DNA of 64,000 nucleotides from Coleofasciculus chthonoplastes F2-STO-03 (GTDB lineage: Bacteria; Cyanobacteriota; Cyanobacteriia; Cyanobacteriales; Coleofasciculaceae), in assembly GCA_040222015.1 (NCBI GenBank), contig JAVJWO010000178.1:32001-96000 (forward strand), in the 5' to 3' direction. A program made the translations under genes and the position numbers. The notes beneath the pieces are model-generated. The model made no database searches and was not told where the DNA came from. It saw nothing but the letters and a program-made list of their open reading frames with translations. Positions 1 to 64,000 of the stretch are shown here, one piece after another (position 1 is the first letter of the stretch; each line of letters starts with the position of its first letter).

Positions 1-194
1 CTTTGCGAAGTGAGCAGGAGACACAAGCAAGAGCCAAGTTTTCAGCAATTGTCTCGCCACCCGCTACGACAGGAACAATGTGGTCGATATGGAAAGTAGC
101 TACTTGACCAATTTGTGATATACCGCAATATTCGAGGGCGGTTCTCTGCTCTTTGAATGACTAATCGGCGGAGGGAAGCTGGAATTGTTGCCAT
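1..194 (-). pseudogene. HNH endonuclease, frameshifted, runs off the window start
   Basis: From ATG at 194 the minus strand reads MATIPASLRRLVIQRAENR, then after a one-base shift near 135-138 EYCGISQIGQVATFHIDHIVPVVAGGETIAENLALACVSCSLRK (HIDHI..GG...NL...C..C HNH motif). Absent from the ORF track. Confidence 0.75.
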
Positions 195-340
195 CTATGC
201 TTGCTTCATCACCCGTGTTGATCGCAAACGCAGTAGAGATAAAAATTCCACTAACCACCTCCATCCCATCACTCAATCATTGCTTTTAAGCTTAGTTTTT
301 GGTGCTACAGGGGCAGTCGCAACCAAGGGAATCATTGCTC

Positions 341-583
341 TCATTCAAAATCGAGGTGTAATTGCAGGGCGTTTAACTCAGTTAATTCCAGGCGGTAGTA
401 ATAAGACAGCCAAATTACCTGGGTTAAATCCTCTTGGTCAGCTTCGGGGTGTTGGGGTGGTTTTTCGGCAGTTGCCTCGCTATCCTGTCTCTGTTGCTGA
501 TTGCCATTATCAACATGAGTATTTGTTTTCTCAGGAGTGGCGGTGGTGTTTTCTGTCAAGAAATGTTCACAACGATTGGTCAA
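341..583 (-). CDS. Small hypothetical protein
   Basis: 80-aa ORF, polar N-half and structured-looking C-terminus; no family recognised. Confidence 0.3.
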   Translation of the reverse strand: MTNRCEHFLTENTTATPEKTNTHVDNGNQQQRQDSEATAEKPPQHPEADQEDLTQVIWLSYYYRLELTELNALQLHLDFE

Positions 584-654
584 TATCCAGGTTTTGGATT
601 AATAATAGGAGTTTTAATAGACAGAAAATTTCAAAAAGCTGGGAGCAGCCTAAA

Positions 655-882
655 ATGAGCGATCGCCTGAATTTTTTATATCCTCGTTGTCGCTACTATG
701 GTCAGATGAAACCGCACTATCTGGTCTTTAATGCCAATTTGCAAGAATTTGCCCAGCGAGTAACAACTATCTGCAACCTACAAACCTCCGGAAAATTGCC
801 TCCGGAACAGGCTTATGAGCAAATTCAAGACCTTTGGCAGCAGTTACAAGAATCGGGTCAGCATCTTCTGGATAGTGATTAA
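655..882 (+). CDS. Small conserved cyanobacterial protein (DUF7219-like)
   Basis: ATG at 655; FLYPR.RYYG...LVFNANLQEFAQRV..IC.L.T.GK..PE.AY..I..LW motif typical of a small cyanobacterial family; the upstream part of ORF 157..882 looks non-coding. Confidence 0.75.
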   Translation: MSDRLNFLYPRCRYYGQMKPHYLVFNANLQEFAQRVTTICNLQTSGKLPPEQAYEQIQDLWQQLQESGQHLLDSD

Positions 883-904
883 ACGCTGAATAATCGATTA
901 AGAA

Positions 905-1048
905 TTAAGCCCTGAACTAAAGTACTCAAAGAGAAGCCGATCCGCGTCTACGGGCTAAAAGCTTGCGTCCCGTTAAAACGGGTTCAAAAACTTACCCAGT
1001 AAGCTCGATTCTTACTTGAGCGTTGGTTCCGGAAATTTATTTCCTGGC
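905..1048 (+). repeat. Dispersed MITE-like repeat (family B)
   Basis: Blocks TTAAGCCCTGAACTAAAGT / TTAAAACGGGTT / AGTAAGC..CTTACTT / GAAATTTATTTCC recur in reverse orientation at 50040-50286. Confidence 0.65.
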
Positions 1049-1333
1049 GTCGTCACCCCTTCCGGAGGGAAGCTTACTGCCACTTTTTTTACTAGCAAAA
1101 ATTCCCTGCAAAGCAGTGATATACATCAATAATTTTGAGTGATGTGACAACGGAAACTAAAAATTATACGATCAGTTAGTCGCCATGAAAAGCTTATTCG
1201 CCGGCTCAAGACAAATGTAAACAAAAATTACGTCGATTTAGCATGAAAAATTCGGCAATCTGGCGTAGGTCTAAATAGCCTTCTTACCTACACAATAAAG
1301 AGAGGAATAATCCAGCGTAATAGACAGAACACA

Positions 1334-1747
1334 ATGCAAACCACGCCTTTAACAAAAAACCATAAAACACGGATATTGCTGGCGGAAGACAATCGGGTGA
1401 ATCAGAAGTTTGCCCTACTTTTGCTCAAGAAACTGGGCTATCAGACTGATGTCGTGAGTAACGGTGCAGAGGCATTACAGGCTTTGCAGAGTCAGTCTTA
1501 TGATGTCGTGTTTATGGATGTGGAAATGCCAGAAATGGATGGTTTAACCGCGACGCGCCAGATATGTGAGCAGTGGGCTGCTGGCGAACGCCCCCGGATT
1601 ATTGCGCTGACGGCTTATGCTCGGCGGGGGGATCGAGAACAGTGCTTGGCGGCGGGGATGGATGATTATATGACGAAACCGATTGAGTTGCCAAAACTGG
1701 TTCAGGCGTTGCAGAAGGTATCGGATAGTCATCAGGGGTTAACCTGA
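1334..1747 (+). CDS. Single-domain response regulator (CheY-like receiver)
   Basis: ILLAEDN, FMDVEMPEMDG, ALTA, TKP receiver motifs. Confidence 0.92.
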   Translation: MQTTPLTKNHKTRILLAEDNRVNQKFALLLLKKLGYQTDVVSNGAEALQALQSQSYDVVFMDVEMPEMDGLTATRQICEQWAAGERPRIIALTAYARRGDREQCLAAGMDDYMTKPIELPKLVQALQKVSDSHQGLT

Positions 1748-2068
1748 AGTTCCCCCAAGCAAAAAATCTTGCACTGCCTCACCGTGCGGCTTGGCGCGAT
1801 TTTTTAGACGTTCGGCGAGACGTTCGGCGAGCGCTCAGTCGAGTCGTCGAGCCGCCGCCGTACTTATGTACAATCGCGCTCAACCTTGATGTAGCGGGTG
1901 TTTTCACCGATAAGATTGTCTATTGCCTTGCATAGCGCGATCGCGCTTTTCATGAACACAAATTGAACATAGCATAGACGCGATCGCTAACATTGAGTAT
2001 TTTGCCGATAATTTAGGCTGAGAGTTCACCTTGTTCGGTGTAGAGGCGGATTCTGGTTGTAGTACAAC

Positions 2069-2572
2069 TCAAGCCGCGCCAAACTCTTCTTGCAACGCTT
2101 CATCATTATCATCAGCAATAGTGGCAACAATGGTAATCGCCCGAGAAATTTCTCCCGGCGATAGTTCAGCCACCGTGCGTGACGATAACACCACCACTTG
2201 ATCATCCACAATCCCAAAACGGGATTCAAAGGTATCTGACCAGTTCATTTCCAGAAGCCTACGCATCAATTCGGCTTCTTTTTCTGCCGGGAGGTTCAGC
2301 ACCGAAGACCAAACAGTGAATGTATCCTCGTCTGTAGAACCCGTTAACTGGACAAAGACTTCTACGCTACCATACTTAAACTTCCATAGATAGCCTTCAT
2401 CGTTATGGCTAACCATAGCGCTGTCATCTTGCTCCAGGCTAGAGATGACTGTTTCGATGGTTTCTACATAGTTGACGGTAGTCTTGTCTTGGATAAACTC
2501 CGTGGAAACAATCTCCTCCGTTGACAAGCCTTCAGTAGACACCGTTTCTGAACTTGATTTTTTAGTGGACAT
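2069..2572 (-). CDS. YbjN-domain (T3SS chaperone-fold) protein
   Basis: WKFKYGSVEVFVQL, LLEMNWSDTFESRFGI, ISRAITIVATIADDND; start taken at ATG 2572. Confidence 0.8.
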   Translation of the reverse strand: MSTKKSSSETVSTEGLSTEEIVSTEFIQDKTTVNYVETIETVISSLEQDDSAMVSHNDEGYLWKFKYGSVEVFVQLTGSTDEDTFTVWSSVLNLPAEKEAELMRRLLEMNWSDTFESRFGIVDDQVVVLSSRTVAELSPGEISRAITIVATIADDNDEALQEEFGAA

Positions 2573-2876
2573 AAACGTTTCTCTATAGCAATTGACAATT
2601 TTACATAACACAAAGGCATGGTATTTACAATGGATACGTCCTGTAGCTTACTGGGAACATGGCAAGCATTATCAGCGATGCACCTAACTTTAACCAATGA
2701 TGGAAGAAAAGGGAAGGCAGTAAGTCCCACACCATAATCGCCAGATTTGCCGTTTTTGATACTTGGGAGTACCCCCCAAGCTTATTTTATCCGTTAACCC
2801 CGATTACTTACCCGCAAAGACCCAGAACCCCGACTTCTTCAAGAAGTCGGGTTCTTACTTAGGGTTCTCAACTCTA

Positions 2877-3003
2877 AGTAGGTTGGTGGAAATAAACTTA
2901 ACTAGATTAAGTTATGTAAACAAGTCTCAAACCCTTACTGTTCCCTGTTCCCTGTTAAGAGTTCCCTAATCTCCACCGCTAACTTTAATTGCGTCCACCT
3001 ACT
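2877..3003. mobile_element. 127-bp MITE (family A) flanked by TA
   Basis: Terminal inverted repeats AGTAGGT...ACCTACT; a copy differing at one base lies at 50091-50217. Confidence 0.85.
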
Positions 3004-3031
3004 TAGAGAGCGAATTCCTTTGAAAATGTGC

Positions 3032-3931
3032 CTAAGCCTTAGCTTTGTGTTGCTTATTGGGGACAATATTCAGTCCGTTCAAGAACATCGGTACAAACTT
3101 TTCCATAAACATCTTGGGATCACGTTGCCAAGCTCGTTGTGCCACAGTTAGACGGGTCATCTGCAATTCGGGGGCTAGCAGTGTCTGCGGTATGTTTTCC
3201 ATCAGGTACTTGGGACGTTCCCAAACCTCTAAAGTATTGGCAATTTCTAACAGATGGTTGAGTCGGCGCAGTTCTGCACCAGCCATGATATCCATCCCAG
3301 CCTCATAAGCTGCCTGTTCAATTGCCACATACTGGCGCTTAGCTTGTTCCACCTTCCGGCGATGTCGGGGGCTTTTATCGGCAATTTTAGCCAGCCATCG
3401 GTTACCCCATCGGACGTGAACGGCTTCTTCTGGGAAAATTCGTTCAATTGTTTCTCTAATCTTGATGTTTTCTTCGGTTTGTGGAGCTTCTTTCAACGCT
3501 CGAATATGAGCCGAGAAATATTCACAACCGCGCTTTTCCGTGACGTTGATTGCCGCTAAGGCAGCAATAAGCCCATCTTCTTTGTTGTCTGGTGATTCAT
3601 AGGTTGGCTGGTCGATGAGTCGCTCGAACTCATGGATGTAGGATACTCCGGGAGGCATGCCAATATCTGCACCCAAGTCTACCAGGAGGTCTGTCAACCA
3701 CATCGCATGGCGAGCTTCGTCACAAATGTGATGAGACAGTTCCTGTACCAAGTCTCGCGGTTGACCATTGAGTTTTTCGACTACTTCCGTGAGGTCTTTG
3801 CAGCTATGTTGTTCGTTATAGCGGTAGCGATTCAGCGTGATCAGGTGTATTTCGCGATCGCTCACTACCCGTTGGAGGATTTCACGCGCACTAACAGAGT
3901 TTTTCAGTTTGCGGGGATATGCAACAGTCAT
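3032..3931 (-). CDS. Ferritin-like di-iron domain protein
   Basis: Paired ExxH motifs (DEARH, EEAVH) plus TEKRG. Confidence 0.8.
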   Translation of the reverse strand: MTVAYPRKLKNSVSAREILQRVVSDREIHLITLNRYRYNEQHSCKDLTEVVEKLNGQPRDLVQELSHHICDEARHAMWLTDLLVDLGADIGMPPGVSYIHEFERLIDQPTYESPDNKEDGLIAALAAINVTEKRGCEYFSAHIRALKEAPQTEENIKIRETIERIFPEEAVHVRWGNRWLAKIADKSPRHRRKVEQAKRQYVAIEQAAYEAGMDIMAGAELRRLNHLLEIANTLEVWERPKYLMENIPQTLLAPELQMTRLTVAQRAWQRDPKMFMEKFVPMFLNGLNIVPNKQHKAKA

Positions 3932-4024
3932 TAAGTTTTATGTTTTTTTGTAAATTTACTTTTTCAAGTGTAACAGAAATGAAAATCCCCTTTGCTTCCC
4001 CACTCTAGCCCAAGCCAGTTAACC

Positions 4025-4056
4025 AAAAAAGCCACCCTGACCGGATGGCTTTTTTT
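4025..4056 (-). terminator. Rho-independent terminator of glnA
   Basis: AAAAAAGCCA...TGGCTTTTTTT hairpin about 25 bp past the glnA stop. Confidence 0.8.
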
Positions 4057-4080
4057 GTCATTTTGTGCTAATGGTTGAGA

Positions 4081-5502
4081 CTAGACATCATAGTAGAGGG
4101 AAAACTCATAGGGATGAGGACGCAACCGCATCGGGTTGATCTCATTGTCGAGTTTGTAGGCAATCCAGTTGTCGATAAAGTCTTCGGTGAATACACCTGT
4201 ACTGGTCAAGAAAGTATGATCCTGCTCCAAATGCTCTAAAGCAGCTTCCAGAGAACCAGGAGTTGATGGGATTTTGCTCAATTCCTCTGGCGAGAGGTCA
4301 TAGATATCCACATCCAACGGTTCGCCCGGATCAATTTCATTCTTAATCCCATCCAAGCCGGCACACAACATTGCGGCAAAAGCAATATAGGGATTACACG
4401 TCGCATCAGGACAACGGAATTCCATCCGCTTCGCCTTAGGATTGTCACCAGACAAGGGAATCCGGATGGAGGCGGAACGGTTTCCTTGGGAGTAAGCCAA
4501 GTTCACAGGTGCTTCAAATCCTGGCACCAAGCGCTTGTAGGAGTTTGTCGTTGGGTTGGTGAGGGCTAACAAAGCGGGGGCATGTCTGAGTAAACCGCCG
4601 ATGTAATGCAGCGCCATCTTGCTCAACCCAGCGTAGCCATCGCCAAAGAACAGGGGTTTCCCATTCTTCCAGATGGACTGGTGAGTGTGCATCCCAGAAC
4701 CATTGTCGTTAAATATTGGCTTGGGCATAAAGGTGGCAGTTTTGCCATACTTCTTGGCGACATTTTTAACCACATATTTGTACACCATCAAGAAGTCACC
4801 GGCTTCCACGATTGGTGCAAAACGGACACCGAGTTCGTTCTGTCCCCCAGAGGCAACTTCGTGGTGATGCTTTTCAATTGGCACACCACATTGAGCCATG
4901 GTGAGCAGCATTTCGGTACGCATGTCTTGCATCGTATCCGTAGGTGAGACGGGGAAATATCCTTCTTTGTAGCGCGGTTTATATCCCAGGTTCCCGCCAG
5001 CTTCTTCCCGTCCAGAATTCCAACGCCCTTCCACGCTATCTACGTAGTAGAACCCTTTGCTCTCTGTTTGATCAAAGCGAACATCCTCGAAGATAAAGAA
5101 CTCAGCTTCTGGACCAAAAAAGGTAATATCGCCAATTCCGGTGGACTTCAAAAAGTCCAGTGCTTTCTGGGCGATGGTGCGGGGGTCACGGCTGTACCAT
5201 TCACCCGTGCGGGGTTCCTTGATTGAGCAGATCATGCTCAATGTTTTTTCTTTCATGAATGGGTCGATCCAAGCCGTTTTCGGATCGGGAACCATTGACA
5301 TGTCCGATTCGTTAATGGCTTTCCAACCACGAATACTTGACCCGTCGAACGCTACCCCATCTTCAAAAGCACTTTCGTCTATTTGATCATAGTAAAACGA
5401 GCAGTGCTGCCAGATTCCTGGCATATCAATGAATTTGAGGTCAATAATCTTAATGTCTTGATCTTGAATCATTTTCAAGACTTCTTGTGGCGTTTCTGGC
5501 AT
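4081..5502 (-). CDS. glnA: Glutamine synthetase type I
   Basis: [42 protein letters not shown]; 473 aa. Confidence 0.99.
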
Positions 5503-5630
5503 GAATGACTCCTTTTGTCAAGTGGACTATTGTTTAGAAAAGTTCAAATAGCGGTGGGGCAGTTGAAGTTCTCACCGACCTCGACAGACGGTTATGTCTG
5601 TCCTAAACCTGTCTCCTGTTCATCTGACTC

Positions 5631-5672
5631 ATCCTAGGGAGAGGTCGAGGGAGCTTTTGTATCCAAAGTTAC
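5631..5672 (-). promoter_or_regulatory. NtcA-activated promoter of glnA
   Basis: Minus strand GTAACTTTGGATAC (GTA-N8-TAC, 5672-5659), exactly 22 nt, then TAGGAT -10 box (5636-5631). Confidence 0.9.
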
Positions 5673-5719
5673 AAAATCTAGTTTCCTGATCCTTGATATC
5701 CTAAGAAAAAGATTAAATT

Positions 5720-5733
5720 GTATTAAATGTTAC
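5720..5733. promoter_or_regulatory. Second NtcA-type box between glnA and apcF
   Basis: GTATTAAATGTTAC = GTA-N8-TAC. Confidence 0.6.
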
Positions 5734-5952
5734 CAAATGCTCAGGATTGCCCGTCCCCTATTTGTCAATTCGCTCAACAATGACGTATTCTAGTCTAGAT
5801 AAGCCAAGTTGCTTTGGGAGCAATATTTGGGCAGTCCAGCTTATGTGATCAAGAATGGTGCAGGAATTCTCATTCCAGAGACTTTTGATGAGAGCGTCGC
5901 AATAACTGGCAATATAAATAGATAAAGATATATAGATTGGGAGAGCCGACTC

Positions 5953-6462
5953 ATGCGGGATGCGATTACAAGCCTGATTAGAAATTACGACATTACTGGT
6001 CGTTACCTCGATCGCGATGCGATCGATTCACTCAAATCTTACTTTGACAGTGGTACAGCCCGAATCATGGCTGCTGCTGTGGTCAATGCTAATGCAGCCT
6101 CAATTGTCAAGCAGGCAGGATCGCAACTCTTTGAAGACGTCCCGGAATTGATTCGTCCGGGTGGTAATGCTTACACCACTCGTCGCTATGCTGCTTGTCT
6201 GCGGGATATGGACTATTATCTCCGCTATGCCAGTTATGCACTGGTTGCTGGGAGTATGGATGTTCTAGACGAACGAGTTTTGCAAGGGTTACGGGAAACC
6301 TATAATTCCTTGGCGGTTCCAATTGGTCCAACTGTTCGCGGTATCCAAATTATGAAAGATATCCTGAAAGAACAAGTCGCTGCTGCTGGAGTGACTAATA
6401 CGGCATTTGTGGATCAACCCTTCGACTACATGACTCGTGAATTGAGCGAAAGCGATATTTAA
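5953..6462 (+). CDS. apcF: Allophycocyanin beta-18 subunit
   Basis: MRDAITSLI, PGGNAYTTRRYAACLRDMDYYLRYASYAL; 169 aa; divergent from glnA as in other cyanobacteria. Confidence 0.96.
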   Translation: MRDAITSLIRNYDITGRYLDRDAIDSLKSYFDSGTARIMAAAVVNANAASIVKQAGSQLFEDVPELIRPGGNAYTTRRYAACLRDMDYYLRYASYALVAGSMDVLDERVLQGLRETYNSLAVPIGPTVRGIQIMKDILKEQVAAAGVTNTAFVDQPFDYMTRELSESDI

Positions 6463-6623
6463 CCATTTTTCGCACCCAAAGGGTCACATCCAGGTTTTTG
6501 AACAAACAGATGATTAGGGACGTGTTTAATGTCCCTTCTTGGTATTCACAATTACTACCACTGCTGGACAAACTCTAACAATACTTAATGTAACTATCTT
6601 TGGGTGCAGTTTTTAATCGTTGT

Positions 6624-6959
6624 CTAAGATGAATGATTTAATGTGTATATTCCCAGACCAATCAACCCTAGGGCGATAACCTGTCTGATGCCAAACGGTT
6701 CTCCCCACATTAAATGAGCCAAAAAAGCCACCGCCACATAACTAATCGAAACGCTGGGAAAAGCCACAGAAACAGGGATTTCTCTAAGGGCAAAGATATA
6801 GAATAGAGAAGCACAGAAATAAGACGATAATCCCACAATAATGTAGGGTTGAAGAAAGAAAAGCTTACTACCAATACCCTGCATAGCGCCAGCTTTAAGG
6901 CTTAGTTGCCCACCGATACCAATCATAATCGAAATAATTAAAGCGAAATAGGCATTCAT
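6624..6959 (-). CDS. SMR/DMT (EamA-like, ArnE/F-like) small transporter
   Basis: About 110 aa, four hydrophobic helices, GQLSLK and IPVSVAFPSVSISYV motifs. Confidence 0.8.
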   Translation of the reverse strand: MNAYFALIISIMIGIGGQLSLKAGAMQGIGSKLFFLQPYIIVGLSSYFCASLFYIFALREIPVSVAFPSVSISYVAVAFLAHLMWGEPFGIRQVIALGLIGLGIYTLNHSS

Positions 6960-7361
6960 GAAAAAATTCTCCAATGAGCGTAGAACTATCTTAATCTAAA
7001 AGTCAAATAAATAAGCCTTTGTTGCTCAACAGATTTAGGATTAAGCCGCGTGACATTTATCTGAATTGACCTGAGCCATCTTGAGTGATATCCTGACTTA
7101 TCCCGAGCTAATCCGTGCTTTATTCCTGACTTTTCCCCATTGAATCTGCCAAAATTTAAACAGAAACTTGCAGATGTCCACTAAAAAACCAATGGGGGTT
7201 GAGAGCGTGAGTGAGAGTAGACCTACGGCATCTGGGTTGATTCATGGATGCGGTGACATCTGTAAAAACCATAACGTTACAGAAACCCGCGCAAAAATGT
7301 TACATAAAGTACAATAAATCAACCGCTAGCATAGTGAAATAGAATAGGTCGATTATAGGTT

Positions 7362-8921
7362 ATGAGTAAACGCGATAATCCGCTAGTATTGATTTTAGCT
7401 TTAGCCGCTACCTTGGGTCTGATTGGAGGGGGTCTGTGGGTGTTGAGTAAGGCTGCACCTGATCTAGTTCCTAATCTGTCAAGTCAGACTCAAACCAAAG
7501 CTGCCAAAGGTGAACTGAGAATTCTGGGAGATACATTCAGCGGCTATAGCACGTTTCGCAGTCAGCCGTTTCAAGAGGCATTAGAAGAGGTTGGGCTGAA
7601 ACTGCGCTATCAAGATGAGTTTGATCAAGCTAAACGGGCTGAATTATTGAATCAGGGAAAAGCAGATTTATTAGTCACGACATTAGATCAGTTCCTGCAA
7701 CAACAACCCGAAGGACAAATTATTGGCTTGATTGACCGCACGGTAGGCGCTGATGCCGTTGTGCTGAATACGAAGAAATATCCAAACCTGAAGTCACTCT
7801 TAGATCTTAAGCAATTAGTTGAGCAAGAGCGATCGCAAGGACGACAGTTAACCCTCACCTTTGCCGGCGATACCCCCAGTGAGTACCTGGCGCTGGTGTT
7901 GAGTACCAAGTTTGAGGCGTTTAAGCTGGCAGATTTTCAAGTTGAAAAAGTCGCTGATGCGTCTGAGGCGTGGCAACTTTTACAAGATCCCAATCAGAAT
8001 GTGGCGGTGGCGGTGATTTGGGAACCCTATGTCACCCAAGCCAAAAAACAAGGGCATACTGTCGTTTTATCGAGTCAGGATGCACCCCAAGCCATTGTGG
8101 ATGTGATTGTGGCATCCAATCGTTTGATTGAGTCTCAACCTGAGAAAATTTCAGAATTACTGGAAGCCTACTATCGCCGGATTGATGTAAATGTTCGCGA
8201 ACCCTCCCAACTCAAAACGCAAATCGCGGAAGATGGGGAATTGTCTTCTAGTGAAGCTAGTGCCGTTTTACAGGGAATTGACTTTTTTACTGCCTCTGAA
8301 GCCCAGCAATGGATGAGTGATAATATCCTAGAAAAACGGATTGGTTCCACCGCCGCCGTATTAGTTTTAGCCGGTCGATTAAATGATGTGCCTCAAGCCC
8401 CCCAGAGCTTATTTTCACCTCAGTTTCTCACCAAAGCCGCAACTAATACCGAAACCTTAATTAGCTTAGTGCGTGCCGATAACCCAGAACTAGCAGACCG
8501 ACTTTCTGGGAAGGGAGAAACAGTTGCCGCTGTGCCGCAAGTCTCAGCCCAACAGATTACTGCTGCCCCAGATATTGGTAACTTAGAAGTGCGAGGAGAA
8601 GTGCAATTTGGTGTCGGTTTAGCGACATTAACCAGTCAAGGGCAACAAACCCTGAATCAGTTAGCCAATGAAATTCAGGAGTTTAATCCCCAAACTTTAG
8701 CCGTGCGGGTGATTGGTCATACCTCAAAAACAGGGGCAGCAGCGCTGAACCAAACCTTGAGTCAACAACGCGCCCAAGTTGTCGTGAACTATCTCAAAAA
8801 TCGTGGTCTTAAGCATAATTTTGTCGCAGAAGGCAAAGGCTTTAATCAACCCCTGTCTGGCATTCCGCCGACAGATCCCCGTCAACAGCGTACAGAAATC
8901 CGCTTAGTTCGGGTTAATTAA
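7362..8921 (+). CDS. Membrane-anchored solute-binding domain fused to OmpA-like peptidoglycan-binding domain
   Basis: N-terminal TM helix; IDRTVGADAVV and AVIWEPYV (NMT1/SsuA-like); C-terminal IGHTS..G....NQTLSQQRAQVV..YL, RTEIRL (OmpA-C). Confidence 0.85.
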   Translation: MSKRDNPLVLILALAATLGLIGGGLWVLSKAAPDLVPNLSSQTQTKAAKGELRILGDTFSGYSTFRSQPFQEALEEVGLKLRYQDEFDQAKRAELLNQGKADLLVTTLDQFLQQQPEGQIIGLIDRTVGADAVVLNTKKYPNLKSLLDLKQLVEQERSQGRQLTLTFAGDTPSEYLALVLSTKFEAFKLADFQVEKVADASEAWQLLQDPNQNVAVAVIWEPYVTQAKKQGHTVVLSSQDAPQAIVDVIVASNRLIESQPEKISELLEAYYRRIDVNVREPSQLKTQIAEDGELSSSEASAVLQGIDFFTASEAQQWMSDNILEKRIGSTAAVLVLAGRLNDVPQAPQSLFSPQFLTKAATNTETLISLVRADNPELADRLSGKGETVAAVPQVSAQQITAAPDIGNLEVRGEVQFGVGLATLTSQGQQTLNQLANEIQEFNPQTLAVRVIGHTSKTGAAALNQTLSQQRAQVVVNYLKNRGLKHNFVAEGKGFNQPLSGIPPTDPRQQRTEIRLVRVN

Positions 8922-8936
8922 GGAAGTTTTGAGTGT

Positions 8937-9012
8937 GTAGAGGCGGGTTTCACTACTATCTTTTGAAATGGTGCGTTACGCTAACGCTAACGCACCCTAC
9001 ACCCGCCCCGAC
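8937..9012. repeat. REP-like palindromic repeat with a nested short palindrome
   Basis: GTAG.GGCGGGTTTCAC...GGTGCGTTA..TAACGCACCCTACACCCGCCCCGAC; related copies at 52980-53054 and 57297-57376. Confidence 0.75.
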
Positions 9013-9039
9013 CAAGTGTTCAATTTTGAGTTTTAACCT

Positions 9040-10065
9040 ATGAAAATCCGGACTATTGTTACCTGGTTTACTTTATTTTTTGTCAGTTTAACTATTGCGG
9101 TTAGCTGTACTCCTGCTACTGATGTCTCCACCTCGGAATCCCCTTCAACACCAGCCGTTCAGATGGGATTCAGTGCATGGCCCGGTTGGTTACCCTGGCA
9201 AATCGCCGAGGAAGAACAACTCTTTGCCGCCAATGATGTGAAAGTGGATTTGAAGTGGTTTGATGGGTATCTGGATTCAATTAATGCCCTAGCCGCAGGT
9301 CAGTTAGATGCCAATACCCAAACATTGAATGACACCATTAGCTCTGTTGCGGCTGGCTCAGATCAAGTCATTGTTTTGGTGAATGATAATTCAACCGGAA
9401 ATGACAAAATTATTGTTCGTGAGGGAATTAATGCCATAGAGGATCTGCCCGGAAAAACGGTTGCTGTAGAAGCGGGTACAGTTGATCATTTTCTTTTACT
9501 CTTAGGATTAGAAAAAGCTGGATTATCTCCAGATGATGTGGAAATCAAACCCTTAGAAACGGGGGCAGCCTCTGCCGCATTTGTCGCCGGACAGGTTGAT
9601 GCTGTGGGTGTATTTGCGCCGTTTACAACCAAGGCATTAGAACGTCCTGGAAGTAAAGAGTTGTTTAGTTCAAAAGACTTTCCCGGTGCAATTCCTGATC
9701 ATCTCGTTGTGAGTCGGCAAATGGTTGAGGAACGCCCGGAAGCGGTACAAGCTTTAGTCAATACGTGGTTTGATACGCTGGATTTCATGAATAAAAATGC
9801 GGACAAGTCTTTGCAGATTTTAGCCAAACGAGCAGGAGTTACGGTTGATGAATATAAGGACTATGATGCTGGAACGACTATTTTTAGTATTGAGGAGAAT
9901 TTAGCGGCATTTGAACCGGGAGATGACATGACGTCGCTGCCTTATGCGGCTGAAGAAATTAGTACATTTTTAGTCGAGAATGGTTTAATTGAACAAGCCC
10001 CAGATTTGGATCAACTTTTAGATGATCGCTTTGTCAAAGCCTATGCTGAGAACCAGAAAACCTAA
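9040..10065 (+). CDS. ABC substrate-binding lipoprotein (nitrate/sulfonate/taurine class; guanidine/urea-carboxylase-linked type)
   Basis: Lipobox IAVSC; GFSAWPGWLPWQIA; VNDNSTGNDKII; GAIPDHLVV. Confidence 0.88.
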   Translation: MKIRTIVTWFTLFFVSLTIAVSCTPATDVSTSESPSTPAVQMGFSAWPGWLPWQIAEEEQLFAANDVKVDLKWFDGYLDSINALAAGQLDANTQTLNDTISSVAAGSDQVIVLVNDNSTGNDKIIVREGINAIEDLPGKTVAVEAGTVDHFLLLLGLEKAGLSPDDVEIKPLETGAASAAFVAGQVDAVGVFAPFTTKALERPGSKELFSSKDFPGAIPDHLVVSRQMVEERPEAVQALVNTWFDTLDFMNKNADKSLQILAKRAGVTVDEYKDYDAGTTIFSIEENLAAFEPGDDMTSLPYAAEEISTFLVENGLIEQAPDLDQLLDDRFVKAYAENQKT

Positions 10066-10206
10066 ATCTATTCGGGGCTGATTTGCTCTCGTACACAATC
10101 GGGGTTGTCGTCATTCATTGTGAATGTTTATCCACAAGAACCAGTTGTGTATCGAACTAAGACGATGATGTAGATAATCACAGCCAATAGTTTCTGGTAA
10201 ACCCTA

Positions 10207-11055
10207 ATGACTCGGACTCCTGAAAATTTGTGTACAAGAGAGGTAAAATATTCTCCTCAAACACTGAAACCTACCCTATTTTGGCGCATTGCCGAAGATA
10301 TTCCCAAATCCTTGACCTGGACATTGATGGTGTTGTCTATCGGTATTCCGTTTGGGTTATGGTGGCTAGTTTCTCATTCGGGGTGGGTTGAGCCTCTGTT
10401 TTTACCGACACCAGAGAATGTTTGGCAAGCGATTGTGTCACTTTGGACAAGTGGCGATTTGCCCCAGGATATTTTAGCCAGTGTATTTCGGGTTCTGAGT
10501 GGGTTTCTCCTCGCCGCGTTGATATCGATTCCATTGGGAACTTTCATGGGAACCTTTGCCAGTATTCGGGCGCTAATGGAACCAATTATTGGAATTGTGC
10601 GGTATATGCCTGCGCCAGCATTTATTCCTTTACTCATCTTATACTTTGGCGTCGGAGAAACCCCGAAGATTTTGCTTATTTTTATCGGAACGTTATTTTT
10701 TAATACACTGATGATCATGGATGCGGTTAAGTTTGTCCCCAAGGAGTTAATTGAAACATCTTACACGTTAGGGGGCAAACGCCTTCAAGTTTTACTGTAT
10801 GTTATTTTTCCGTTTATTATGCCCAGCATTATCGATGCTTGTCGGGTCAATATTGCCGCCTCGTGGAATTTAGTGATTGTGGCAGAATTAGTGGCAGCAA
10901 CTGAAGGCTTGGGACGTCGGATTAGTGTGGCGCAGCGGTTTCTGAGAACCGATCAAATTTTTGCTGGACTCATTGTGATTGGATTAATTGGTCTAAGCTT
11001 CGATTTATTATTTAGATTGTTGCTGCGATTATCATGTAAATGGACTATAGATTAA
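10207..11055 (+). CDS. ABC permease (SsuC/TauC-like)
   Basis: FLPTP, RYMPAPAFIPL, EAA-like loop ELIETSYTLGG, AELVAATEGLG. Confidence 0.92.
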   Translation: MTRTPENLCTREVKYSPQTLKPTLFWRIAEDIPKSLTWTLMVLSIGIPFGLWWLVSHSGWVEPLFLPTPENVWQAIVSLWTSGDLPQDILASVFRVLSGFLLAALISIPLGTFMGTFASIRALMEPIIGIVRYMPAPAFIPLLILYFGVGETPKILLIFIGTLFFNTLMIMDAVKFVPKELIETSYTLGGKRLQVLLYVIFPFIMPSIIDACRVNIAASWNLVIVAELVAATEGLGRRISVAQRFLRTDQIFAGLIVIGLIGLSFDLLFRLLLRLSCKWTID

Positions 11056-11084
11056 GGATTGAAACAACTAATAACCAATGACAA

Positions 11085-11894
11085 ATGAAAAATACAAAAT
11101 TAACTGTTTCTCAACTTTATAAACAATTCTCCAGTCGTAAGGGCGTCACGGTTGCGCTTAAAGATATCAATATGCACATTGAATCGGGAGAATTTGTTAG
11201 TGTAGTCGGTGCATCGGGTTCTGGTAAATCAACGTTATTACGTCTCATTGCTGGATTGGATCAAGCAACGGCGGGTGAAATCTGTGTGGATGGTGTGCGG
11301 GTGACTGGACCGGGTTCCGATCGAGGGATGGTGTTTCAAAGTTATACGCTTTATCCCTGGATGACGGTAGCGAATAATGTGGGATTTGGTTTAAGGTTAC
11401 AGGGACTATCCGCAGCACAACGACGGCAGCACGTATCGTATTATTTAGAGGTTGTGGGATTATCGAAGTTTGCTAAAGCGTTGCCCAAAGAACTATCCGG
11501 GGGAATGAAACAACGAGTCGCGATCGCGCGGGCGTTAGCCTGTCAACCGAAAGTCTTACTCCTGGATGAACCCTTTGGCGCGTTAGATGTGCAAACCCGC
11601 GAAGCTATGCAGCAATTCCTGCTGCAATTATGGCAACGAACGGGTACAACGATTTTGATGATTACCCATGATGTAGGGGAAGCGGTGTTTCTCTCCCAAC
11701 GCATCTATGTGCTGACGACGCAACCGGGTACAATTCAAGGGGAACTGACGATTGATTTACCGCGCGATCGCGTAACTAATAATTCTGATGGACGTAGGCT
11801 GAACATTAAGCGTTTGTCGGCGTTTCAAAACTACACTGATCAGATTATTGAGTTACTCACCGATCAACCAGAAGCTGCACTTTTGCGGAGCTGA
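11085..11894 (+). CDS. ABC ATP-binding protein (SsuB/TauB-like)
   Basis: GASGSGKST, LSGGMKQR, LLLDEPFGALD, ITHD. Confidence 0.95.
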   Translation: MKNTKLTVSQLYKQFSSRKGVTVALKDINMHIESGEFVSVVGASGSGKSTLLRLIAGLDQATAGEICVDGVRVTGPGSDRGMVFQSYTLYPWMTVANNVGFGLRLQGLSAAQRRQHVSYYLEVVGLSKFAKALPKELSGGMKQRVAIARALACQPKVLLLDEPFGALDVQTREAMQQFLLQLWQRTGTTILMITHDVGEAVFLSQRIYVLTTQPGTIQGELTIDLPRDRVTNNSDGRRLNIKRLSAFQNYTDQIIELLTDQPEAALLRS

Positions 11895-11939
11895 TTGAGC
11901 GTTAATAGTTAGCTGAAAGACTTTCCACGTTCCCCAATT

Positions 11940-12332
11940 TTAATCTAACCAATCATCGATGGGATTGGCTTTAAACTGAATCGGTGGTTTACTCGTGTTA
12001 ACCGTTGGCGGAGCCTTTTTTCCTGGCTTCCGTTGGGTTGGCGATTTAGATAAACCTGGGGATGGTACATGACGGGCTGGCGGTGGTGAGGCTGAGTATT
12101 TTGACTTACGACCCATTTTTCTACCATTAGCCGCCGATTTAGAACGCAAACATTCATGGGCTTCATTCAGTTCTTGCAACTTGTACTGGGCTTTTTGTTG
12201 TAGACGGGGATGACCCACAAAACGGTCAGGATGCCATACCCACGTCAGGTCTAGATACCCTTGGTGGACTTCCTCGGGTGAGGCATTAGGGTCTAAGTCT
12301 AAGACTCTATAGTATCGTTCTACGTCTAACAT
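11940..12332 (-). CDS. J-domain (DnaJ-like) protein
   Basis: YYRVLDL...WHPDRF...LNEAH. Confidence 0.88.
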   Translation of the reverse strand: MLDVERYYRVLDLDPNASPEEVHQGYLDLTWVWHPDRFVGHPRLQQKAQYKLQELNEAHECLRSKSAANGRKMGRKSKYSASPPPARHVPSPGLSKSPTQRKPGKKAPPTVNTSKPPIQFKANPIDDWLD

Positions 12333-12798
12333 CTACGCCATCCTCACGACTGACAGCACTATCTTGATATTGATAAAAATAGTAATTCAAGTTCTCTGTT
12401 GTTGTGGCTGAAACCATGCAAAAAAATACATCAGTTTAGGAAAGATATAATTTGTAAGTTTTTGTTAACGTAAGTTAACAATTTTAAATCCTCCTGTTTA
12501 CTCAATTGTTTAGAATTTGAGTGTTTTTATAGCGATATATGTCAGATCAGAGCAAGTTACCCGTTCTTAAGTTGAACGAACATAACGAATCTAGAGGAGG
12601 GGTGAAAAATAGGTAATTAGACGGAGATCAAGTAGTATATTTCCTCAGAGCGTGTTAAAAAAGGTGTCTGCACAGAGGAAGGGCGGGTTGAGACATCGCG
12701 ATAATGCTTTGAACCTTTCGCCCAAAACCCAAACCTGCCCTTACCCTACTTTCTCAGGTGCTTTTGACACACCGTCTAGTCGTTTAAGTTCAGAAAAC

Positions 12799-13965
12799 AT
12801 GCAGTTAGCAGCACGAGTTGGTCAAGTCTCTCCCTCTCTCACCCTAGCGATTTCCGCCAAAGCTAAGGCGATGAAAGCCGATGGCTTGGATGTGTGTAGT
12901 TTCAGCGCAGGGGAACCCGATTTTGATACCCCGGCTCATATTAAGGCGGCGGCGAAACAAGCCCTAGATCAGGGTAAAACAAAATATGGACCCGCCGCTG
13001 GGGAACCGAAATTACGGCAAGCGATCGCGAATAAACTGCGCCGAGATAATCAGTTAGAGTACCAGCCGGACAATATCATTGTCACCAATGGCGGTAAACA
13101 TTCCCTGTTTGGTTTAATGCAAGCGCTGATTGAACCGGGGGATGACGTGATTATTCCCGCCCCCTATTGGCTTTCCTATCCGGAAATGGTCAAACTGGCA
13201 GGGGGTAAACCAATCATTGTGCAAACGGATGTGTCAACGGGGTATAAAATCACTTCAGAGCAACTCCAGGCGACGATTACGCCCCAAACCAAGCTATTTG
13301 TTCTCAATTCTCCCTCGAACCCCACCGGGATGGTGTATACCCCAGAGGAACTCAAAGCCCTTGCCCAAGTGATTGTAGAACGGGATATTCTAGTCGTCTC
13401 GGATGAAATTTATGAAAAGATTCTTTACGATGGCGCTCAACATCTGAGTATTGGTGCTATTGGATCGGATATCTTTGATCGCACGATTACCAGTAATGGG
13501 TTTGCCAAAGCCTACTCGATGACAGGTTGGCGGGTGGGGTATTTAGCGGGTGCTGTGGATTTAATTAAGGCAGTTACTACGATTCAAAGCCACAGTACCT
13601 CTAATGTTTGTACCTTTGCCCAGTATGGCGCGATCGCCGCCCTGGAAAATCCCCAAGACTGTGTAGAAGAAATGCGCCTTGCCTTTGCTAAACGTCGCCA
13701 AGTCATTTACGAACGCCTGAATAGCATTCCGGGAATTAGTTGTCCTCAACCCAATGGGGCGTTCTATGTCTTTGCCGATATCAGCAAAACTGGACTCAAA
13801 TCCCTGGAGTTTTGTAATCGCCTTTTGGAAGCTGAGAAAGTAGCGACAGTTCCCGGTATTGCCTTTGGTGTCGATAACTGTATCCGTCTGTCCTATGCTA
13901 CTGATATGCCATCCATTGAAAAGGGTATGGATCGATTGGATAAATTTGTTCGCCAGTTAAGTTGA
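12799..13965 (+). CDS. aspC: Aspartate aminotransferase (PLP-dependent class I/II)
   Basis: [37 protein letters not shown]; start at MQLAARV. Confidence 0.93.
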
Positions 13966-14169
13966 GCGGAGAGACTCCAGGTGCAGTCAGGGCGGGTTTT
14001 GAATAAACGTTATCATCAACAGCGAAACGAAAATCCCTAAACCCGCCCCTACAATTAGGTTCCCTGAACGAAGCCAAGGGTCAAAACTATGTCCAACTAG
14101 TGAAGCGAAGGATAAACACTCAACACTCAACACTTATAACTTTTCCTTAAGAATTAGGAGATAACACTG

Positions 14170-14658
14170 ATGACCTATAAAAGAATATTAGTCGCCCTTG
14201 ACCATTCCCCTCAAACTGAGGGAATCTTTACCCAAGCCCTAGATATAGCGAAACAAGAAAATGCAGCCTTGATGCTCTTTCATTGCTTGCCTATAGAAAA
14301 CCAAGGTGTAGGTTTTTATGGAGATATGTTTGGTAGAGAATTGATTGACTTCTCCCGTCGTATGCAAGAAAAAATGAGAAAGGAAACGGATGAAACTCAA
14401 AAATGGCTATCTGGCTATTGTCAGAAGTCAACAGATGAAGGTGTGGCAACAGAATGGACGTGTAAAATTGGAGATGCTGGCAGTGCAATTCGAGACTTGG
14501 TAAAAAGTTGGGATGCTGATTTAGTGGTTATTGGTCGTCGAGGTCGTCGGGGTTTAACTGAAGTGCTTTTAGGCAGTGTCAGTAATCATGTTCTTCACCA
14601 TGTTGCTTGTTCCGTTTTAGTGGTGCAAGGGGTGGCGAATGAAACGTCGGAAACCTAG
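14170..14658 (+). CDS. Universal stress protein (UspA family)
   Basis: YKRILVALD, DLVVIGRRG, LLGSVSNHVLHHVACSVLVV. Confidence 0.95.
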   Translation: MTYKRILVALDHSPQTEGIFTQALDIAKQENAALMLFHCLPIENQGVGFYGDMFGRELIDFSRRMQEKMRKETDETQKWLSGYCQKSTDEGVATEWTCKIGDAGSAIRDLVKSWDADLVVIGRRGRRGLTEVLLGSVSNHVLHHVACSVLVVQGVANETSET

Positions 14659-14746
14659 TTGGTCTTGTGTCATTGGTAAGCCTTTGACCTGTCTAAGTCT
14701 TTGATATCATCGAGTTTGGACAAAAATTTAACGTTAATTAGCGTCT

Positions 14747-15577
14747 ATGAACGATAAACTTAGGCTGAGAAGTTGGGTTAATTTCAAGAAACAGATGCTC
14801 AGTTTAACCCAGAGAATAAAATTAGCAGGGAATCACGGTGAGCCAACCAAGACGTTGACGCCAGGGAGAACATTGAGGTGGCAATCTTTAGTCAGTTTTA
14901 TCAGTGGTTTGTTAATCGTCATAGCATTGGGATGGCACAATCCGCCAGCATCGGCGCAAAGAATTAGTCAAGCCAAAATTGTAGAAATTTTAGGAGGAAA
15001 TCAAGCGTATATCCAAAACAAACCCGCCCAAGTTAATGCGGTGGCTACATTGGGACAAACAGTGAGTACCAAACAAGCCCGGGTAAATTTGCTGTTTAAT
15101 AACAATGCGGGGGTGCGACTCGGACAAAATTCGGCACTCACGGTGGGGAGTCGCTGTGTGCGGCTACGAAGTGGTAGAAGTGTCGTTTCGGGGGCGCAAG
15201 GATGTGTCGGTTCGATTACCGCTGTGACGCGGGGAACTGTTTATTTGATGGAAGTTGATGAAAATGAACAAGCACAAGTGAAGGTTTTACAGGGCGAAGT
15301 CGCCTTGAGCGAACGGTATAACCTGTGGAACCCCCAACCCATTTTGTTACGTCAAGGTCAAGGAATTAATATTAGTCCTGAGGGGGTGTTAGGGACGGTA
15401 ATAGATCTGTCAAAAGCCGAAATTGAAAAAATTGTCACCGGGGCGTTGTTTGAAGGGTTTAATATTGAAATTCCGGGAATTGATAAACTTGAAGAGGTTT
15501 TGAATGAGCAGTTTCCGCAACTAGAGATTCCAGATGTATTGAGAGATAATTTGCCGTCAATTCCCAATCCCTTTTAA
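14747..15577 (+). CDS. FecR-like domain secreted protein (start uncertain)
   Basis: Signal-like segment ending PASAQ; LLFNNNAGVRLGQNSALTV, AVTRGT, VKVLQGEV. Confidence 0.75.
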   Translation: MNDKLRLRSWVNFKKQMLSLTQRIKLAGNHGEPTKTLTPGRTLRWQSLVSFISGLLIVIALGWHNPPASAQRISQAKIVEILGGNQAYIQNKPAQVNAVATLGQTVSTKQARVNLLFNNNAGVRLGQNSALTVGSRCVRLRSGRSVVSGAQGCVGSITAVTRGTVYLMEVDENEQAQVKVLQGEVALSERYNLWNPQPILLRQGQGINISPEGVLGTVIDLSKAEIEKIVTGALFEGFNIEIPGIDKLEEVLNEQFPQLEIPDVLRDNLPSIPNPF

Positions 15578-15594
15578 GTGTTGGAGTCAGGGCG

Positions 15595-17625
15595 ATGAAT
15601 CACTGGTGGCAATGGCTGGAAAAACAACGACGAAAACGCATCCGACGGCGTCGCCGGAGCCATTCCCAACCGTTTTGGCATCCAGAACGAATTGGTTTGA
15701 TGCTAATGGCATTCTGGGCGATTGTCGGTGCTGGAGTAACGGTTTGGCAGGGAACACTTATACAGCTAGCTGAACAGCAAAGCCAAAAGTGGTTCATTGA
15801 ATTACGTGGACCCGTTGTACCGCCTGAAGATATTGTCATTTTAGCGATTGATGATCAATCGTTGACGGCATCAGAACGCTACAGCAATCCGGTTGATCCG
15901 AATAAAGCCTTGGTTGTGGAGTTGCTAACACCACCGTTTCCCTGGAAGCGAACCGCTTATGCTGAGGTGCTTGAACGTTTAATGGCGGCGGGTGCTAAGT
16001 CAGTATCCTTTGATTTACTGTTTGATCTTCCCAGTGGGTATGGTGCTGAGGATGATCAGCCGTTTAAACAAGCATTAACTCAATATAGCGATCGCATCGT
16101 GCTAGCGGCTGTCTATGAAGATACCATTGATCCCCAAGGTTTTACCACCTTTGAGTTGTATAAGCCGTTACCAGAACTTTATCCAGATTCGGTGCAACTG
16201 GGTTTAGTCAACTTTTTACCCCCAGAGGTGGATGGGAATGTGTATCGGCTGGGGAATGAATACAGCCGGGAAATTCTGCAACCGTTGGGATTAGAAATGA
16301 TTCCTTCATTTGCTAAAGCTACCTTAGACGTGGCAAATGTTAACTATCCATCGCCAAAAGGAAGTCAGATTTTCTTCTACGGAACCCCAACTCAGAATCA
16401 AGGTGTTTTTACTACGATCCCCTTTTGGCAAGTTTTGGCATCTGATATATGGGACGTGCATTTACGAGAAGAAACCTTTAAAGACAAAATTGTTTTGATT
16501 GGCACAACAGCCGATGAACAAAATATCGGTGATTTTGTGCCGACACCTATCCAGTTAAACATGCCAGGGATTGAGCTTCATGCTAACGCGATCGCCACCT
16601 TAATGGAAGGACGTTCAATTGCTGTCGCCATCCCGAATCCGTGGCTAGAGGGATTGTTTGTGTTTGTCCTGGTTGGGGGAACCGCTATCCTGTTGTATAA
16701 ACTCCCCCGACGTACTGCGGCAAGCTTGTTTTGGGGATTGGGGATGGCAGGGATTTGGGTAGGACTAGCATTTTTAGGCTATAGCAGCGCCAGACTAATT
16801 TTTCCCATTGCCGTCCCTGCGATCGCGATGACTCTGAATAGTTTTTCTTACTTTACAGCACTTTTCATTGGGGATCAAATTGAAAAACGCCGCTTCCGCA
16901 GTACCTTAGAACGGTATGTCGCTGCACCTGTTGTTCAGGAAATTCTCAAGCAGCACGATGATTATCAGGAATTACTCAAAGGACGTAAATTAAAAGCCGC
17001 TATTTTATTCTCCGACATTCGCGGATTTACCACCCTCTCCTCCCAAATTTCACCTGTCCGATTAGTGCGACAACTGAATCGATATCTCAATGACATGGTT
17101 GAGGCGATTTTAGATGCTGGCGGTACCGTGGATAAATTTATTGGTGATGCAGTAATGGCAGAATTTGGCTGTCCAGTATCTGAGGGGGAAGAAACCGATG
17201 CGATGAATGCCATTCGTGCGGCATTAGGGATGCGAAAAGCCTTGCATCAGTTGCGCGAGGAATGGCGTCAGGAAGAACGAATCCCATTATTTAATGGAAT
17301 TGGGATTAATTATGGGGAATTGATTGCTGGGGATATTGGTTCTCAGCGTCGTCGAGAATATGCGGTGATTGGTGATGCGGTGAATGTAGCCAGTCGAGTA
17401 GAGGGGTTAACGAAGAAATTTGGCACAGATATTTTGATTACTGATTCTCTGTATCAACTTGTCAAAGATGAGGTTGAGGTGGTGTCGGTAGGGGAAGAAG
17501 AAGTGCGAGGACGAGCGGGAACGGTGAAATTATATAGTTTAATTGGGTTAAAGGGTGAGTCGCCGCAATTGTATCAGCAGGTGCAGAGGGATTTACAGGA
17601 ATTTTTGCAGCAAAAAGAGAGTTAA
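15595..17625 (+). CDS. CHASE2-domain class III adenylate/guanylate cyclase
   Basis: IVILAIDD, FPWKR, KIVLIG, MPGIELHANAI (CHASE2); three TMs; FSDIRGFT, VDKFIGDAVM, VIGDAVNVASRVE. Confidence 0.95.
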   Translation: MNHWWQWLEKQRRKRIRRRRRSHSQPFWHPERIGLMLMAFWAIVGAGVTVWQGTLIQLAEQQSQKWFIELRGPVVPPEDIVILAIDDQSLTASERYSNPVDPNKALVVELLTPPFPWKRTAYAEVLERLMAAGAKSVSFDLLFDLPSGYGAEDDQPFKQALTQYSDRIVLAAVYEDTIDPQGFTTFELYKPLPELYPDSVQLGLVNFLPPEVDGNVYRLGNEYSREILQPLGLEMIPSFAKATLDVANVNYPSPKGSQIFFYGTPTQNQGVFTTIPFWQVLASDIWDVHLREETFKDKIVLIGTTADEQNIGDFVPTPIQLNMPGIELHANAIATLMEGRSIAVAIPNPWLEGLFVFVLVGGTAILLYKLPRRTAASLFWGLGMAGIWVGLAFLGYSSARLIFPIAVPAIAMTLNSFSYFTALFIGDQIEKRRFRSTLERYVAAPVVQEILKQHDDYQELLKGRKLKAAILFSDIRGFTTLSSQISPVRLVRQLNRYLNDMVEAILDAGGTVDKFIGDAVMAEFGCPVSEGEETDAMNAIRAALGMRKALHQLREEWRQEERIPLFNGIGINYGELIAGDIGSQRRREYAVIGDAVNVASRVEGLTKKFGTDILITDSLYQLVKDEVEVVSVGEEEVRGRAGTVKLYSLIGLKGESPQLYQQVQRDLQEFLQQKES

Positions 17626-17789
17626 GGGACTTGCGTAAAAATAAAGTACCAGTTAGGCAAACTGTATTAATCAACTCAGTTTAGCTTGATTGGTATATTA
17701 TTAAGCTAAGTATTAGTAGCGAGCAAGATGCTCCCTAACAATAAACGGCATTCATCTGATGTCCTAATGACCCTGGCGACTGCTATAGA

Positions 17790-18578
17790 TCATAGCTGGC
17801 AATAGTTATTAAGGCTATCGGTTAGTGTTTGTTCAGGATTTGTCGCCGATTGTAAAGATTGCTGTGCTACCTCAGCAGTATCGCGATCCCTCCGCTCAAA
17901 GGCGACTGCAAATTCCCGCATCGCTTGACTCATGTTTCTGTACATTGTTACATAGCGTGATTGATAATTCAGTAAAGTTGGGTCGTTAAGGGAAAGACTC
18001 TCCATTTTTTTTGCTGCATTATTCATCGTTGCAACCGTTTCCCACATGGATTCAGAGGTGGAAAATTGGGTATTATCAAGTATTTTGCGAGCCTTACTTA
18101 CCGTTTCATTAACAACCTCAATGATTGTGTTACATTGTTCAAATAATGACTTGTTATTAGACTGACTACTCTGGGTAAAAGTTGTCTTATAACAAACACT
18201 ATTATCAGTTGCTAAGATACGTTCACAGAAAATCAGATCATCATCTGAATCAGGCTGCTCAACTCGGTTATACCAACTACTATCACGAATGTAGCTTTCT
18301 GCCTTTTCTCCATCTACAGTGACAGCATGTTGCTCGGTAAGAACATTGGTTAAAATTGTTGTTTTTTTGCCGTTAGACCAATGAAGTATCGTATAATGTT
18401 CCCCAGTACCGTAACCTTGAGAAATTACACAAGGTTGAATCAGGTCTAAAATATCACCTTGGAATAAGTAACAAATACCTAAACTATCGGGATAGGGTCG
18501 TGCTTCAGCTTTTTGCCCAACCCAAATTTGAGCGAACAACACTAGAAATGGCAAAATGCATATCCATCTATGTAACAT
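17790..18578 (-). CDS. Hypothetical secreted protein
   Basis: Signal-like N-terminus ending AEA, Cys-containing domain, helical C-domain; start placed at ATG 18578. Confidence 0.7.
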   Translation of the reverse strand: MLHRWICILPFLVLFAQIWVGQKAEARPYPDSLGICYLFQGDILDLIQPCVISQGYGTGEHYTILHWSNGKKTTILTNVLTEQHAVTVDGEKAESYIRDSSWYNRVEQPDSDDDLIFCERILATDNSVCYKTTFTQSSQSNNKSLFEQCNTIIEVVNETVSKARKILDNTQFSTSESMWETVATMNNAAKKMESLSLNDPTLLNYQSRYVTMYRNMSQAMREFAVAFERRDRDTAEVAQQSLQSATNPEQTLTDSLNNYCQL

Positions 18579-18907
18579 TTCATTTATCTGAATTACATTA
18601 ATGAGGCTAGGGGATGATAAAGGAGTTCTACGGCTCAATAGTTTTTATTCATTTTAAGCGATTGTGCCTCTAAATCGCTGATGCAGACTTTTTGATAAAA
18701 GGTGGTATCGACAGAAGTCATCTTGGAACAGCTTTTCACCGACTCCAGACCGATAAAATTACGCCACCAACACCTGACGCGCGGCAGCTTCCATTAATTT
18801 CTCCCTGTTGTTAATGGATTGAGTTTTGCTTCGAGTTCTCCCTCACCAATACAGCACAAACCGCCTTGGACATTAACCAAGACGGCTTGCTTGGCGCTCC
18901 CTTGAGT

Positions 18908-18983
18908 ATGACAAATGACAAATGACGAATGACAAATGACAAATGACAAATGACAAATGACAAATGACGAATGACAAATGACA
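18908..18983. repeat. STRR heptamer tandem array (ATGACAA/ATGACGA)n
   Basis: About 10-11 units; similar arrays near 32613-32671, 40945-40980, 53068-53110 and 62575-62609. Confidence 0.9.
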
Positions 18984-18996
18984 TAAGACAAATACC

Positions 18997-20130
18997 TTAA
19001 AAATCCACCCCTCGCTTCAAATCCACCCCTTTGTCACAATAATGCTTATGACAAATCATTTCCGAATGAACCGTCGCCAATTCAAAATAAGCGGGTTGAT
19101 TTTTACAACGACCTGTGATAATAACCTCCGTATCACGAGGTTTGCGTAACAGCGCCTCGACAATCGGTTCAACCTGCAACAATTCCAAGTCAACCGTCGG
19201 ATTCAGTTCATCCAGAATAATCGTTTTATACAACCCTGACGCTAACGCCGCCCTAGCAATTTCCCATCCCCGTTCCGCTTCCACATAATCCAAAATCTGC
19301 TGCTGTCCCCGCCAAACGATCGCATCTCGACCACAACGCTGATGATCTACCAGATTTGGGTAACTTTGACGCAATGCTGCGATCGCGGCGTCTTCGGTAT
19401 ATCCGCTTCCTCCCTTCAGCCATTGCATAATCATCACCCGGTGGGATTTATCTGTGCTAATTCCCCTACCAATGGCTTGTAACGCTTTCCCTAACGCATT
19501 AGTCGATTTTCCCTTCCCCGCACCGGTATAAATTTCGATTCCCTCAATCCCCTGTTCCCGAGAAACCGGGTGATCATGAGGAACCGACTCACTATGTAAA
19601 TCCGCCAAATCCAACAGCGCTGGCGGTGTTCCGCGTCCCGTGACAATCACTTCCAGAGACGGCGGTTTATTTTTCAGCGCTTGCACCACCTCCTCAACCG
19701 GGAGTAACCCCAAATCCAGCAACGGATTCAACTCATCCAGCACCACAACCGAATAGAGATTGGACGCGATCGCGCCTTTCGCCACATCCCAACCGCGCTG
19801 CGCCTCTAACTTGTCAAACCGCGTCACTTCCTCTTGGGTAAAAAACTCACTTCGTCCCGTGCGAACCTGATCAATCAAGTGAGGAAACGCCCGTCGCAAC
19901 GCCTCAATCGCCGCATCCTCATCATAGTTCCGTCCCGGTCCCTTAAGAAACTGTAACAATAAGACCCGACTGGATTCCGCACAGTTAATCCCCAAACCAA
20001 TTGAGCGCAAAACCACGCCCAATGCGGCTTGAGACTTCCCCTTACCGACGCCATCGTAAACATGAATCTGACCGGTGATGCGTTCTGTACGCTCAGCCGC
20101 CGTGCGAATACCAATACCTGTCCTAGTCAT
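18997..20130 (-). CDS. cobO: Cob(I)yrinic acid a,c-diamide adenosyltransferase, two-domain cyanobacterial form
   Basis: Two CobA/BtuR repeats: YDGVGKGKS..QFLKG..LDELN..VTGR and YTGAGKGKST..QWLKG..LDELN..ITGR; ends GVDF. Confidence 0.92.
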   Translation of the reverse strand: MTRTGIGIRTAAERTERITGQIHVYDGVGKGKSQAALGVVLRSIGLGINCAESSRVLLLQFLKGPGRNYDEDAAIEALRRAFPHLIDQVRTGRSEFFTQEEVTRFDKLEAQRGWDVAKGAIASNLYSVVVLDELNPLLDLGLLPVEEVVQALKNKPPSLEVIVTGRGTPPALLDLADLHSESVPHDHPVSREQGIEGIEIYTGAGKGKSTNALGKALQAIGRGISTDKSHRVMIMQWLKGGSGYTEDAAIAALRQSYPNLVDHQRCGRDAIVWRGQQQILDYVEAERGWEIARAALASGLYKTIILDELNPTVDLELLQVEPIVEALLRKPRDTEVIITGRCKNQPAYFELATVHSEMICHKHYCDKGVDLKRGVDF

Positions 20131-20402
20131 TGACGATCCTTGAGAATCTACCCCAACTCAGTTTAACCATACAACCGGGAATGGTAAGAATAACATTCAC
20201 CGTCTTATCCCAGCCAATCTAATATAGTATAAACAAGCCAGACGGTTATCCCTGTCACGGTTAGGGGGAAGAAAGCAGAATGTTAGAGGCTCCAAGGATG
20301 TAACGTTTATCCTCTCTACTTATCCATCTGTTTTTAACGGCTGCTTCCTTTGCCGCCGCACTCGACGAGGCACTGATACCATCGATTAAACGGAAACAAA
20401 CC

Positions 20403-20990
20403 ATGATCATAGATAACATAACTCTTGTTTTACCCCTACAACTGATTTTATTTCAAGTCTTATTCCTGTTAGTCACGATCGCCCTAGAATCCCGCGTCTT
20501 TCACCGACGGCTAAACCTCACTCGCAAAAACAGCGTGCAATATGCCACATCGCTGAATTTATGGAGCGTTGTTATTGGTTGGTTAACCTTTTTAATTCTA
20601 GGAACTTCGTTGCCTCAAGTTTTACAGATTCAAATTGTTAGCTTTATTTTTTTCGATCATCCAATAGGCAGTCAATTAGATAAAGCAGATCCTCGAATAA
20701 TTTTTATCGGCATCGTAATTTTCTTTTTCAGTTTTCTGATTAAAATAATCGGATTTGAGTTGATAAAAATATGGATTCATGAGCAGCCGGAACAATTTGA
20801 CACAAGTTCTGATGTATCGAACAAAAGACCCAGATTATTCAATCAACCTAAGCGGAAGATCACCAGAAATAAACCCAATCCAGCCTTGGCTGTGCTACTG
20901 GCTAATGCCTATAGTTACAGTGCTATTTTGCTGCTTTTAGTATTACGCTTTATGGACGTGAATGTTCTTAACTTGAATATTGCATTCTAA
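20403..20990 (+). CDS. fraC: Filament integrity protein FraC
   Basis: LPL..ILFQ.LFLLV.IALES.V, YATSLNL, AVLLANAYS; first of three genes matching the fraCDE layout. Confidence 0.85.
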   Translation: MIIDNITLVLPLQLILFQVLFLLVTIALESRVFHRRLNLTRKNSVQYATSLNLWSVVIGWLTFLILGTSLPQVLQIQIVSFIFFDHPIGSQLDKADPRIIFIGIVIFFFSFLIKIIGFELIKIWIHEQPEQFDTSSDVSNKRPRLFNQPKRKITRNKPNPALAVLLANAYSYSAILLLLVLRFMDVNVLNLNIAF

Positions 20991-21071
20991 CCTATACCTA
21001 CGTCTCCTGAACTATTTGCAGGACGTTCTAATTCTCCCCAACACTCTCACCATTATTTTCAGAGTAAACCG

Positions 21072-22100
21072 ATGATCAGGAAAATTTTTGATAATTTATT
21101 AAATTGGGTAAACAACTTACTGAAAACCCTATTCGGAGTCTTTAACCCTGACACAGCTTTCTCTTGGCAGACCCTAATCGGGCTAAGTGTTTTCTCGTGG
21201 GCAATGTCATTTCTGGCAACGAGTATTTTTACAATTCTATTAGCGAGTTTTAGTTGGTGGTTTCTAATTTTAGGTGTCTATTGGGCAACAACTAGCAATA
21301 AAAGCTTAAGCATTGGTAAAGTACTCTTAAGTCCCTGGATTACGGGAGCGCTGATTACCATTTATATTTTTGGCATTATTACAGGCGAATTATCAGCCTA
21401 TGCTTTAGTCGTCTGGCCCCTAATATCAGCAGTGATTGCAGCATTACCCACTTGTTTAGGTGAGAATTTTCAACCCAAAATTCCCGATAGAGACAAACGT
21501 CAACCGCTGGTGTGGCTATTCACGACTCAGTTGATACTAAGTAGTTGGTTTCAATTCTATTTTTTGCTACAAAACTGGTTAGTTCAATATCCCACAATCG
21601 CCGCTGATACGTTTGAGAAAAGTGCCTTTGTTGTCAGACTATCAACCGAGGAATCGAGGCAAAGGCTACCCCGTGGGACGACTATTTTGGATTTGATAGC
21701 ATCTCGCTTAGAAGAACAGCTCAATAACCAAGAGTGGTCAGATGTCGAACAAATTCTTCTAATTCGAGAACGCGAAAAACTGGATCAGCTAATTAAGCAG
21801 ATTGACGCCCAAGTGAGGCAAGAAATTGACTCACCCGATATCAAAGAAGACAATTTGTGGCAAGTGAGTCTTGGAGAGATTTCACTGCGGGAGTCGGGGT
21901 ATAACTTACAATTAAACACCCTTTGGCAAGGTCCGCGATCGCAAATTCAACCAAACTTACTCACCAAGTCTTGTCAGATAATATCCGTCAATCGCCAAAC
22001 TGACATCGGTATTAGTCTTGTCAGTCAGATAGAATGTGATCCGGTAGAAGGATGGCGCGTCGCTGAACCGATTGTTACCTCTCAATCACCAACTCTATAA
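21072..22100 (+). CDS. fraD: Septal junction protein FraD
   Basis: 342 aa; FSWQTLI.LS.FSW, SPWITGAL, SSWFQFYF; TM N-half, soluble C-half with two Cys. Confidence 0.85.
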   Translation: MIRKIFDNLLNWVNNLLKTLFGVFNPDTAFSWQTLIGLSVFSWAMSFLATSIFTILLASFSWWFLILGVYWATTSNKSLSIGKVLLSPWITGALITIYIFGIITGELSAYALVVWPLISAVIAALPTCLGENFQPKIPDRDKRQPLVWLFTTQLILSSWFQFYFLLQNWLVQYPTIAADTFEKSAFVVRLSTEESRQRLPRGTTILDLIASRLEEQLNNQEWSDVEQILLIREREKLDQLIKQIDAQVRQEIDSPDIKEDNLWQVSLGEISLRESGYNLQLNTLWQGPRSQIQPNLLTKSCQIISVNRQTDIGISLVSQIECDPVEGWRVAEPIVTSQSPTL

Positions 22101-22149
22101 ATTATCGATGCAACCAATGAGTTGACATAAGACAAAGGACATCAGACAA

Positions 22150-22932
22150 ATGGCAACAAAAACTGTAGGTAGAATTTGGACAATTGCGACAAATGGGTTT
22201 CAGGAAGTCATTCGCGATCGCATCTTTTATGTGATTGGCTTTTTTGCCCTGCTGTTGGTCGTTGCGTTACCACTATTGAGGGAAGTAGCCGCCACCACAG
22301 AAGATAAAATATTTATGGATTTAGGTTTAGCCGCGATTGGGGTTTTGGGAGTCTTGGTTGCCATATTTGTTGGCACAGGTTTGATTAATAAGGAAATCGA
22401 AAAACGCACCGTGTTGGTTTTAATTCCCAAACCTATCTCACGAGCAGAATTAATTATTGGCAAGCATTTAGGGTTACTGGGAGTATTAGCGGTTTTGGTT
22501 ATCGCCATGACAGCTATTTACTTAGCTCTCCTCAGTTTCAATGGCATTAATTACCCCTTAGCTAGCCTACTGATTTCAGAGCTTTATCAGTTTTTAGAGT
22601 TAAGCCTAATTGTCGCCGTAGCGCTAATGTTTGGTGTGTTTACCAGCTCAATCCTAGCCACACTCCTAACCGTTGGCATTTACTTAATGGGACATTTGAG
22701 TCGCGATGTGCAGGAGTTAGGCAAACTCAGCGAAAATGCGACGATTGAGACGATAACCCAAGGTCTTTACCTAATCTTACCCGATTTATCCCGTCTAAAT
22801 TTGAAAAATGAGGCAGTCTATGGCTTGCTTCCTTCCTCTGTACAGCTTTTAGAACATGCCACTTATGCCATACTCTACACGATCTTGCTGCTTGCGATCG
22901 CGATTCTGATTTTCTCTCGACGTGAGTTTTAA
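22150..22932 (+). CDS. fraE: ABC-2-type permease FraE
   Basis: FQEVIRDR, GTGLINKEIEKRT, KPISR, LPDLSRLNLKN, FSRREF; follows fraD. Confidence 0.82.
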   Translation: MATKTVGRIWTIATNGFQEVIRDRIFYVIGFFALLLVVALPLLREVAATTEDKIFMDLGLAAIGVLGVLVAIFVGTGLINKEIEKRTVLVLIPKPISRAELIIGKHLGLLGVLAVLVIAMTAIYLALLSFNGINYPLASLLISELYQFLELSLIVAVALMFGVFTSSILATLLTVGIYLMGHLSRDVQELGKLSENATIETITQGLYLILPDLSRLNLKNEAVYGLLPSSVQLLEHATYAILYTILLLAIAILIFSRREF

Positions 22933-22976
22933 TTGGGGATTGAGTGTCCCTTCACTTCGCTCAATACAACCGACTT

Positions 22977-23108
22977 TGTAGGGGCGGGTTTAGGAACTCT
23001 CTTGTCGCGATTGATAGTAACTTTAGTACAAAACCCGGTCTGTAGGGGCGGGTTTAGGAACTTTCTGTTGGCTATTGATGGTAACGTTTGTACAAAACCC
23101 GCCCTGAC
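22977..23108. repeat. Two tandem REP-like elements
   Basis: TGTAGGGGCGGGTTTAGGAACT...TACAAAACCCG occurs twice. Confidence 0.7.
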
Positions 23109-23186
23109 TAAGTGTTGAGTTAACTACCCCATCTCCCTCATCTCCCCCATCTCCCCCATCTTCCTCAACTCCCCCTGTTCCCTAGT

Positions 23187-23864
23187 TCATGTATTGACAA
23201 AAATAAAATCCCGCACAATTTCCACCACTTCAGGTGCAATCTCATGCCCCATATCCACCTCTTTGTACTGCATCGGGGCACCTAGCGCTAGTAAATAATC
23301 CCGCAATCGATGAGCCACTCTCAAAGGCACAACATTATCTTGTCTACCATGAACGATTAAAACAGGGGGCAAGGGAGGTTCAATCTCTTGAGGCGTGCGA
23401 TGCCAATAACCACTCATTGACACTAAACCCGCCAAGGGTAAATGTAACCCAACATCTAGAGCCATGGCTCCCCCTTGAGAAAAGCCCATTATAATCGTAG
23501 AGCCAAGAGGAATACCGGTGAGACTTTCCAAAGACTTTAGCCAGTCTGTCAATAGACGCTGACTTTGTGCCAATCCTTGATAATCTTCTCGTTCCAAGTC
23601 ATACCACATATAGCCTCCAGCCACCTGTGGGTGAGCAAAGGGTGCATTAGGTAGCAAGACATGGTAGTTAGATAGAGCCAATTCTGGCACTAGAGGTTGC
23701 AAATCTTTAGCATTAGCTCCCCAGCCATGCAAAACCACAACCAGTCCCACTGGTTGTTTAACTGTAGCTGGTGGAATTGAAATCGTCTCCAAAGACAGGG
23801 GCTTACTCCTGAAAAATTTAACGTGTGATTTGACTGGGGTTACACATACTTTGGCAATTCCCAA
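23187..23864 (-). CDS. Alpha/beta hydrolase (phospholipase/carboxylesterase)
   Basis: LHGWGAN, GFSQGG nucleophile elbow, HGRQD, MGHEI; real start probably near 23798. Confidence 0.92.
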   Translation of the reverse strand: MGIAKVCVTPVKSHVKFFRSKPLSLETISIPPATVKQPVGLVVVLHGWGANAKDLQPLVPELALSNYHVLLPNAPFAHPQVAGGYMWYDLEREDYQGLAQSQRLLTDWLKSLESLTGIPLGSTIIMGFSQGGAMALDVGLHLPLAGLVSMSGYWHRTPQEIEPPLPPVLIVHGRQDNVVPLRVAHRLRDYLLALGAPMQYKEVDMGHEIAPEVVEIVRDFIFVNT

Positions 23865-24233
23865 TCCCCATCGATAGCTTAACTATTGTTTGTATTATAC
23901 CTGTGAGGATGAATACCATGAAAACAAGTTTTCTCATAAGACGCGATTCATTCGCCACTATCGCTTCCTTGTCAGTAGAGATAGTCTCGCCGGATCGGGA
24001 TAAACGATCGCATTAAGTGACTTATTGTTTGTCATGGAATGCCTAAATTTCTCTGACAGTGGCGTTCTCTGGCGTTCAACCCGAGAAGATATAGCAGATA
24101 TTGACAAAAAAATTTATCCTTCGTCCTGGAAAGACGGAGGACAGAATCATGAAGCTCAAAACGGCTGCATCTAAGATCTGGCTTTGGCTAGTCCAGATCC
24201 TGAAGTTCTTGCAGAAGTCGGCGATCTAGTTCC

Positions 24234-24890
24234 TCACCACTCAGCAACATTTTTAAAGCTACCTGGTTTAATAATAATGTGGCGATCGCTGTCAAAGCTA
24301 ATCTTGCCCTGATTTTTTAACTTGTTCAGGAGTCGGGTGACGGTTACACGAGTCGTACCGATCGCATTGGCAAGGTTTTGGTGCGTCAGGCGCATCTTCA
24401 AACGAGTCCCTTCGGGTACAGGTTGACCCATTTCCTGTTGCATCAACCGCAACAAGTGTTTTAAACGATCTTCAACTCGACGCTGACCCGCGATCGCTAG
24501 GAGTGCCTCAGTTTGGCGTATCCGGTGGACGATTTGCGGTAATATCATCTGAGCCAATCGCGGTGAAGCATTGATCTCCTCTATAGAAAACCAAATCAGA
24601 TGTACGTCAGACAATGCCGTCGCTTGGTAAGCACTCAGCAGAGAAAACCAACGACCAAAAAACATTGAAGGCTCTGCCCAACCTAGCCACACTTCTTCCC
24701 CATTTTGGCAAAGCGTACTGAGCTGAACTAAACCTTGGCAAACCTGCCAAACTCCTTGAGAAATTATGGGGATTTTGTCGCCTTTAGCATAAAAATGCAA
24801 TCGACGTGAATCTTGAAGTTCGGCTTGACCAAGAGATTGAGTCGGGTTTACGTCCAAAACGGATCGGGAAGTTGGAATCATGGGCTGCAA
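24234..24890 (-). CDS. Crp/Fnr-family transcriptional regulator
   Basis: GLVQLSTL..NGEEV cupin; RLTHQNLANAIGTTRVTVTRLL HTH. Confidence 0.92.
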   Translation of the reverse strand: MQPMIPTSRSVLDVNPTQSLGQAELQDSRRLHFYAKGDKIPIISQGVWQVCQGLVQLSTLCQNGEEVWLGWAEPSMFFGRWFSLLSAYQATALSDVHLIWFSIEEINASPRLAQMILPQIVHRIRQTEALLAIAGQRRVEDRLKHLLRLMQQEMGQPVPEGTRLKMRLTHQNLANAIGTTRVTVTRLLNKLKNQGKISFDSDRHIIIKPGSFKNVAEW

Positions 24891-25003
24891 CTCTCTCCAG
24901 CCAGATTTTTACAAGCTGGTATAGCAGGGCAGCTCTACTGTAAGCAATCAAGGTAAAGGCTCGGTAAGCAACAGATTAAATCATCTCCATATCTAATGTT
25001 ATG

Positions 25004-25990
25004 TTAGGTGTAAGTCGCGCTCTCTACTGGGTGTATAACAATTAGACGCAACTCCTTGCGGGTTTGGGGATGGAGATATCGTTCCTGGAGCGATCGCCAT
25101 TCCTGCCATAATTGATAACGATCGCCACTCAACTGCTCTACCAGGGTTGGGAGTTTCTTCTTAATGTCTGAGTGCAGACAATCCGACAGAAATTCTGCCA
25201 AAACGAAACTGTCTTGAATCTGTCCCAAAATACGCTGAATCGATTTAATCTCTTTCACATAATCCTGATAAGGCGTCTCATAAAAGTCAGTAAATAATTC
25301 CATCTGATAACGCACTCGTTTAGCTTGTTTCCGCAAACTGTGCAACACTGAACCCTGAACGCTGAACAGTTCAACCACATCCTCTAAACTCAGATCCTGA
25401 GCTAACTGCTTCTGTCCGTCTGAAAAGTGTACCCCCATAAGCCACGCGGGGTGGAGGAAAAACTGACTCACAAACGGTAACAGTAAATCCGGCAAAATCT
25501 GATCAATTGGAAATTCGGCAAAAGTTCCGTAAGTCGGCGTCTGCAACCAATCTTGAAATGCCAGTTTCATTTCCTGATAAAGTTTGTCGTTGAGAGTTTT
25601 CTGAACTTGAACTAAAACCTGGTGACGCCGCTTTTCCAACGTTGCTAATACTTTTTTGCCTATTTTTTGTTCAGAGTTGGGCAAAGTGGGCAGATACTGA
25701 TTTTGCAGCGCATCTTGCATAATGTCCAAATCCCGCAGTTGTCCCAGCCGTCGCGCCACTTTAGCAATCTTTTTCTCACGAGCGGCTTTGGGTAATACCA
25801 GGGCTGGGGCAAAACCGCTCACCACTGTCCGTAGCCGTCGCATCCCTACGCGCATTTGGTGTAGCGCTTCCGGATCTTTATCCTTGAGAACATCAGTTTC
25901 ATACTGAACGGTTCTCTGGAAATGTTTTTCAATAGCTAGATAAGCCCAATAGCCAAAGAGCTTTGGGTCGGATGAGGGAGTGGTTATCAT
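25004..25990 (-). CDS. CHAD-domain protein
   Basis: EALHQMRVGMRRLR, LGQLRDLD, LHSLRKQAKRVRY, LGQIQD. Confidence 0.92.
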   Translation of the reverse strand: MITTPSSDPKLFGYWAYLAIEKHFQRTVQYETDVLKDKDPEALHQMRVGMRRLRTVVSGFAPALVLPKAAREKKIAKVARRLGQLRDLDIMQDALQNQYLPTLPNSEQKIGKKVLATLEKRRHQVLVQVQKTLNDKLYQEMKLAFQDWLQTPTYGTFAEFPIDQILPDLLLPFVSQFFLHPAWLMGVHFSDGQKQLAQDLSLEDVVELFSVQGSVLHSLRKQAKRVRYQMELFTDFYETPYQDYVKEIKSIQRILGQIQDSFVLAEFLSDCLHSDIKKKLPTLVEQLSGDRYQLWQEWRSLQERYLHPQTRKELRLIVIHPVESATYT

Positions 25991-26147
25991 CGGTATGGTG
26001 TGCGGTAGACATCCGGCACGTTTGCCCCTAGGGAATCATACTAGAGGTGAACGTTGCTTTTTTGTAAAACCTGTATTACAGGAGTTTACCATACTTAAGT
26101 GACGCCTCCTTAGTCGGAACTATCATGCCCAATGGTAGAATACACTC

Positions 26148-26288
26148 GTGACATCCTCCTACACCGATCCTACGGGTACGGTGTAGGCTTCCTTTGTGGC
26201 AATTTTACAGATTACGCTTCCGGCTCCTTCACTTCGTTCGAGGACAAGGTTTTATCGGTGGGAACACGCCCAGCCCAACTTTCTTGAA
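26148..26288 (-). mobile_element. Orphan tnpB 3' end / IS200-IS605 right end (omegaRNA-like remnant)
   Basis: Minus strand encodes KKVGLGVFPPIK (TnpB tail-like), then GAAGCCTACACCG...CGGTGTAGG hairpin ending GATGTCAC. Confidence 0.7.
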
Positions 26289-26309
26289 TTTATCTATCCC
26301 GAACAATCG

Positions 26310-26528
26310 CTAAACCGATGTGGATTCAAGGATTTGCAGCAATCCATGTCGTATCCCATAAAAAACTCGTTCAATGAGAATTCGTTCATGTTCCTTTAAG
26401 CTATCTTTATACAGTAAAGCACATTTTAAAAATTGCTGATCGGAGGAGGTGATGCAGCGATTCATTAAAACCTTAGTCACTAAATCTTCGATATGTGTCT
26501 GAGGCAGAGTAACGTTCATTGACTTCAA
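26310..26528 (-). CDS. Small conserved cyanobacterial hypothetical protein
   Basis: IT..DQQ.LK.ALL....L...ER.LI.RVFYG.RHG.L pattern. Confidence 0.7.
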   Translation of the reverse strand: MKSMNVTLPQTHIEDLVTKVLMNRCITSSDQQFLKCALLYKDSLKEHERILIERVFYGIRHGLLQILESTSV

Positions 26529-26585
26529 AAATATTAAATGTTCATTTTTGTTGTCATCATTATGAATGATTTTCTAGATCAATTT

Positions 26586-26670
26586 TGTGATCGTGCTAAA
26601 AGATAGTTTGTGATTTTTCTAAAAAGCAAATCGTGATCTGTGATAAGGTTATGGAGTGACATAGATCACA
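26586..26670. promoter_or_regulatory. Array of CRP-like boxes phased at 23 bp
   Basis: NGTGA at 26586, 26609, 26632 and 26655; the last is AGTGA-N6-TCACA. Confidence 0.6.
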
Positions 26671-26757
26671 AATGGATAAATATAAAATTTACAGACATTC
26701 ACCAGAATTGAGAAAGGTTCCACCGGAATATCTCTCCTCAATTCTGCCTTCAGACTA

Positions 26758-29484
26758 ATGAAAAACACAAAACTGGGATTAATCAGTGTATTTCTCCTCT
26801 CTATCTCTAGCCCACCCGTGCTAGCGCAGACAGAGGCGGCATCCGAAACGGCTGATAATTTAAGAATCAAACCCCGTTTGGGAATTGGACATACGAGTTC
26901 TGGTGGTGGATTTGATGGATTTACCCGCCTAGAGGGATTTGTTCCCCTTTTGCAAACTCCCGGTAAAAATCTGACGTTTCTGGAAGGGCGACTCTTCCTG
27001 GATAACGATGATGCCAATTTGGGGGGTAATCTGCTCCTGGGATATCGTACCTATAGTGCCAATTCCGATCGAATTTGGGGAGGTTATATGAGTTATGATA
27101 ACCGCCATACAGGTCACAATACCTTTAACCAACTGGGGTTAGGCATAGAAAGTTTAGGAACTGTTTGGGATTTTCGGATCAATGGTTATTTACCCATTGG
27201 CGATACGCGCCAAGGAATTGGTGATGCTGGAGTTCGAGATATTTTCTTTCGCCGCAATTTCTTGATTTTAGAACAGGGGCAAAACAAAGAAGCCGCCATG
27301 GGAGGTTGGGATGCAGAAGTTGGCGCAAAACTTGCTCGAATTGCTACAGATGGGGATCTGCGCGGCTATGGGGGATTGTATTGGTATGATGCGGAAGGGA
27401 CTTCAGAGATATGGGGATGGCGAGTGAGATTGGAAGCGCATCCTTCCGATAATTTTAATCTGGGTTTGTCCCTGCAAAATGATGATTTATTTGGCACAAA
27501 TTTAGTGTTTACAGTGGGTGCTACATTTCCCGGAAGTCGTCCCCAAAGGTTAACGGATGAAGATGATCGAGTTTTGGCACGATTCGCTGAATCGGTACAG
27601 CGAACTAATGCGATTGTGATTGATCATCAAGATGATTTTCAAGAAGTGCCAGCCACGAATCCGGAAACTAATGAACCTTATATATTTCAGCATATTGTTT
27701 TGGGCGAAATGGGGGGAGAGGGTACGTTTGAAAATCCGTTTGGTAGGGTTGAGAATGGGTTAGCTCAAACGGTATCTGATGGTAATGATATTGTTTATGT
27801 ACAACCCGGAACCAATCCAGGGATTCCGCCGTTTACAATTCCTGATCAAGTGCAGGTGTTATCCACCGGTCCGATTCAGCAATTGGATACTGTAGAACGA
27901 GGAATAGTGCAGTTACCGCTATCCGGTGCAGGGGTACTCCCGACGATTAATCCAGGCGCAGAAGCTTCGGTAACAATGGGTAATAGAACCACCCTATCTG
28001 GGTTTTATATCCCCGATGCGGGTACGTTTGGAATTGAGGGAAGGGAGATTGATACAGTCACGATTCGGGATAACGCGATCGCGAATTCAACTCAAGCGGG
28101 TATAGTGTTACTGGAGACGACAGGAACTGTCACCGTTACCGATAACAGGATTGATACGACAGGTGGTTTGGGTAATAGCGGATTTTTTATTGGCAATACG
28201 GCGGGTTCGGTTGACCTAAACCTGGTCAGGAATCAGATTGTCAATACGACAGGCGATGGAATGGGTATTGTTCTGTTTAATGCTGAGGACAGTACAGTAA
28301 CGCTTTCTGAAAATATACTTACGGATAATCTCCTTAACGGCATTGGCTTTAGATTAGCTAATGCTGTCAATGTTAATTTCAATATTAATGATAATACAAG
28401 TCAAAACAATGGCAGTGCCGGACTTGTCTCTGAGCTAGTCAACAATTCAAATTCAAGGGTCACAATTATCAACAACGAAATTTCAGACAACCAATTTGAT
28501 GGGATTGCTATGGCACTAGCAGATAATTCTGAGGGAATAGTCACTATGACTAACAATAATCTTAGGGGCAATCAAGAAGATGGGATTGTTATCGGATTAT
28601 TCGCAGATTCCGATGAAATAGTTACGATTGTCGATAATACGCTGTCAGAAAATCAGTTTAGTGGAATTGATGTATTTTGGAGGGATAATTCTCAGGGAAC
28701 AGTTAATGTTACAAACAACACTATTTTGAACAACCAGTTTGATGGGATTATTTTCACGTTCTTGGATGATTCCCGTGGAAGGGTAACGATTGTCGAAAAT
28801 ACCCTGGCTCGAAATCAGAGGCGGGGAATGACTGTACAATCTACGATGACTGCTGAAGGAGAAGTCCTTATCCAAAATAACCTGATTTCTGATAATGAAA
28901 CGCTAGGGATTGCTGGCTTGATGATCGGGGACTCAAGTTTAGGAGTCACGATTGACAATAACGAGATCTTCAATAATGGTTATCATGGTATCGGTGTTAG
29001 CATTCAAGAAGCTGCCACATTGAGACTGGAAATTACTGATAATCGAGTTGACAGAAATGGCTTTCAGGGTGTTGACCTAAATTTCCCCCAACCCGATGGC
29101 ATTTTTATAGATGCACTCAATAATGCAACGCTCCAGTTATTACTGGAAAGAAATACAGTCATGGACAATGCTCGTTTTGGTGCGTTGATATTAGCAGAAG
29201 ATCAGTCTGAACTTTTCGCCGGTGTCCGATTTAATACATTTACAGGAAACCCAGGTACTCTTGATAATGCCAATGGTTTTGTAGTACAAACTGGATCACT
29301 GACGAATCTTGAGCCAGAATCGACTATCTGTTTAGATTTGAGTAATAATACCAGCGAGAATGGTTTCTCTCTAAATTACACCGATCTTGACAGTACATTC
29401 AAAGCCGATACAACGGCAAATAATGGTACAATTTCTATACCACAATTGCCTGTTGAGCCGCTAGGGGATTGTCCAGTTCCGTAG
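26758..29484 (+). CDS. Outer-membrane protein: inverse-autotransporter-like beta-barrel plus right-handed parallel beta-helix repeats
   Basis: Signal peptide; GGNLLLGYR, WGGYMSYD, QLGLGIES, DFRINGYLP barrel motifs; many ..N.I..N...GI repeats; C-terminal ICLDLSNN...CP. Confidence 0.85.
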   Translation: MKNTKLGLISVFLLSISSPPVLAQTEAASETADNLRIKPRLGIGHTSSGGGFDGFTRLEGFVPLLQTPGKNLTFLEGRLFLDNDDANLGGNLLLGYRTYSANSDRIWGGYMSYDNRHTGHNTFNQLGLGIESLGTVWDFRINGYLPIGDTRQGIGDAGVRDIFFRRNFLILEQGQNKEAAMGGWDAEVGAKLARIATDGDLRGYGGLYWYDAEGTSEIWGWRVRLEAHPSDNFNLGLSLQNDDLFGTNLVFTVGATFPGSRPQRLTDEDDRVLARFAESVQRTNAIVIDHQDDFQEVPATNPETNEPYIFQHIVLGEMGGEGTFENPFGRVENGLAQTVSDGNDIVYVQPGTNPGIPPFTIPDQVQVLSTGPIQQLDTVERGIVQLPLSGAGVLPTINPGAEASVTMGNRTTLSGFYIPDAGTFGIEGREIDTVTIRDNAIANSTQAGIVLLETTGTVTVTDNRIDTTGGLGNSGFFIGNTAGSVDLNLVRNQIVNTTGDGMGIVLFNAEDSTVTLSENILTDNLLNGIGFRLANAVNVNFNINDNTSQNNGSAGLVSELVNNSNSRVTIINNEISDNQFDGIAMALADNSEGIVTMTNNNLRGNQEDGIVIGLFADSDEIVTIVDNTLSENQFSGIDVFWRDNSQGTVNVTNNTILNNQFDGIIFTFLDDSRGRVTIVENTLARNQRRGMTVQSTMTAEGEVLIQNNLISDNETLGIAGLMIGDSSLGVTIDNNEIFNNGYHGIGVSIQEAATLRLEITDNRVDRNGFQGVDLNFPQPDGIFIDALNNATLQLLLERNTVMDNARFGALILAEDQSELFAGVRFNTFTGNPGTLDNANGFVVQTGSLTNLEPESTICLDLSNNTSENGFSLNYTDLDSTFKADTTANNGTISIPQLPVEPLGDCPVP

Positions 29485-29797
29485 TGGCGTGGCACACCTC
29501 AATTGATAGATTAGATTCGCTTGTAGGTAGGGAACTTTAGCCCTAGATTCTGCCCTAGTAACAGGCGTCAACCCAACCTACAATCTATTCCACTATTTGA
29601 GCTGGAATGGCACGCTCAGATGAGGTTGGTGGGCAATGCCCACCCTACGGTATATCAAGGGTTTTGCAGATCTCAAATGTAAATTTTTTGTCAGTTCGTA
29701 GTCAGGGCTTTAGCCTTAGATCTTGGCGGGTTTAGCCACATCCCTTGTGAGATAAGAAACGATAGTAGTGAAACCCCCCCCTACAGGTTCCCCAGAT

Positions 29798-31486
29798 TCA
29801 ACTCGCCAACAACTGAGAGGGGGTGACTCGCCACAACTGTTCTAATTGTGACGCTGGCATGGTCAAGTATAAAACATCACCTGCCGCTAACGCTGTTTCC
29901 AATAAATCTCGACCGTGAAGCTTTTGATTTCGGGTTTCAATATATAGAGGAACAAACTCAATATCTAGGGTTAAATCTTTCACCCGCCGTCCACAGAACG
30001 GATGCTTCAGCGTAATCGTTGTTGCCAACGCTACCCAAAGCGTATCCCCGGTCATGCCATTCCCTAAAATACGCCCACCTAAGGCAGCGGCGGCAAAGGC
30101 AGGTGTGGCTAATTCGGTGGGGCTGAGTACCACCTCAAAATTAAAAACTTGCTGCACTCCTCGGGCAAATTGGGGGTCATGATTTCGCACCACGATGGGT
30201 AAATTGGGCGTTAAGGCTTTGGCACTTAAACTAATCTCGACATTGGTCATATCGCTACTGGTTACAGCTAATAAGGCTTCCGCTGTATGGATATTCGCCG
30301 CTTTTAAATGGGTCGCTAAACTCGCATCACCGATAATCACGGGGACTCCCAAGGAACGAGCAACACCGAGAAATCGATTGTGGGTATCGGGTTCAATGAC
30401 AACCACGTCATAGCCATGACTATGCAGTTGATTAATGATCTGAACACCAATACCCCCCAAGCCACAAACAATATAATGATGGCGACTAGGAACACGGGCA
30501 GCATCCAAAAATTGATTAAAACGAGTACCTAAAATAAAATCGTTGAGTAGGGCGTAACAAATCCCAATTACACCTGCCCCAACTAACATCATCACCGCCG
30601 TAAAAATTTTGATGCTATCAGGTGCTAATTCTGCCACTTCTTCTTTCCCGCCAGCCCCGGTAATCATACCCACGGAAAAATAGAGAGCGTCAACAATTGA
30701 GGTATTCAACTGAACGCTAACATAAGTGAGTGTGGCGATGAAAATGGTTAGGAGTAGGGCGAGAGTTCCGGCGAGAATGGGTTGACCGTGGTGCTGGAAC
30801 TGTCGCAGGTTAGTGAGAACTTTAAACAGTCGGCGTAGCCAAGAACCCCGACGGCTGCGGATATTGGGTTGAGTGCCAACAATTATGCGATCGCCAGATT
30901 GTAAGGTTCGCCCTTGCACAACGGCTGACACCAAACTCACCTGCCCTTGGACGGGTCGATAATAGATCAACATCCGCGATCGATCTTCCCACAACTCATT
31001 TAACCGACGCCCGTTCCAGGGATGAGACTCATGGATGTATTCTTCGTGAATGGGCCAAGTTTGATTAAATAATCGCAGTTGTCCAATCGCTTGATTCCCC
31101 ATCGCGGCAAAGGCAAACACAGGGGCGGCTAATGCGGCAACACTGAGGCTAACATGGTTGGGCAGGATCTGATCTAAGCGATCGCCTAAGCTGTTGTTAA
31201 ATAGCCGACTAATAATCCGAATCCGGGGATTGAGGACTCGGGCTTGGGTGAGAATAGCCAGATTCAAGGCATCATCGCTAGAGGTGATGACTAGGGTTTG
31301 CGCCTCCTGAATCCCAGCGGCGAGTAGGGTAGCGGCTGCCCGAAAATCGCCGATAATCAGATCCTGACAGTTACCCGGGACTAAGCGATCGCTAATTCCA
31401 ACTACAGAGGCTCCCTGTTGCTTTAATAATGAGAAAATTTGATAGCCAGTGCGACCCAAGCCACAAACGATGATTCGGGGTTTCAT
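29798..31486 (-). CDS. TrkA/RCK-domain potassium-channel family protein
   Basis: Two IVCGLG Rossmann motifs flanking a two-TM pore region DALYFSVGMITGAGG; start at MKPRII. Confidence 0.9.
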   Translation of the reverse strand: MKPRIIVCGLGRTGYQIFSLLKQQGASVVGISDRLVPGNCQDLIIGDFRAAATLLAAGIQEAQTLVITSSDDALNLAILTQARVLNPRIRIISRLFNNSLGDRLDQILPNHVSLSVAALAAPVFAFAAMGNQAIGQLRLFNQTWPIHEEYIHESHPWNGRRLNELWEDRSRMLIYYRPVQGQVSLVSAVVQGRTLQSGDRIIVGTQPNIRSRRGSWLRRLFKVLTNLRQFQHHGQPILAGTLALLLTIFIATLTYVSVQLNTSIVDALYFSVGMITGAGGKEEVAELAPDSIKIFTAVMMLVGAGVIGICYALLNDFILGTRFNQFLDAARVPSRHHYIVCGLGGIGVQIINQLHSHGYDVVVIEPDTHNRFLGVARSLGVPVIIGDASLATHLKAANIHTAEALLAVTSSDMTNVEISLSAKALTPNLPIVVRNHDPQFARGVQQVFNFEVVLSPTELATPAFAAAALGGRILGNGMTGDTLWVALATTITLKHPFCGRRVKDLTLDIEFVPLYIETRNQKLHGRDLLETALAAGDVLYLTMPASQLEQLWRVTPSQLLAS

Positions 31487-31736
31487 AAAGCAAGCGTTAT
31501 CAACAGACAGATTTTTGTCTGGTCGTGTTTTGAACAACTATTCTCCTATAGATTGACCGAAACCATTGTAACCGAAGACACCAAGACTGGCAGAAATAGG
31601 TAAAAAAGGGATTCTCGTTTATCATTTATATTTCAAACAGAGCGGATTTTTTTATGGTTATTAGCAGCAATTCCTGTTTATTGACGAAAGTAAATCCTTA
31701 CTCTTAGACTAATAGTAATTAACGAGAAAGCAGTTT

Positions 31737-32600
31737 ATGGCCAAGCCTCAGATTCCTCCAGACCTACAAGAACTCAAGCCCAAGAGGTTTAATCCCGAAA
31801 AACAAGCTTGGATTAAATCAACCGATCTTGTCAGTGACACAACTATCAGTGAACTAACACTGGTAACCTATAATATCTGGTTTTCCGACTATTATCGTCA
31901 ACAACGCCACGAAGCTATACTGAAGCTTATTCAAGACTGTGATGCTGACGCGATCGCGTTGCAAGAGGTTACGCCAACCTCTCTCAAACTAATTTTAGAG
32001 CAAGACTGGGTTAGAAAGAATTACTATAGTTCCGACACCACAGGAGCAACAGTAAATCCTTATGGCGTTCTCTTGCTGTCTAAGCTTCCTATATATCGGT
32101 TATTTTTCTGTGAACTTATCAGTCAAATGAGCCGCAAATTCCTCTGTGCTGAATTGCAGCTTAATGGGCAAAATTTTAATATTGCTACGGTTCATTTAGA
32201 AAGCAAAAAGAAATTTGCATCCATCCGCGCCATACAGCTTGCTGATATCTTTCCCCTATTGGAACAGTCCGATCATGCTGTACTCATGGGAGACTTTAAT
32301 TTTTGTTCATCTTGGGAAGATGAAAACCGTAATATCGACTGTCGCTATCAAGATATGTGGGCAGTTCTCAGAGGTGATGAACCGGGCTATACTGAAGATA
32401 CGGATATTAATGTAATGAGATTGCAGCAAAAACAGAAACATAAAAAAGTCCGCTTTGACCGCATCTTACTCCGTTCTGCTTCCCAAAGTTGGCAGCTAGA
32501 ATCCATTGAACGCCTGGGATTAGAACCTATTTCCCGGAATAGTCCTAATGTTTTCCCATCTGACCATTTTGGTTTAGTGGGTCATTTAATAAGTAGGTAG
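31737..32600 (+). CDS. Endonuclease/exonuclease/phosphatase, TDP2-like
   Basis: LVTYNIWF, IALQEVT, TVHLES, MGDFNF, RFDRILL, PSDHFGL. Confidence 0.9.
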   Translation: MAKPQIPPDLQELKPKRFNPEKQAWIKSTDLVSDTTISELTLVTYNIWFSDYYRQQRHEAILKLIQDCDADAIALQEVTPTSLKLILEQDWVRKNYYSSDTTGATVNPYGVLLLSKLPIYRLFFCELISQMSRKFLCAELQLNGQNFNIATVHLESKKKFASIRAIQLADIFPLLEQSDHAVLMGDFNFCSSWEDENRNIDCRYQDMWAVLRGDEPGYTEDTDINVMRLQQKQKHKKVRFDRILLRSASQSWQLESIERLGLEPISRNSPNVFPSDHFGLVGHLISR

Positions 32601-32732
32601 GCACAATAAAAGTTTGTCATTTGTCATTTGTCATTTGTCATTTGTCATTTGTCATTCGTCATTTGTCATTTGCTCCCTTATCTTCCCCATCTCCCAGACG
32701 TTCCACGGTTATGTCGGTACAATTCCTGCTTT

Positions 32733-33602
32733 CTATTTACTGCCACGACAGCGATCAAACATTTGTTGGTACGTTTTATGAAGCTCTGGATTGTCCACCA
32801 CTAGCTCTACACGCACGTTAACACAGCCGTGATTATCTTGCAGCGCGATCGCGGCTAAAAGATCACTGGCTGCTTTAGGCGAGACAAATTCACCGTTGAC
32901 AGTAGTCGTTGTCGGTGGACTCGTCTCTACACTATCGGGAACACCTGTAACTTTCCCCTTCCCCAAATCAATTTCTGCCAATTGTTTCGGTTCTTCACCA
33001 ACTTGTTCAACAATTAATTTTTCCCGCCGTACAGGAACTTCTACCACACGGGTTTCAATTTCTTTGCGAACGACAACTTCACCGACTTTCTGTTTACTGC
33101 GGTTAACGACTAACTTTTCTTCTAGCAAGCGAATCATGTCTTCTTCGACTATTTCTGATGTCTGATCAGACGGTTCTAGATCACTATTCACTCTCTCTTC
33201 AGCATCCATAGCTTTTTCTGAATTAACAACACTTGTAGAGGTTACTGACGAGTGAGATAAGTCCTCGGAAGGCTTTGCTGTTGGGGTTTCCCTTTTTTGA
33301 TATACAGGCAAGTATTCAAGTTCTGCTGGTGATAGGTCAACAATTACAATTCTATTGTCTGGGTCAATTGTCTGAATGTGCTGGCGACTGAGGAGAAACC
33401 AGGGAGATTCAGCGTTTGTCCATTGGGCAGACATCACCATATAAAGCCGATGATTTTTTTCGACACAGAAATCCTCAACCCGTCCTAGGACTTTACCTTT
33501 TTGATTCACGATAGTAAAGAACGTGAATTTTTCTCTAAATTGATCTAATAGTTGTTTTATTTTACCCTTTGTATAACTGCTTTTAGGTTCTTCTTGGATC
33601 AT
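32733..33602 (-). CDS. PRC-barrel plus DUF2382 (YsnF/AvaK) protein
   Basis: GKVLGRVED barrel; IRLLEEKLVVNR, VGEVVVRKEIET, VPVRREKL. Confidence 0.85.
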   Translation of the reverse strand: MIQEEPKSSYTKGKIKQLLDQFREKFTFFTIVNQKGKVLGRVEDFCVEKNHRLYMVMSAQWTNAESPWFLLSRQHIQTIDPDNRIVIVDLSPAELEYLPVYQKRETPTAKPSEDLSHSSVTSTSVVNSEKAMDAEERVNSDLEPSDQTSEIVEEDMIRLLEEKLVVNRSKQKVGEVVVRKEIETRVVEVPVRREKLIVEQVGEEPKQLAEIDLGKGKVTGVPDSVETSPPTTTTVNGEFVSPKAASDLLAAIALQDNHGCVNVRVELVVDNPELHKTYQQMFDRCRGSK

Positions 33603-33704
33603 AGCTTACTTCTCCAACTTACTAAACGTAGGGTGGGCAATGCCCACCCCCGTATCCACCAATTTATTTAGTTCAATCGGTGAAATTCAATCGCTTTCAG
33701 AATT

Positions 33705-34556
33705 CTACCGACGACCCTTGACAAGAGGATTGCCATCTACATCGACTTCTAATTCTTCGCGGCGAACCGTTTCTTTGGCATCTACGGTGTCACGCTCAAC
33801 TTCTTTCTTGACACCAACTTCTTCCCGGACAAAGGCTTTCTTATCGATATTCGCTGTTTCTTCATGAACTTCCACACGAGCAACTTCACCGTCGTGGAAA
33901 TCAGCAGTACCTGGTTGAACTTCGCGGGCTTCAGAGGGACTATTCCGCTCAATTACAACCCGTTCTTTTTCTACAGGAACTGATACCTGAGCTGTTTCAG
34001 ATTCCACATGCTTACCCAGAGTAACTTCGCCACTCTTGTAACGGTCTTTGTTGGCAATTAGTTTCTCTTCATACAGCTTGAGATTTTTATGATCCTGCTC
34101 AGTAGTGGCGTAGAGTTCAGGCTCATGATCATAGCTGTAGGTGTCGCGGTTATAGGTTTTCGCCTGAGCCGATGTTGCTCCTGCCGAGCGATTAGCCGCC
34201 ATTGGTCGGTAGACGTTCCGGACTCGTTCTTCGTAGTCGTAGTCAATGGTCATGTTGTCATGGTATTCCGGTAAGCTTTCGGCTTGCGCTTTGGTCATAC
34301 CGATCACATAAACCCGATGACGATCATAGTCCATCCGAGCATAACCTACAGGTAACAAGACATTTTTACCAAAGATCCAGAAGCCTGTATCAATGACTAG
34401 ATACCGGAAACGACCATTTTCATCCAGAAGAGCATCATGAACTTCACCGATTTTCTCTTCTCGATCAGAGTAGACACTATATCCTTTAATGTCATCGCCA
34501 CCGAAAATCTGTTCTTTATAGTTGGGGTAAAACTTGTCTATTTTGATGAGATTCAT
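33705..34556 (-). CDS. PRC-barrel plus DUF2382 (AvaK-like) protein
   Basis: GRFRYLVIDTGFWIFGKNVLLPVG, LYEEKLIANK, VRREELEVD. Confidence 0.9.
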   Translation of the reverse strand: MNLIKIDKFYPNYKEQIFGGDDIKGYSVYSDREEKIGEVHDALLDENGRFRYLVIDTGFWIFGKNVLLPVGYARMDYDRHRVYVIGMTKAQAESLPEYHDNMTIDYDYEERVRNVYRPMAANRSAGATSAQAKTYNRDTYSYDHEPELYATTEQDHKNLKLYEEKLIANKDRYKSGEVTLGKHVESETAQVSVPVEKERVVIERNSPSEAREVQPGTADFHDGEVARVEVHEETANIDKKAFVREEVGVKKEVERDTVDAKETVRREELEVDVDGNPLVKGRR

Positions 34557-34933
34557 AGAATAGTCTCCTTGTTTCTTTATCTTTATCTTTGAGAGTTCAA
34601 CTCTCGCAATCTACTTTTAGATTACAAAAAAAAAGCTTTGGGTGAATCCATCAAAAGACATAAACGAAACTAGGTTGGTGATTTTTTTACACTGATACTG
34701 TGATTTGCTTGGATTTAGAATATTTATACTGATTGACTGATTGACCGATTTTCTTCTACGCAAATTCCTTAACTTTAATAATATCCCCTTAGGTTACAGG
34801 ATTTAATCAAATAAAACCAAATATATAAATGACAGTAAATTAACACGATGATTTTTTTATCCTCCTATAGGAATAGATTAAATTAGATATAGTAAATAAA
34901 GATAACTCATAAGGAGTGCGATTAACCCCTTTG

Positions 34934-35350
34934 ATGCAATATCACGTTATTTACGACGGCAACTGCAATCTTTGTGTCACGTTAGTGCAGCTTCTGGAAA
35001 ATCTGGATCAAGGACAGCAGTTTGATTACATTCCCATGCAGGATGAAGCCACCTGTGAAAACTTTGGCATTACCCCCCAAGACTGCGAAATGGGGATGAT
35101 TCTCATTGATGGGGCGTCCCCGGAATGTCGGTGGCAAGGGAGTGAGGCGGCTGAGGAAATTGGGCGTCTGTTGCCTATGGGCGAGGTGTTCGTCTCAGCA
35201 TATCGGGCAATGCCTGGAATGAAATGGCTAGGCGATCGCACATATCAACAGGTTCGTGATAATCGGTATAGTTGGTTTGGCAAGCGATCGAGTACCTACA
35301 ATTCAGCTTATCCTCTGGGATGTCAGGATAACCAAAATTGCCAGACGTAA
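34934..35350 (+). CDS. DCC1-like thiol-disulfide oxidoreductase (DUF393)
   Basis: IYDGNCNLC, Y..VRDNRY.WFG. Confidence 0.9.
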   Translation: MQYHVIYDGNCNLCVTLVQLLENLDQGQQFDYIPMQDEATCENFGITPQDCEMGMILIDGASPECRWQGSEAAEEIGRLLPMGEVFVSAYRAMPGMKWLGDRTYQQVRDNRYSWFGKRSSTYNSAYPLGCQDNQNCQT

Positions 35351-35429
35351 TTGGAATGTGGCTGATATAATCTCGGTTCGTAGTAGGCACGAAGCGTGCC
35401 AGAAGTGAAGACAGCGCTTACTACAAGCG

Positions 35430-35628
35430 GCTAAATCCAGATAACCGTTATCACCAGTAGTATGCACTTTCCAGCCTGTTTTACTCGGATACGTCCAGCC
35501 AGAATAATGTTTGATTGACTTGTATTTAGGACGCTTGGCTAACCCTTTAAACCACCGATTAAATGCGTAATCAACGCGCTTTAAGGTAGCTTGTAAAGTG
35601 ATGCAGTTACACTCTTTGTCTTTGTATA
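35430..35628 (-). pseudogene. tnpB: TnpB internal fragment
   Basis: LQATLKRVDYAFNRWFKGLAKRPKYKSIKHYSGWTYPSKTGWKV closely matches the N-terminal part of the TnpB at 43271. Confidence 0.85.
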
Positions 35629-35629
35629 A

Positions 35630-36022
35630 GGTTCTCATTCTGTATTCTCTGTTCAACTGCATATAGTGTTCGTGACTAAATACAGGCGCAAGATTATTAC
35701 ATCGGGAATGTTAGAGCGATTACATGAGGTGCTTGCAAATGTCTGTATTAAGACAAAGTGCCGCCTTGTCGAGTTTTCAGGAGAAGCTGATCACGTTCAT
35801 TTACTGGTAGACTTTCATCCAGACAACAACCTATCATCTTTGATTGGTAGCATGAAGTCTGCCTCTAGTTGAATTATCAGAAAAGACTTTGCCGTGGAAC
35901 TGTCAAAAACTTATACTAAGTCGGCATTTTGGTCAGGCTCTTATTATGTTGCTTCTACTGGTGGCGCTCCCATTGAGAGAGTTAAGGCTTATATTAAATC
36001 CCAAGAAACACCTCAAGATTAA
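35630..36022 (+). pseudogene. tnpA: IS200/IS605 Y1 HUH transposase, start lost and internal TGA
   Basis: GSHSVFSVQLHIVFVTKYRRK, EADHVHLLV (HUH), SASS*IIRK (stop 35870-35872), FWSGSYYVASTGGA, VKAYIKSQ. Confidence 0.92.
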
Positions 36023-36220
36023 CCCTGAGCCAAGTCGAAGGGTTGATTGCCTCCGTTCCTCCGGCAATCCGCTATCCCTCCCCACCCTCCTGAGCCTGCG
36101 AAGGATCTGCTGAGGGTGGGGACTCCCGCGAACACGTTGAAGCTAAGAGGCAACTTATACCCTATAAGTAGCGTCTATTGTTTGAGTACCTGAACTGTAG
36201 CTATTTTAATTTTATGTACC

Positions 36221-37072
36221 ATGGTTAATCCTTTCTCCTTCTGGTCTCATCGTCACCGTCGTCGTTTATTATATCCTTATGTGTCAGCGATCTTAGCGTT
36301 TAGCCTGATCGTGGGTACACCTCAGGTGAGTCAAGCAATTCCCTGGCTGGATCTGATTTTCCGAGGCGTCCAGATTATCCAACTTTCCAATATTTCTGAT
36401 CGCCAGGAAGTCGAGATCGGAGAGCAGATCAATCAGAAGTTGGTGAGAAACCAGATCCAACTCTATCGCAATTCCAGTGTCAACCGCTACATTGATCAGA
36501 TTGGTCAGCGATTGGCAAAAGAAACTCAACGCTCTAATATTCCCTATACGTTTCAGGTGGTTAAGGATGATAGCATTAATGCCTTCGCGACTACGGGGGG
36601 TTTTATTTATCTCAACACGGGTTTGATTGAAGCGGCGGACAATGAGGCTCAATTGGCTAGTGTGATTGCTCATGAAATCGGGCATATCGAAGAGGAACAC
36701 ATGATTCAACAAATGCGCCAAACCGCCATCGCTAGGGGAGTAGCCGTTGCCGCAGGTCTAGATCGCAATACCTTAGTCAATATTGGCGTGGACTTGGCGC
36801 TGCGGTTACCCAATAGTCGTGAAGATGAATTTGAGGCGGATCAAGTTGGGTTAGACATCCTCAAAAAAGCAGGCTACGCACCGTCAGCCATGGTAAATTT
36901 CATGGAAAAACTCCAGCAGAAAAGCGGTTCCGTCCCCTCTTTCCTCAGCACTCATCCAGGTGTTGACGATCGCATTAATGCCTTGAAGCAGGCGATCGAT
37001 CCGGCTGAAGCTACTGTCGGTGATGGTTTGGATGAAAATGCCTACAAAGCCAAAATTCGCCCCCTGCAATAG
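36221..37072 (+). CDS. M48-family metallopeptidase
   Basis: INAFATTGG, AHEIGH, SREDEFEAD, FLSTHP. Confidence 0.93.
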   Translation: MVNPFSFWSHRHRRRLLYPYVSAILAFSLIVGTPQVSQAIPWLDLIFRGVQIIQLSNISDRQEVEIGEQINQKLVRNQIQLYRNSSVNRYIDQIGQRLAKETQRSNIPYTFQVVKDDSINAFATTGGFIYLNTGLIEAADNEAQLASVIAHEIGHIEEEHMIQQMRQTAIARGVAVAAGLDRNTLVNIGVDLALRLPNSREDEFEADQVGLDILKKAGYAPSAMVNFMEKLQQKSGSVPSFLSTHPGVDDRINALKQAIDPAEATVGDGLDENAYKAKIRPLQ

Positions 37073-37178
37073 GATTATCTCGGGTAGCAACATCCATCCC
37101 TCGTTCTTTGGGTTCCCAACTCCCCCAGACGTAGCATGCTACGTCTCTACATTGCTTCCCCAGCTCCCTCATACTGCA

Positions 37179-37928
37179 CTAGGAACGGAGTACAGAACGA
37201 CGTGGTAAGAGTTGTGAAGGCTCTACCCTTGTCACCGCCTCCCCAAGTGGCATTTGGCGAACCCGTTGTCGAAAAACATTGGCTTGATAAACCCGTGAGT
37301 TGGTCAGGTCTAATCCTGTGAGCCAACCACTTTTAGGATGATAAGCGCCTGTATCAATATCCAACCATCCTCGACCTTGGGCAATTCGTCCCGGTTGTAC
37401 TCCTGGCAAGGTAAAGGTAATCGTATGACCAATGATAATTAACTTATCTGTAAAATAAGGCTCTTGAATGCTATGAAATTCATCCCTAATCCAACAAAAT
37501 TGTTCTGACGTTTGTTTTTCCAGGGGTAAACGGGGATGAACTCCAGCATGGACTAACCATGTATCTCCTAAATCGATATGGGTGGGTAAGGTACGCATCC
37601 ACTCAATATGGTCTTGGCGGACACCATTCTCACCATAACTATTGATGGTACTGTGACCACCACTATAGAGCCATGCTTGCAGGGCTGGACCATAGATTTC
37701 TCCCTGACCCAGGATTTCTAAGAGCATTTGCTCATGATTGCCTAGCAAGCAAGGATAAGGGCTTTGCTTGACAAATTCAACAACTTGAGAGCTTTGGGAA
37801 CCCCTATCAATTAAGTCTCCCAAAAAATAGACCTGATCGTCTTTACCAGGAGCGATCGCATCCAATAAGGTCATTAGGGTATCGTAGTGCCCATGCACGT
37901 CACCGATAACAATCCGACGGTGAGTCAT
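37179..37928 (-). CDS. Metallophosphoesterase (ApaH/PP1-like Ser/Thr phosphatase)
   Basis: IGDVHG, LGDLIDRG, LGNHE, VHAG, IGHT, IDTG. Confidence 0.93.
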   Translation of the reverse strand: MTHRRIVIGDVHGHYDTLMTLLDAIAPGKDDQVYFLGDLIDRGSQSSQVVEFVKQSPYPCLLGNHEQMLLEILGQGEIYGPALQAWLYSGGHSTINSYGENGVRQDHIEWMRTLPTHIDLGDTWLVHAGVHPRLPLEKQTSEQFCWIRDEFHSIQEPYFTDKLIIIGHTITFTLPGVQPGRIAQGRGWLDIDTGAYHPKSGWLTGLDLTNSRVYQANVFRQRVRQMPLGEAVTRVEPSQLLPRRSVLRS

Positions 37929-38429
37929 TGTTTATTGATCCAAATCCGTGTCGTCAAATAATAAGTAGCACCCATAAACGTTTACTTGCACCAGTTTGGT
38001 TACCAAAAGCTGGATTATTGTGTGCCGAGGTATGTTTACCAGGGGTAGGCAAGATTCTCAGGCTTAGGATACTCTATTATCTATTAGTTAAAACAAGTGC
38101 TAACATCTATCTTCCGGGTTTCAGAGGAAATTCATCTGTCTTCTCGGAGGTCTCCACCATAGCTGTACTCAGCTTGGTGGTGGGAGGAAACGGGGGGCAG
38201 ATCTCGACTCCCCTCGATACAAGTGGTCTAGGCAATATATCCATAACTGGTTGGTTTTTCAACTGAAATACAGTGCAGGTTTTTTGATGGGAAACCTACA
38301 AAACCCACTCGGATTACTCCGGTAATGTTAGCTTAGACAATGTTAGTGGTCGGTACTTTCTCAAAAGCACTGCCTCCCAGATGGCTGTTTAACTTTTGAG
38401 TTTTAGAGCTACAGACTAGCTACGCATCC

Positions 38430-38550
38430 GTAGGTAAGAACTTAAACACTTGCCACTAACGTAGGCATTCCTGCCTGAGTCGGGTCAACTCGGGCTATCT
38501 TAGAAGCCCCCGTTATAATCGGTACTCCGATTTAACGGTGGGTTGTTGAC
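38430..38550 (+). mobile_element. Orphan tnpB-type right end (omegaRNA-like remnant)
   Basis: CCTGCCTGAGTC...GGGCTATC.TAGAAGCCCCCGTTA..ATCGG..CCGAT.TAACGGTGGGTTGTTGAC, an AGAAGCCC-hairpin right-end layout; no ORF. Confidence 0.55.
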
Positions 38551-38667
38551 TGAATTTCACACCTTTTCCGCTTAGCATCCAGCACGCCATGGATAAATAC
38601 CAGTTTCCTCGAATCCCAGTCTCTATCCTAATCATCTTCCCCCTATTGTGATTCACCAGACAGTTCG

Positions 38668-39282
38668 ATGTCACCAAAACCTGTGTTAGATTCTCCCTGG
38701 GTAATGATTCATGCCCTCCAACAACCCACGAGCTGGACTTGGGTTGAACAAGCCCTAGCTCACCTTGATCTCATTCTACTCGACCATTCCCAATGCGAAC
38801 GCAAAGCGGCAGGTGTCGCCCTGAATTTAATCTTTCGCTATCCATCGAGTACCCAACTGGTTCGTCAGCTTACCGCGATCGCGCGTGAGGAACTGGATCA
38901 CTTTGAACAAGTCAATCAATGGCTGGAACGACGGGGTATTCCCCTAGCTTCCCTCTCTCCATCGCCTTATGGTGCTAAACTGAAAGCCCAGATTCGTCGT
39001 TATGAACCGGATCGGTTATTAGATTCTTTACTGGTGGCTGCTCTCATTGAGGCTCGCTCTCACGAACGGTTGGGCTTACTGGCAACTCATTGCCCTGACC
39101 CGGAACTCGCCGCGTTTTATCAAGAGTTGATGACATCTGAAGCGCGTCACTATGGTGTGTATTGGGTGCTAGCGGATACCTATTTTGAGCGGGAGGTTGT
39201 CAACCAGAGGCTAGCAGAACTGGCTGCAATCGAAAGTCAGTTACTGAGTACGCTTTACCCAGAACCTCGAATTCACAGTTAG
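38668..39282 (+). CDS. miaE: tRNA-(ms2io6A37) hydroxylase
   Basis: LLDHSQCERKAA, AREELDHF, LIEARSHER, SEARH. Confidence 0.9.
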   Translation: MSPKPVLDSPWVMIHALQQPTSWTWVEQALAHLDLILLDHSQCERKAAGVALNLIFRYPSSTQLVRQLTAIAREELDHFEQVNQWLERRGIPLASLSPSPYGAKLKAQIRRYEPDRLLDSLLVAALIEARSHERLGLLATHCPDPELAAFYQELMTSEARHYGVYWVLADTYFEREVVNQRLAELAAIESQLLSTLYPEPRIHS

Positions 39283-39564
39283 AGTCAAGGTTAGGGGATT
39301 TAGCCCATTGATTCTGTTAACTATTATTTTTAATAATGTAGAAATAATAAGTTTTTTAGAGTAATTTATTTTAAAGAATTGATAAGTTTAACCCACAAAT
39401 TGAACTTATTAACTTACATGAGAGTATAGTCAAAGTGCTCAGTAAACAGTCACTCATGATTCGTCCATCTGTTTAATTGTGTTAGCACTTGGATTCATAC
39501 AATCCGTAACGCGATTCAAGTGAGCGAATGATGAGTGATTCAAGTTCACCTAGGAGGCGTAACG

Positions 39565-40179
39565 ATGAATCTAGCAAAGACTTCAACAGTCCTTGGCTTA
39601 GTGGCTGGCAGTGCCTTGGCTTTATCGGCGATGCCAGCAGACGCTGCCTCATTTAACAATGGGGGTATTTTGTTTGATACCGATACTAAAGTTGATTTTG
39701 AGTTCCTGGAATCTCACGGAGCGTTCAAATCGACCTTGTCTATCGTAGAAGCAGATGCGAAAGATACACCTGTATATACCCTGTTTACCGAGAACGAGGC
39801 ATTCATATCGGGAAGAGACGATTACAAAGGACTTTGTCCCGAAACAGTTACCGTACCCGGTACCGATTCTTGCACGAACTGGTTCGAGTTTCAAGCTGGT
39901 GTAGAGTATAGCTTGCTGCTTGACTCTGGTAACAATGGTAAGGTTTGGTCAACAGATGCCTTGAATATGCCTGTCGAGACACTGGCAGAGTTTAGCTTTG
40001 TACAAAATGATGCTGGCAAGTACACGATTGACTTTGAAGATAAGGGATTTGCTCCTTATGACTTCAACGACTTTACGATCACGGCAGAAATGACCGATAT
40101 CCCTGAGCCCGCTACATTGGCTGGTTTAGGATTAATTGGTGGAGCATTGGCTCTAACCCGTCGTCGTAAAGCTAAGTAA
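39565..40179 (+). CDS. PEP-CTERM sorting-domain protein
   Basis: GGAGG RBS, signal peptide, DFNDF, IPEPATLAGLGLIGGALALTRRRK. Confidence 0.92.
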   Translation: MNLAKTSTVLGLVAGSALALSAMPADAASFNNGGILFDTDTKVDFEFLESHGAFKSTLSIVEADAKDTPVYTLFTENEAFISGRDDYKGLCPETVTVPGTDSCTNWFEFQAGVEYSLLLDSGNNGKVWSTDALNMPVETLAEFSFVQNDAGKYTIDFEDKGFAPYDFNDFTITAEMTDIPEPATLAGLGLIGGALALTRRRKAK

Positions 40180-40249
40180 AGCTCTGAAGCGATCGCGCTT
40201 TTAATGCCTCTTAGCTTCAAGCTAGCTGAATCATGCTTCTATTCAATTT

Positions 40250-40283
40250 CCCACACTAAGCTGACATTATAGTGTGGGTTTTT
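40250..40283 (+). terminator. Probable terminator
   Basis: CCCACACTA...TAGTGTGGG followed by T run, between convergent genes. Confidence 0.6.
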
Positions 40284-40298
40284 GCTTGTTTATCAGGC

Positions 40299-40958
40299 TC
40301 ACTTAGGTTCAACCGGATGCTGTCCGTAAAACGGTAACGCCTGAGACCAGTGAGGACGTTTTCCTTGCTGCCAATCTAAATAAGCCAAGTCTAATACACT
40401 GGTGACACAAGTTCCTAAATCAACGGATACCTCAATGAGTTGATAGGGGAGGTTTTGATGATCTAGGACGTGTTGCCAGATATCGGGTGTGATCACTGCA
40501 TCTGGTACAAGCGGTGTCAAGCTGGAACCCTCCGAGGATGGCTGATAGATTGCAGTATACAACTGCCCCCGTCGAGCAGGCATTTGTAGCGCGATCGCTC
40601 TTTTGTGTGAGGTTTCTAGGTGTTCTTTCCCTTGAAGCATGACTGACCAAGCAACGGCTGCCAAGGTGGAAATGGCAAATAAAGGAATATCCAGTTGCTG
40701 TGCCAAAGTTCGGGCTGTTACCACACCAATACGAGTGCCTGTAAAACTGCCCGGACCTTTGGCGACGGTAATAAATGCCACATCTGACCAAGCGTTTGGG
40801 AGCAAAAACTCACTCAAGTGTTGATGGAAGTGAGTCGATAAATCTCGTCCCAAATCCCAGGTAGCCGCACGATTATCGTTCTGAAAATTACTGATAGCTA
40901 ATCCGAGTTGAGGACTGGTGGTATGTAGGGCTAAACCGTATTGGTTGTCATTGGTCAT
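40299..40958 (-). CDS. tsaB: t6A biosynthesis protein TsaB
   Basis: LALHTTS, VAKGPGSFTGTRIG, MPARRGQLY, LPFY. Confidence 0.93.
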   Translation of the reverse strand: MTNDNQYGLALHTTSPQLGLAISNFQNDNRAATWDLGRDLSTHFHQHLSEFLLPNAWSDVAFITVAKGPGSFTGTRIGVVTARTLAQQLDIPLFAISTLAAVAWSVMLQGKEHLETSHKRAIALQMPARRGQLYTAIYQPSSEGSSLTPLVPDAVITPDIWQHVLDHQNLPYQLIEVSVDLGTCVTSVLDLAYLDWQQGKRPHWSQALPFYGQHPVEPK

Positions 40959-41033
40959 TAGTCATTTGTCATTTGTCATACTCGAATGTCATACTCGAAG
41001 AGCGCGAGAAGCAAGCTACGTTATTTGTCATTC

Positions 41034-41402
41034 GTGACATACTCCAGACAGCGATACAAGTATACGCTGCTGGCTTCTCCCACCTACTACATCTATAATG
41101 AGCTCTATTTCTAGAGCGTAGGATTCGAGCTTTTTATAGTGAGTAAGATGCCCAGACCCACTTTTTAATACTTTTCTCAAAAGGTGTGAGAACTTGTTTT
41201 TAAGCTTTCGTTTTTTGCTTTTCCAGAAAACGTATTCCAGCTATGGGTGTCTACTCTGTGCATTGCCCGAAAGAAAGGCGTAGAACGGCCCATCTATTTA
41301 TTTTACGTTTGCCACGTTTTTAGTATATATTCGACGCATGAAATTTGACAACTCCGCTTCGCTTCATTGTCAGGCTATCCTTCCCGACGCTCCCCTTCGG
41401 GA
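41034..41402 (-). mobile_element. About 370-bp non-autonomous IS200/IS605 derivative (PATE-like)
   Basis: Left-end-like hairpin TCCCGA..TCGGGA-AGGATAGC near 41402-41374; KVGLGILLTIK tnpB tail remnant; right end AGAAGCCAG..CTGGAGTATGTCAC at 41034. Confidence 0.6.
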
Positions 41403-41419
41403 GAGCTATAGGCGACAGC

Positions 41420-42961
41420 CTATAGCTCATTCTCCTCAGTAGTTTCGGGTTTCTTGGGTAGGGGGGCTTCTGGGGGAGCAGGTGCTTTTTTCATGTTTTC
41501 TAGGGGTTCGCCAATCGACTCAGACGGGGGTTCGCTGACCGATTCAGATGACTCAGCAGACTTGGGAGTCACTGGAGAGGGTGACGCTTGCGCCGGTTGA
41601 GATTGATTTTGGGATGCTGGGGACGAGTTCGGTGGAGGTTTAGAGGTTGAAGTTGGCGAGTTTTTCTCATCAGAGGAGGGTGATTCTCCAGAAGCGGATG
41701 AGGGGTTTTCAGGAGTGGGCGAGGGAGAGGGTTCAACTGAATCACTTGATTTTTTAGGGAATCCCGGAAAAGAGCGGCGAGTGGGTTTCTGTTCCTGGTT
41801 GGAGGAAGGGTCATCTTTGCCCTGGTTGGGTTCAGTGGTTTCCTCACTATCATTAAGCTCAGTATCAGGATTTAGGGGTTCCTCTGGGGATGAGGGTTCA
41901 GCCGCTGGTGGGGTTGACAGATTTTGAGACTGATACCAAATTGTTCCCAATCCGACTAAACCTGTAGCAATAACAGCGCTCATTCCTAGTAACACGGGAG
42001 AAACACCTAAGCGTCGATGCCAAGGCGTATATTGAGTAGGTTGGGACTCTCGCTGACGGGAACTGGCTTCCTGTGGCGGTGTTAAAGCAATTGTGGCGCC
42101 ATTGGTGGTCGATACAGGATGGGAGACGAATTCCTGGTTGGGTTCAAAGGATACATCCGGCAACAGGGACAGCCATTCGGCTACCGATGGGGGTCGATGA
42201 CGCGCCTCAATTGCCATCCCGCGCATGACCGCTTGATTTACGGCAGCACTGAGTTGGGGTTGGAGCTCACGGGGAGCCGGCATGGGTTGGCGCTCCCGGA
42301 TAACGGCAGGTGTGGGGATTTGGGCAGTTAACAGGGTATAGAGAGTGGCGGCTAAACCGTAAACATCCGAGGCTGGGGTGCGTTTTTCTTTGATTAAATA
42401 CTGTTCTAAGGGGGCATAGCCCTCAGACAGCATGTTAGTGTGGGTTTGAGTTGTATTCAGGCTAAATTCTCGTGCAATGCCAAAGTCGATGAGTACAACT
42501 TGGTGTGTTCCTTCTCGCCGGATGATATTGGCAGGTTTAATATCTCGGTGGAGTAAACCTTTTTGATGGACTACGGTTAAGGCGTCACCAATTTGGTGGA
42601 TGTAATGAATGGCGGTGGCTTCACTGAGGGGTTTTCCGGGATGTAAAATCTCTTGTAAGGTCTGACCGTCTACATAGTCCATTACCATGTAGGGCCACCC
42701 TGCTTCTACAAAGAAGTCACTGACTCGGACAATATTGGGGTGGGTACACAAGGCTAGCCGTCGTGCTTCATCCTGGAATAGGCGCTGAAACCGAGAGCAG
42801 TCCGGGTTACGATGCATGGACTCGTCTAGGGTTTTAATCACCACCACCTGACCTAAATAGTGATGGGTGGCTTTATAGGTGATGCCAAAACCCCCTTGTC
42901 CTAGTTCTTGCTCTAGAGTGTATTTGCCACCCTGTAGGGTTTTACCAACTAACGAGTTCAT
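41420..42961 (-). CDS. Hanks-type Ser/Thr protein kinase with TM helix and Pro/Ser/Glu-rich tail
   Basis: [36 protein letters not shown]. Confidence 0.95.
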
Positions 42962-43042
42962 ACACTGACCTGATGATTGGGAAAAATTGTCAGTTCAAAA
43001 TTCACTTTAACAGATCTCGCGGAATTCCCCACCCTCTTAAAG

Positions 43043-43154
43043 GATACTGCTGGCGAATTTAACATTCTGCCCTAGAATGACCGAAATACGTTAGAGTAGC
43101 TACTAACGATTTTATTGGATTTGACGCTATGCCAGTAACATTCGCCAGCAAAGT
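43043..43154. mobile_element. MITE inserted in the IS left-end hairpin loop
   Basis: Inverted core TGCTGGCGAAT (43048-58) / ATTCGCCAGCA (43140-50); direct repeat CTTAAAG at 43036-42 and 43155-61. Confidence 0.75.
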
Positions 43155-43270
43155 CTTAAAGGGTGGGATGGATAGCGAGTAAGCTGGCGTCACTCGATCC
43201 GATTTATTGCTTTGTTTGCCTATAAATTGTAGGCTAATTATGAGCCAAAAAGTAACGAGGTAAGTCAAAT

Positions 43271-44644
43271 TTGGTAGTAAGGCGGCACACATTTCGATTG
43301 TATCCAAGCAAACAGCAGTCTAAAAAGCTGTTTACAGCACGTCGTCTTCATGCCGACCTGTACAACGCTTGTATCACTCACCGTCGTTATGAATGGAAAG
43401 CGAACCATCGCTCAGTTACCTATTTTGAGCAGCAGAATTGCCTACCGGAGTTCAAGAAATTCTGGGCAGACTATGCTTCTCTCAACTCCTTAAGTCTTCA
43501 GGCAACAGTCAAACGGGTTGACTTAGCCTATAAAGCCTTTTTTCAGGGGTTAAGGAAGTCCCCAAAATTAAAGTCTATTCGCAATTACTCCGGTTGGATG
43601 TATCCATCTTCACCTAAGAAATCAGGCTGGAAGGTGGAGAGCAATGGGGAACATGGGCGCGTCACTCTCAAAGACCTGGGAATCACCTTACGGATACGGG
43701 GGAAAGCCAAGCAGTGGGGAAAGCCGACAACACTTACCATTGTCTATAAGCCGAGATTGAATCAGTGGTTTGCCTCAATTACGGTTGAGGTAGAAGACGC
43801 GCCACCAAAATTCGGATCGCAATCTGACTTAAGTTACGAGTCAGTGGTAGCCTTCGATTTGGGAACCGAGACAGCAATCACCACCTATAACGGCTCCGAA
43901 TTTGAGGAGATAATCAACCCTCGGTTTACCCAAGTCCTGGAACCCAAGATCAAGAAAGCTTCCAAGAAGTTAAGGAGAAAACGCGCTCCCAATCGGCAAA
44001 AGCGGGTTAAGGCATCTAACCGATGGAAAAAGTATCGCCGGAAAGTATCAAAGCTTCAACGGAAAGCTGCCAATCAACGGAAAGACTGGCAGCATAAGGT
44101 AACGTCAGATTTAGCAAGTCGTTATGACATCGGCGTAACTGAAAAGTTGAACACCAAGGCGATGACAAAGAAGGCGAAAAAAGGGGGTAAGGGGAAGAAG
44201 CAAAAAGCCGGACTAAACAAATCCATTTTATCAGTAGGTTTTGGCAATCTGAACAAATTGCTGACCTATAAGATAGAAGGAAAGGGAGGCTTGATGTTAA
44301 CCCTAGACACCCGAAAGCTGAAGCCATCACAGCGCTGTCCTCAATGCCATACAGTCCATAAAGAGTGGGCGGACTTATCAAACCGGTACCATGTTTGTGA
44401 CAAGTGTGGATTTGAGATTGAAAGGGATAAAGGCAGCGTATTGCTAATGTATAATGTTGCGACAAATAAGCAACCGGAGTTAGGAACTAGCTCCGTTAGT
44501 CTTGGATGTTCTAGCTCTACTTCTGACCCGAAAATTCGTAAGAATTGTGGAGGGATGAAGCAACTAGGGCAGATGAAAAGACGAAGAGCCCAAGTTGAGA
44601 GGAAGGGGAAATTGAAACCCCAATCTCCTACGAGTTGGGGTTAG
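43271..44644 (+). CDS. tnpB: RNA-guided endonuclease TnpB
   Basis: FRLYPS HTH; RuvC-I AFDLG, RuvC-II TEKLN, Zn finger CPQC/CDKC, RuvC-III ERDKGS; TTG start. Confidence 0.95.
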   Translation: MVVRRHTFRLYPSKQQSKKLFTARRLHADLYNACITHRRYEWKANHRSVTYFEQQNCLPEFKKFWADYASLNSLSLQATVKRVDLAYKAFFQGLRKSPKLKSIRNYSGWMYPSSPKKSGWKVESNGEHGRVTLKDLGITLRIRGKAKQWGKPTTLTIVYKPRLNQWFASITVEVEDAPPKFGSQSDLSYESVVAFDLGTETAITTYNGSEFEEIINPRFTQVLEPKIKKASKKLRRKRAPNRQKRVKASNRWKKYRRKVSKLQRKAANQRKDWQHKVTSDLASRYDIGVTEKLNTKAMTKKAKKGGKGKKQKAGLNKSILSVGFGNLNKLLTYKIEGKGGLMLTLDTRKLKPSQRCPQCHTVHKEWADLSNRYHVCDKCGFEIERDKGSVLLMYNVATNKQPELGTSSVSLGCSSSTSDPKIRKNCGGMKQLGQMKRRRAQVERKGKLKPQSPTSWG

Positions 44645-44669
44645 TTCATCTCAGAATTTCTGGATTTAG
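44460..44669 (+). ncRNA. Putative TnpB omegaRNA (reRNA) with 3' guide; 5' limit approximate
   Basis: TnpB RNAs overlap the ORF 3' end and right end; guide would be the flank after TTCAT, CTCAGAATTTCTGGATTTAG. Confidence 0.6.
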
Positions 44670-44883
44670 GGATAAGGTGTCAGGGAATGGGAACGATGGG
44701 GGAGATGGGGAGAAACGTCTGAACGATTAGGGAATTCTGAGTTAACCCGTAACTTGGGTAGGGATGGGTTGAGTAAGATGAGGTCAAAAAATTTTTCCTC
44801 ATCTCTATTATGGAGCTAGCACTTCGGATCAAGCCATTGTCGATGAGAAGTTTTAACATATCCCCCCTGAGAACGCGACACCA

Positions 44884-45573
44884 GTGAAGCAACAGAGTTT
44901 ACGACAATGGTTTCGATGGCTGACTCGGTGGATTCGCCGCATCTTTCAGAAACCAGAAACTTTCCAACCAACGTTTCTGGTTCTTGAGCGCACTTATTCG
45001 GCTGATGAATCCATCGTTCTTTTATCCGTCGAACGAGACGCACCCGGTGCTGTAGGAACCTGGTATCTACTGAATCAACACAATCCCCGTCACAATCTGT
45101 TGATTACCCTTGACAACTTGGCAGCGATTCGATTAGCTCTGGATGCTAATTCATTTTCCGATCAGGATACATCTATCTTGGAGCTATCGTTAGCCCAGGA
45201 AGACCAGATTTTTCGGACTCATCGGTTTAGCGTGCAGTGGATTATTAAGTTGAAGAGTTCTCGCAAGGTTTTTCACTTGATTGGAACCTGGGATCTTGAC
45301 CTGCAAGGCGATACCTGGGACCCTAATACCAGTGCATTTACGATTGGTCGTTTCGTGGTGCGAGAGGCGTTGAATTTACCGCCGCTTCCGGGAGTGTCGT
45401 GGCGTTTCCGGATGACTGAGTTTCCTTGGATTGAGAGTTTACAGAGCTATAGCAAGATGGTATTGGGGGATAACCATAATTGTTATACCAAGAAGTTGAA
45501 TCTGAAAGAACTCAAGGAACTTAGAGATGAAATTGAGCGGGGGCGAGGTTATAGAAAACGTCATCAATCCTAA
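44884..45573 (+). CDS. Hypothetical protein
   Basis: 229-aa ORF with GTG start, no family recognised. Confidence 0.6.
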   Translation: MKQQSLRQWFRWLTRWIRRIFQKPETFQPTFLVLERTYSADESIVLLSVERDAPGAVGTWYLLNQHNPRHNLLITLDNLAAIRLALDANSFSDQDTSILELSLAQEDQIFRTHRFSVQWIIKLKSSRKVFHLIGTWDLDLQGDTWDPNTSAFTIGRFVVREALNLPPLPGVSWRFRMTEFPWIESLQSYSKMVLGDNHNCYTKKLNLKELKELRDEIERGRGYRKRHQS

Positions 45574-45780
45574 GTAGGAGTAGCTGAATACTGATTAACG
45601 GAATTTCTATGATAAATTCTGTGCTTTGTCGGCTCGCAGACATACAACTGAGTTGACCTTTATGCTTTTCGATAATATAGCGTTGGTTTCAAACGACTGT
45701 TGCTGGATGAGTAAGATCCCTGGCTAAGATCGCCGACTTCTTCAAGAAGTCGGCGATCTGAAAGATCTCAAAAGCAGGAA

Positions 45781-46356
45781 CTAATCTGGGAAGGCGAATC
45801 CGGTTCTGGGATCGCGGATAAATAACCCAAGCACTAATGAGTCCATCACCGTGTCCCAGACGGGGTTCAGACGCTCTGCATCATCTACCCAGTAGTCAAA
45901 CGTAATCAAACATTGAACGCCAGAACCTAACCCAATACAGATGCGGGAATAGGCGTCGCGGTTTTCGTTCGGGTCAATAAATTTGAATTGAGTCCAGACG
46001 ATGCGGGCGGTTTGGCGCTTGAGTTCAACAATTTCCCCTTGCTCAGTTATATTTCGCTCATCATCTCGAACGACTCGCTTTAATAAAGAAACTAAGGGAA
46101 ATTCAGCCCAGTCGCCTGGAGGGAGTAGATTATAGGAGGCTTCTAAGCGACAATCATCGTTGGGTGGCTTGTTGTCCAGAAACCGAAACGATTTGGTATC
46201 CGGTTCAAAATGCCAATCTTCGGGAACATCAAAGCGCAATGCTCCTCGCCCTGCTACGAAGATCCGATGTCCTGGCTTGGATGTCCAGTTGTGGTCTTCT
46301 TGTAGCTCTAGGGTTTCCTTGATCCATTGGAGATTGTGCTTTTTGCGTTTAGCCAT
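45781..46356 (-). CDS. Conserved cyanobacterial hypothetical protein
   Basis: RFDVPEDW, QCLITFDYW; start at MAKRKK. Confidence 0.75.
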   Translation of the reverse strand: MAKRKKHNLQWIKETLELQEDHNWTSKPGHRIFVAGRGALRFDVPEDWHFEPDTKSFRFLDNKPPNDDCRLEASYNLLPPGDWAEFPLVSLLKRVVRDDERNITEQGEIVELKRQTARIVWTQFKFIDPNENRDAYSRICIGLGSGVQCLITFDYWVDDAERLNPVWDTVMDSLVLGLFIRDPRTGFAFPD

Positions 46357-46508
46357 AGCTGCTCCAGAGATGAAAACCACATTAAATTTAATTATGACAG
46401 ATGGTATAGCAAACTGATACGGTTAAGCACTAGCCGAAAGACTGCGAAATCCTTATTCTGGATTAATGGCAGTGAGTGCGAATGATCAGTGCTGAGGACA
46501 AGTAACTA

Positions 46509-47864
46509 ATGGGACGAATCTTTATTTCTGCCGGACACGGAGGAATTGAACAAGGGGGGCGCGATCTAGGGGCGATCGCAGGCGGTACAACGGAAGCTCA
46601 ACAGATGATTCTGCTGCGGGATCAGATTGTCCCAGAGTTGCGATCGCGTGGCTTTGAGGTTCTCTCTGTTCCGGATGACTTGAGTTCAGCTGAATCGATC
46701 CAATGGATTAATGCGCGTTCTCGCCCTGGCGATGTAGCGCTGGAAATTCATCTGGGTTCTTCCCCGAATCCCAGTGTCCGAGGGACGGCGGTTTACTATA
46801 TCGCCAATAACACTGAACGCAAAAATCATGCGGAACTGATCCTCCTCGCCTTGCTGCGCCGTCTTCCTCAATTGCCAAATCGAGGCGCGAAGCAGGATAC
46901 GGCGACAGGGATGGGTTTTCTGTCATTTACCCGCGATACGATTCTTCCTTCGCTGCTGATGGAGGTTGGCTATCTCACCAATCCAGAGGATCGGTTTATT
47001 ATTCAAAATCGCCGCCGCGAGATGGCGTTAGGAATTGCGGATGGATTAGCGGCGTGGAGTCGGGCGGTTTCGGGAACGGAACCAACCAATGGAACGGATG
47101 TTACTTATCCTGCTATTAATATCAAGATTAATAATCAAACGTATGGAGAGCAAGGCATTATTGTCAATAACAATGCCTATATTCCCATTGACTTAGCCGA
47201 TCGCTTGGGTGTCGATTTAACCACGATTCCCGGTATTCGCCGCCTTCAGTATCGGGGAGTGGTTTATGTGAAAGCCATTGAATTGCGAGATTATAATATT
47301 TCAGTGGGTTGGGATGCGGCGACGCGCACGGTAATTTTGCGCTCCATTTTACAAATTTGTCCGGGTCAAATTGACCGAATTATGGCACATGGGAATACCT
47401 CAGAAGTGCAGTTAATGATGTTCCTCAAAGCTAATAATGAAGACGCCCTGGCTCAGTTTCCTGACTTACCCAAGCTTTACCGTGAAGAAGCCGCCATTGA
47501 AGGGGTGAATTATGATATTGCCTTTTCTCAAGCCATGGTGGAAACGAACTTTCTCCGTTTTGGGGGCGACTTGAAACCCAGTCAAAATAATTTTGGTGGC
47601 TTAGGATCAGTTGGGGGTGATCCGGAGGGGGCGACATTCCCCAGCGCCCGATTAGGGGTTCGCGCTCATATTCAACAATTAAAAGCCTACGCCAGTTTAG
47701 AACCTTTGGTACAAGAAGTGGTTAGTCCCCGGTTTCGCTTTGTCACTCGTGGGATTGCACCCCTCATCCAGCAGTTGAGCGGACGGTGGTCCGCTGACTT
47801 GAATTATGGCGATCGCATTATGGCTGTTCTTCGGCGTCTCTATGAATCAGCCGGGTTTTTCTAA
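46509..47864 (+). CDS. tftA: N-acetylmuramoyl-L-alanine amidase / glucosaminidase-like protein (TftA-like)
   Basis: MGRIFISAGHGG, TTEA, ALEIH, LLMEVG (Amidase_3); EGVNYDIAFSQ..ETNFL, QNNFGGLG, GVRAHIQQLKAYA. Confidence 0.8.
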   Translation: MGRIFISAGHGGIEQGGRDLGAIAGGTTEAQQMILLRDQIVPELRSRGFEVLSVPDDLSSAESIQWINARSRPGDVALEIHLGSSPNPSVRGTAVYYIANNTERKNHAELILLALLRRLPQLPNRGAKQDTATGMGFLSFTRDTILPSLLMEVGYLTNPEDRFIIQNRRREMALGIADGLAAWSRAVSGTEPTNGTDVTYPAINIKINNQTYGEQGIIVNNNAYIPIDLADRLGVDLTTIPGIRRLQYRGVVYVKAIELRDYNISVGWDAATRTVILRSILQICPGQIDRIMAHGNTSEVQLMMFLKANNEDALAQFPDLPKLYREEAAIEGVNYDIAFSQAMVETNFLRFGGDLKPSQNNFGGLGSVGGDPEGATFPSARLGVRAHIQQLKAYASLEPLVQEVVSPRFRFVTRGIAPLIQQLSGRWSADLNYGDRIMAVLRRLYESAGFF

Positions 47865-47946
47865 GGGTGAGTAGTCCTCAAACCTTTACGAATGACAAAT
47901 GACAAATGACGATCTCTACCGTTAATTTTTGTTGTGTCCACATACT

Positions 47947-48052
47947 TATAGCAATAGACACATCGATTAGGACGTTCGGCACCATTGTAGAGACCGTCCA
48001 TGTTTGGTCTCTACATAAATGATGTGTCCTAACAGCCATGGCGGTTGCTATA
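47947..48052. mobile_element. MITE-like element
   Basis: TATAGCAA...TTGCTATA ends, inner TTAGGAC/GTCCTAA, central TGTAGAGACC...GGTCTCTACA palindrome. Confidence 0.6.
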
Positions 48053-48054
48053 CA

Positions 48055-48432
48055 TTATGACCAGTCCAAAACTTTAGTGACCTCCTTAGTTAGCGTCATT
48101 GGGTCAAAGGGTTTAGCAATAACTCCAGCAATACCTAACTGATCAAATTGAGTGATGTTGTTGTTAAACACTTTTGCCGTGAGTAAAATCACGGGAATTT
48201 CTTGAGTGCTGGGAGACTTTTGCAACTCTTTCAATAGGGTTAACCCATCCATATCCGGCATCATCACATCCAAGAGAATCGCATCAGGTTGTTCAGTTTG
48301 GGCTAACTGTAGTCCTTTCTTGCCGGATTCAGCCGTGATTACTTGCCACTTGCCAATCGTTTCCAGGCAAGCTTGGATCACTAAACAAAGATTGGGTTCA
48401 TCGTCAATGACTAGGATACATTTGGTAGACAT
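48055..48432 (-). CDS. Single-domain response regulator
   Basis: ILVIDDE, LLDVMMPDMDG, LTAK, AKPFD. Confidence 0.93.
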   Translation of the reverse strand: MSTKCILVIDDEPNLCLVIQACLETIGKWQVITAESGKKGLQLAQTEQPDAILLDVMMPDMDGLTLLKELQKSPSTQEIPVILLTAKVFNNNITQFDQLGIAGVIAKPFDPMTLTKEVTKVLDWS

Positions 48433-48505
48433 AAAGGGAACAGGAAATGGGAAACTGCTTAACAGGGAATAATCAATTTAAATGCACATCAGCTTACTTG
48501 TAAAA

Positions 48506-48731
48506 GAGGGCGGGTTTTGTTGTTCATTTAGGGGAGGGCGGGTTTTGTTGTTCATTTAGGGGAGGGCGGGTTTTGTTGTTCATTTATCAGTGAATAGCTG
48601 ACTTTAGTCCCTAAACCCGCCCCTACAGATTTCCTAAACCCGCCCCTACAGATTTCCTAAACCCGCCCCTACAGATTTCCTAAACCCGCCCCTACAGATT
48701 TCCTAAACCCGCCCCTACAGATTTCCTAAAC
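48506..48731. repeat. REP-like element with both arms tandemly amplified
   Basis: 28-bp unit GAGGGCGGGTTTTGTTGTTCATTTAGGG about three times (48506-48586); 23-bp unit CCTAAACCCGCCCCTACAGATTT five times (48610-48724). Confidence 0.9.
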
Positions 48732-48775
48732 TCACCCTGATCACTGACTGTTCACGCTCTTCGAGGGCAGATTTC

Positions 48776-49981
48776 TTACGGATTACTTGTTTCCTCCTGA
48801 TTAACTTTCTCGATTTGACGGGCAAAATGGGTTTCTCGATACTGCAGTGATCGCGCTAATTCTAGACCTTTTTGAAAAGCGTCTAAGGCTTGATCATAGT
48901 TGTTTTGGGTGAGATAAATCTGACCCATTTGATCGTAAGCCTGCATCAACCCATAATAATTGTAGGACTGTTGTTCAACAATAATCAATATTTCGTAAAC
49001 CTGGAGAGCGTAGTCGGGTTGGTCATAAGATAAATAGAGTTGGGCTAATTTTTCGAGTGCATCACTGGCATAAGCCAACTGTTGTGATGACCAAGCGAGT
49101 GCATAAGCTTCCTGGTAGCTTTGAGAGGCTTGATCGGGTTGATTTAGGGCTTCGTAGTCGGCACCAATCCCAATTTTTAGGGCGGGGATTTGAGTATAAT
49201 TGTCTTGGTTGAGATAACTGTCCACTAACCGTTCCTTGATCCGCAGGGCGTTTTCGGGTTCCTGGGATTGCTTATAAATGTTGAGCAATTCTTGTAGATA
49301 GTTAACCTCCGCCACGCGATCGCGCTTTGCTTGAGCTATTGCTAGTAATTCTTCATAAATGGCGGCGGCTTGGGGATAATCAAACCAAGCTAAGTGGAGT
49401 TGGGCGATTGTCTCTAAGGTTTCGGCTTGAGTTTGCCGATCACCTTGTTGACGGGCATCGGCTAAAATTTGCTCATAGATAGCTAAGGCTTTTCTGGGAA
49501 CTCGTATCTGTTGATAAGCTTGACCTAATGCACCTAAAAGTTCGGGATCTAAATCTCCTTCTTCCTCAGCGTTTTGCTGAATCGTTTCTAAGCGTTTAGT
49601 AATTAACTGTACCTGGGATTTCGCATTCCTACTCCAAGCAATTTCACCCACGCGCCCTAGGGTTTTAACTTCTTCTAATCGTCCACCCAGAACTCGCCGT
49701 AAGCGAATTTCTCGATACCAGATATCAAACGCCTCTTCTGGATTTCCCGCCCTCAGTTCGGCGGCGGCTTGATTATTCAATTGATCCAGGGCTTCACCCA
49801 GTCGGCGGCGTTCTAAGGGGCTTAAGGGGCGTTCTACCGGGGGATTGGGAAGCAGGGGATCACCAGTGGTATCCAGTTCTAGGGGATTGGGTGGATTTGT
49901 TTCAGCGGGTTGGGCTAATGTTCCACCACTTAACCCTAACCAGAGCGTCGCTATGCAAAAGAGTAGTTGAACTTTTCTCAT
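48776..49981 (-). CDS. Secreted tetratricopeptide-repeat protein
   Basis: Signal peptide; repeated LG..Y......A...Y..AL helices; start at MRKVQ. Confidence 0.85.
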   Translation of the reverse strand: MRKVQLLFCIATLWLGLSGGTLAQPAETNPPNPLELDTTGDPLLPNPPVERPLSPLERRRLGEALDQLNNQAAAELRAGNPEEAFDIWYREIRLRRVLGGRLEEVKTLGRVGEIAWSRNAKSQVQLITKRLETIQQNAEEEGDLDPELLGALGQAYQQIRVPRKALAIYEQILADARQQGDRQTQAETLETIAQLHLAWFDYPQAAAIYEELLAIAQAKRDRVAEVNYLQELLNIYKQSQEPENALRIKERLVDSYLNQDNYTQIPALKIGIGADYEALNQPDQASQSYQEAYALAWSSQQLAYASDALEKLAQLYLSYDQPDYALQVYEILIIVEQQSYNYYGLMQAYDQMGQIYLTQNNYDQALDAFQKGLELARSLQYRETHFARQIEKVNQEETSNP

Positions 49982-50039
49982 TAATTTAAGCTGTATAAGA
50001 TGCAACACTGTTTTAAGGAGAATGGCACTGATTCGTATA

Positions 50040-50286
50040 GCCGGGAAATAAATTTCTGATCTTTAAGCTAAAGTAAGCTAAAGCTTACTAAGTAGGTTGG
50101 TGGAAATAAACTTAACTAGATTAAGTTATGTAAACAAGTCTCAAACCCTTACTGTTCCCTGTTCCCTGTTAAGAGTTCCCTAATCTCCACCGCTAACTTT
50201 AATTGTGTCCACCTACTTACATTAAAGGCTTTTAACCCGTTTTAATGGGGTTTAGCTTTTCGCTCAAACTTTAGTTCAGGGCTTAA
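50040..50286 (-). repeat. Family-B repeat interrupted by family-A MITE
   Basis: Both flanks of the MITE match 905-1048 in reverse complement. Confidence 0.65.
50091..50217. mobile_element. 127-bp MITE (family A), second copy, flanked by TA
   Basis: One difference from 2877-3003. Confidence 0.85.
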
Positions 50287-50406
50287 GTTTCGATTTCATC
50301 AACTGATTAACTATCATCTTATCTGCCAACGTAATGACCATTGACGCTTAAAATCAACTTAGAGTTTCTCAAGGAAACCCCTACCCTAAGACTTTTGACA
50401 TTTCTT

Positions 50407-51636
50407 ATGATTCAGCCATTAACACAAAAGCTATTAAAAGTCAATAGATTTCGCCCCCTATTATCTCGACTCTTAGTCGTGGCGATCGCGCTGTTGACTC
50501 TGTTGACGACAAGCTGTAGTCCCTCAACCGCCAGAACCGCCGAACAGCGCACGTTTCTGGATTTATCCTTGGACTTTTTGGCGGAGTATCAACTACCCAA
50601 ACCGATGAGGTTTGAGGATACTCCCGTTGGCGGCTTATCAGCTCTCTCCTATGATCGCGATCGCGATCGTTTTCTTGCACTATCCGATGATCGATCAAAT
50701 CTCGCACCCGCCCGATTTTACACCCTGGCGCTGACGATTAACCGCAACTCGGCAGGAGAAATTGGGATTGAATCCGTCACCGTGGAGGATGTAACCATTC
50801 TCAAAGACGAAAACGGCAAACCCTATCCGGCGGGAACCATTGACCCCGAAGGCATCGCCCTATCCGGTAAAGGTGGCGTATTTATTTCCACTGAAGGGGT
50901 TCCTAGTCAGGGAATTGAACCCTTTATTCAAGAATTTGACCGCCAAACGGGACAACCGTTGCAACGCTTGCGAATTCCTGACCGTTTTCTCCCGAATAAT
51001 ACGACAGAAGAGGAACAAGTTCCCCGTGGCGTACAAGAAAACCTAGGCTTTGAAGCATTAACCTTAGAACCAATTACGTTAGCGGCGGCTAGTGGCGATC
51101 CTTTTCGCCTATTTACAGCAACGGAATCTGCGTTAATTCAAGATAGTTTACCCCCAGATTCAGACGAGGTTCCCCGAATTCGGCTGCTGCATTATTTAAT
51201 CAGCGACATTGCGCCACCCATGCTAGTAGCGGAACATTTGTATCCACTGGCTCCCGCCCCCAAAGGGACAATTGATTATGGCTTATCGGAATTAGTGGCA
51301 TTAGATACAGAAGGTCACTTTCTTGGTTTAGAACGTAGTTATGGGTTGTTTGGACTCAGCGCCCAAATTTATCAACTAACCCTGGGTGGGGCGACGGATA
51401 CATCTAATATTGCTACTCTCAAGGGGAATATTTCTCGCCTTGAGCCGGTGAAGAAAAAATTGCTCCTTGATTTGAGTACTTTGGGAATTTATTTAGATAA
51501 TTTGGAAGGGATGACCCTAGGTTCACGGTTGCCAGATGGGAGTCAGAGTTTGGTATTAGTCAGTGATGATAATTTTAATCAAGCACAGATTACGCAGTTT
51601 CTTTTGTTTCGGTTAAACCTGAATAAGTCGAATTGA
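50407..51636 (+). CDS. Esterase-like activity of phytase family lipoprotein
   Basis: Lipobox-like TTSC; GGLSAL, ALSDDR, DPEGI, NLGFEAL, DNLEGM, LVSDDNF. Confidence 0.88.
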   Translation: MIQPLTQKLLKVNRFRPLLSRLLVVAIALLTLLTTSCSPSTARTAEQRTFLDLSLDFLAEYQLPKPMRFEDTPVGGLSALSYDRDRDRFLALSDDRSNLAPARFYTLALTINRNSAGEIGIESVTVEDVTILKDENGKPYPAGTIDPEGIALSGKGGVFISTEGVPSQGIEPFIQEFDRQTGQPLQRLRIPDRFLPNNTTEEEQVPRGVQENLGFEALTLEPITLAAASGDPFRLFTATESALIQDSLPPDSDEVPRIRLLHYLISDIAPPMLVAEHLYPLAPAPKGTIDYGLSELVALDTEGHFLGLERSYGLFGLSAQIYQLTLGGATDTSNIATLKGNISRLEPVKKKLLLDLSTLGIYLDNLEGMTLGSRLPDGSQSLVLVSDDNFNQAQITQFLLFRLNLNKSN

Positions 51637-51851
51637 GCTAAATTGTAGTGGTGTGACACAGCTAATTGGCTCTATTCCTCTCTCCCCTTCTTCTTGTCAA
51701 CCTCAATTATAAAATTAAAGCCATAGCAGGTTGACAATTTAAAATAAATGTGTATTTTACCCAATCCTCCCCCACTGCCGACAAACCTCTTAAAATGAAA
51801 AGACAGCTAATTGTTTAGATTTGTATAGCCAACTCAGGTATAGAACGATAT

Positions 51852-52874
51852 ATGGCTGCTGCCGTTTTAATCGAGAACCTAAAAAAATACTACGGGGATG
51901 TCGAAGCCGTGAAGGACATCTCCCTGAACGTCGAACCGGGTGAGATTTTTGGCTTACTTGGTCCGAATGGGGCGGGGAAAACCACAACGATTCGCTGTCT
52001 GTGTACCTTAAGTAAACCAGACGCGGGTAAGATTGAGGTATCGGGAATTTCTGCGATCGCGAATCCTAGAGCCGTCCGCCGTCGCATCGGTTATGTCGCC
52101 CAGGAAGTGGCATTAGACAAAGTGTTGACAGGGCGCGAGTTACTGCAACTACAAGCGGATTTATATCACCTACCCAGCAACGTTGGCAAAGAGCGGGTCA
52201 ATACCATGATAGAGGTGTTGGGCTTGCAGGACTATGCCGATAAAAAGACGGGAACCTACTCCGGCGGAATCCGCAAGCGCCTGGATTTAGCCTCCGGCTT
52301 ACTCCACAAACCCGATGTTTTAGTTCTGGATGAACCCACCGTGGGACTTGATATCGAGAGTCGGGTGGTAGTGTGGAATTTCCTGCGTCAATTGCAAAAC
52401 GCTGGCACGACCATATTTATTACCAGCCACTATTTGGAAGAAGTAGATATTCTAGCCGATCGCGTGGCAATTATCGACAAAGGCGTGGTCATTGCCGAAG
52501 GTACGCCCTCTCAGTTAAAGGATAACGTGGGTGGCGATCGCATAACTCTCCGCATCCGGGAATTCTCGCCCATGGAAGAAGCCCAAAATGCTAAGGAAAA
52601 GCTGGAGGTGTTACCCTTTGTCCAAGAAGTGATTATTAATACGGCGCAAGGAAATTCCCTCAACTTGGTTGTCAAACCCCAAAGTGACGCATTAACCAAC
52701 ATTCAGCAATCCTTAAAAGACGCCGGATTACCCATCTTTGGCATTGCCCAATCTCGACCTAGTTTAGATGATGTCTACTTAGCCGCCACCGGTCAAACCT
52801 TAATGGATGCTGAACTCGCGGCGGCGGGAACACGAGATGTGAAAGCGGAGAAAAAGCAACGGATGAAGGAATGA
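51852..52874 (+). CDS. ABC exporter ATP-binding protein (DrrA-like)
   Basis: GPNGAGKTT, YSGGIRKRLD, LDEPTVGLD, TSHYLEE. Confidence 0.95.
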   Translation: MAAAVLIENLKKYYGDVEAVKDISLNVEPGEIFGLLGPNGAGKTTTIRCLCTLSKPDAGKIEVSGISAIANPRAVRRRIGYVAQEVALDKVLTGRELLQLQADLYHLPSNVGKERVNTMIEVLGLQDYADKKTGTYSGGIRKRLDLASGLLHKPDVLVLDEPTVGLDIESRVVVWNFLRQLQNAGTTIFITSHYLEEVDILADRVAIIDKGVVIAEGTPSQLKDNVGGDRITLRIREFSPMEEAQNAKEKLEVLPFVQEVIINTAQGNSLNLVVKPQSDALTNIQQSLKDAGLPIFGIAQSRPSLDDVYLAATGQTLMDAELAAAGTRDVKAEKKQRMKE

Positions 52875-53118
52875 TGAGAGAGCAGGGGGAGCTGGGGGAG
52901 CTGGGGGAGCTGGGGAACACCTCGACTTACCTCGACTTCGCTCGGTAACACGCTCGGTGTGTCAGATAGGGGAGATTATGTAGGGGCGGGTTTCACTACT
53001 ATCGTTTGAAATGGTGCGTTACGCTACGCTAACGCACCCTACACCCGCCCCGACTGTACATAAGGCGAATGACCAATGACCAATGACCAATGACAAATGA
53101 CCAATAACAAATAACATT

Positions 53119-54012
53119 ATGAGTGGAACTGTAACACCATCAAAACCGGAAATTAATTGGCAACCTGACGTAGTAAGTCAAGTCCCCATCAGCGATAAAG
53201 CGGGTGTGGGTGAATTTGTCCAAGAAACATTGGCACTTACTAAGCGCCTGTTTATCCAACTAAAACGACGCCCATCTACCTTAATTGCTGGCGTGATTCA
53301 GCCGTTGATGTGGCTGATTCTGTTTGGGGCGTTATTTCAAAATGCGCCAAAAGGACTCTTCGGTGAAAGCTTATCATACGCCCAATTCTTGAGTGCTGGC
53401 GTAATTGTATTTACCGCCTTCGCTGGTGCGCTCAATGCTGGCTTACCGGTGATGTTTGACCGGGAATTTGGCTTTCTGAATCGTTTACTTGTTGCACCTT
53501 TGGCGTCTCGCTTCTCCATTGTTGCTGCATCCGCTATCTATATCGTCGCCCTCAGCTTTATCCAAGCCGTGGTGATTGTCGCCGCCAGTGCAGTGATGGG
53601 TGCGGGTGTTCCCAATATAGCTGGACTGGGTGCGATCGCGCTGATTGTTTTCTTGCTGGTAATCGGGATGACAGCATTAAGTTTAGGACTCGCTTTTGTG
53701 CTTCCGGGTCATATTGAACTAATTGCTGTCATTTTTGTCACCAACTTACCGCTACTATTTGCCAGCACTGCCCTAGCGCCGCTATCCTTTATGCCAAAAT
53801 GGTTACAGCTTGTCGCCAGTCTCAATCCCTTGAGTTATGCGATTGAACCAATTCGCTATCTCTACCTCCATGGAGATTGGTCTTTAGGTAGTGTTGTCAT
53901 GGAAGCACCTTGGGCTTCAATTACATTTGGTGGGGCTATTTTAGTCCTGTTTGCCTTTGCCGCCGCCGCGTTAGTTCTGATTAGTCCATTGCTACGGCGT
54001 CGATTTGCCTAA
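53119..54012 (+). CDS. ABC-2 permease (DrrB-like)
   Basis: IQPLMWLILFG, FDREFGFLNRLLVAP, LNPLSYAIE. Confidence 0.93.
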   Translation: MSGTVTPSKPEINWQPDVVSQVPISDKAGVGEFVQETLALTKRLFIQLKRRPSTLIAGVIQPLMWLILFGALFQNAPKGLFGESLSYAQFLSAGVIVFTAFAGALNAGLPVMFDREFGFLNRLLVAPLASRFSIVAASAIYIVALSFIQAVVIVAASAVMGAGVPNIAGLGAIALIVFLLVIGMTALSLGLAFVLPGHIELIAVIFVTNLPLLFASTALAPLSFMPKWLQLVASLNPLSYAIEPIRYLYLHGDWSLGSVVMEAPWASITFGGAILVLFAFAAAALVLISPLLRRRFA

Positions 54013-54055
54013 TGGCATTAAAACTTGTAGGGTGGGCATTGCCCACCCACTTTAA

Positions 54056-54147
54056 TAGGACTTACGCAAAGGCTCGATATGTAGGGTGCGTTAGCGAAGC
54101 GTAACGCACCGCAAGCCACCATCTGTGGTGTAGCTGCGTAAGTCCTG
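54056..54147. mobile_element. 92-bp MITE with 5-bp target duplication
   Basis: TIR AGGACTTACGCA / TGCGTAAGTCCT; TTTAA at 54051-55 and 54148-52. Confidence 0.75.
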
Positions 54148-54195
54148 TTTAATTGAAATGTTAAACATACGTTTTCTAGAGGAATTAGCAGCATC

Positions 54196-57100
54196 GTGGA
54201 ACTTTGGACAGCGCTAGGCGTTTCTATCCTCAACGACTTACTTTTAAAAGACATCCTCCTGAAACTGGGGAAAGAAGCATTAGAAGACTATGTAAAAGAT
54301 TTTTTCAAAGACTGCATTAAAACCGGGGTACAATCTGCCCAACCCGATATCCTGAAAAAAGCCCTCGGTGAGGCTTTACAGCAATTTCTCAAACTCATCG
54401 AATATGAATTACTCTTCTATGTAACCGAAGCCGAAGTTCGAGACAACTATCAAATAGTAATTGAACGGTTTATCAAAGACGATGACGTTAAACCCCTGTT
54501 AGGAAAAGCCTTTGAAAAAGATTGTCGCGCCATCGACGCCAATCAATTAAGTACAATTTGGGTGCAGCGCTATTCACCTGATATGCCAACTGGGTTTAAC
54601 TGGGAGGAGATTACCAAACCCTATCTCAAAGAAGTTAAAAGCATTGTCCGCAATTCGCCAGAGTTAAAAGAACTGTTAAAATTAGAGATTCTGGAATCCA
54701 TTGAACAACAGGTTCGAGACAATGCCAAAATTAATCCTGATTTTAATATCACTAAATATCAAGAAGGCTTACGGGAACGCTACAGCAACTTAAACCTATC
54801 CAGTTTAGATACAACAGGCTGCGCCTATAACCAACTGAAACTCTGGCGACTCTTCATCCCGCAAAATGTGCGACAAGTTCATCAGGGATTACCCCAAGTC
54901 TATGAACTCCCCAAAGAACATCAACGGCGACTGCGAGAGAGTCATCTACTTGACGCGGATGTGTCTCTGGAAGAGTTAACCGAATATAAACAGGTTTATT
55001 CTCAACAGCCAATCCGCCCCATCAATGAAATTATTAACGATAAAGATAACTATCCCTATCTGGTGATTCTCGGTGATCCGGGTTCTGGCAAGTCTACCTT
55101 GTTGCAATATTTGGCATTAGATTGGGCAAATTCTACACCGAATGATGCCAATTTTCATCCGATTCCCCTGCTGATTGAATTACGCACCTATATGCGAAAT
55201 CGCGACGCGGGACAATGTAAGAATTTCCTGGAATTTTTCCATGATAGCAGTGGAATTGTCTGTCATCTGAATCAGCATCAACTGGTGGAACAGTTACAAG
55301 CCGGAAATGCTTTAGTCATGTTTGATGGCTTGGATGAGGTATTTGATCCGGGAAAACGGGAGGATGTGATTACCGATATTCATTGCTTCACTAATGACTA
55401 TCCTGATGTGCGGGTAATTGTCACCTCTCGCGTGATTGGCTATAAACCGCAGCGGTTACGAGATGCCCAATTTTATCATTTTATGCTGCAAGATTTAGAG
55501 GCAGATCAGATTCAGGAGTTTATTACCCGTTGGCATGATTTAACCTTTACCGATAAAGTAGATAAACAGAGGAAGTGGGAACGACTCCAACGGGCAATTG
55601 ATACCTCAAAAGCGATTCGCGAACTGGCTGGAAATCCGCTGCTATTGACAATGATGGCAATATTAAATCGCAATCAGGAATTACCCAGAGATAGACCCGA
55701 ATTATACAACCAAGCGTCGCGGGTATTGCTGCATCAATGGGATGTGGAACGGGCGTTAGTCGAACATCAGCAGTTAGAGATTCAAACGATTGATTATAAA
55801 GATAAGCAGGCGATGTTGCGTCAGGTGGCTTATCAGATGCAAGCAGCAGAGAAAGGTTTAGCGGGTAATCTGATTGCGGCGGATGAGTTAGAAAGAATTT
55901 TGACGGATTATCTGAAAACGCTAGATATCACTAATTCCAGGGCGGTGGCTAGGGTGATGATTAAGCAACTGCGGGAACGGAATTTTATCTTATGTTTCAT
56001 GGGGGCAGATTATTATGCCTTTGTGCATCGGACATTTTTGGAGTATTTTTGTGCTTGGGAATATGTTTGGCAGTTTGAGAAGGAACGAACAATTTCTCTG
56101 GAGGGGTTGAAAAGCGAGGTTTTTGGCAAGCATTGGCAGGATGAGTCTTGGCATGAAGTGTTACGGCTGATTGTGGGGATGATTGAGCCAAAGCTGGCTG
56201 GGGAGATTATAGATTATTTGATGAATCAGTCGGGGGAAGCGGAAAAGTTTATTAATGTGTTTCTAGCGGCGGATTGCCTGTCTGAGGCGAGGAATCGTTC
56301 GGTTATCATATCGACAGCGAATCAATTACTGAACCAGATTAAGGGGTTAATTCAGTATGACTTACCTTACCATTATGAATTTTATGAAGAGGAAGCAACG
56401 TTAGTTCGGGAAATTCGCACTCAAGCGGTTGCGGCAATTGCGACAACCTGGCATGATTCTCCAGACACCTTACCTTGGCTGAAACAAAAAGCTCAATTTG
56501 ATAACGATTCTGCTGTGCGACAAGCAGCGATGCAAGAATTAGCCAGAGGATGGAAAGATGACCCCGACACCTTACCTATCCTCAAACAAAAAGCCCAATC
56601 TGATGACCATCCGGCTGTGCGAAGTGCAGCGGTGGAAGAAATAGCCAAAGGCTGGAAAGATGACCCAGATACCTTACCTTGGCTGAAACAAAAAGCCCAA
56701 TCTGATGACAATAGGTTTGTGCGACGTGCAGCGGTACAAGAATTAGCCAAAGGCTGGAAAGATGACCCAGACACCTTACCTTGGTTGAAACAAAAAGCTC
56801 AATTTGATGACGATGAGGATGTGCGATATGCAGCGGTGGAAGAAATAGCCAAAGGCTGGAAAGATGACCCAGATACCTTACCTATACTCAAACAAAAAGC
56901 CCAATCTGATGACAATTGGGCTGTGCGAAGTGCAGCGGTGGAAGAATTAGCCAAAGGCTGGAAAGATGACCCAGATACCTTACCTTGGCTGAAACAAAAA
57001 GCCCAATCTGATGACCATTGGGATGTGCGACGTGCAGCGGTGCAAGAATTAGCCAAAGGCTGGAAGGATGAGCCATGGCTATTTGAATTATTACGCGATC

Positions 57101-57300
57101 GCGCTCTCAATGATCCCTTTGTGCGCGAGGAAGACTGGCAAGACAATCCTCGGCAATTAGCTATTGAAATCATTATCAAACAATATCCTGATCATCCCCA
57201 GACTCTACCCTTACTGCGCGACAGAGACGAAAATGATCCTGATGAAAAAGTTAGAGAGTTTGCCCAGAAAAAATTGGCACAATTAAAGTTAAGTCTGTAG
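54196..57300 (+). CDS. NACHT NTPase (NLR-like) with C-terminal HEAT/PBS-lyase-like repeats
   Basis: Walker A GDPGSGKST, Walker B FDGLDE, IVTSR, GNPLLL, FVHRTFLEYF; six 34-aa repeats. Confidence 0.93.
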   Translation: MELWTALGVSILNDLLLKDILLKLGKEALEDYVKDFFKDCIKTGVQSAQPDILKKALGEALQQFLKLIEYELLFYVTEAEVRDNYQIVIERFIKDDDVKPLLGKAFEKDCRAIDANQLSTIWVQRYSPDMPTGFNWEEITKPYLKEVKSIVRNSPELKELLKLEILESIEQQVRDNAKINPDFNITKYQEGLRERYSNLNLSSLDTTGCAYNQLKLWRLFIPQNVRQVHQGLPQVYELPKEHQRRLRESHLLDADVSLEELTEYKQVYSQQPIRPINEIINDKDNYPYLVILGDPGSGKSTLLQYLALDWANSTPNDANFHPIPLLIELRTYMRNRDAGQCKNFLEFFHDSSGIVCHLNQHQLVEQLQAGNALVMFDGLDEVFDPGKREDVITDIHCFTNDYPDVRVIVTSRVIGYKPQRLRDAQFYHFMLQDLEADQIQEFITRWHDLTFTDKVDKQRKWERLQRAIDTSKAIRELAGNPLLLTMMAILNRNQELPRDRPELYNQASRVLLHQWDVERALVEHQQLEIQTIDYKDKQAMLRQVAYQMQAAEKGLAGNLIAADELERILTDYLKTLDITNSRAVARVMIKQLRERNFILCFMGADYYAFVHRTFLEYFCAWEYVWQFEKERTISLEGLKSEVFGKHWQDESWHEVLRLIVGMIEPKLAGEIIDYLMNQSGEAEKFINVFLAADCLSEARNRSVIISTANQLLNQIKGLIQYDLPYHYEFYEEEATLVREIRTQAVAAIATTWHDSPDTLPWLKQKAQFDNDSAVRQAAMQELARGWKDDPDTLPILKQKAQSDDHPAVRSAAVEEIAKGWKDDPDTLPWLKQKAQSDDNRFVRRAAVQELAKGWKDDPDTLPWLKQKAQFDDDEDVRYAAVEEIAKGWKDDPDTLPILKQKAQSDDNWAVRSAAVEELAKGWKDDPDTLPWLKQKAQSDDHWDVRRAAVQELAKGWKDEPWLFELLRDRALNDPFVREEDWQDNPRQLAIEIIIKQYPDHPQTLPLLRDRDENDPDEKVREFAQKKLAQLKLSL
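56455..57066 (+). repeat. Six near-identical 102-bp intragenic repeats
   Basis: Each encodes D[D/S]PDTLP[W/I]LKQKAQ[S/F]D[D/N]xxxVRxAA[V/M][Q/E]E[L/I]A[K/R]GWK. Confidence 0.95.
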
Positions 57301-57641
57301 GGGCGGGTTTCACGACTATGTTTTGGGTTGCAAAGGTGCGTTAGCGAAGCGTAACGCACCCTACACCCGCCCCGACTCAGGTGTCTAGACTTCCTGTTAA
57401 AAGAAAGGGCGATCCGATAAAATTAAATTGACACAGTTGTCAATTTGTGCAAGCGGGTCGCCCCTACCGGGAATTAAAAGGGCGATCGCTCTCGAAACGT
57501 GTTAAGAAAGATGGGTAATGATAGCGATCGGGAAAAAATCCCAGATAAAAATAATTAGAGACGCTATAGTAGGGTCACGGCACTGCCGTGACCTTATCGG
57601 TAGAACTACCGTATCCTGATGGAAATCTAATTATAATTTCT

Positions 57642-57882
57642 AAATAAACAGGTTAATTGCCTTCAACAACCCCACGCTACTGACGTGGAGCATGGGGATT
57701 GCAAGACAAATTGCATTTTAAACCGTTGAATACCGCGTAGAGTCTCAGTTTGGTACAGACATCCGGATACTTCCCTAGTCCGGATTACCTCTAAAACCTT
57801 TTGTCGGGTTGTTGTTAAGTCAAGACATCTTAACTGAGATGGCGGGAAGGGACTACACACTCTTACTCGGAGGTTTATCACC
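57642..57882 (+). ncRNA. omegaRNA (HEARO-like) with 5' guide
   Basis: About 220-nt structured leader (CCGGATACTTCCCTAGTCCGG, GGCGGGAAGGGAC) directly upstream of a PLMP/RRXRR ORF; guide would be the flank about 57642-57661. Confidence 0.75.
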
Positions 57883-59104
57883 ATGTTGCGAGTACCAGTT
57901 TTATCGAAATCAGGTAAGCCATTAATGCCCACAAAACCTAGCCGTGCTAGACGTTGGCTTAAAGAAGGTAAAGCTAAAGTATTGTATAACTACTTAGAAT
58001 GTTTTGCTATTCAGCTAACATTTGAAACGGAAGAAAATACTCAGTCTGTAGCCGTGGGGATAGACCCTGGCAAGCGATATTCCGGGATTGGGGTTCAATC
58101 AAGTTTAGTTACCCTTTGGATGGGACACTTAGTTCTACCGTTCAAAACAGTCAAGGAACGGATGGAATTACGGCGAGTGATGCGTCGAGCAAGGCGGGGT
58201 AGACGAATTAACCGGAAGTTACCTTATTCTGAACGTTGCCATCGTCAAGCTCGGTTTGATAATCGCAAACAAGGTAAACTGCCGCCGTCAATTCGAGCTA
58301 ATAAACAGCTTGAGTTACGGGTAGTCAAAGAGTTGTTCAAGCTATTCCCAATTAGTGCCATCCATTATGAATTAGTTATGGCGGATGTAGACAAGACGTG
58401 CGGACGTAAATCGGCTCGGTCTGGCGTTGGCTTTTCTCCAGTCATGGTAGGTCAGAGACAAATGCTAACTTGGTTATCTGAGTTAGCCCCTATTATCACC
58501 CATAAAGGATGGCACAGGGATGGTAACGGAACCAGTCAACTTAGGCAATGGTTAGGATTAGCCAAAGACAAAAAGAACAAGGCTAATCAGACGCCTGCAA
58601 CTCATGCCGTTGACGGTGTAACCTTAGCCGCGTTCGAGTTCATCCAATGGCGTGAATGGCATTCCGATCATGCTAAACATGGTAGCTGGGTAGGTAATGT
58701 TCAAGTTACCCCCGCGCCGTTTGCGGTAATCCGTAGACCACCCGTTAGTCGTAGACAATTGCATCTATGTATTCCCTCTAAAGGTGGACTACGGCGTAAG
58801 TATGGCGGCACAGTCACCCGTCATGGGTTTAGAAAAGGTGACAAAGTTATAGCCGAAAAAGCTGGAAAAACTTACATCGGTTGGTGTTCTGGAGACACCG
58901 ATAAACTGGTTTCGGTTAGTGATATTAACTGGAAACGTTTAGGACAATTTAGTGTCAAAAAAGTCCAGTTGTTGCAGCGAAGCACGGGGTTAATTGTCGT
59001 GCCTGCAACTGGACCCTTCAAACCTCACCGCATCGAGCGGCGCGGTTTGACCTCTATCCCTCTCCACCCTGCTTCGCTGAGGGTGGAGTCTCACGAGAAA
59101 TACG
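57662..59104 (+). mobile_element. IS200/IS605-superfamily element carrying isrB
   Basis: Begins TTCAACAACCCCA..TGGGG hairpin; ends CTATCCCTCTCCACCCT..AGGGTGGAGTCTCACGAGAAATACG followed by ATGA. Confidence 0.8.
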
Positions 59105-59181
59105 ATGAAGATCAGCACCCTATTGACTCCGGCACTCACCTCAACCCTGTTCGCTTCCCTAGGGTTAGGAGTGGTTGTTAG
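57883..59181 (+). CDS. isrB: IsrB (HNH-less IscB relative; RNA-guided nickase family)
   Basis: GKPLMPT (PLMP), VGIDPG (RuvC-I), Arg-rich bridge helix RRVMRRARRGRR, HYELV (RuvC-II), THAVDG (RuvC-III); no HNH or CxxC segment; GGAGG RBS. Confidence 0.85.
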   Translation: MLRVPVLSKSGKPLMPTKPSRARRWLKEGKAKVLYNYLECFAIQLTFETEENTQSVAVGIDPGKRYSGIGVQSSLVTLWMGHLVLPFKTVKERMELRRVMRRARRGRRINRKLPYSERCHRQARFDNRKQGKLPPSIRANKQLELRVVKELFKLFPISAIHYELVMADVDKTCGRKSARSGVGFSPVMVGQRQMLTWLSELAPIITHKGWHRDGNGTSQLRQWLGLAKDKKNKANQTPATHAVDGVTLAAFEFIQWREWHSDHAKHGSWVGNVQVTPAPFAVIRRPPVSRRQLHLCIPSKGGLRRKYGGTVTRHGFRKGDKVIAEKAGKTYIGWCSGDTDKLVSVSDINWKRLGQFSVKKVQLLQRSTGLIVVPATGPFKPHRIERRGLTSIPLHPASLRVESHEKYDEDQHPIDSGTHLNPVRFPRVRSGC

Positions 59182-59494
59182 CATATCAGCCATTATCCCT
59201 GAATCCGCGATCGCACAAACCACTGAACGGGTGAATCCCCTAGAAGATCTCGATAGTCGCCAAAATGAGCGAGATTCACTCACGGGAACCCCGGGTAACG
59301 GTGGCTGGAATGTCTTTGATTTTATCCATCGCTCCCGTTTAGGAGTTGATTCGGAAGCATTTAACAGCGAACTCGATCAAAAGCTAGACAATGCGACAGA
59401 GGAGTTCCGGCGGCTACAACGGGAACGGTTAAGAAATCAACAGCAAGTTCAACCGAATTCCCCCTCTACTCCGGCTGGGGGAGGCATTAGATAA
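59105..59494 (+). CDS. Hypothetical secreted protein
   Basis: Signal peptide ending AIAQ; FDFIHR..LG and FRRLQRERL motifs; overlapped by the isrB tail. Confidence 0.75.
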   Translation: MKISTLLTPALTSTLFASLGLGVVVSISAIIPESAIAQTTERVNPLEDLDSRQNERDSLTGTPGNGGWNVFDFIHRSRLGVDSEAFNSELDQKLDNATEEFRRLQRERLRNQQQVQPNSPSTPAGGGIR

Positions 59495-59532
59495 GTGAAA
59501 CCATTCCCAGGCAAAGCCTGGGAACAAGGCGG

Positions 59533-59967
59533 CTAGCTCATGCTAGCTAGGATATCCTTAGCATGGGAATCGGTTTTCACCTTCTCATCAACATAGGTGA
59601 TCGTACCTTCACCATTAATCACATACGTGACGCGCTTGGAGTAACCGCCGCCTTCAACATCATAAGCTTTGGTAAGCGTGCCATCCGGATCAGCGAGCAA
59701 TTGGAAAGGCAACCCATACTTCTCCTTAAATTGCTTATGGGATGTCTCATCATCCATGCTCACACCGAGAACAACCATATCTTTGCCTTGATATTCAGCA
59801 TAGTTGTCCCGGAAGCTTTGGGCTTCCTTGGTGCAACCTGGAGTATCATCTTTGGGATAAAAATAGAGAACTACTGTTTTTCCCGCCAAGTCGGACAGGG
59901 AAACGGTATTCCCTGCATCATCTTTAGCAGTAAATGCCGGAGCTTTATCGCCAACGCTTAAAGCCAT
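59533..59967 (-). CDS. bcp: Peroxiredoxin, BCP/PrxQ family
   Basis: VVLYFYPKDDTPGCTKEA; single Cys. Confidence 0.92.
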   Translation of the reverse strand: MALSVGDKAPAFTAKDDAGNTVSLSDLAGKTVVLYFYPKDDTPGCTKEAQSFRDNYAEYQGKDMVVLGVSMDDETSHKQFKEKYGLPFQLLADPDGTLTKAYDVEGGGYSKRVTYVINGEGTITYVDEKVKTDSHAKDILASMS

Positions 59968-60340
59968 AAGTCTTTTTCCCTGTGTGTACTACTTAACTAT
60001 TCTTCATCCTACTACGGATAATCGGTGGATTCGATTGAAAAAGTTGGTGTGTAAGGGAAGGGAAGTTTGATGAGAAATTCCTTCAGGACTTACACACAAA
60101 CGCCATTTATGGTAGGGGCACGGCATTGCCGTGCCCCTACAGGTAGCGCATGTGCTCAGGTCGCCCTCTCCTTTGAGGTTAAGATAAAAAGAAGCGTGAC
60201 AGACATTTTATCAATTCACTGGCGAAGAATCCCAGCGCCAGATCAATGGTGTGGGGCTTCTCACGGATTAAGCTAATCCAGTTGCAGTCAACTACCCCAC
60301 CCATACACAACATGGAGGAGGTATCCAGCAGCGAATCACG

Positions 60341-60751
60341 ATGACATCCATTTCCTCTGAAAAAGCCCAAACGGTTCACTATCCAGAGCGCACCATTAAA
60401 CGCGCAGAACTTGCGTTGCGCTGTTTGCCCTTCCAGTTAACCTTGTATAAGAAGATGCGTTCAACCAGCGTTTCCCTACTCGCGATCGCGACGCAAAAAG
60501 GGATAGAACAGGGCTATACTAAAAGTCCCTTATCCGAGTTAGCCGCCCAACGTGATTTAATGTGGTTGATTCAAGTCGGTGTTTTGCGACGAGAAGTTGA
60601 TGGTCAAGGCATTACCGACAGTTTTCGTCTTACCCCCTTGGGTCGTCAACTGGTGGAAAAATGGGCAAGCCGAGGCGAGTCATTGCCCCCGCCATCCCTT
60701 TGGGATCGCATCGCTCACGCTTGGAACCGTTGGTTACGATTACCAATCTAA
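60341..60751 (+). CDS. Npun_F0494-family protein
   Basis: LMWLIQVGVLRREVDGQGITDSFRLTPLG. Confidence 0.85.
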   Translation: MTSISSEKAQTVHYPERTIKRAELALRCLPFQLTLYKKMRSTSVSLLAIATQKGIEQGYTKSPLSELAAQRDLMWLIQVGVLRREVDGQGITDSFRLTPLGRQLVEKWASRGESLPPPSLWDRIAHAWNRWLRLPI

Positions 60752-60812
60752 ATTCATAGTCTGAGGGTTGCTTCTATTCGTTCTGATTACCCGATAACTC
60801 TTAACCCGCTTT

Positions 60813-62309
60813 ATGAAATCGCTGATGGTGGTGGGAACAACCTCCCACGCAGGAAAATCGTTTATTGTTACCGCCTTGTGCCGTATTCTTTCCCGGCGCG
60901 GTTGGCGCGTGGCTCCCTTTAAGGGACAAAATATGGCGCTCAACGCCTATGTCACCCCCAATGGCGGCGAAATTGGACATGCTCAAGCTGTGCAAGCTTG
61001 GGCAGCTAATGTGAAGCCCTGTGTCGAAATGAACCCGATTTTACTTAAACCCCAGGGGGATATGACGTCTCAAGTCATTCTCATGGGTCAAGTGGCGGGT
61101 AAAGTCGGCGCGGCGGATTATTATGAACAGTACTTTGATCGGGGTTGGCAAGCGATTCAAGAGTCGCTGCGGCGTTTGAGTCATGAGTTTGATTTTGTCG
61201 TGTGTGAGGGTGCAGGGAGTCCAGCAGAAATTAATTTGAAGCACCGTGACTTAACCAATATGCGGGTAGCGAAGCATTTAAATGCACCAACGTTACTCGT
61301 AGTAGATATTGATCGCGGTGGCGCATTTGCTCATATTATCGGGACTCTAGAACTCTTGGAACCGGATGAGCGAGCTTTAATTAAGGGTGTGGTGATTAAT
61401 AAATTTAGAGGACAGCGATCACTGTTGGAATCGGGAATTACTTGGCTCGAAGAACGCACCGGAATTCCTGTTATTGGGGTGATTCCCTGGATTAATGAGA
61501 TCTTTCCTGCCGAAGACTCTTTGGCATTACTAGATCGCTACAATAAGAGAAAAAGGGATAGTGAATTAACGGTGGCGGTAATTCGTTTTCCCCGCATCTC
61601 TAACTTTACCGACTTTGACGCTCTAGAAGCTGAATCGACGGTCAGTGTCAAATATTTAACACCGAATCAATCCCTCGGCTATCCCGACGCCCTGATTTTG
61701 CCGGGGACAAAAACCACCATTAGCGACTTACTCATTTTGCACAAAACAGGCATGCTCGAAGAGATTAAAAACTATGCCGCTGCTGGGGGTACCGTTTTAG
61801 GGATTTGTGGTGGGTTTCAAATGCTGGGTCAAACCCTGCTTGATCCTGATGGTATTGAAGATGAACCGGGACAATATCAAGGATTAGGATTATTACCGAT
61901 CAAAACCATAATTACCGCCAGAAAAGTGGCACGTCAGCGCCTAGTCACCTCCAACTATCCTCAAGTCGGTTTACCTGTCGCTGGTTACGAAATCCATCAA
62001 GGGCGTTCTCGGCTGATTGACTCAGAAACTACGGATAATAAGTCTGCCTATCAACCCCTATTTGATGACCCCGGTTTAGGGTTAGTCGATATCACTCAAT
62101 CGATTTGGGGAACCTATCTCCATGGTTTATTTGATAATGGTCCCTGGCGACGGGCGTGGTTGAATCAACTGCGACATCAACGTGGACTTGCGTCTTTGCC
62201 AACGGGTATTCCGGACTATCGAGAGCAGCTCGAAGTGGTTTTGAATTCCTTAGCCGATAGCGTCGAGGCTCATTTAGATTTAAGCACTATTATTCCTAAG
62301 TTGGGGTGA
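60813..62309 (+). CDS. cobQ: Cobyric acid synthase
   Basis: VGTTSHAGKS, PFKGQNMALN, EGAGSPAEINL, GICGGFQMLG, GTYLHGLF. Confidence 0.97.
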   Translation: MKSLMVVGTTSHAGKSFIVTALCRILSRRGWRVAPFKGQNMALNAYVTPNGGEIGHAQAVQAWAANVKPCVEMNPILLKPQGDMTSQVILMGQVAGKVGAADYYEQYFDRGWQAIQESLRRLSHEFDFVVCEGAGSPAEINLKHRDLTNMRVAKHLNAPTLLVVDIDRGGAFAHIIGTLELLEPDERALIKGVVINKFRGQRSLLESGITWLEERTGIPVIGVIPWINEIFPAEDSLALLDRYNKRKRDSELTVAVIRFPRISNFTDFDALEAESTVSVKYLTPNQSLGYPDALILPGTKTTISDLLILHKTGMLEEIKNYAAAGGTVLGICGGFQMLGQTLLDPDGIEDEPGQYQGLGLLPIKTIITARKVARQRLVTSNYPQVGLPVAGYEIHQGRSRLIDSETTDNKSAYQPLFDDPGLGLVDITQSIWGTYLHGLFDNGPWRRAWLNQLRHQRGLASLPTGIPDYREQLEVVLNSLADSVEAHLDLSTIIPKLG

Positions 62310-62330
62310 GTTAATCACTAAAACCTGTTC

Positions 62331-62570
62331 ATGAGTGTTACCATTCGATTTTTACCCGATGATGTCACCATTAATGCAGAAGTAGGAGAACCTCTACTGC
62401 AAGTGGCTCAACGCGCTGGCGTTTTCATTCCCACAGGATGCCTCATGGGTTCCTGTCACGCTTGCGAGGTTGAAATTAACGACGGAGAAACGATTTGTGC
62501 CTGTATCTCGGCTGTCCCACCGGGTCAGGAACAGCTTACGATTAATCTCTATAGTGATCCATTTTGGTAA
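62331..62570 (+). CDS. Small 2Fe-2S ferredoxin-like protein
   Basis: IPTGCLMGSCHACEV...CACI. Confidence 0.9.
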   Translation: MSVTIRFLPDDVTINAEVGEPLLQVAQRAGVFIPTGCLMGSCHACEVEINDGETICACISAVPPGQEQLTINLYSDPFW

Positions 62571-62662
62571 GTTTTTGTCATTGGTCATTTGTCATTGGTC
62601 ATTTGTCATACTCAAGGTGTCATACTCAAGGTAACGAGAACTAATCTACGTCATTTGTTGGA

Positions 62663-64000
62663 TTAAGGACAAGCTGTTAGAGTTGTCAGATTGTCTAAAG
62701 AAAAAGAAGAAGATGACAACATAACCGAATTATTTGGGGTATTGTTGATATTAAGGTTTGCCAAATCGACAACCAAAAATGTCCCACCGGAATTATTTAA
62801 CTGGTACTTCGTACTGGATAAATCCTCTAAACTTGTATTATCCTGCAAGTTCAAGCAGAATGTGCTAGGAGGCGTTACAGTTACCTCTAAATCAATCGGG
62901 TTGCTGTTGGCTAGGGTGTTTCGTTGGATATCAGCGATTGTCCGGCTATCGTCAACAGCCAAGATGTAAATTCCTCGATCACCGCTATTTTCAATCGTAT
63001 TTTCAATTACCGTCAACTCAGAGTTGTTGTTATCATCCGCTGTCAGAAACAAGACTCCCTCTAAACCACTGTCTTTGATAATGTTCTGACTGAGGGTAAT
63101 CTGTTGAGTGCTACCGACAGCCGCTAAGATGTTAATCCCTTGCTGACCACTATTCGTAATCCTATTCTGTGTAACGGTTAACTGTTGCGTGCCACCATTG
63201 GCTGTCGCTAGATTAATACCCATTTGATTATTATCGTCGATCAGGTTGTTGCTAATCGTCCCATTTTCCAGTCGGGCATTGTTCTCCCCAAAGAAGCCAA
63301 TACGCAGGTCAATTCCTTCATCGCCATTCCCCCGGATAGTATTCTCTGAAATGAGCAGAGTATCAACAATTGCAGTATTATCCAAAGCCATAGCAATGCC
63401 ATCCCCTCGAACGGGTGAAACACCGCCATTATTTTCCAAGGTATTTCCGGTAATTGTCACAGTGTTAGCTACGGCATCTCCACTAAAGCTTAAGAGAATA
63501 GCATCGTTAAAATTATCGCTAATTTGATTATTATTAGAAATGCTTAGATCAACTTGTCCGGTTGTGTTGACAACCGCAATACCTTGTCCAGTTGGTACAA
63601 GATCACCATTGGGTAATTCAATGTCCCGATCTGAACCCGTATTGGTAATTGTATTATTTGCGATCGCGACGGTTCCAGTCACATTATTTAAGGCTATGCC
63701 TTGATTGGTTGCTTGACGAATTGTATTTCCCTGAAACGTCAAACCACCCAGATTTTGCCCAAAAATACCACTGTCTTGGGCATCGATAATCGTGAATCCG
63801 GAAATTGTGAATTGTCCGCTGGGTGAATCTGTCAGTTCAATGCCAAAATTTGGAGTAGTAATTTCACTGCCTTGATTCGCGGCAATTGTCACCGTCCCTG
63901 TGACATCATTTATTGAGATACCATGGGTATCATTAACGGGATCAAGAATTGTAATAGTGCTATCGGTTATCTCCACTGTACCCGTTACAGTGTCCAGAGA
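62663..64000 (-). CDS. Right-handed parallel beta-helix protein, 3' part (begins beyond the window)
   Basis: ..N.I......GI repeats; ends FCLNLQDN...ACP like the 26758 protein. Confidence 0.85.
   Translation of the reverse strand, partial: SLDTVTGTVEITDSTITILDPVNDTHGISINDVTGTVTIAANQGSEITTPNFGIELTDSPSGQFTISGFTIIDAQDSGIFGQNLGGLTFQGNTIRQATNQGIALNNVTGTVAIANNTITNTGSDRDIELPNGDLVPTGQGIAVVNTTGQVDLSISNNNQISDNFNDAILLSFSGDAVANTVTITGNTLENNGGVSPVRGDGIAMALDNTAIVDTLLISENTIRGNGDEGIDLRIGFFGENNARLENGTISNNLIDDNNQMGINLATANGGTQQLTVTQNRITNSGQQGINILAAVGSTQQITLSQNIIKDSGLEGVLFLTADDNNNSELTVIENTIENSGDRGIYILAVDDSRTIADIQRNTLANSNPIDLEVTVTPPSTFCLNLQDNTSLEDLSSTKYQLNNSGGTFLVVDLANLNINNTPNNSVMLSSSSFSLDNLTTLTACP

Follow-up and report, generated by a model that had tools for sequence, protein, structure and literature searches.

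IsrB has been described in most detail as DtIsrB of Desulfovirgula thermocuniculi, in complex with its omegaRNA (PDB 8DMB). DtIsrB has a PLMP motif and a split RuvC domain without an HNH domain, is encoded behind a 5' omegaRNA leader of ~300 nt, and recognizes an NTGA target-adjacent motif (TAM) that its Q326R substitution opens to ATGG (Hirano 2022, PMC9581776). We found no treatment of genomic insertion context in the available text of that paper. The transposons that carry such genes were surveyed by Kapitonov (2016, PMC4810608), who reported N|ATGA targets and CG ends in cyanobacterial ISC1 and IS605B elements, and ATGA targeting as a property of TnpA that is common to TnpB elements; the words 'start codon' do not occur in the main text. 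In TnpA, the DNA guide covaries with the target and TAM, and TnpB and IscB act in restorative homing, in which the empty site is cut and repaired from the occupied allele (Meers 2023, 10.1101/2023.03.14.532601). A laboratory gene drive, in which the double-strand cutter TnpB spreads within a plasmid pool, has also been reported (10.1101/2025.02.20.638934), and the terms IscB, IsrB and 'species' have no occurrences in the available text of that preprint. According to the accessible part of a 2026 review (PMC13565253), copying into orthologous sites is theoretical apart from the TnpB plasmid experiment. The literature that we found treats IsrB in vitro only: our search returned no in vivo test of its role and, in main texts, neither homing of IsrB between species nor the parking of elements at start codons, although Weinberg 2009 and Altae-Tran 2021 may mention start codons. 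The family described here gives natural evidence on the use of the nick and on the transcription of a guide that lies outside the element.

An IsrB element with exact ends at a host ATG

We analysed a window of 64,000 nucleotides from the genome that we call G000. It contains an isrB transposon with exact ends and an exact target, which has empty alleles in related genomes and an intact IsrB core. Its boundaries and immediate surroundings are:

57642..57661, + strand: host 5' leader and predicted 20-nt guide, with the protospacer beside ATGA in the empty allele (from the empty alleles)
57662..59104, + strand: non-autonomous IS200/IS605 (ISC1) element of 1443 bp with termini TT...CG, no target duplication and no tnpA (from empty alleles, sibling ends, and the termini and target in Kapitonov 2016)
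59062..59088, + strand: predicted binding site of TnpA, a subterminal hairpin near the end that faces the ATG (from the sequence; position kept in siblings)
59089..59104, + strand: 16-nt tail that replaces the host leader before the ATG (a weak GAG anti-SD match in the window copy)
59090..59093, + strand: CTCA, predicted DNA guide for target choice by TnpA (covariation with the target; mechanism from Meers 2023)
59105..59108, + strand: ATGA, which is the target of transposition, the host start codon and the predicted TAM of IsrB (empty alleles and family junctions)
59105..59494, + strand: intact host gene; its product, a hypothetical protein of 129 aa conserved in cyanobacteria, has matches in 35 of 41 related genomes

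An earlier interpretation made from the letters of this DNA alone (the sequence-only reading) predicted that removing the element would rejoin the leader to the host gene. The host gene is present in five of the eight genomes of the same genus that we searched (G001, G007, G002, G008 and G005), and in three of these (G001, G007 and G002) the leader sits immediately before the host ATG, in exactly the predicted way. In G008 it likewise sits on the ATG, with a few substitutions in the leader, and G005 has the same insertion as G000 at the same site. The joint also occurs in sequencing runs: contigs that pass from 57661 to 59105, skipping exactly 1443 bases, occurred in one of four DNA runs and then in all four further runs. 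The empty joint was not seen in run X1, which holds the occupied allele; contigs drop rare variants. Comparison with the empty alleles reveals no target-site duplication at 57662-59104. The 5' end of the element is TTCAAC, and at the 3' end the hairpin is followed by the tail, which abuts the ATGA. The identification of the predicted guide with the host leader is supported in that 57642-57661 adjoins ATGA in the empty alleles, and no other site in G000 combines its 14-nt seed (at most one mismatch) with NTG.

This element belongs to a known family, and its target and TAM have already been published. It shares with ISC1-1_MA and IS605B-1_MA of Microcystis the same HNH-less IscB1, the subterminal hairpins, the lack of a target duplication, the N|ATGA target and the CG-3' end, and its TT-5' end is as in IS605B-1_MA, whereas the ISC1 families reported from Coleofasciculus in the same paper (PMC4810608) have TT|GG and TT|GA targets. 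It also has the hallmarks of ISC1 elements, namely a fixed 4-base insertion motif without duplication (seen in the empty alleles, and as ATGA or ATGG in 78 of 81 family junctions) and subterminal hairpins accompanied by a DNA guide whose sequence follows that of the target. As possible sources of TnpA in trans, G000 has 17 matches to PF01797; of the six loci inspected, two have related ends but a TTGA motif.

Other traces of such elements were seen. Near positions 12835-12866 of contig C57 in G000 there is a remnant of ~31 bp, in which the first 11 bases of the element are fused to its last 20 and followed by ATGA. At 35303-36190 of the window is a decayed IS605-type element, comprising a tnpA (35639-36004) with one internal TGA and a divergent tnpB-like fragment; the hairpin at its end has TTGA after it and is similar to the ends of another IsrB subfamily. 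Members of that subfamily (52-58% identical) are on contigs C170, C162, C179 and C103 of G000, with TTGA after the end in the first three, and locus L182 has an apparently intact tnpA with ends of this type.

The coding and RNA features of the element are:

57632..57637, + strand: TATAAT hexamer, 24 nt before the element (read from the sequence)
57662..57882, + strand: HEARO-like omegaRNA scaffold, including the 5'-end hairpin (match to Rfam RF02033; covariation in 20 family members)
57883..59181, + strand: isrB ORF of 432 aa, with a folded core that ends near aa 370 and a frameshifted tail that overlaps the host ORF by 77 nt
58936..58947, + strand: R352 and Q355, corresponding to the TAM-reading residues R323 and Q326 of DtIsrB (alignment, motif index and Hirano 2022)

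The protein is a predicted RNA-guided nickase. The sequence-only description of it, as having PLMP, three RuvC motifs and a bridge helix but no HNH, was borne out by profile matches and by alignment to 8DMB. PLMP is at aa 13-16 (PF14239, E = 4e-51), and the catalytic residues of RuvC-I (D61), RuvC-II (E163) and RuvC-III (H241/D244) and the arginine-rich bridge helix are colinear with 8DMB. Residues 2-370 align with DtIsrB (E = 2.6e-47) in a way that leaves no space for an HNH domain, the ~78 aa from RuvC-II to RuvC-III align to the DtIsrB linker, and Pfam has no HNH match in the ORF. IscB structures match only its N-terminal part, and the IscB model NF040563 scores 124.8 bits against a cut-off of 175, over aa 6-172 only. 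R352 and Q355 align with an Arg and a Gln that are three residues apart in DtIsrB, and we equate these two with R323 and Q326 of Hirano 2022. Unlike DtIsrB, the protein has a frameshifted C-terminal tail: the ORF has 432 aa, compared to the ~350 aa typical of IsrB, and homology stops at aa 370. A one-base shift near 59014-59018 bypasses a stop codon that most siblings keep 56-58 nt before the junction, and the frame therefore runs on to 59181, giving the 77-nt overlap with the host ORF, which the sequence-only reading did not include. The shift has not prevented mobility, since an element at a second site (L046) has it too.

The leader that precedes isrB is 221 nt long, shorter than that of DtIsrB. 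It had been called HEARO-like, and the first hairpins and the core stem align with HEARO RNA (RF02033), and two-sided changes were found in 28 of the 38 predicted pairs among 20 family leaders, as expected for a structured 5' omegaRNA. The match itself (34.4 bits, E = 2e-4) is below the Rfam gathering score of 83, and the ORF here lacks an HNH domain. In the leaders of L039, L089, L090, L028, L174 and other loci, CTCGTGAG occurs just before the isrB start, and in several siblings it is the reverse complement of CTCACGAG in the far-end tail.

Target motif, DNA guide and IsrB residue across the family

We collected element ends from G000, from a genome scan (23 loci, with titles that name Coleofasciculus), from 52 family genomes (80 regions) and from a metagenome scan (22 loci), and obtained 81 junctions after de-duplication by downstream flank. 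L164 was dropped because its flank was too short. The motif at the right end is ATGA in 65 junctions, ATGG in 13, ATGT in one and something else in two; the three with neither ATGA nor ATGG (L058, L028 and L063) are outside the set of 78 used below.

The four bases beside the hairpin are CTCA or TTCA where the target is ATGA, and CCCA or TCCA where it is ATGG. At the position equivalent to residue 355, which is readable in 62 junctions and unreadable in 19 of the 81, IsrB has Q with ATGA in 51 cases, R with ATGG in 10, and Q with a damaged junction in one. The guide at the end, the target motif and the IsrB residue thus covary, in a way that fits the effect of Q326R in DtIsrB, and the covariation of residue and target probably reflects one evolutionary event. 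In silico, then, an NTG-type 3' TAM would be read by Arg and Gln (R352 and Q355) at ATGA, and by Arg in place of Gln at ATGG. The proposal that the TAM is ATGA, including the host ATG, is supported by the predominance of ATGA among the junctions and by its covariation with Q355. An ATGG subfamily with matching changes of guide and residue is seen here, unlike in the ISC1 set as presented in Kapitonov 2016. In these Q/ATGA and R/ATGG subfamilies the target of the transposase and the TAM of the nuclease changed together, which makes them a test of co-evolution, and the R/ATGG subfamily is a natural candidate for an ATGG-TAM nickase.

Host genes and transcription at the insertion sites

The sequence-only reading had suggested tabulating the flanks of other copies for ATGA and for a start-codon bias, and both were found. 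We scored a junction as a start site if the ORF that it opens is 60 aa or longer and scores positively in a home-made coding model. By this rule 23 of the 65 ATGA junctions and 3 of the 13 ATGG junctions (26 of 78) open a host ORF, compared to 12.9% of the ATGA sites of G000, or 14.0% if only non-disruptive sites are counted (P ~ 1e-5). Our home-made gene caller predicts 5,662 genes in this genome. The products include FolD, MurE, MurQ, PdxH, FtsH, GatB, GcvP, Rubisco activase and trehalose phosphatase, and in most of them the family models match from near the first residues. The sole copies of gatB (in G066), murE and folD (G008), sepF (G001) and pdxH (G005 and G002) start at the ATG of an element; the sepF gene has no profile match, and its identity is presumed. 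These genes are normally essential. For folD only 4 of 20 bases of the left flank match the empty site, for murE and gatB the left junction was not recovered, and both sides match only for sepF, pdxH and ftsH. The assemblies are consensus sequences, in which empty alleles of the essential genes, persisting in polyploid cells, could be hidden. Whether intact isrB genes are commoner at start sites was judged by eye, with no clear difference: intact and broken genes occur at both kinds of site.

For the host gene in the window, orthologues in other genera begin at an equivalent methionine, so the ATG at 59105 is the real start. The protein has no Pfam or NCBIfam match and its Atlas clusters are unnamed; it is widespread in the order and, by eye, has a hydrophobic, signal-peptide-like N-terminus. 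Between an ABC permease gene and the host gene, the window has an NNH2-NACHT-HEAT repeat gene (54196-57300), which G008 and other genera lack at this place; in them the permease gene is immediately followed by the host gene. Short intergenic repeats that are present in many copies, recognizable by loose ends and raised depth of the contigs, follow at 57300-57470.

The idea that the insertion disables the host gene by separating it from its ribosome-binding site found no support, since the same layout is found on sole copies of normally essential genes and the tail of the element pairs with the anti-SD about as well as the native leader does (-3.0 versus -3.2 kcal/mol for the native AGG leader, which is itself weak). 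These energies were computed for positions -14 to -4 with a generic anti-SD 9-mer; the 16S 3' end was not found in G000. Most G000 genes pair more weakly still (37% reach -3 kcal/mol), so translation here does not depend on a strong SD. The AGG motif is absent from the leaders of orthologues in other genera, and by prediction the occupied allele is no less open around the ATG than the empty one. Because the tail resembles the native leader in anti-SD pairing, no strong SD is needed and no terminator-like site is present, we consider it likely, from these calculations, that the host gene is still expressed from the occupied allele. The main doubt for the window copy is the 77-nt overlap of isrB with the host start, which may hinder initiation.

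GAGG is found 6-7 nt before the ATG in 30 of 79 tails (the window copy has only GAG), without enrichment at start copies (13 of 27, versus 17 of 52 others; P = 0.22). Translational coupling through an isrB stop that overlaps the ATGA could apply only to L079, a non-start copy, among the readable frames, most of which stop 56-58 nt upstream. Counts of synonymous and non-synonymous changes in the host gene were broken by an indel in three of four comparisons, and the fourth (14 versus 10 codons) mostly predates the insertion.

The guide is outside the element, and host transcription is therefore needed to make it. The sequence-only proposal that a host promoter transcribes the guide, the omegaRNA and isrB is supported indirectly by the orientation of the copies. 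Among non-start copies, the next gene downstream has the same direction in 40 of 51, compared to a background of 327 of 588 (56%; P = 6e-4). The upstream gene has the same direction in 13 of 16, the only non-start junctions that gave an upstream gene call, compared to 234 of 467 (50%; P = 0.011). When 15 non-start copies were mapped onto G000, 12 were in the sense orientation between tandem genes (background 29%). This bias could also stem from a preference for one replication strand or from selection against antisense insertions. Within the element, the terminator scan found no terminator-like site on the + strand, and a search for an internal promoter gave two promoter-like sites, versus 2.7 expected by shuffling. 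The TATAAT before the element was not flagged by the promoter scan; as a speculation, a -10 box there would start transcripts near 57643-57645 and give a guide of 18-19 nt. The hexamer is present in the empty allele of G002 and absent from G001, G007 and G008. Four public runs labelled as RNA gave flat, DNA-like cover of contigs and are not used here as evidence on expression.

Near-identical copies at shared sites in different species

The insertion shared by G000 and G005 lies in a tract that stands out from the rest of the two genomes:

57576..59218, + strand: near-identical G000/G005 tract and candidate conversion tract (4 differences in 1643 bp), comprising the element with 86 bp on its left and 114 bp on its right

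The element differs at 3 of 1443 bases between G000 and G005, whose median divergence is 5.6% (533 overlapping 1.5-kb windows over 277 kb). Only four of those windows are less than 1% diverged, two on the element and two on one WD40 gene. The left and right flanks of the tract have 0 and 1 differences in G005, as against 4-26 and 8-9 in G001, G007 and G002. Four other pairs of copies share a site, with divergence of 0-0.6% in the element versus 3.6-5.1% in the right flank: G005/G002 (3/1015 versus 71/1399 differences), G007/G001 (5/918 versus 66/1399), G007/G002 (6/1000 versus 52/1399) and a metagenome contig/G001 (0/754 versus 50/1399). Elements at different sites are a median of 79% alike. 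Where readable, the near-identity ends ~30-115 bp from the ends of the element. Two same-site pairs include a copy with a later internal deletion, of 434 or 636 bp, a pattern that looks like invasion followed by decay. In the pair L076/L094 the agreement is confined to the 3' 1 kb. L084 and L148, which also share a site, have 4 differences in only 50 comparable bases, too few to be informative.

Vertical descent cannot explain this near-identity, so the occupied allele moved between species. Near-identical copies at the same site in divergent hosts, with short co-converted flanks, are the pattern expected of homing elements; it occurs in four genome pairs and one metagenome pair, and it suggests spread between species by homing. 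The short flanking tracts favour conversion initiated by a break. That the RNP would be aimed at the empty allele, as the sequence-only reading held, accords with the biochemistry of the family and with the covariation of guide, target and residue. Compared to TnpB and IscB homing as so far described, in which double-strand cutters act in laboratory tests within a cell or plasmid pool, the system here would involve a nickase, is chromosomal and has a footprint between species. Together with the covariation and the orientation bias of non-start copies, this footprint appears to be what is new here.

In the explanation that we favour, and think somewhat better than evenly supported, an IsrB transposon placed before a host ATGA persists through host read-through and nick-driven copying into empty alleles, likely across species. 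TnpA supplied in trans would probably have placed the element scar-free before the ATGA, choosing it through base pairing to CTCA, the guide next to the end hairpin; IsrB would read the same motif as its TAM through Q355, both steps following family knowledge and the covariation. Read-through from the host would make the guide, the omegaRNA and IsrB while delivering a translatable host gene, with the 16-nt tail standing in for the host leader. Only copies that face with host transcription would make the RNP, because the guide is outside the element, and copies in leaders and at start codons would survive because they break no ORF and have no terminator to stop read-through. A nick in an incoming or sister empty allele would then lead to short-tract gene conversion. 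More tentatively, and with rather less confidence, IsrB elements could generally be nick-driven homing elements of gene starts, which borrow a promoter, give back a substitute leader and invade the same site in neighbouring species. If so, conserved translation starts would be both a safe harbour and a homing target.

The same data might arise neutrally, if TnpA targets ATGA, purifying selection eliminates the copies that lie within ORFs or point against transcription, ordinary recombination or transformation shares the sites, and IsrB merely restores excised copies or does nothing. ATGA targeting is indeed common to TnpB elements (Kapitonov 2016), isrB is intact or broken at start and non-start sites alike, and the tails show no SD enrichment at starts. 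A background tract of near-identity also exists in the WD40 gene: being at least 1.5 kb long and less than 1% diverged, and unrelated to the element, it implies that ordinary recombination crosses these species. By a rough estimate such recombination alone could give ~2 shared sites among 9 genomes, versus the 4 observed. Against neutrality stands the ~2.5-fold enrichment of start sites over non-disruptive sites, and a limit of near-identity at ~30-115 bp is short for random transformation tracts; we regard this account as unlikely, though worth serious consideration.

The sequence-only reading instead saw a possible expression switch, in which insertion would silence the host gene by separating it from its ribosome-binding site, TnpA would restore expression by excising the element, and IsrB would return the gene to its silent state. 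In favour of this, the element displaces the native leader, isrB reads on past the start of a host gene that may be dispensable, and an open tnpA frame with related ends is present in G000. The switch is nevertheless very unlikely, because normally essential genes with a single copy have the same layout, the native AGG pairs weakly and is not kept in other genera, the element contains no terminator-like site, the insertion is kept in two species, and run X1 lacks the empty joint. It is less probable still that chimeric contigs or misbinning of co-occurring species mimic the sharing of sites. Most of the genomes are drafts of 60-1440 contigs and several left flanks mismatch the empty site, but the G000 and G005 copies differ at three element positions and paired copies differ by internal deletions. 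Run X1, which is independent of the assemblies, moreover contains a third allele, in which a host gene of the G005 type follows the element, with uniform depth across the right junction. Homing through nicks at the empty site remains our preferred reading.

Three observations concern individual copies. The near-identical WD40 tract covers ~1.7 kb of a WD40-repeat gene in G005 (L189:1001-2750), ~0.5% diverged from G000, and represents recent recombination between species that is unrelated to IsrB. At five loci (L104 and L131; L047, L048 and L084) the left and right flanks come from differing empty sites, by recombination between copies or misassembly. Lastly, G002 has three nearly identical copies of the ATGG type at different sites (L133, L134 and L135), and G001, a second species, has a copy elsewhere (L123) that is 99% identical to them, indicating recent transposition and transfer.
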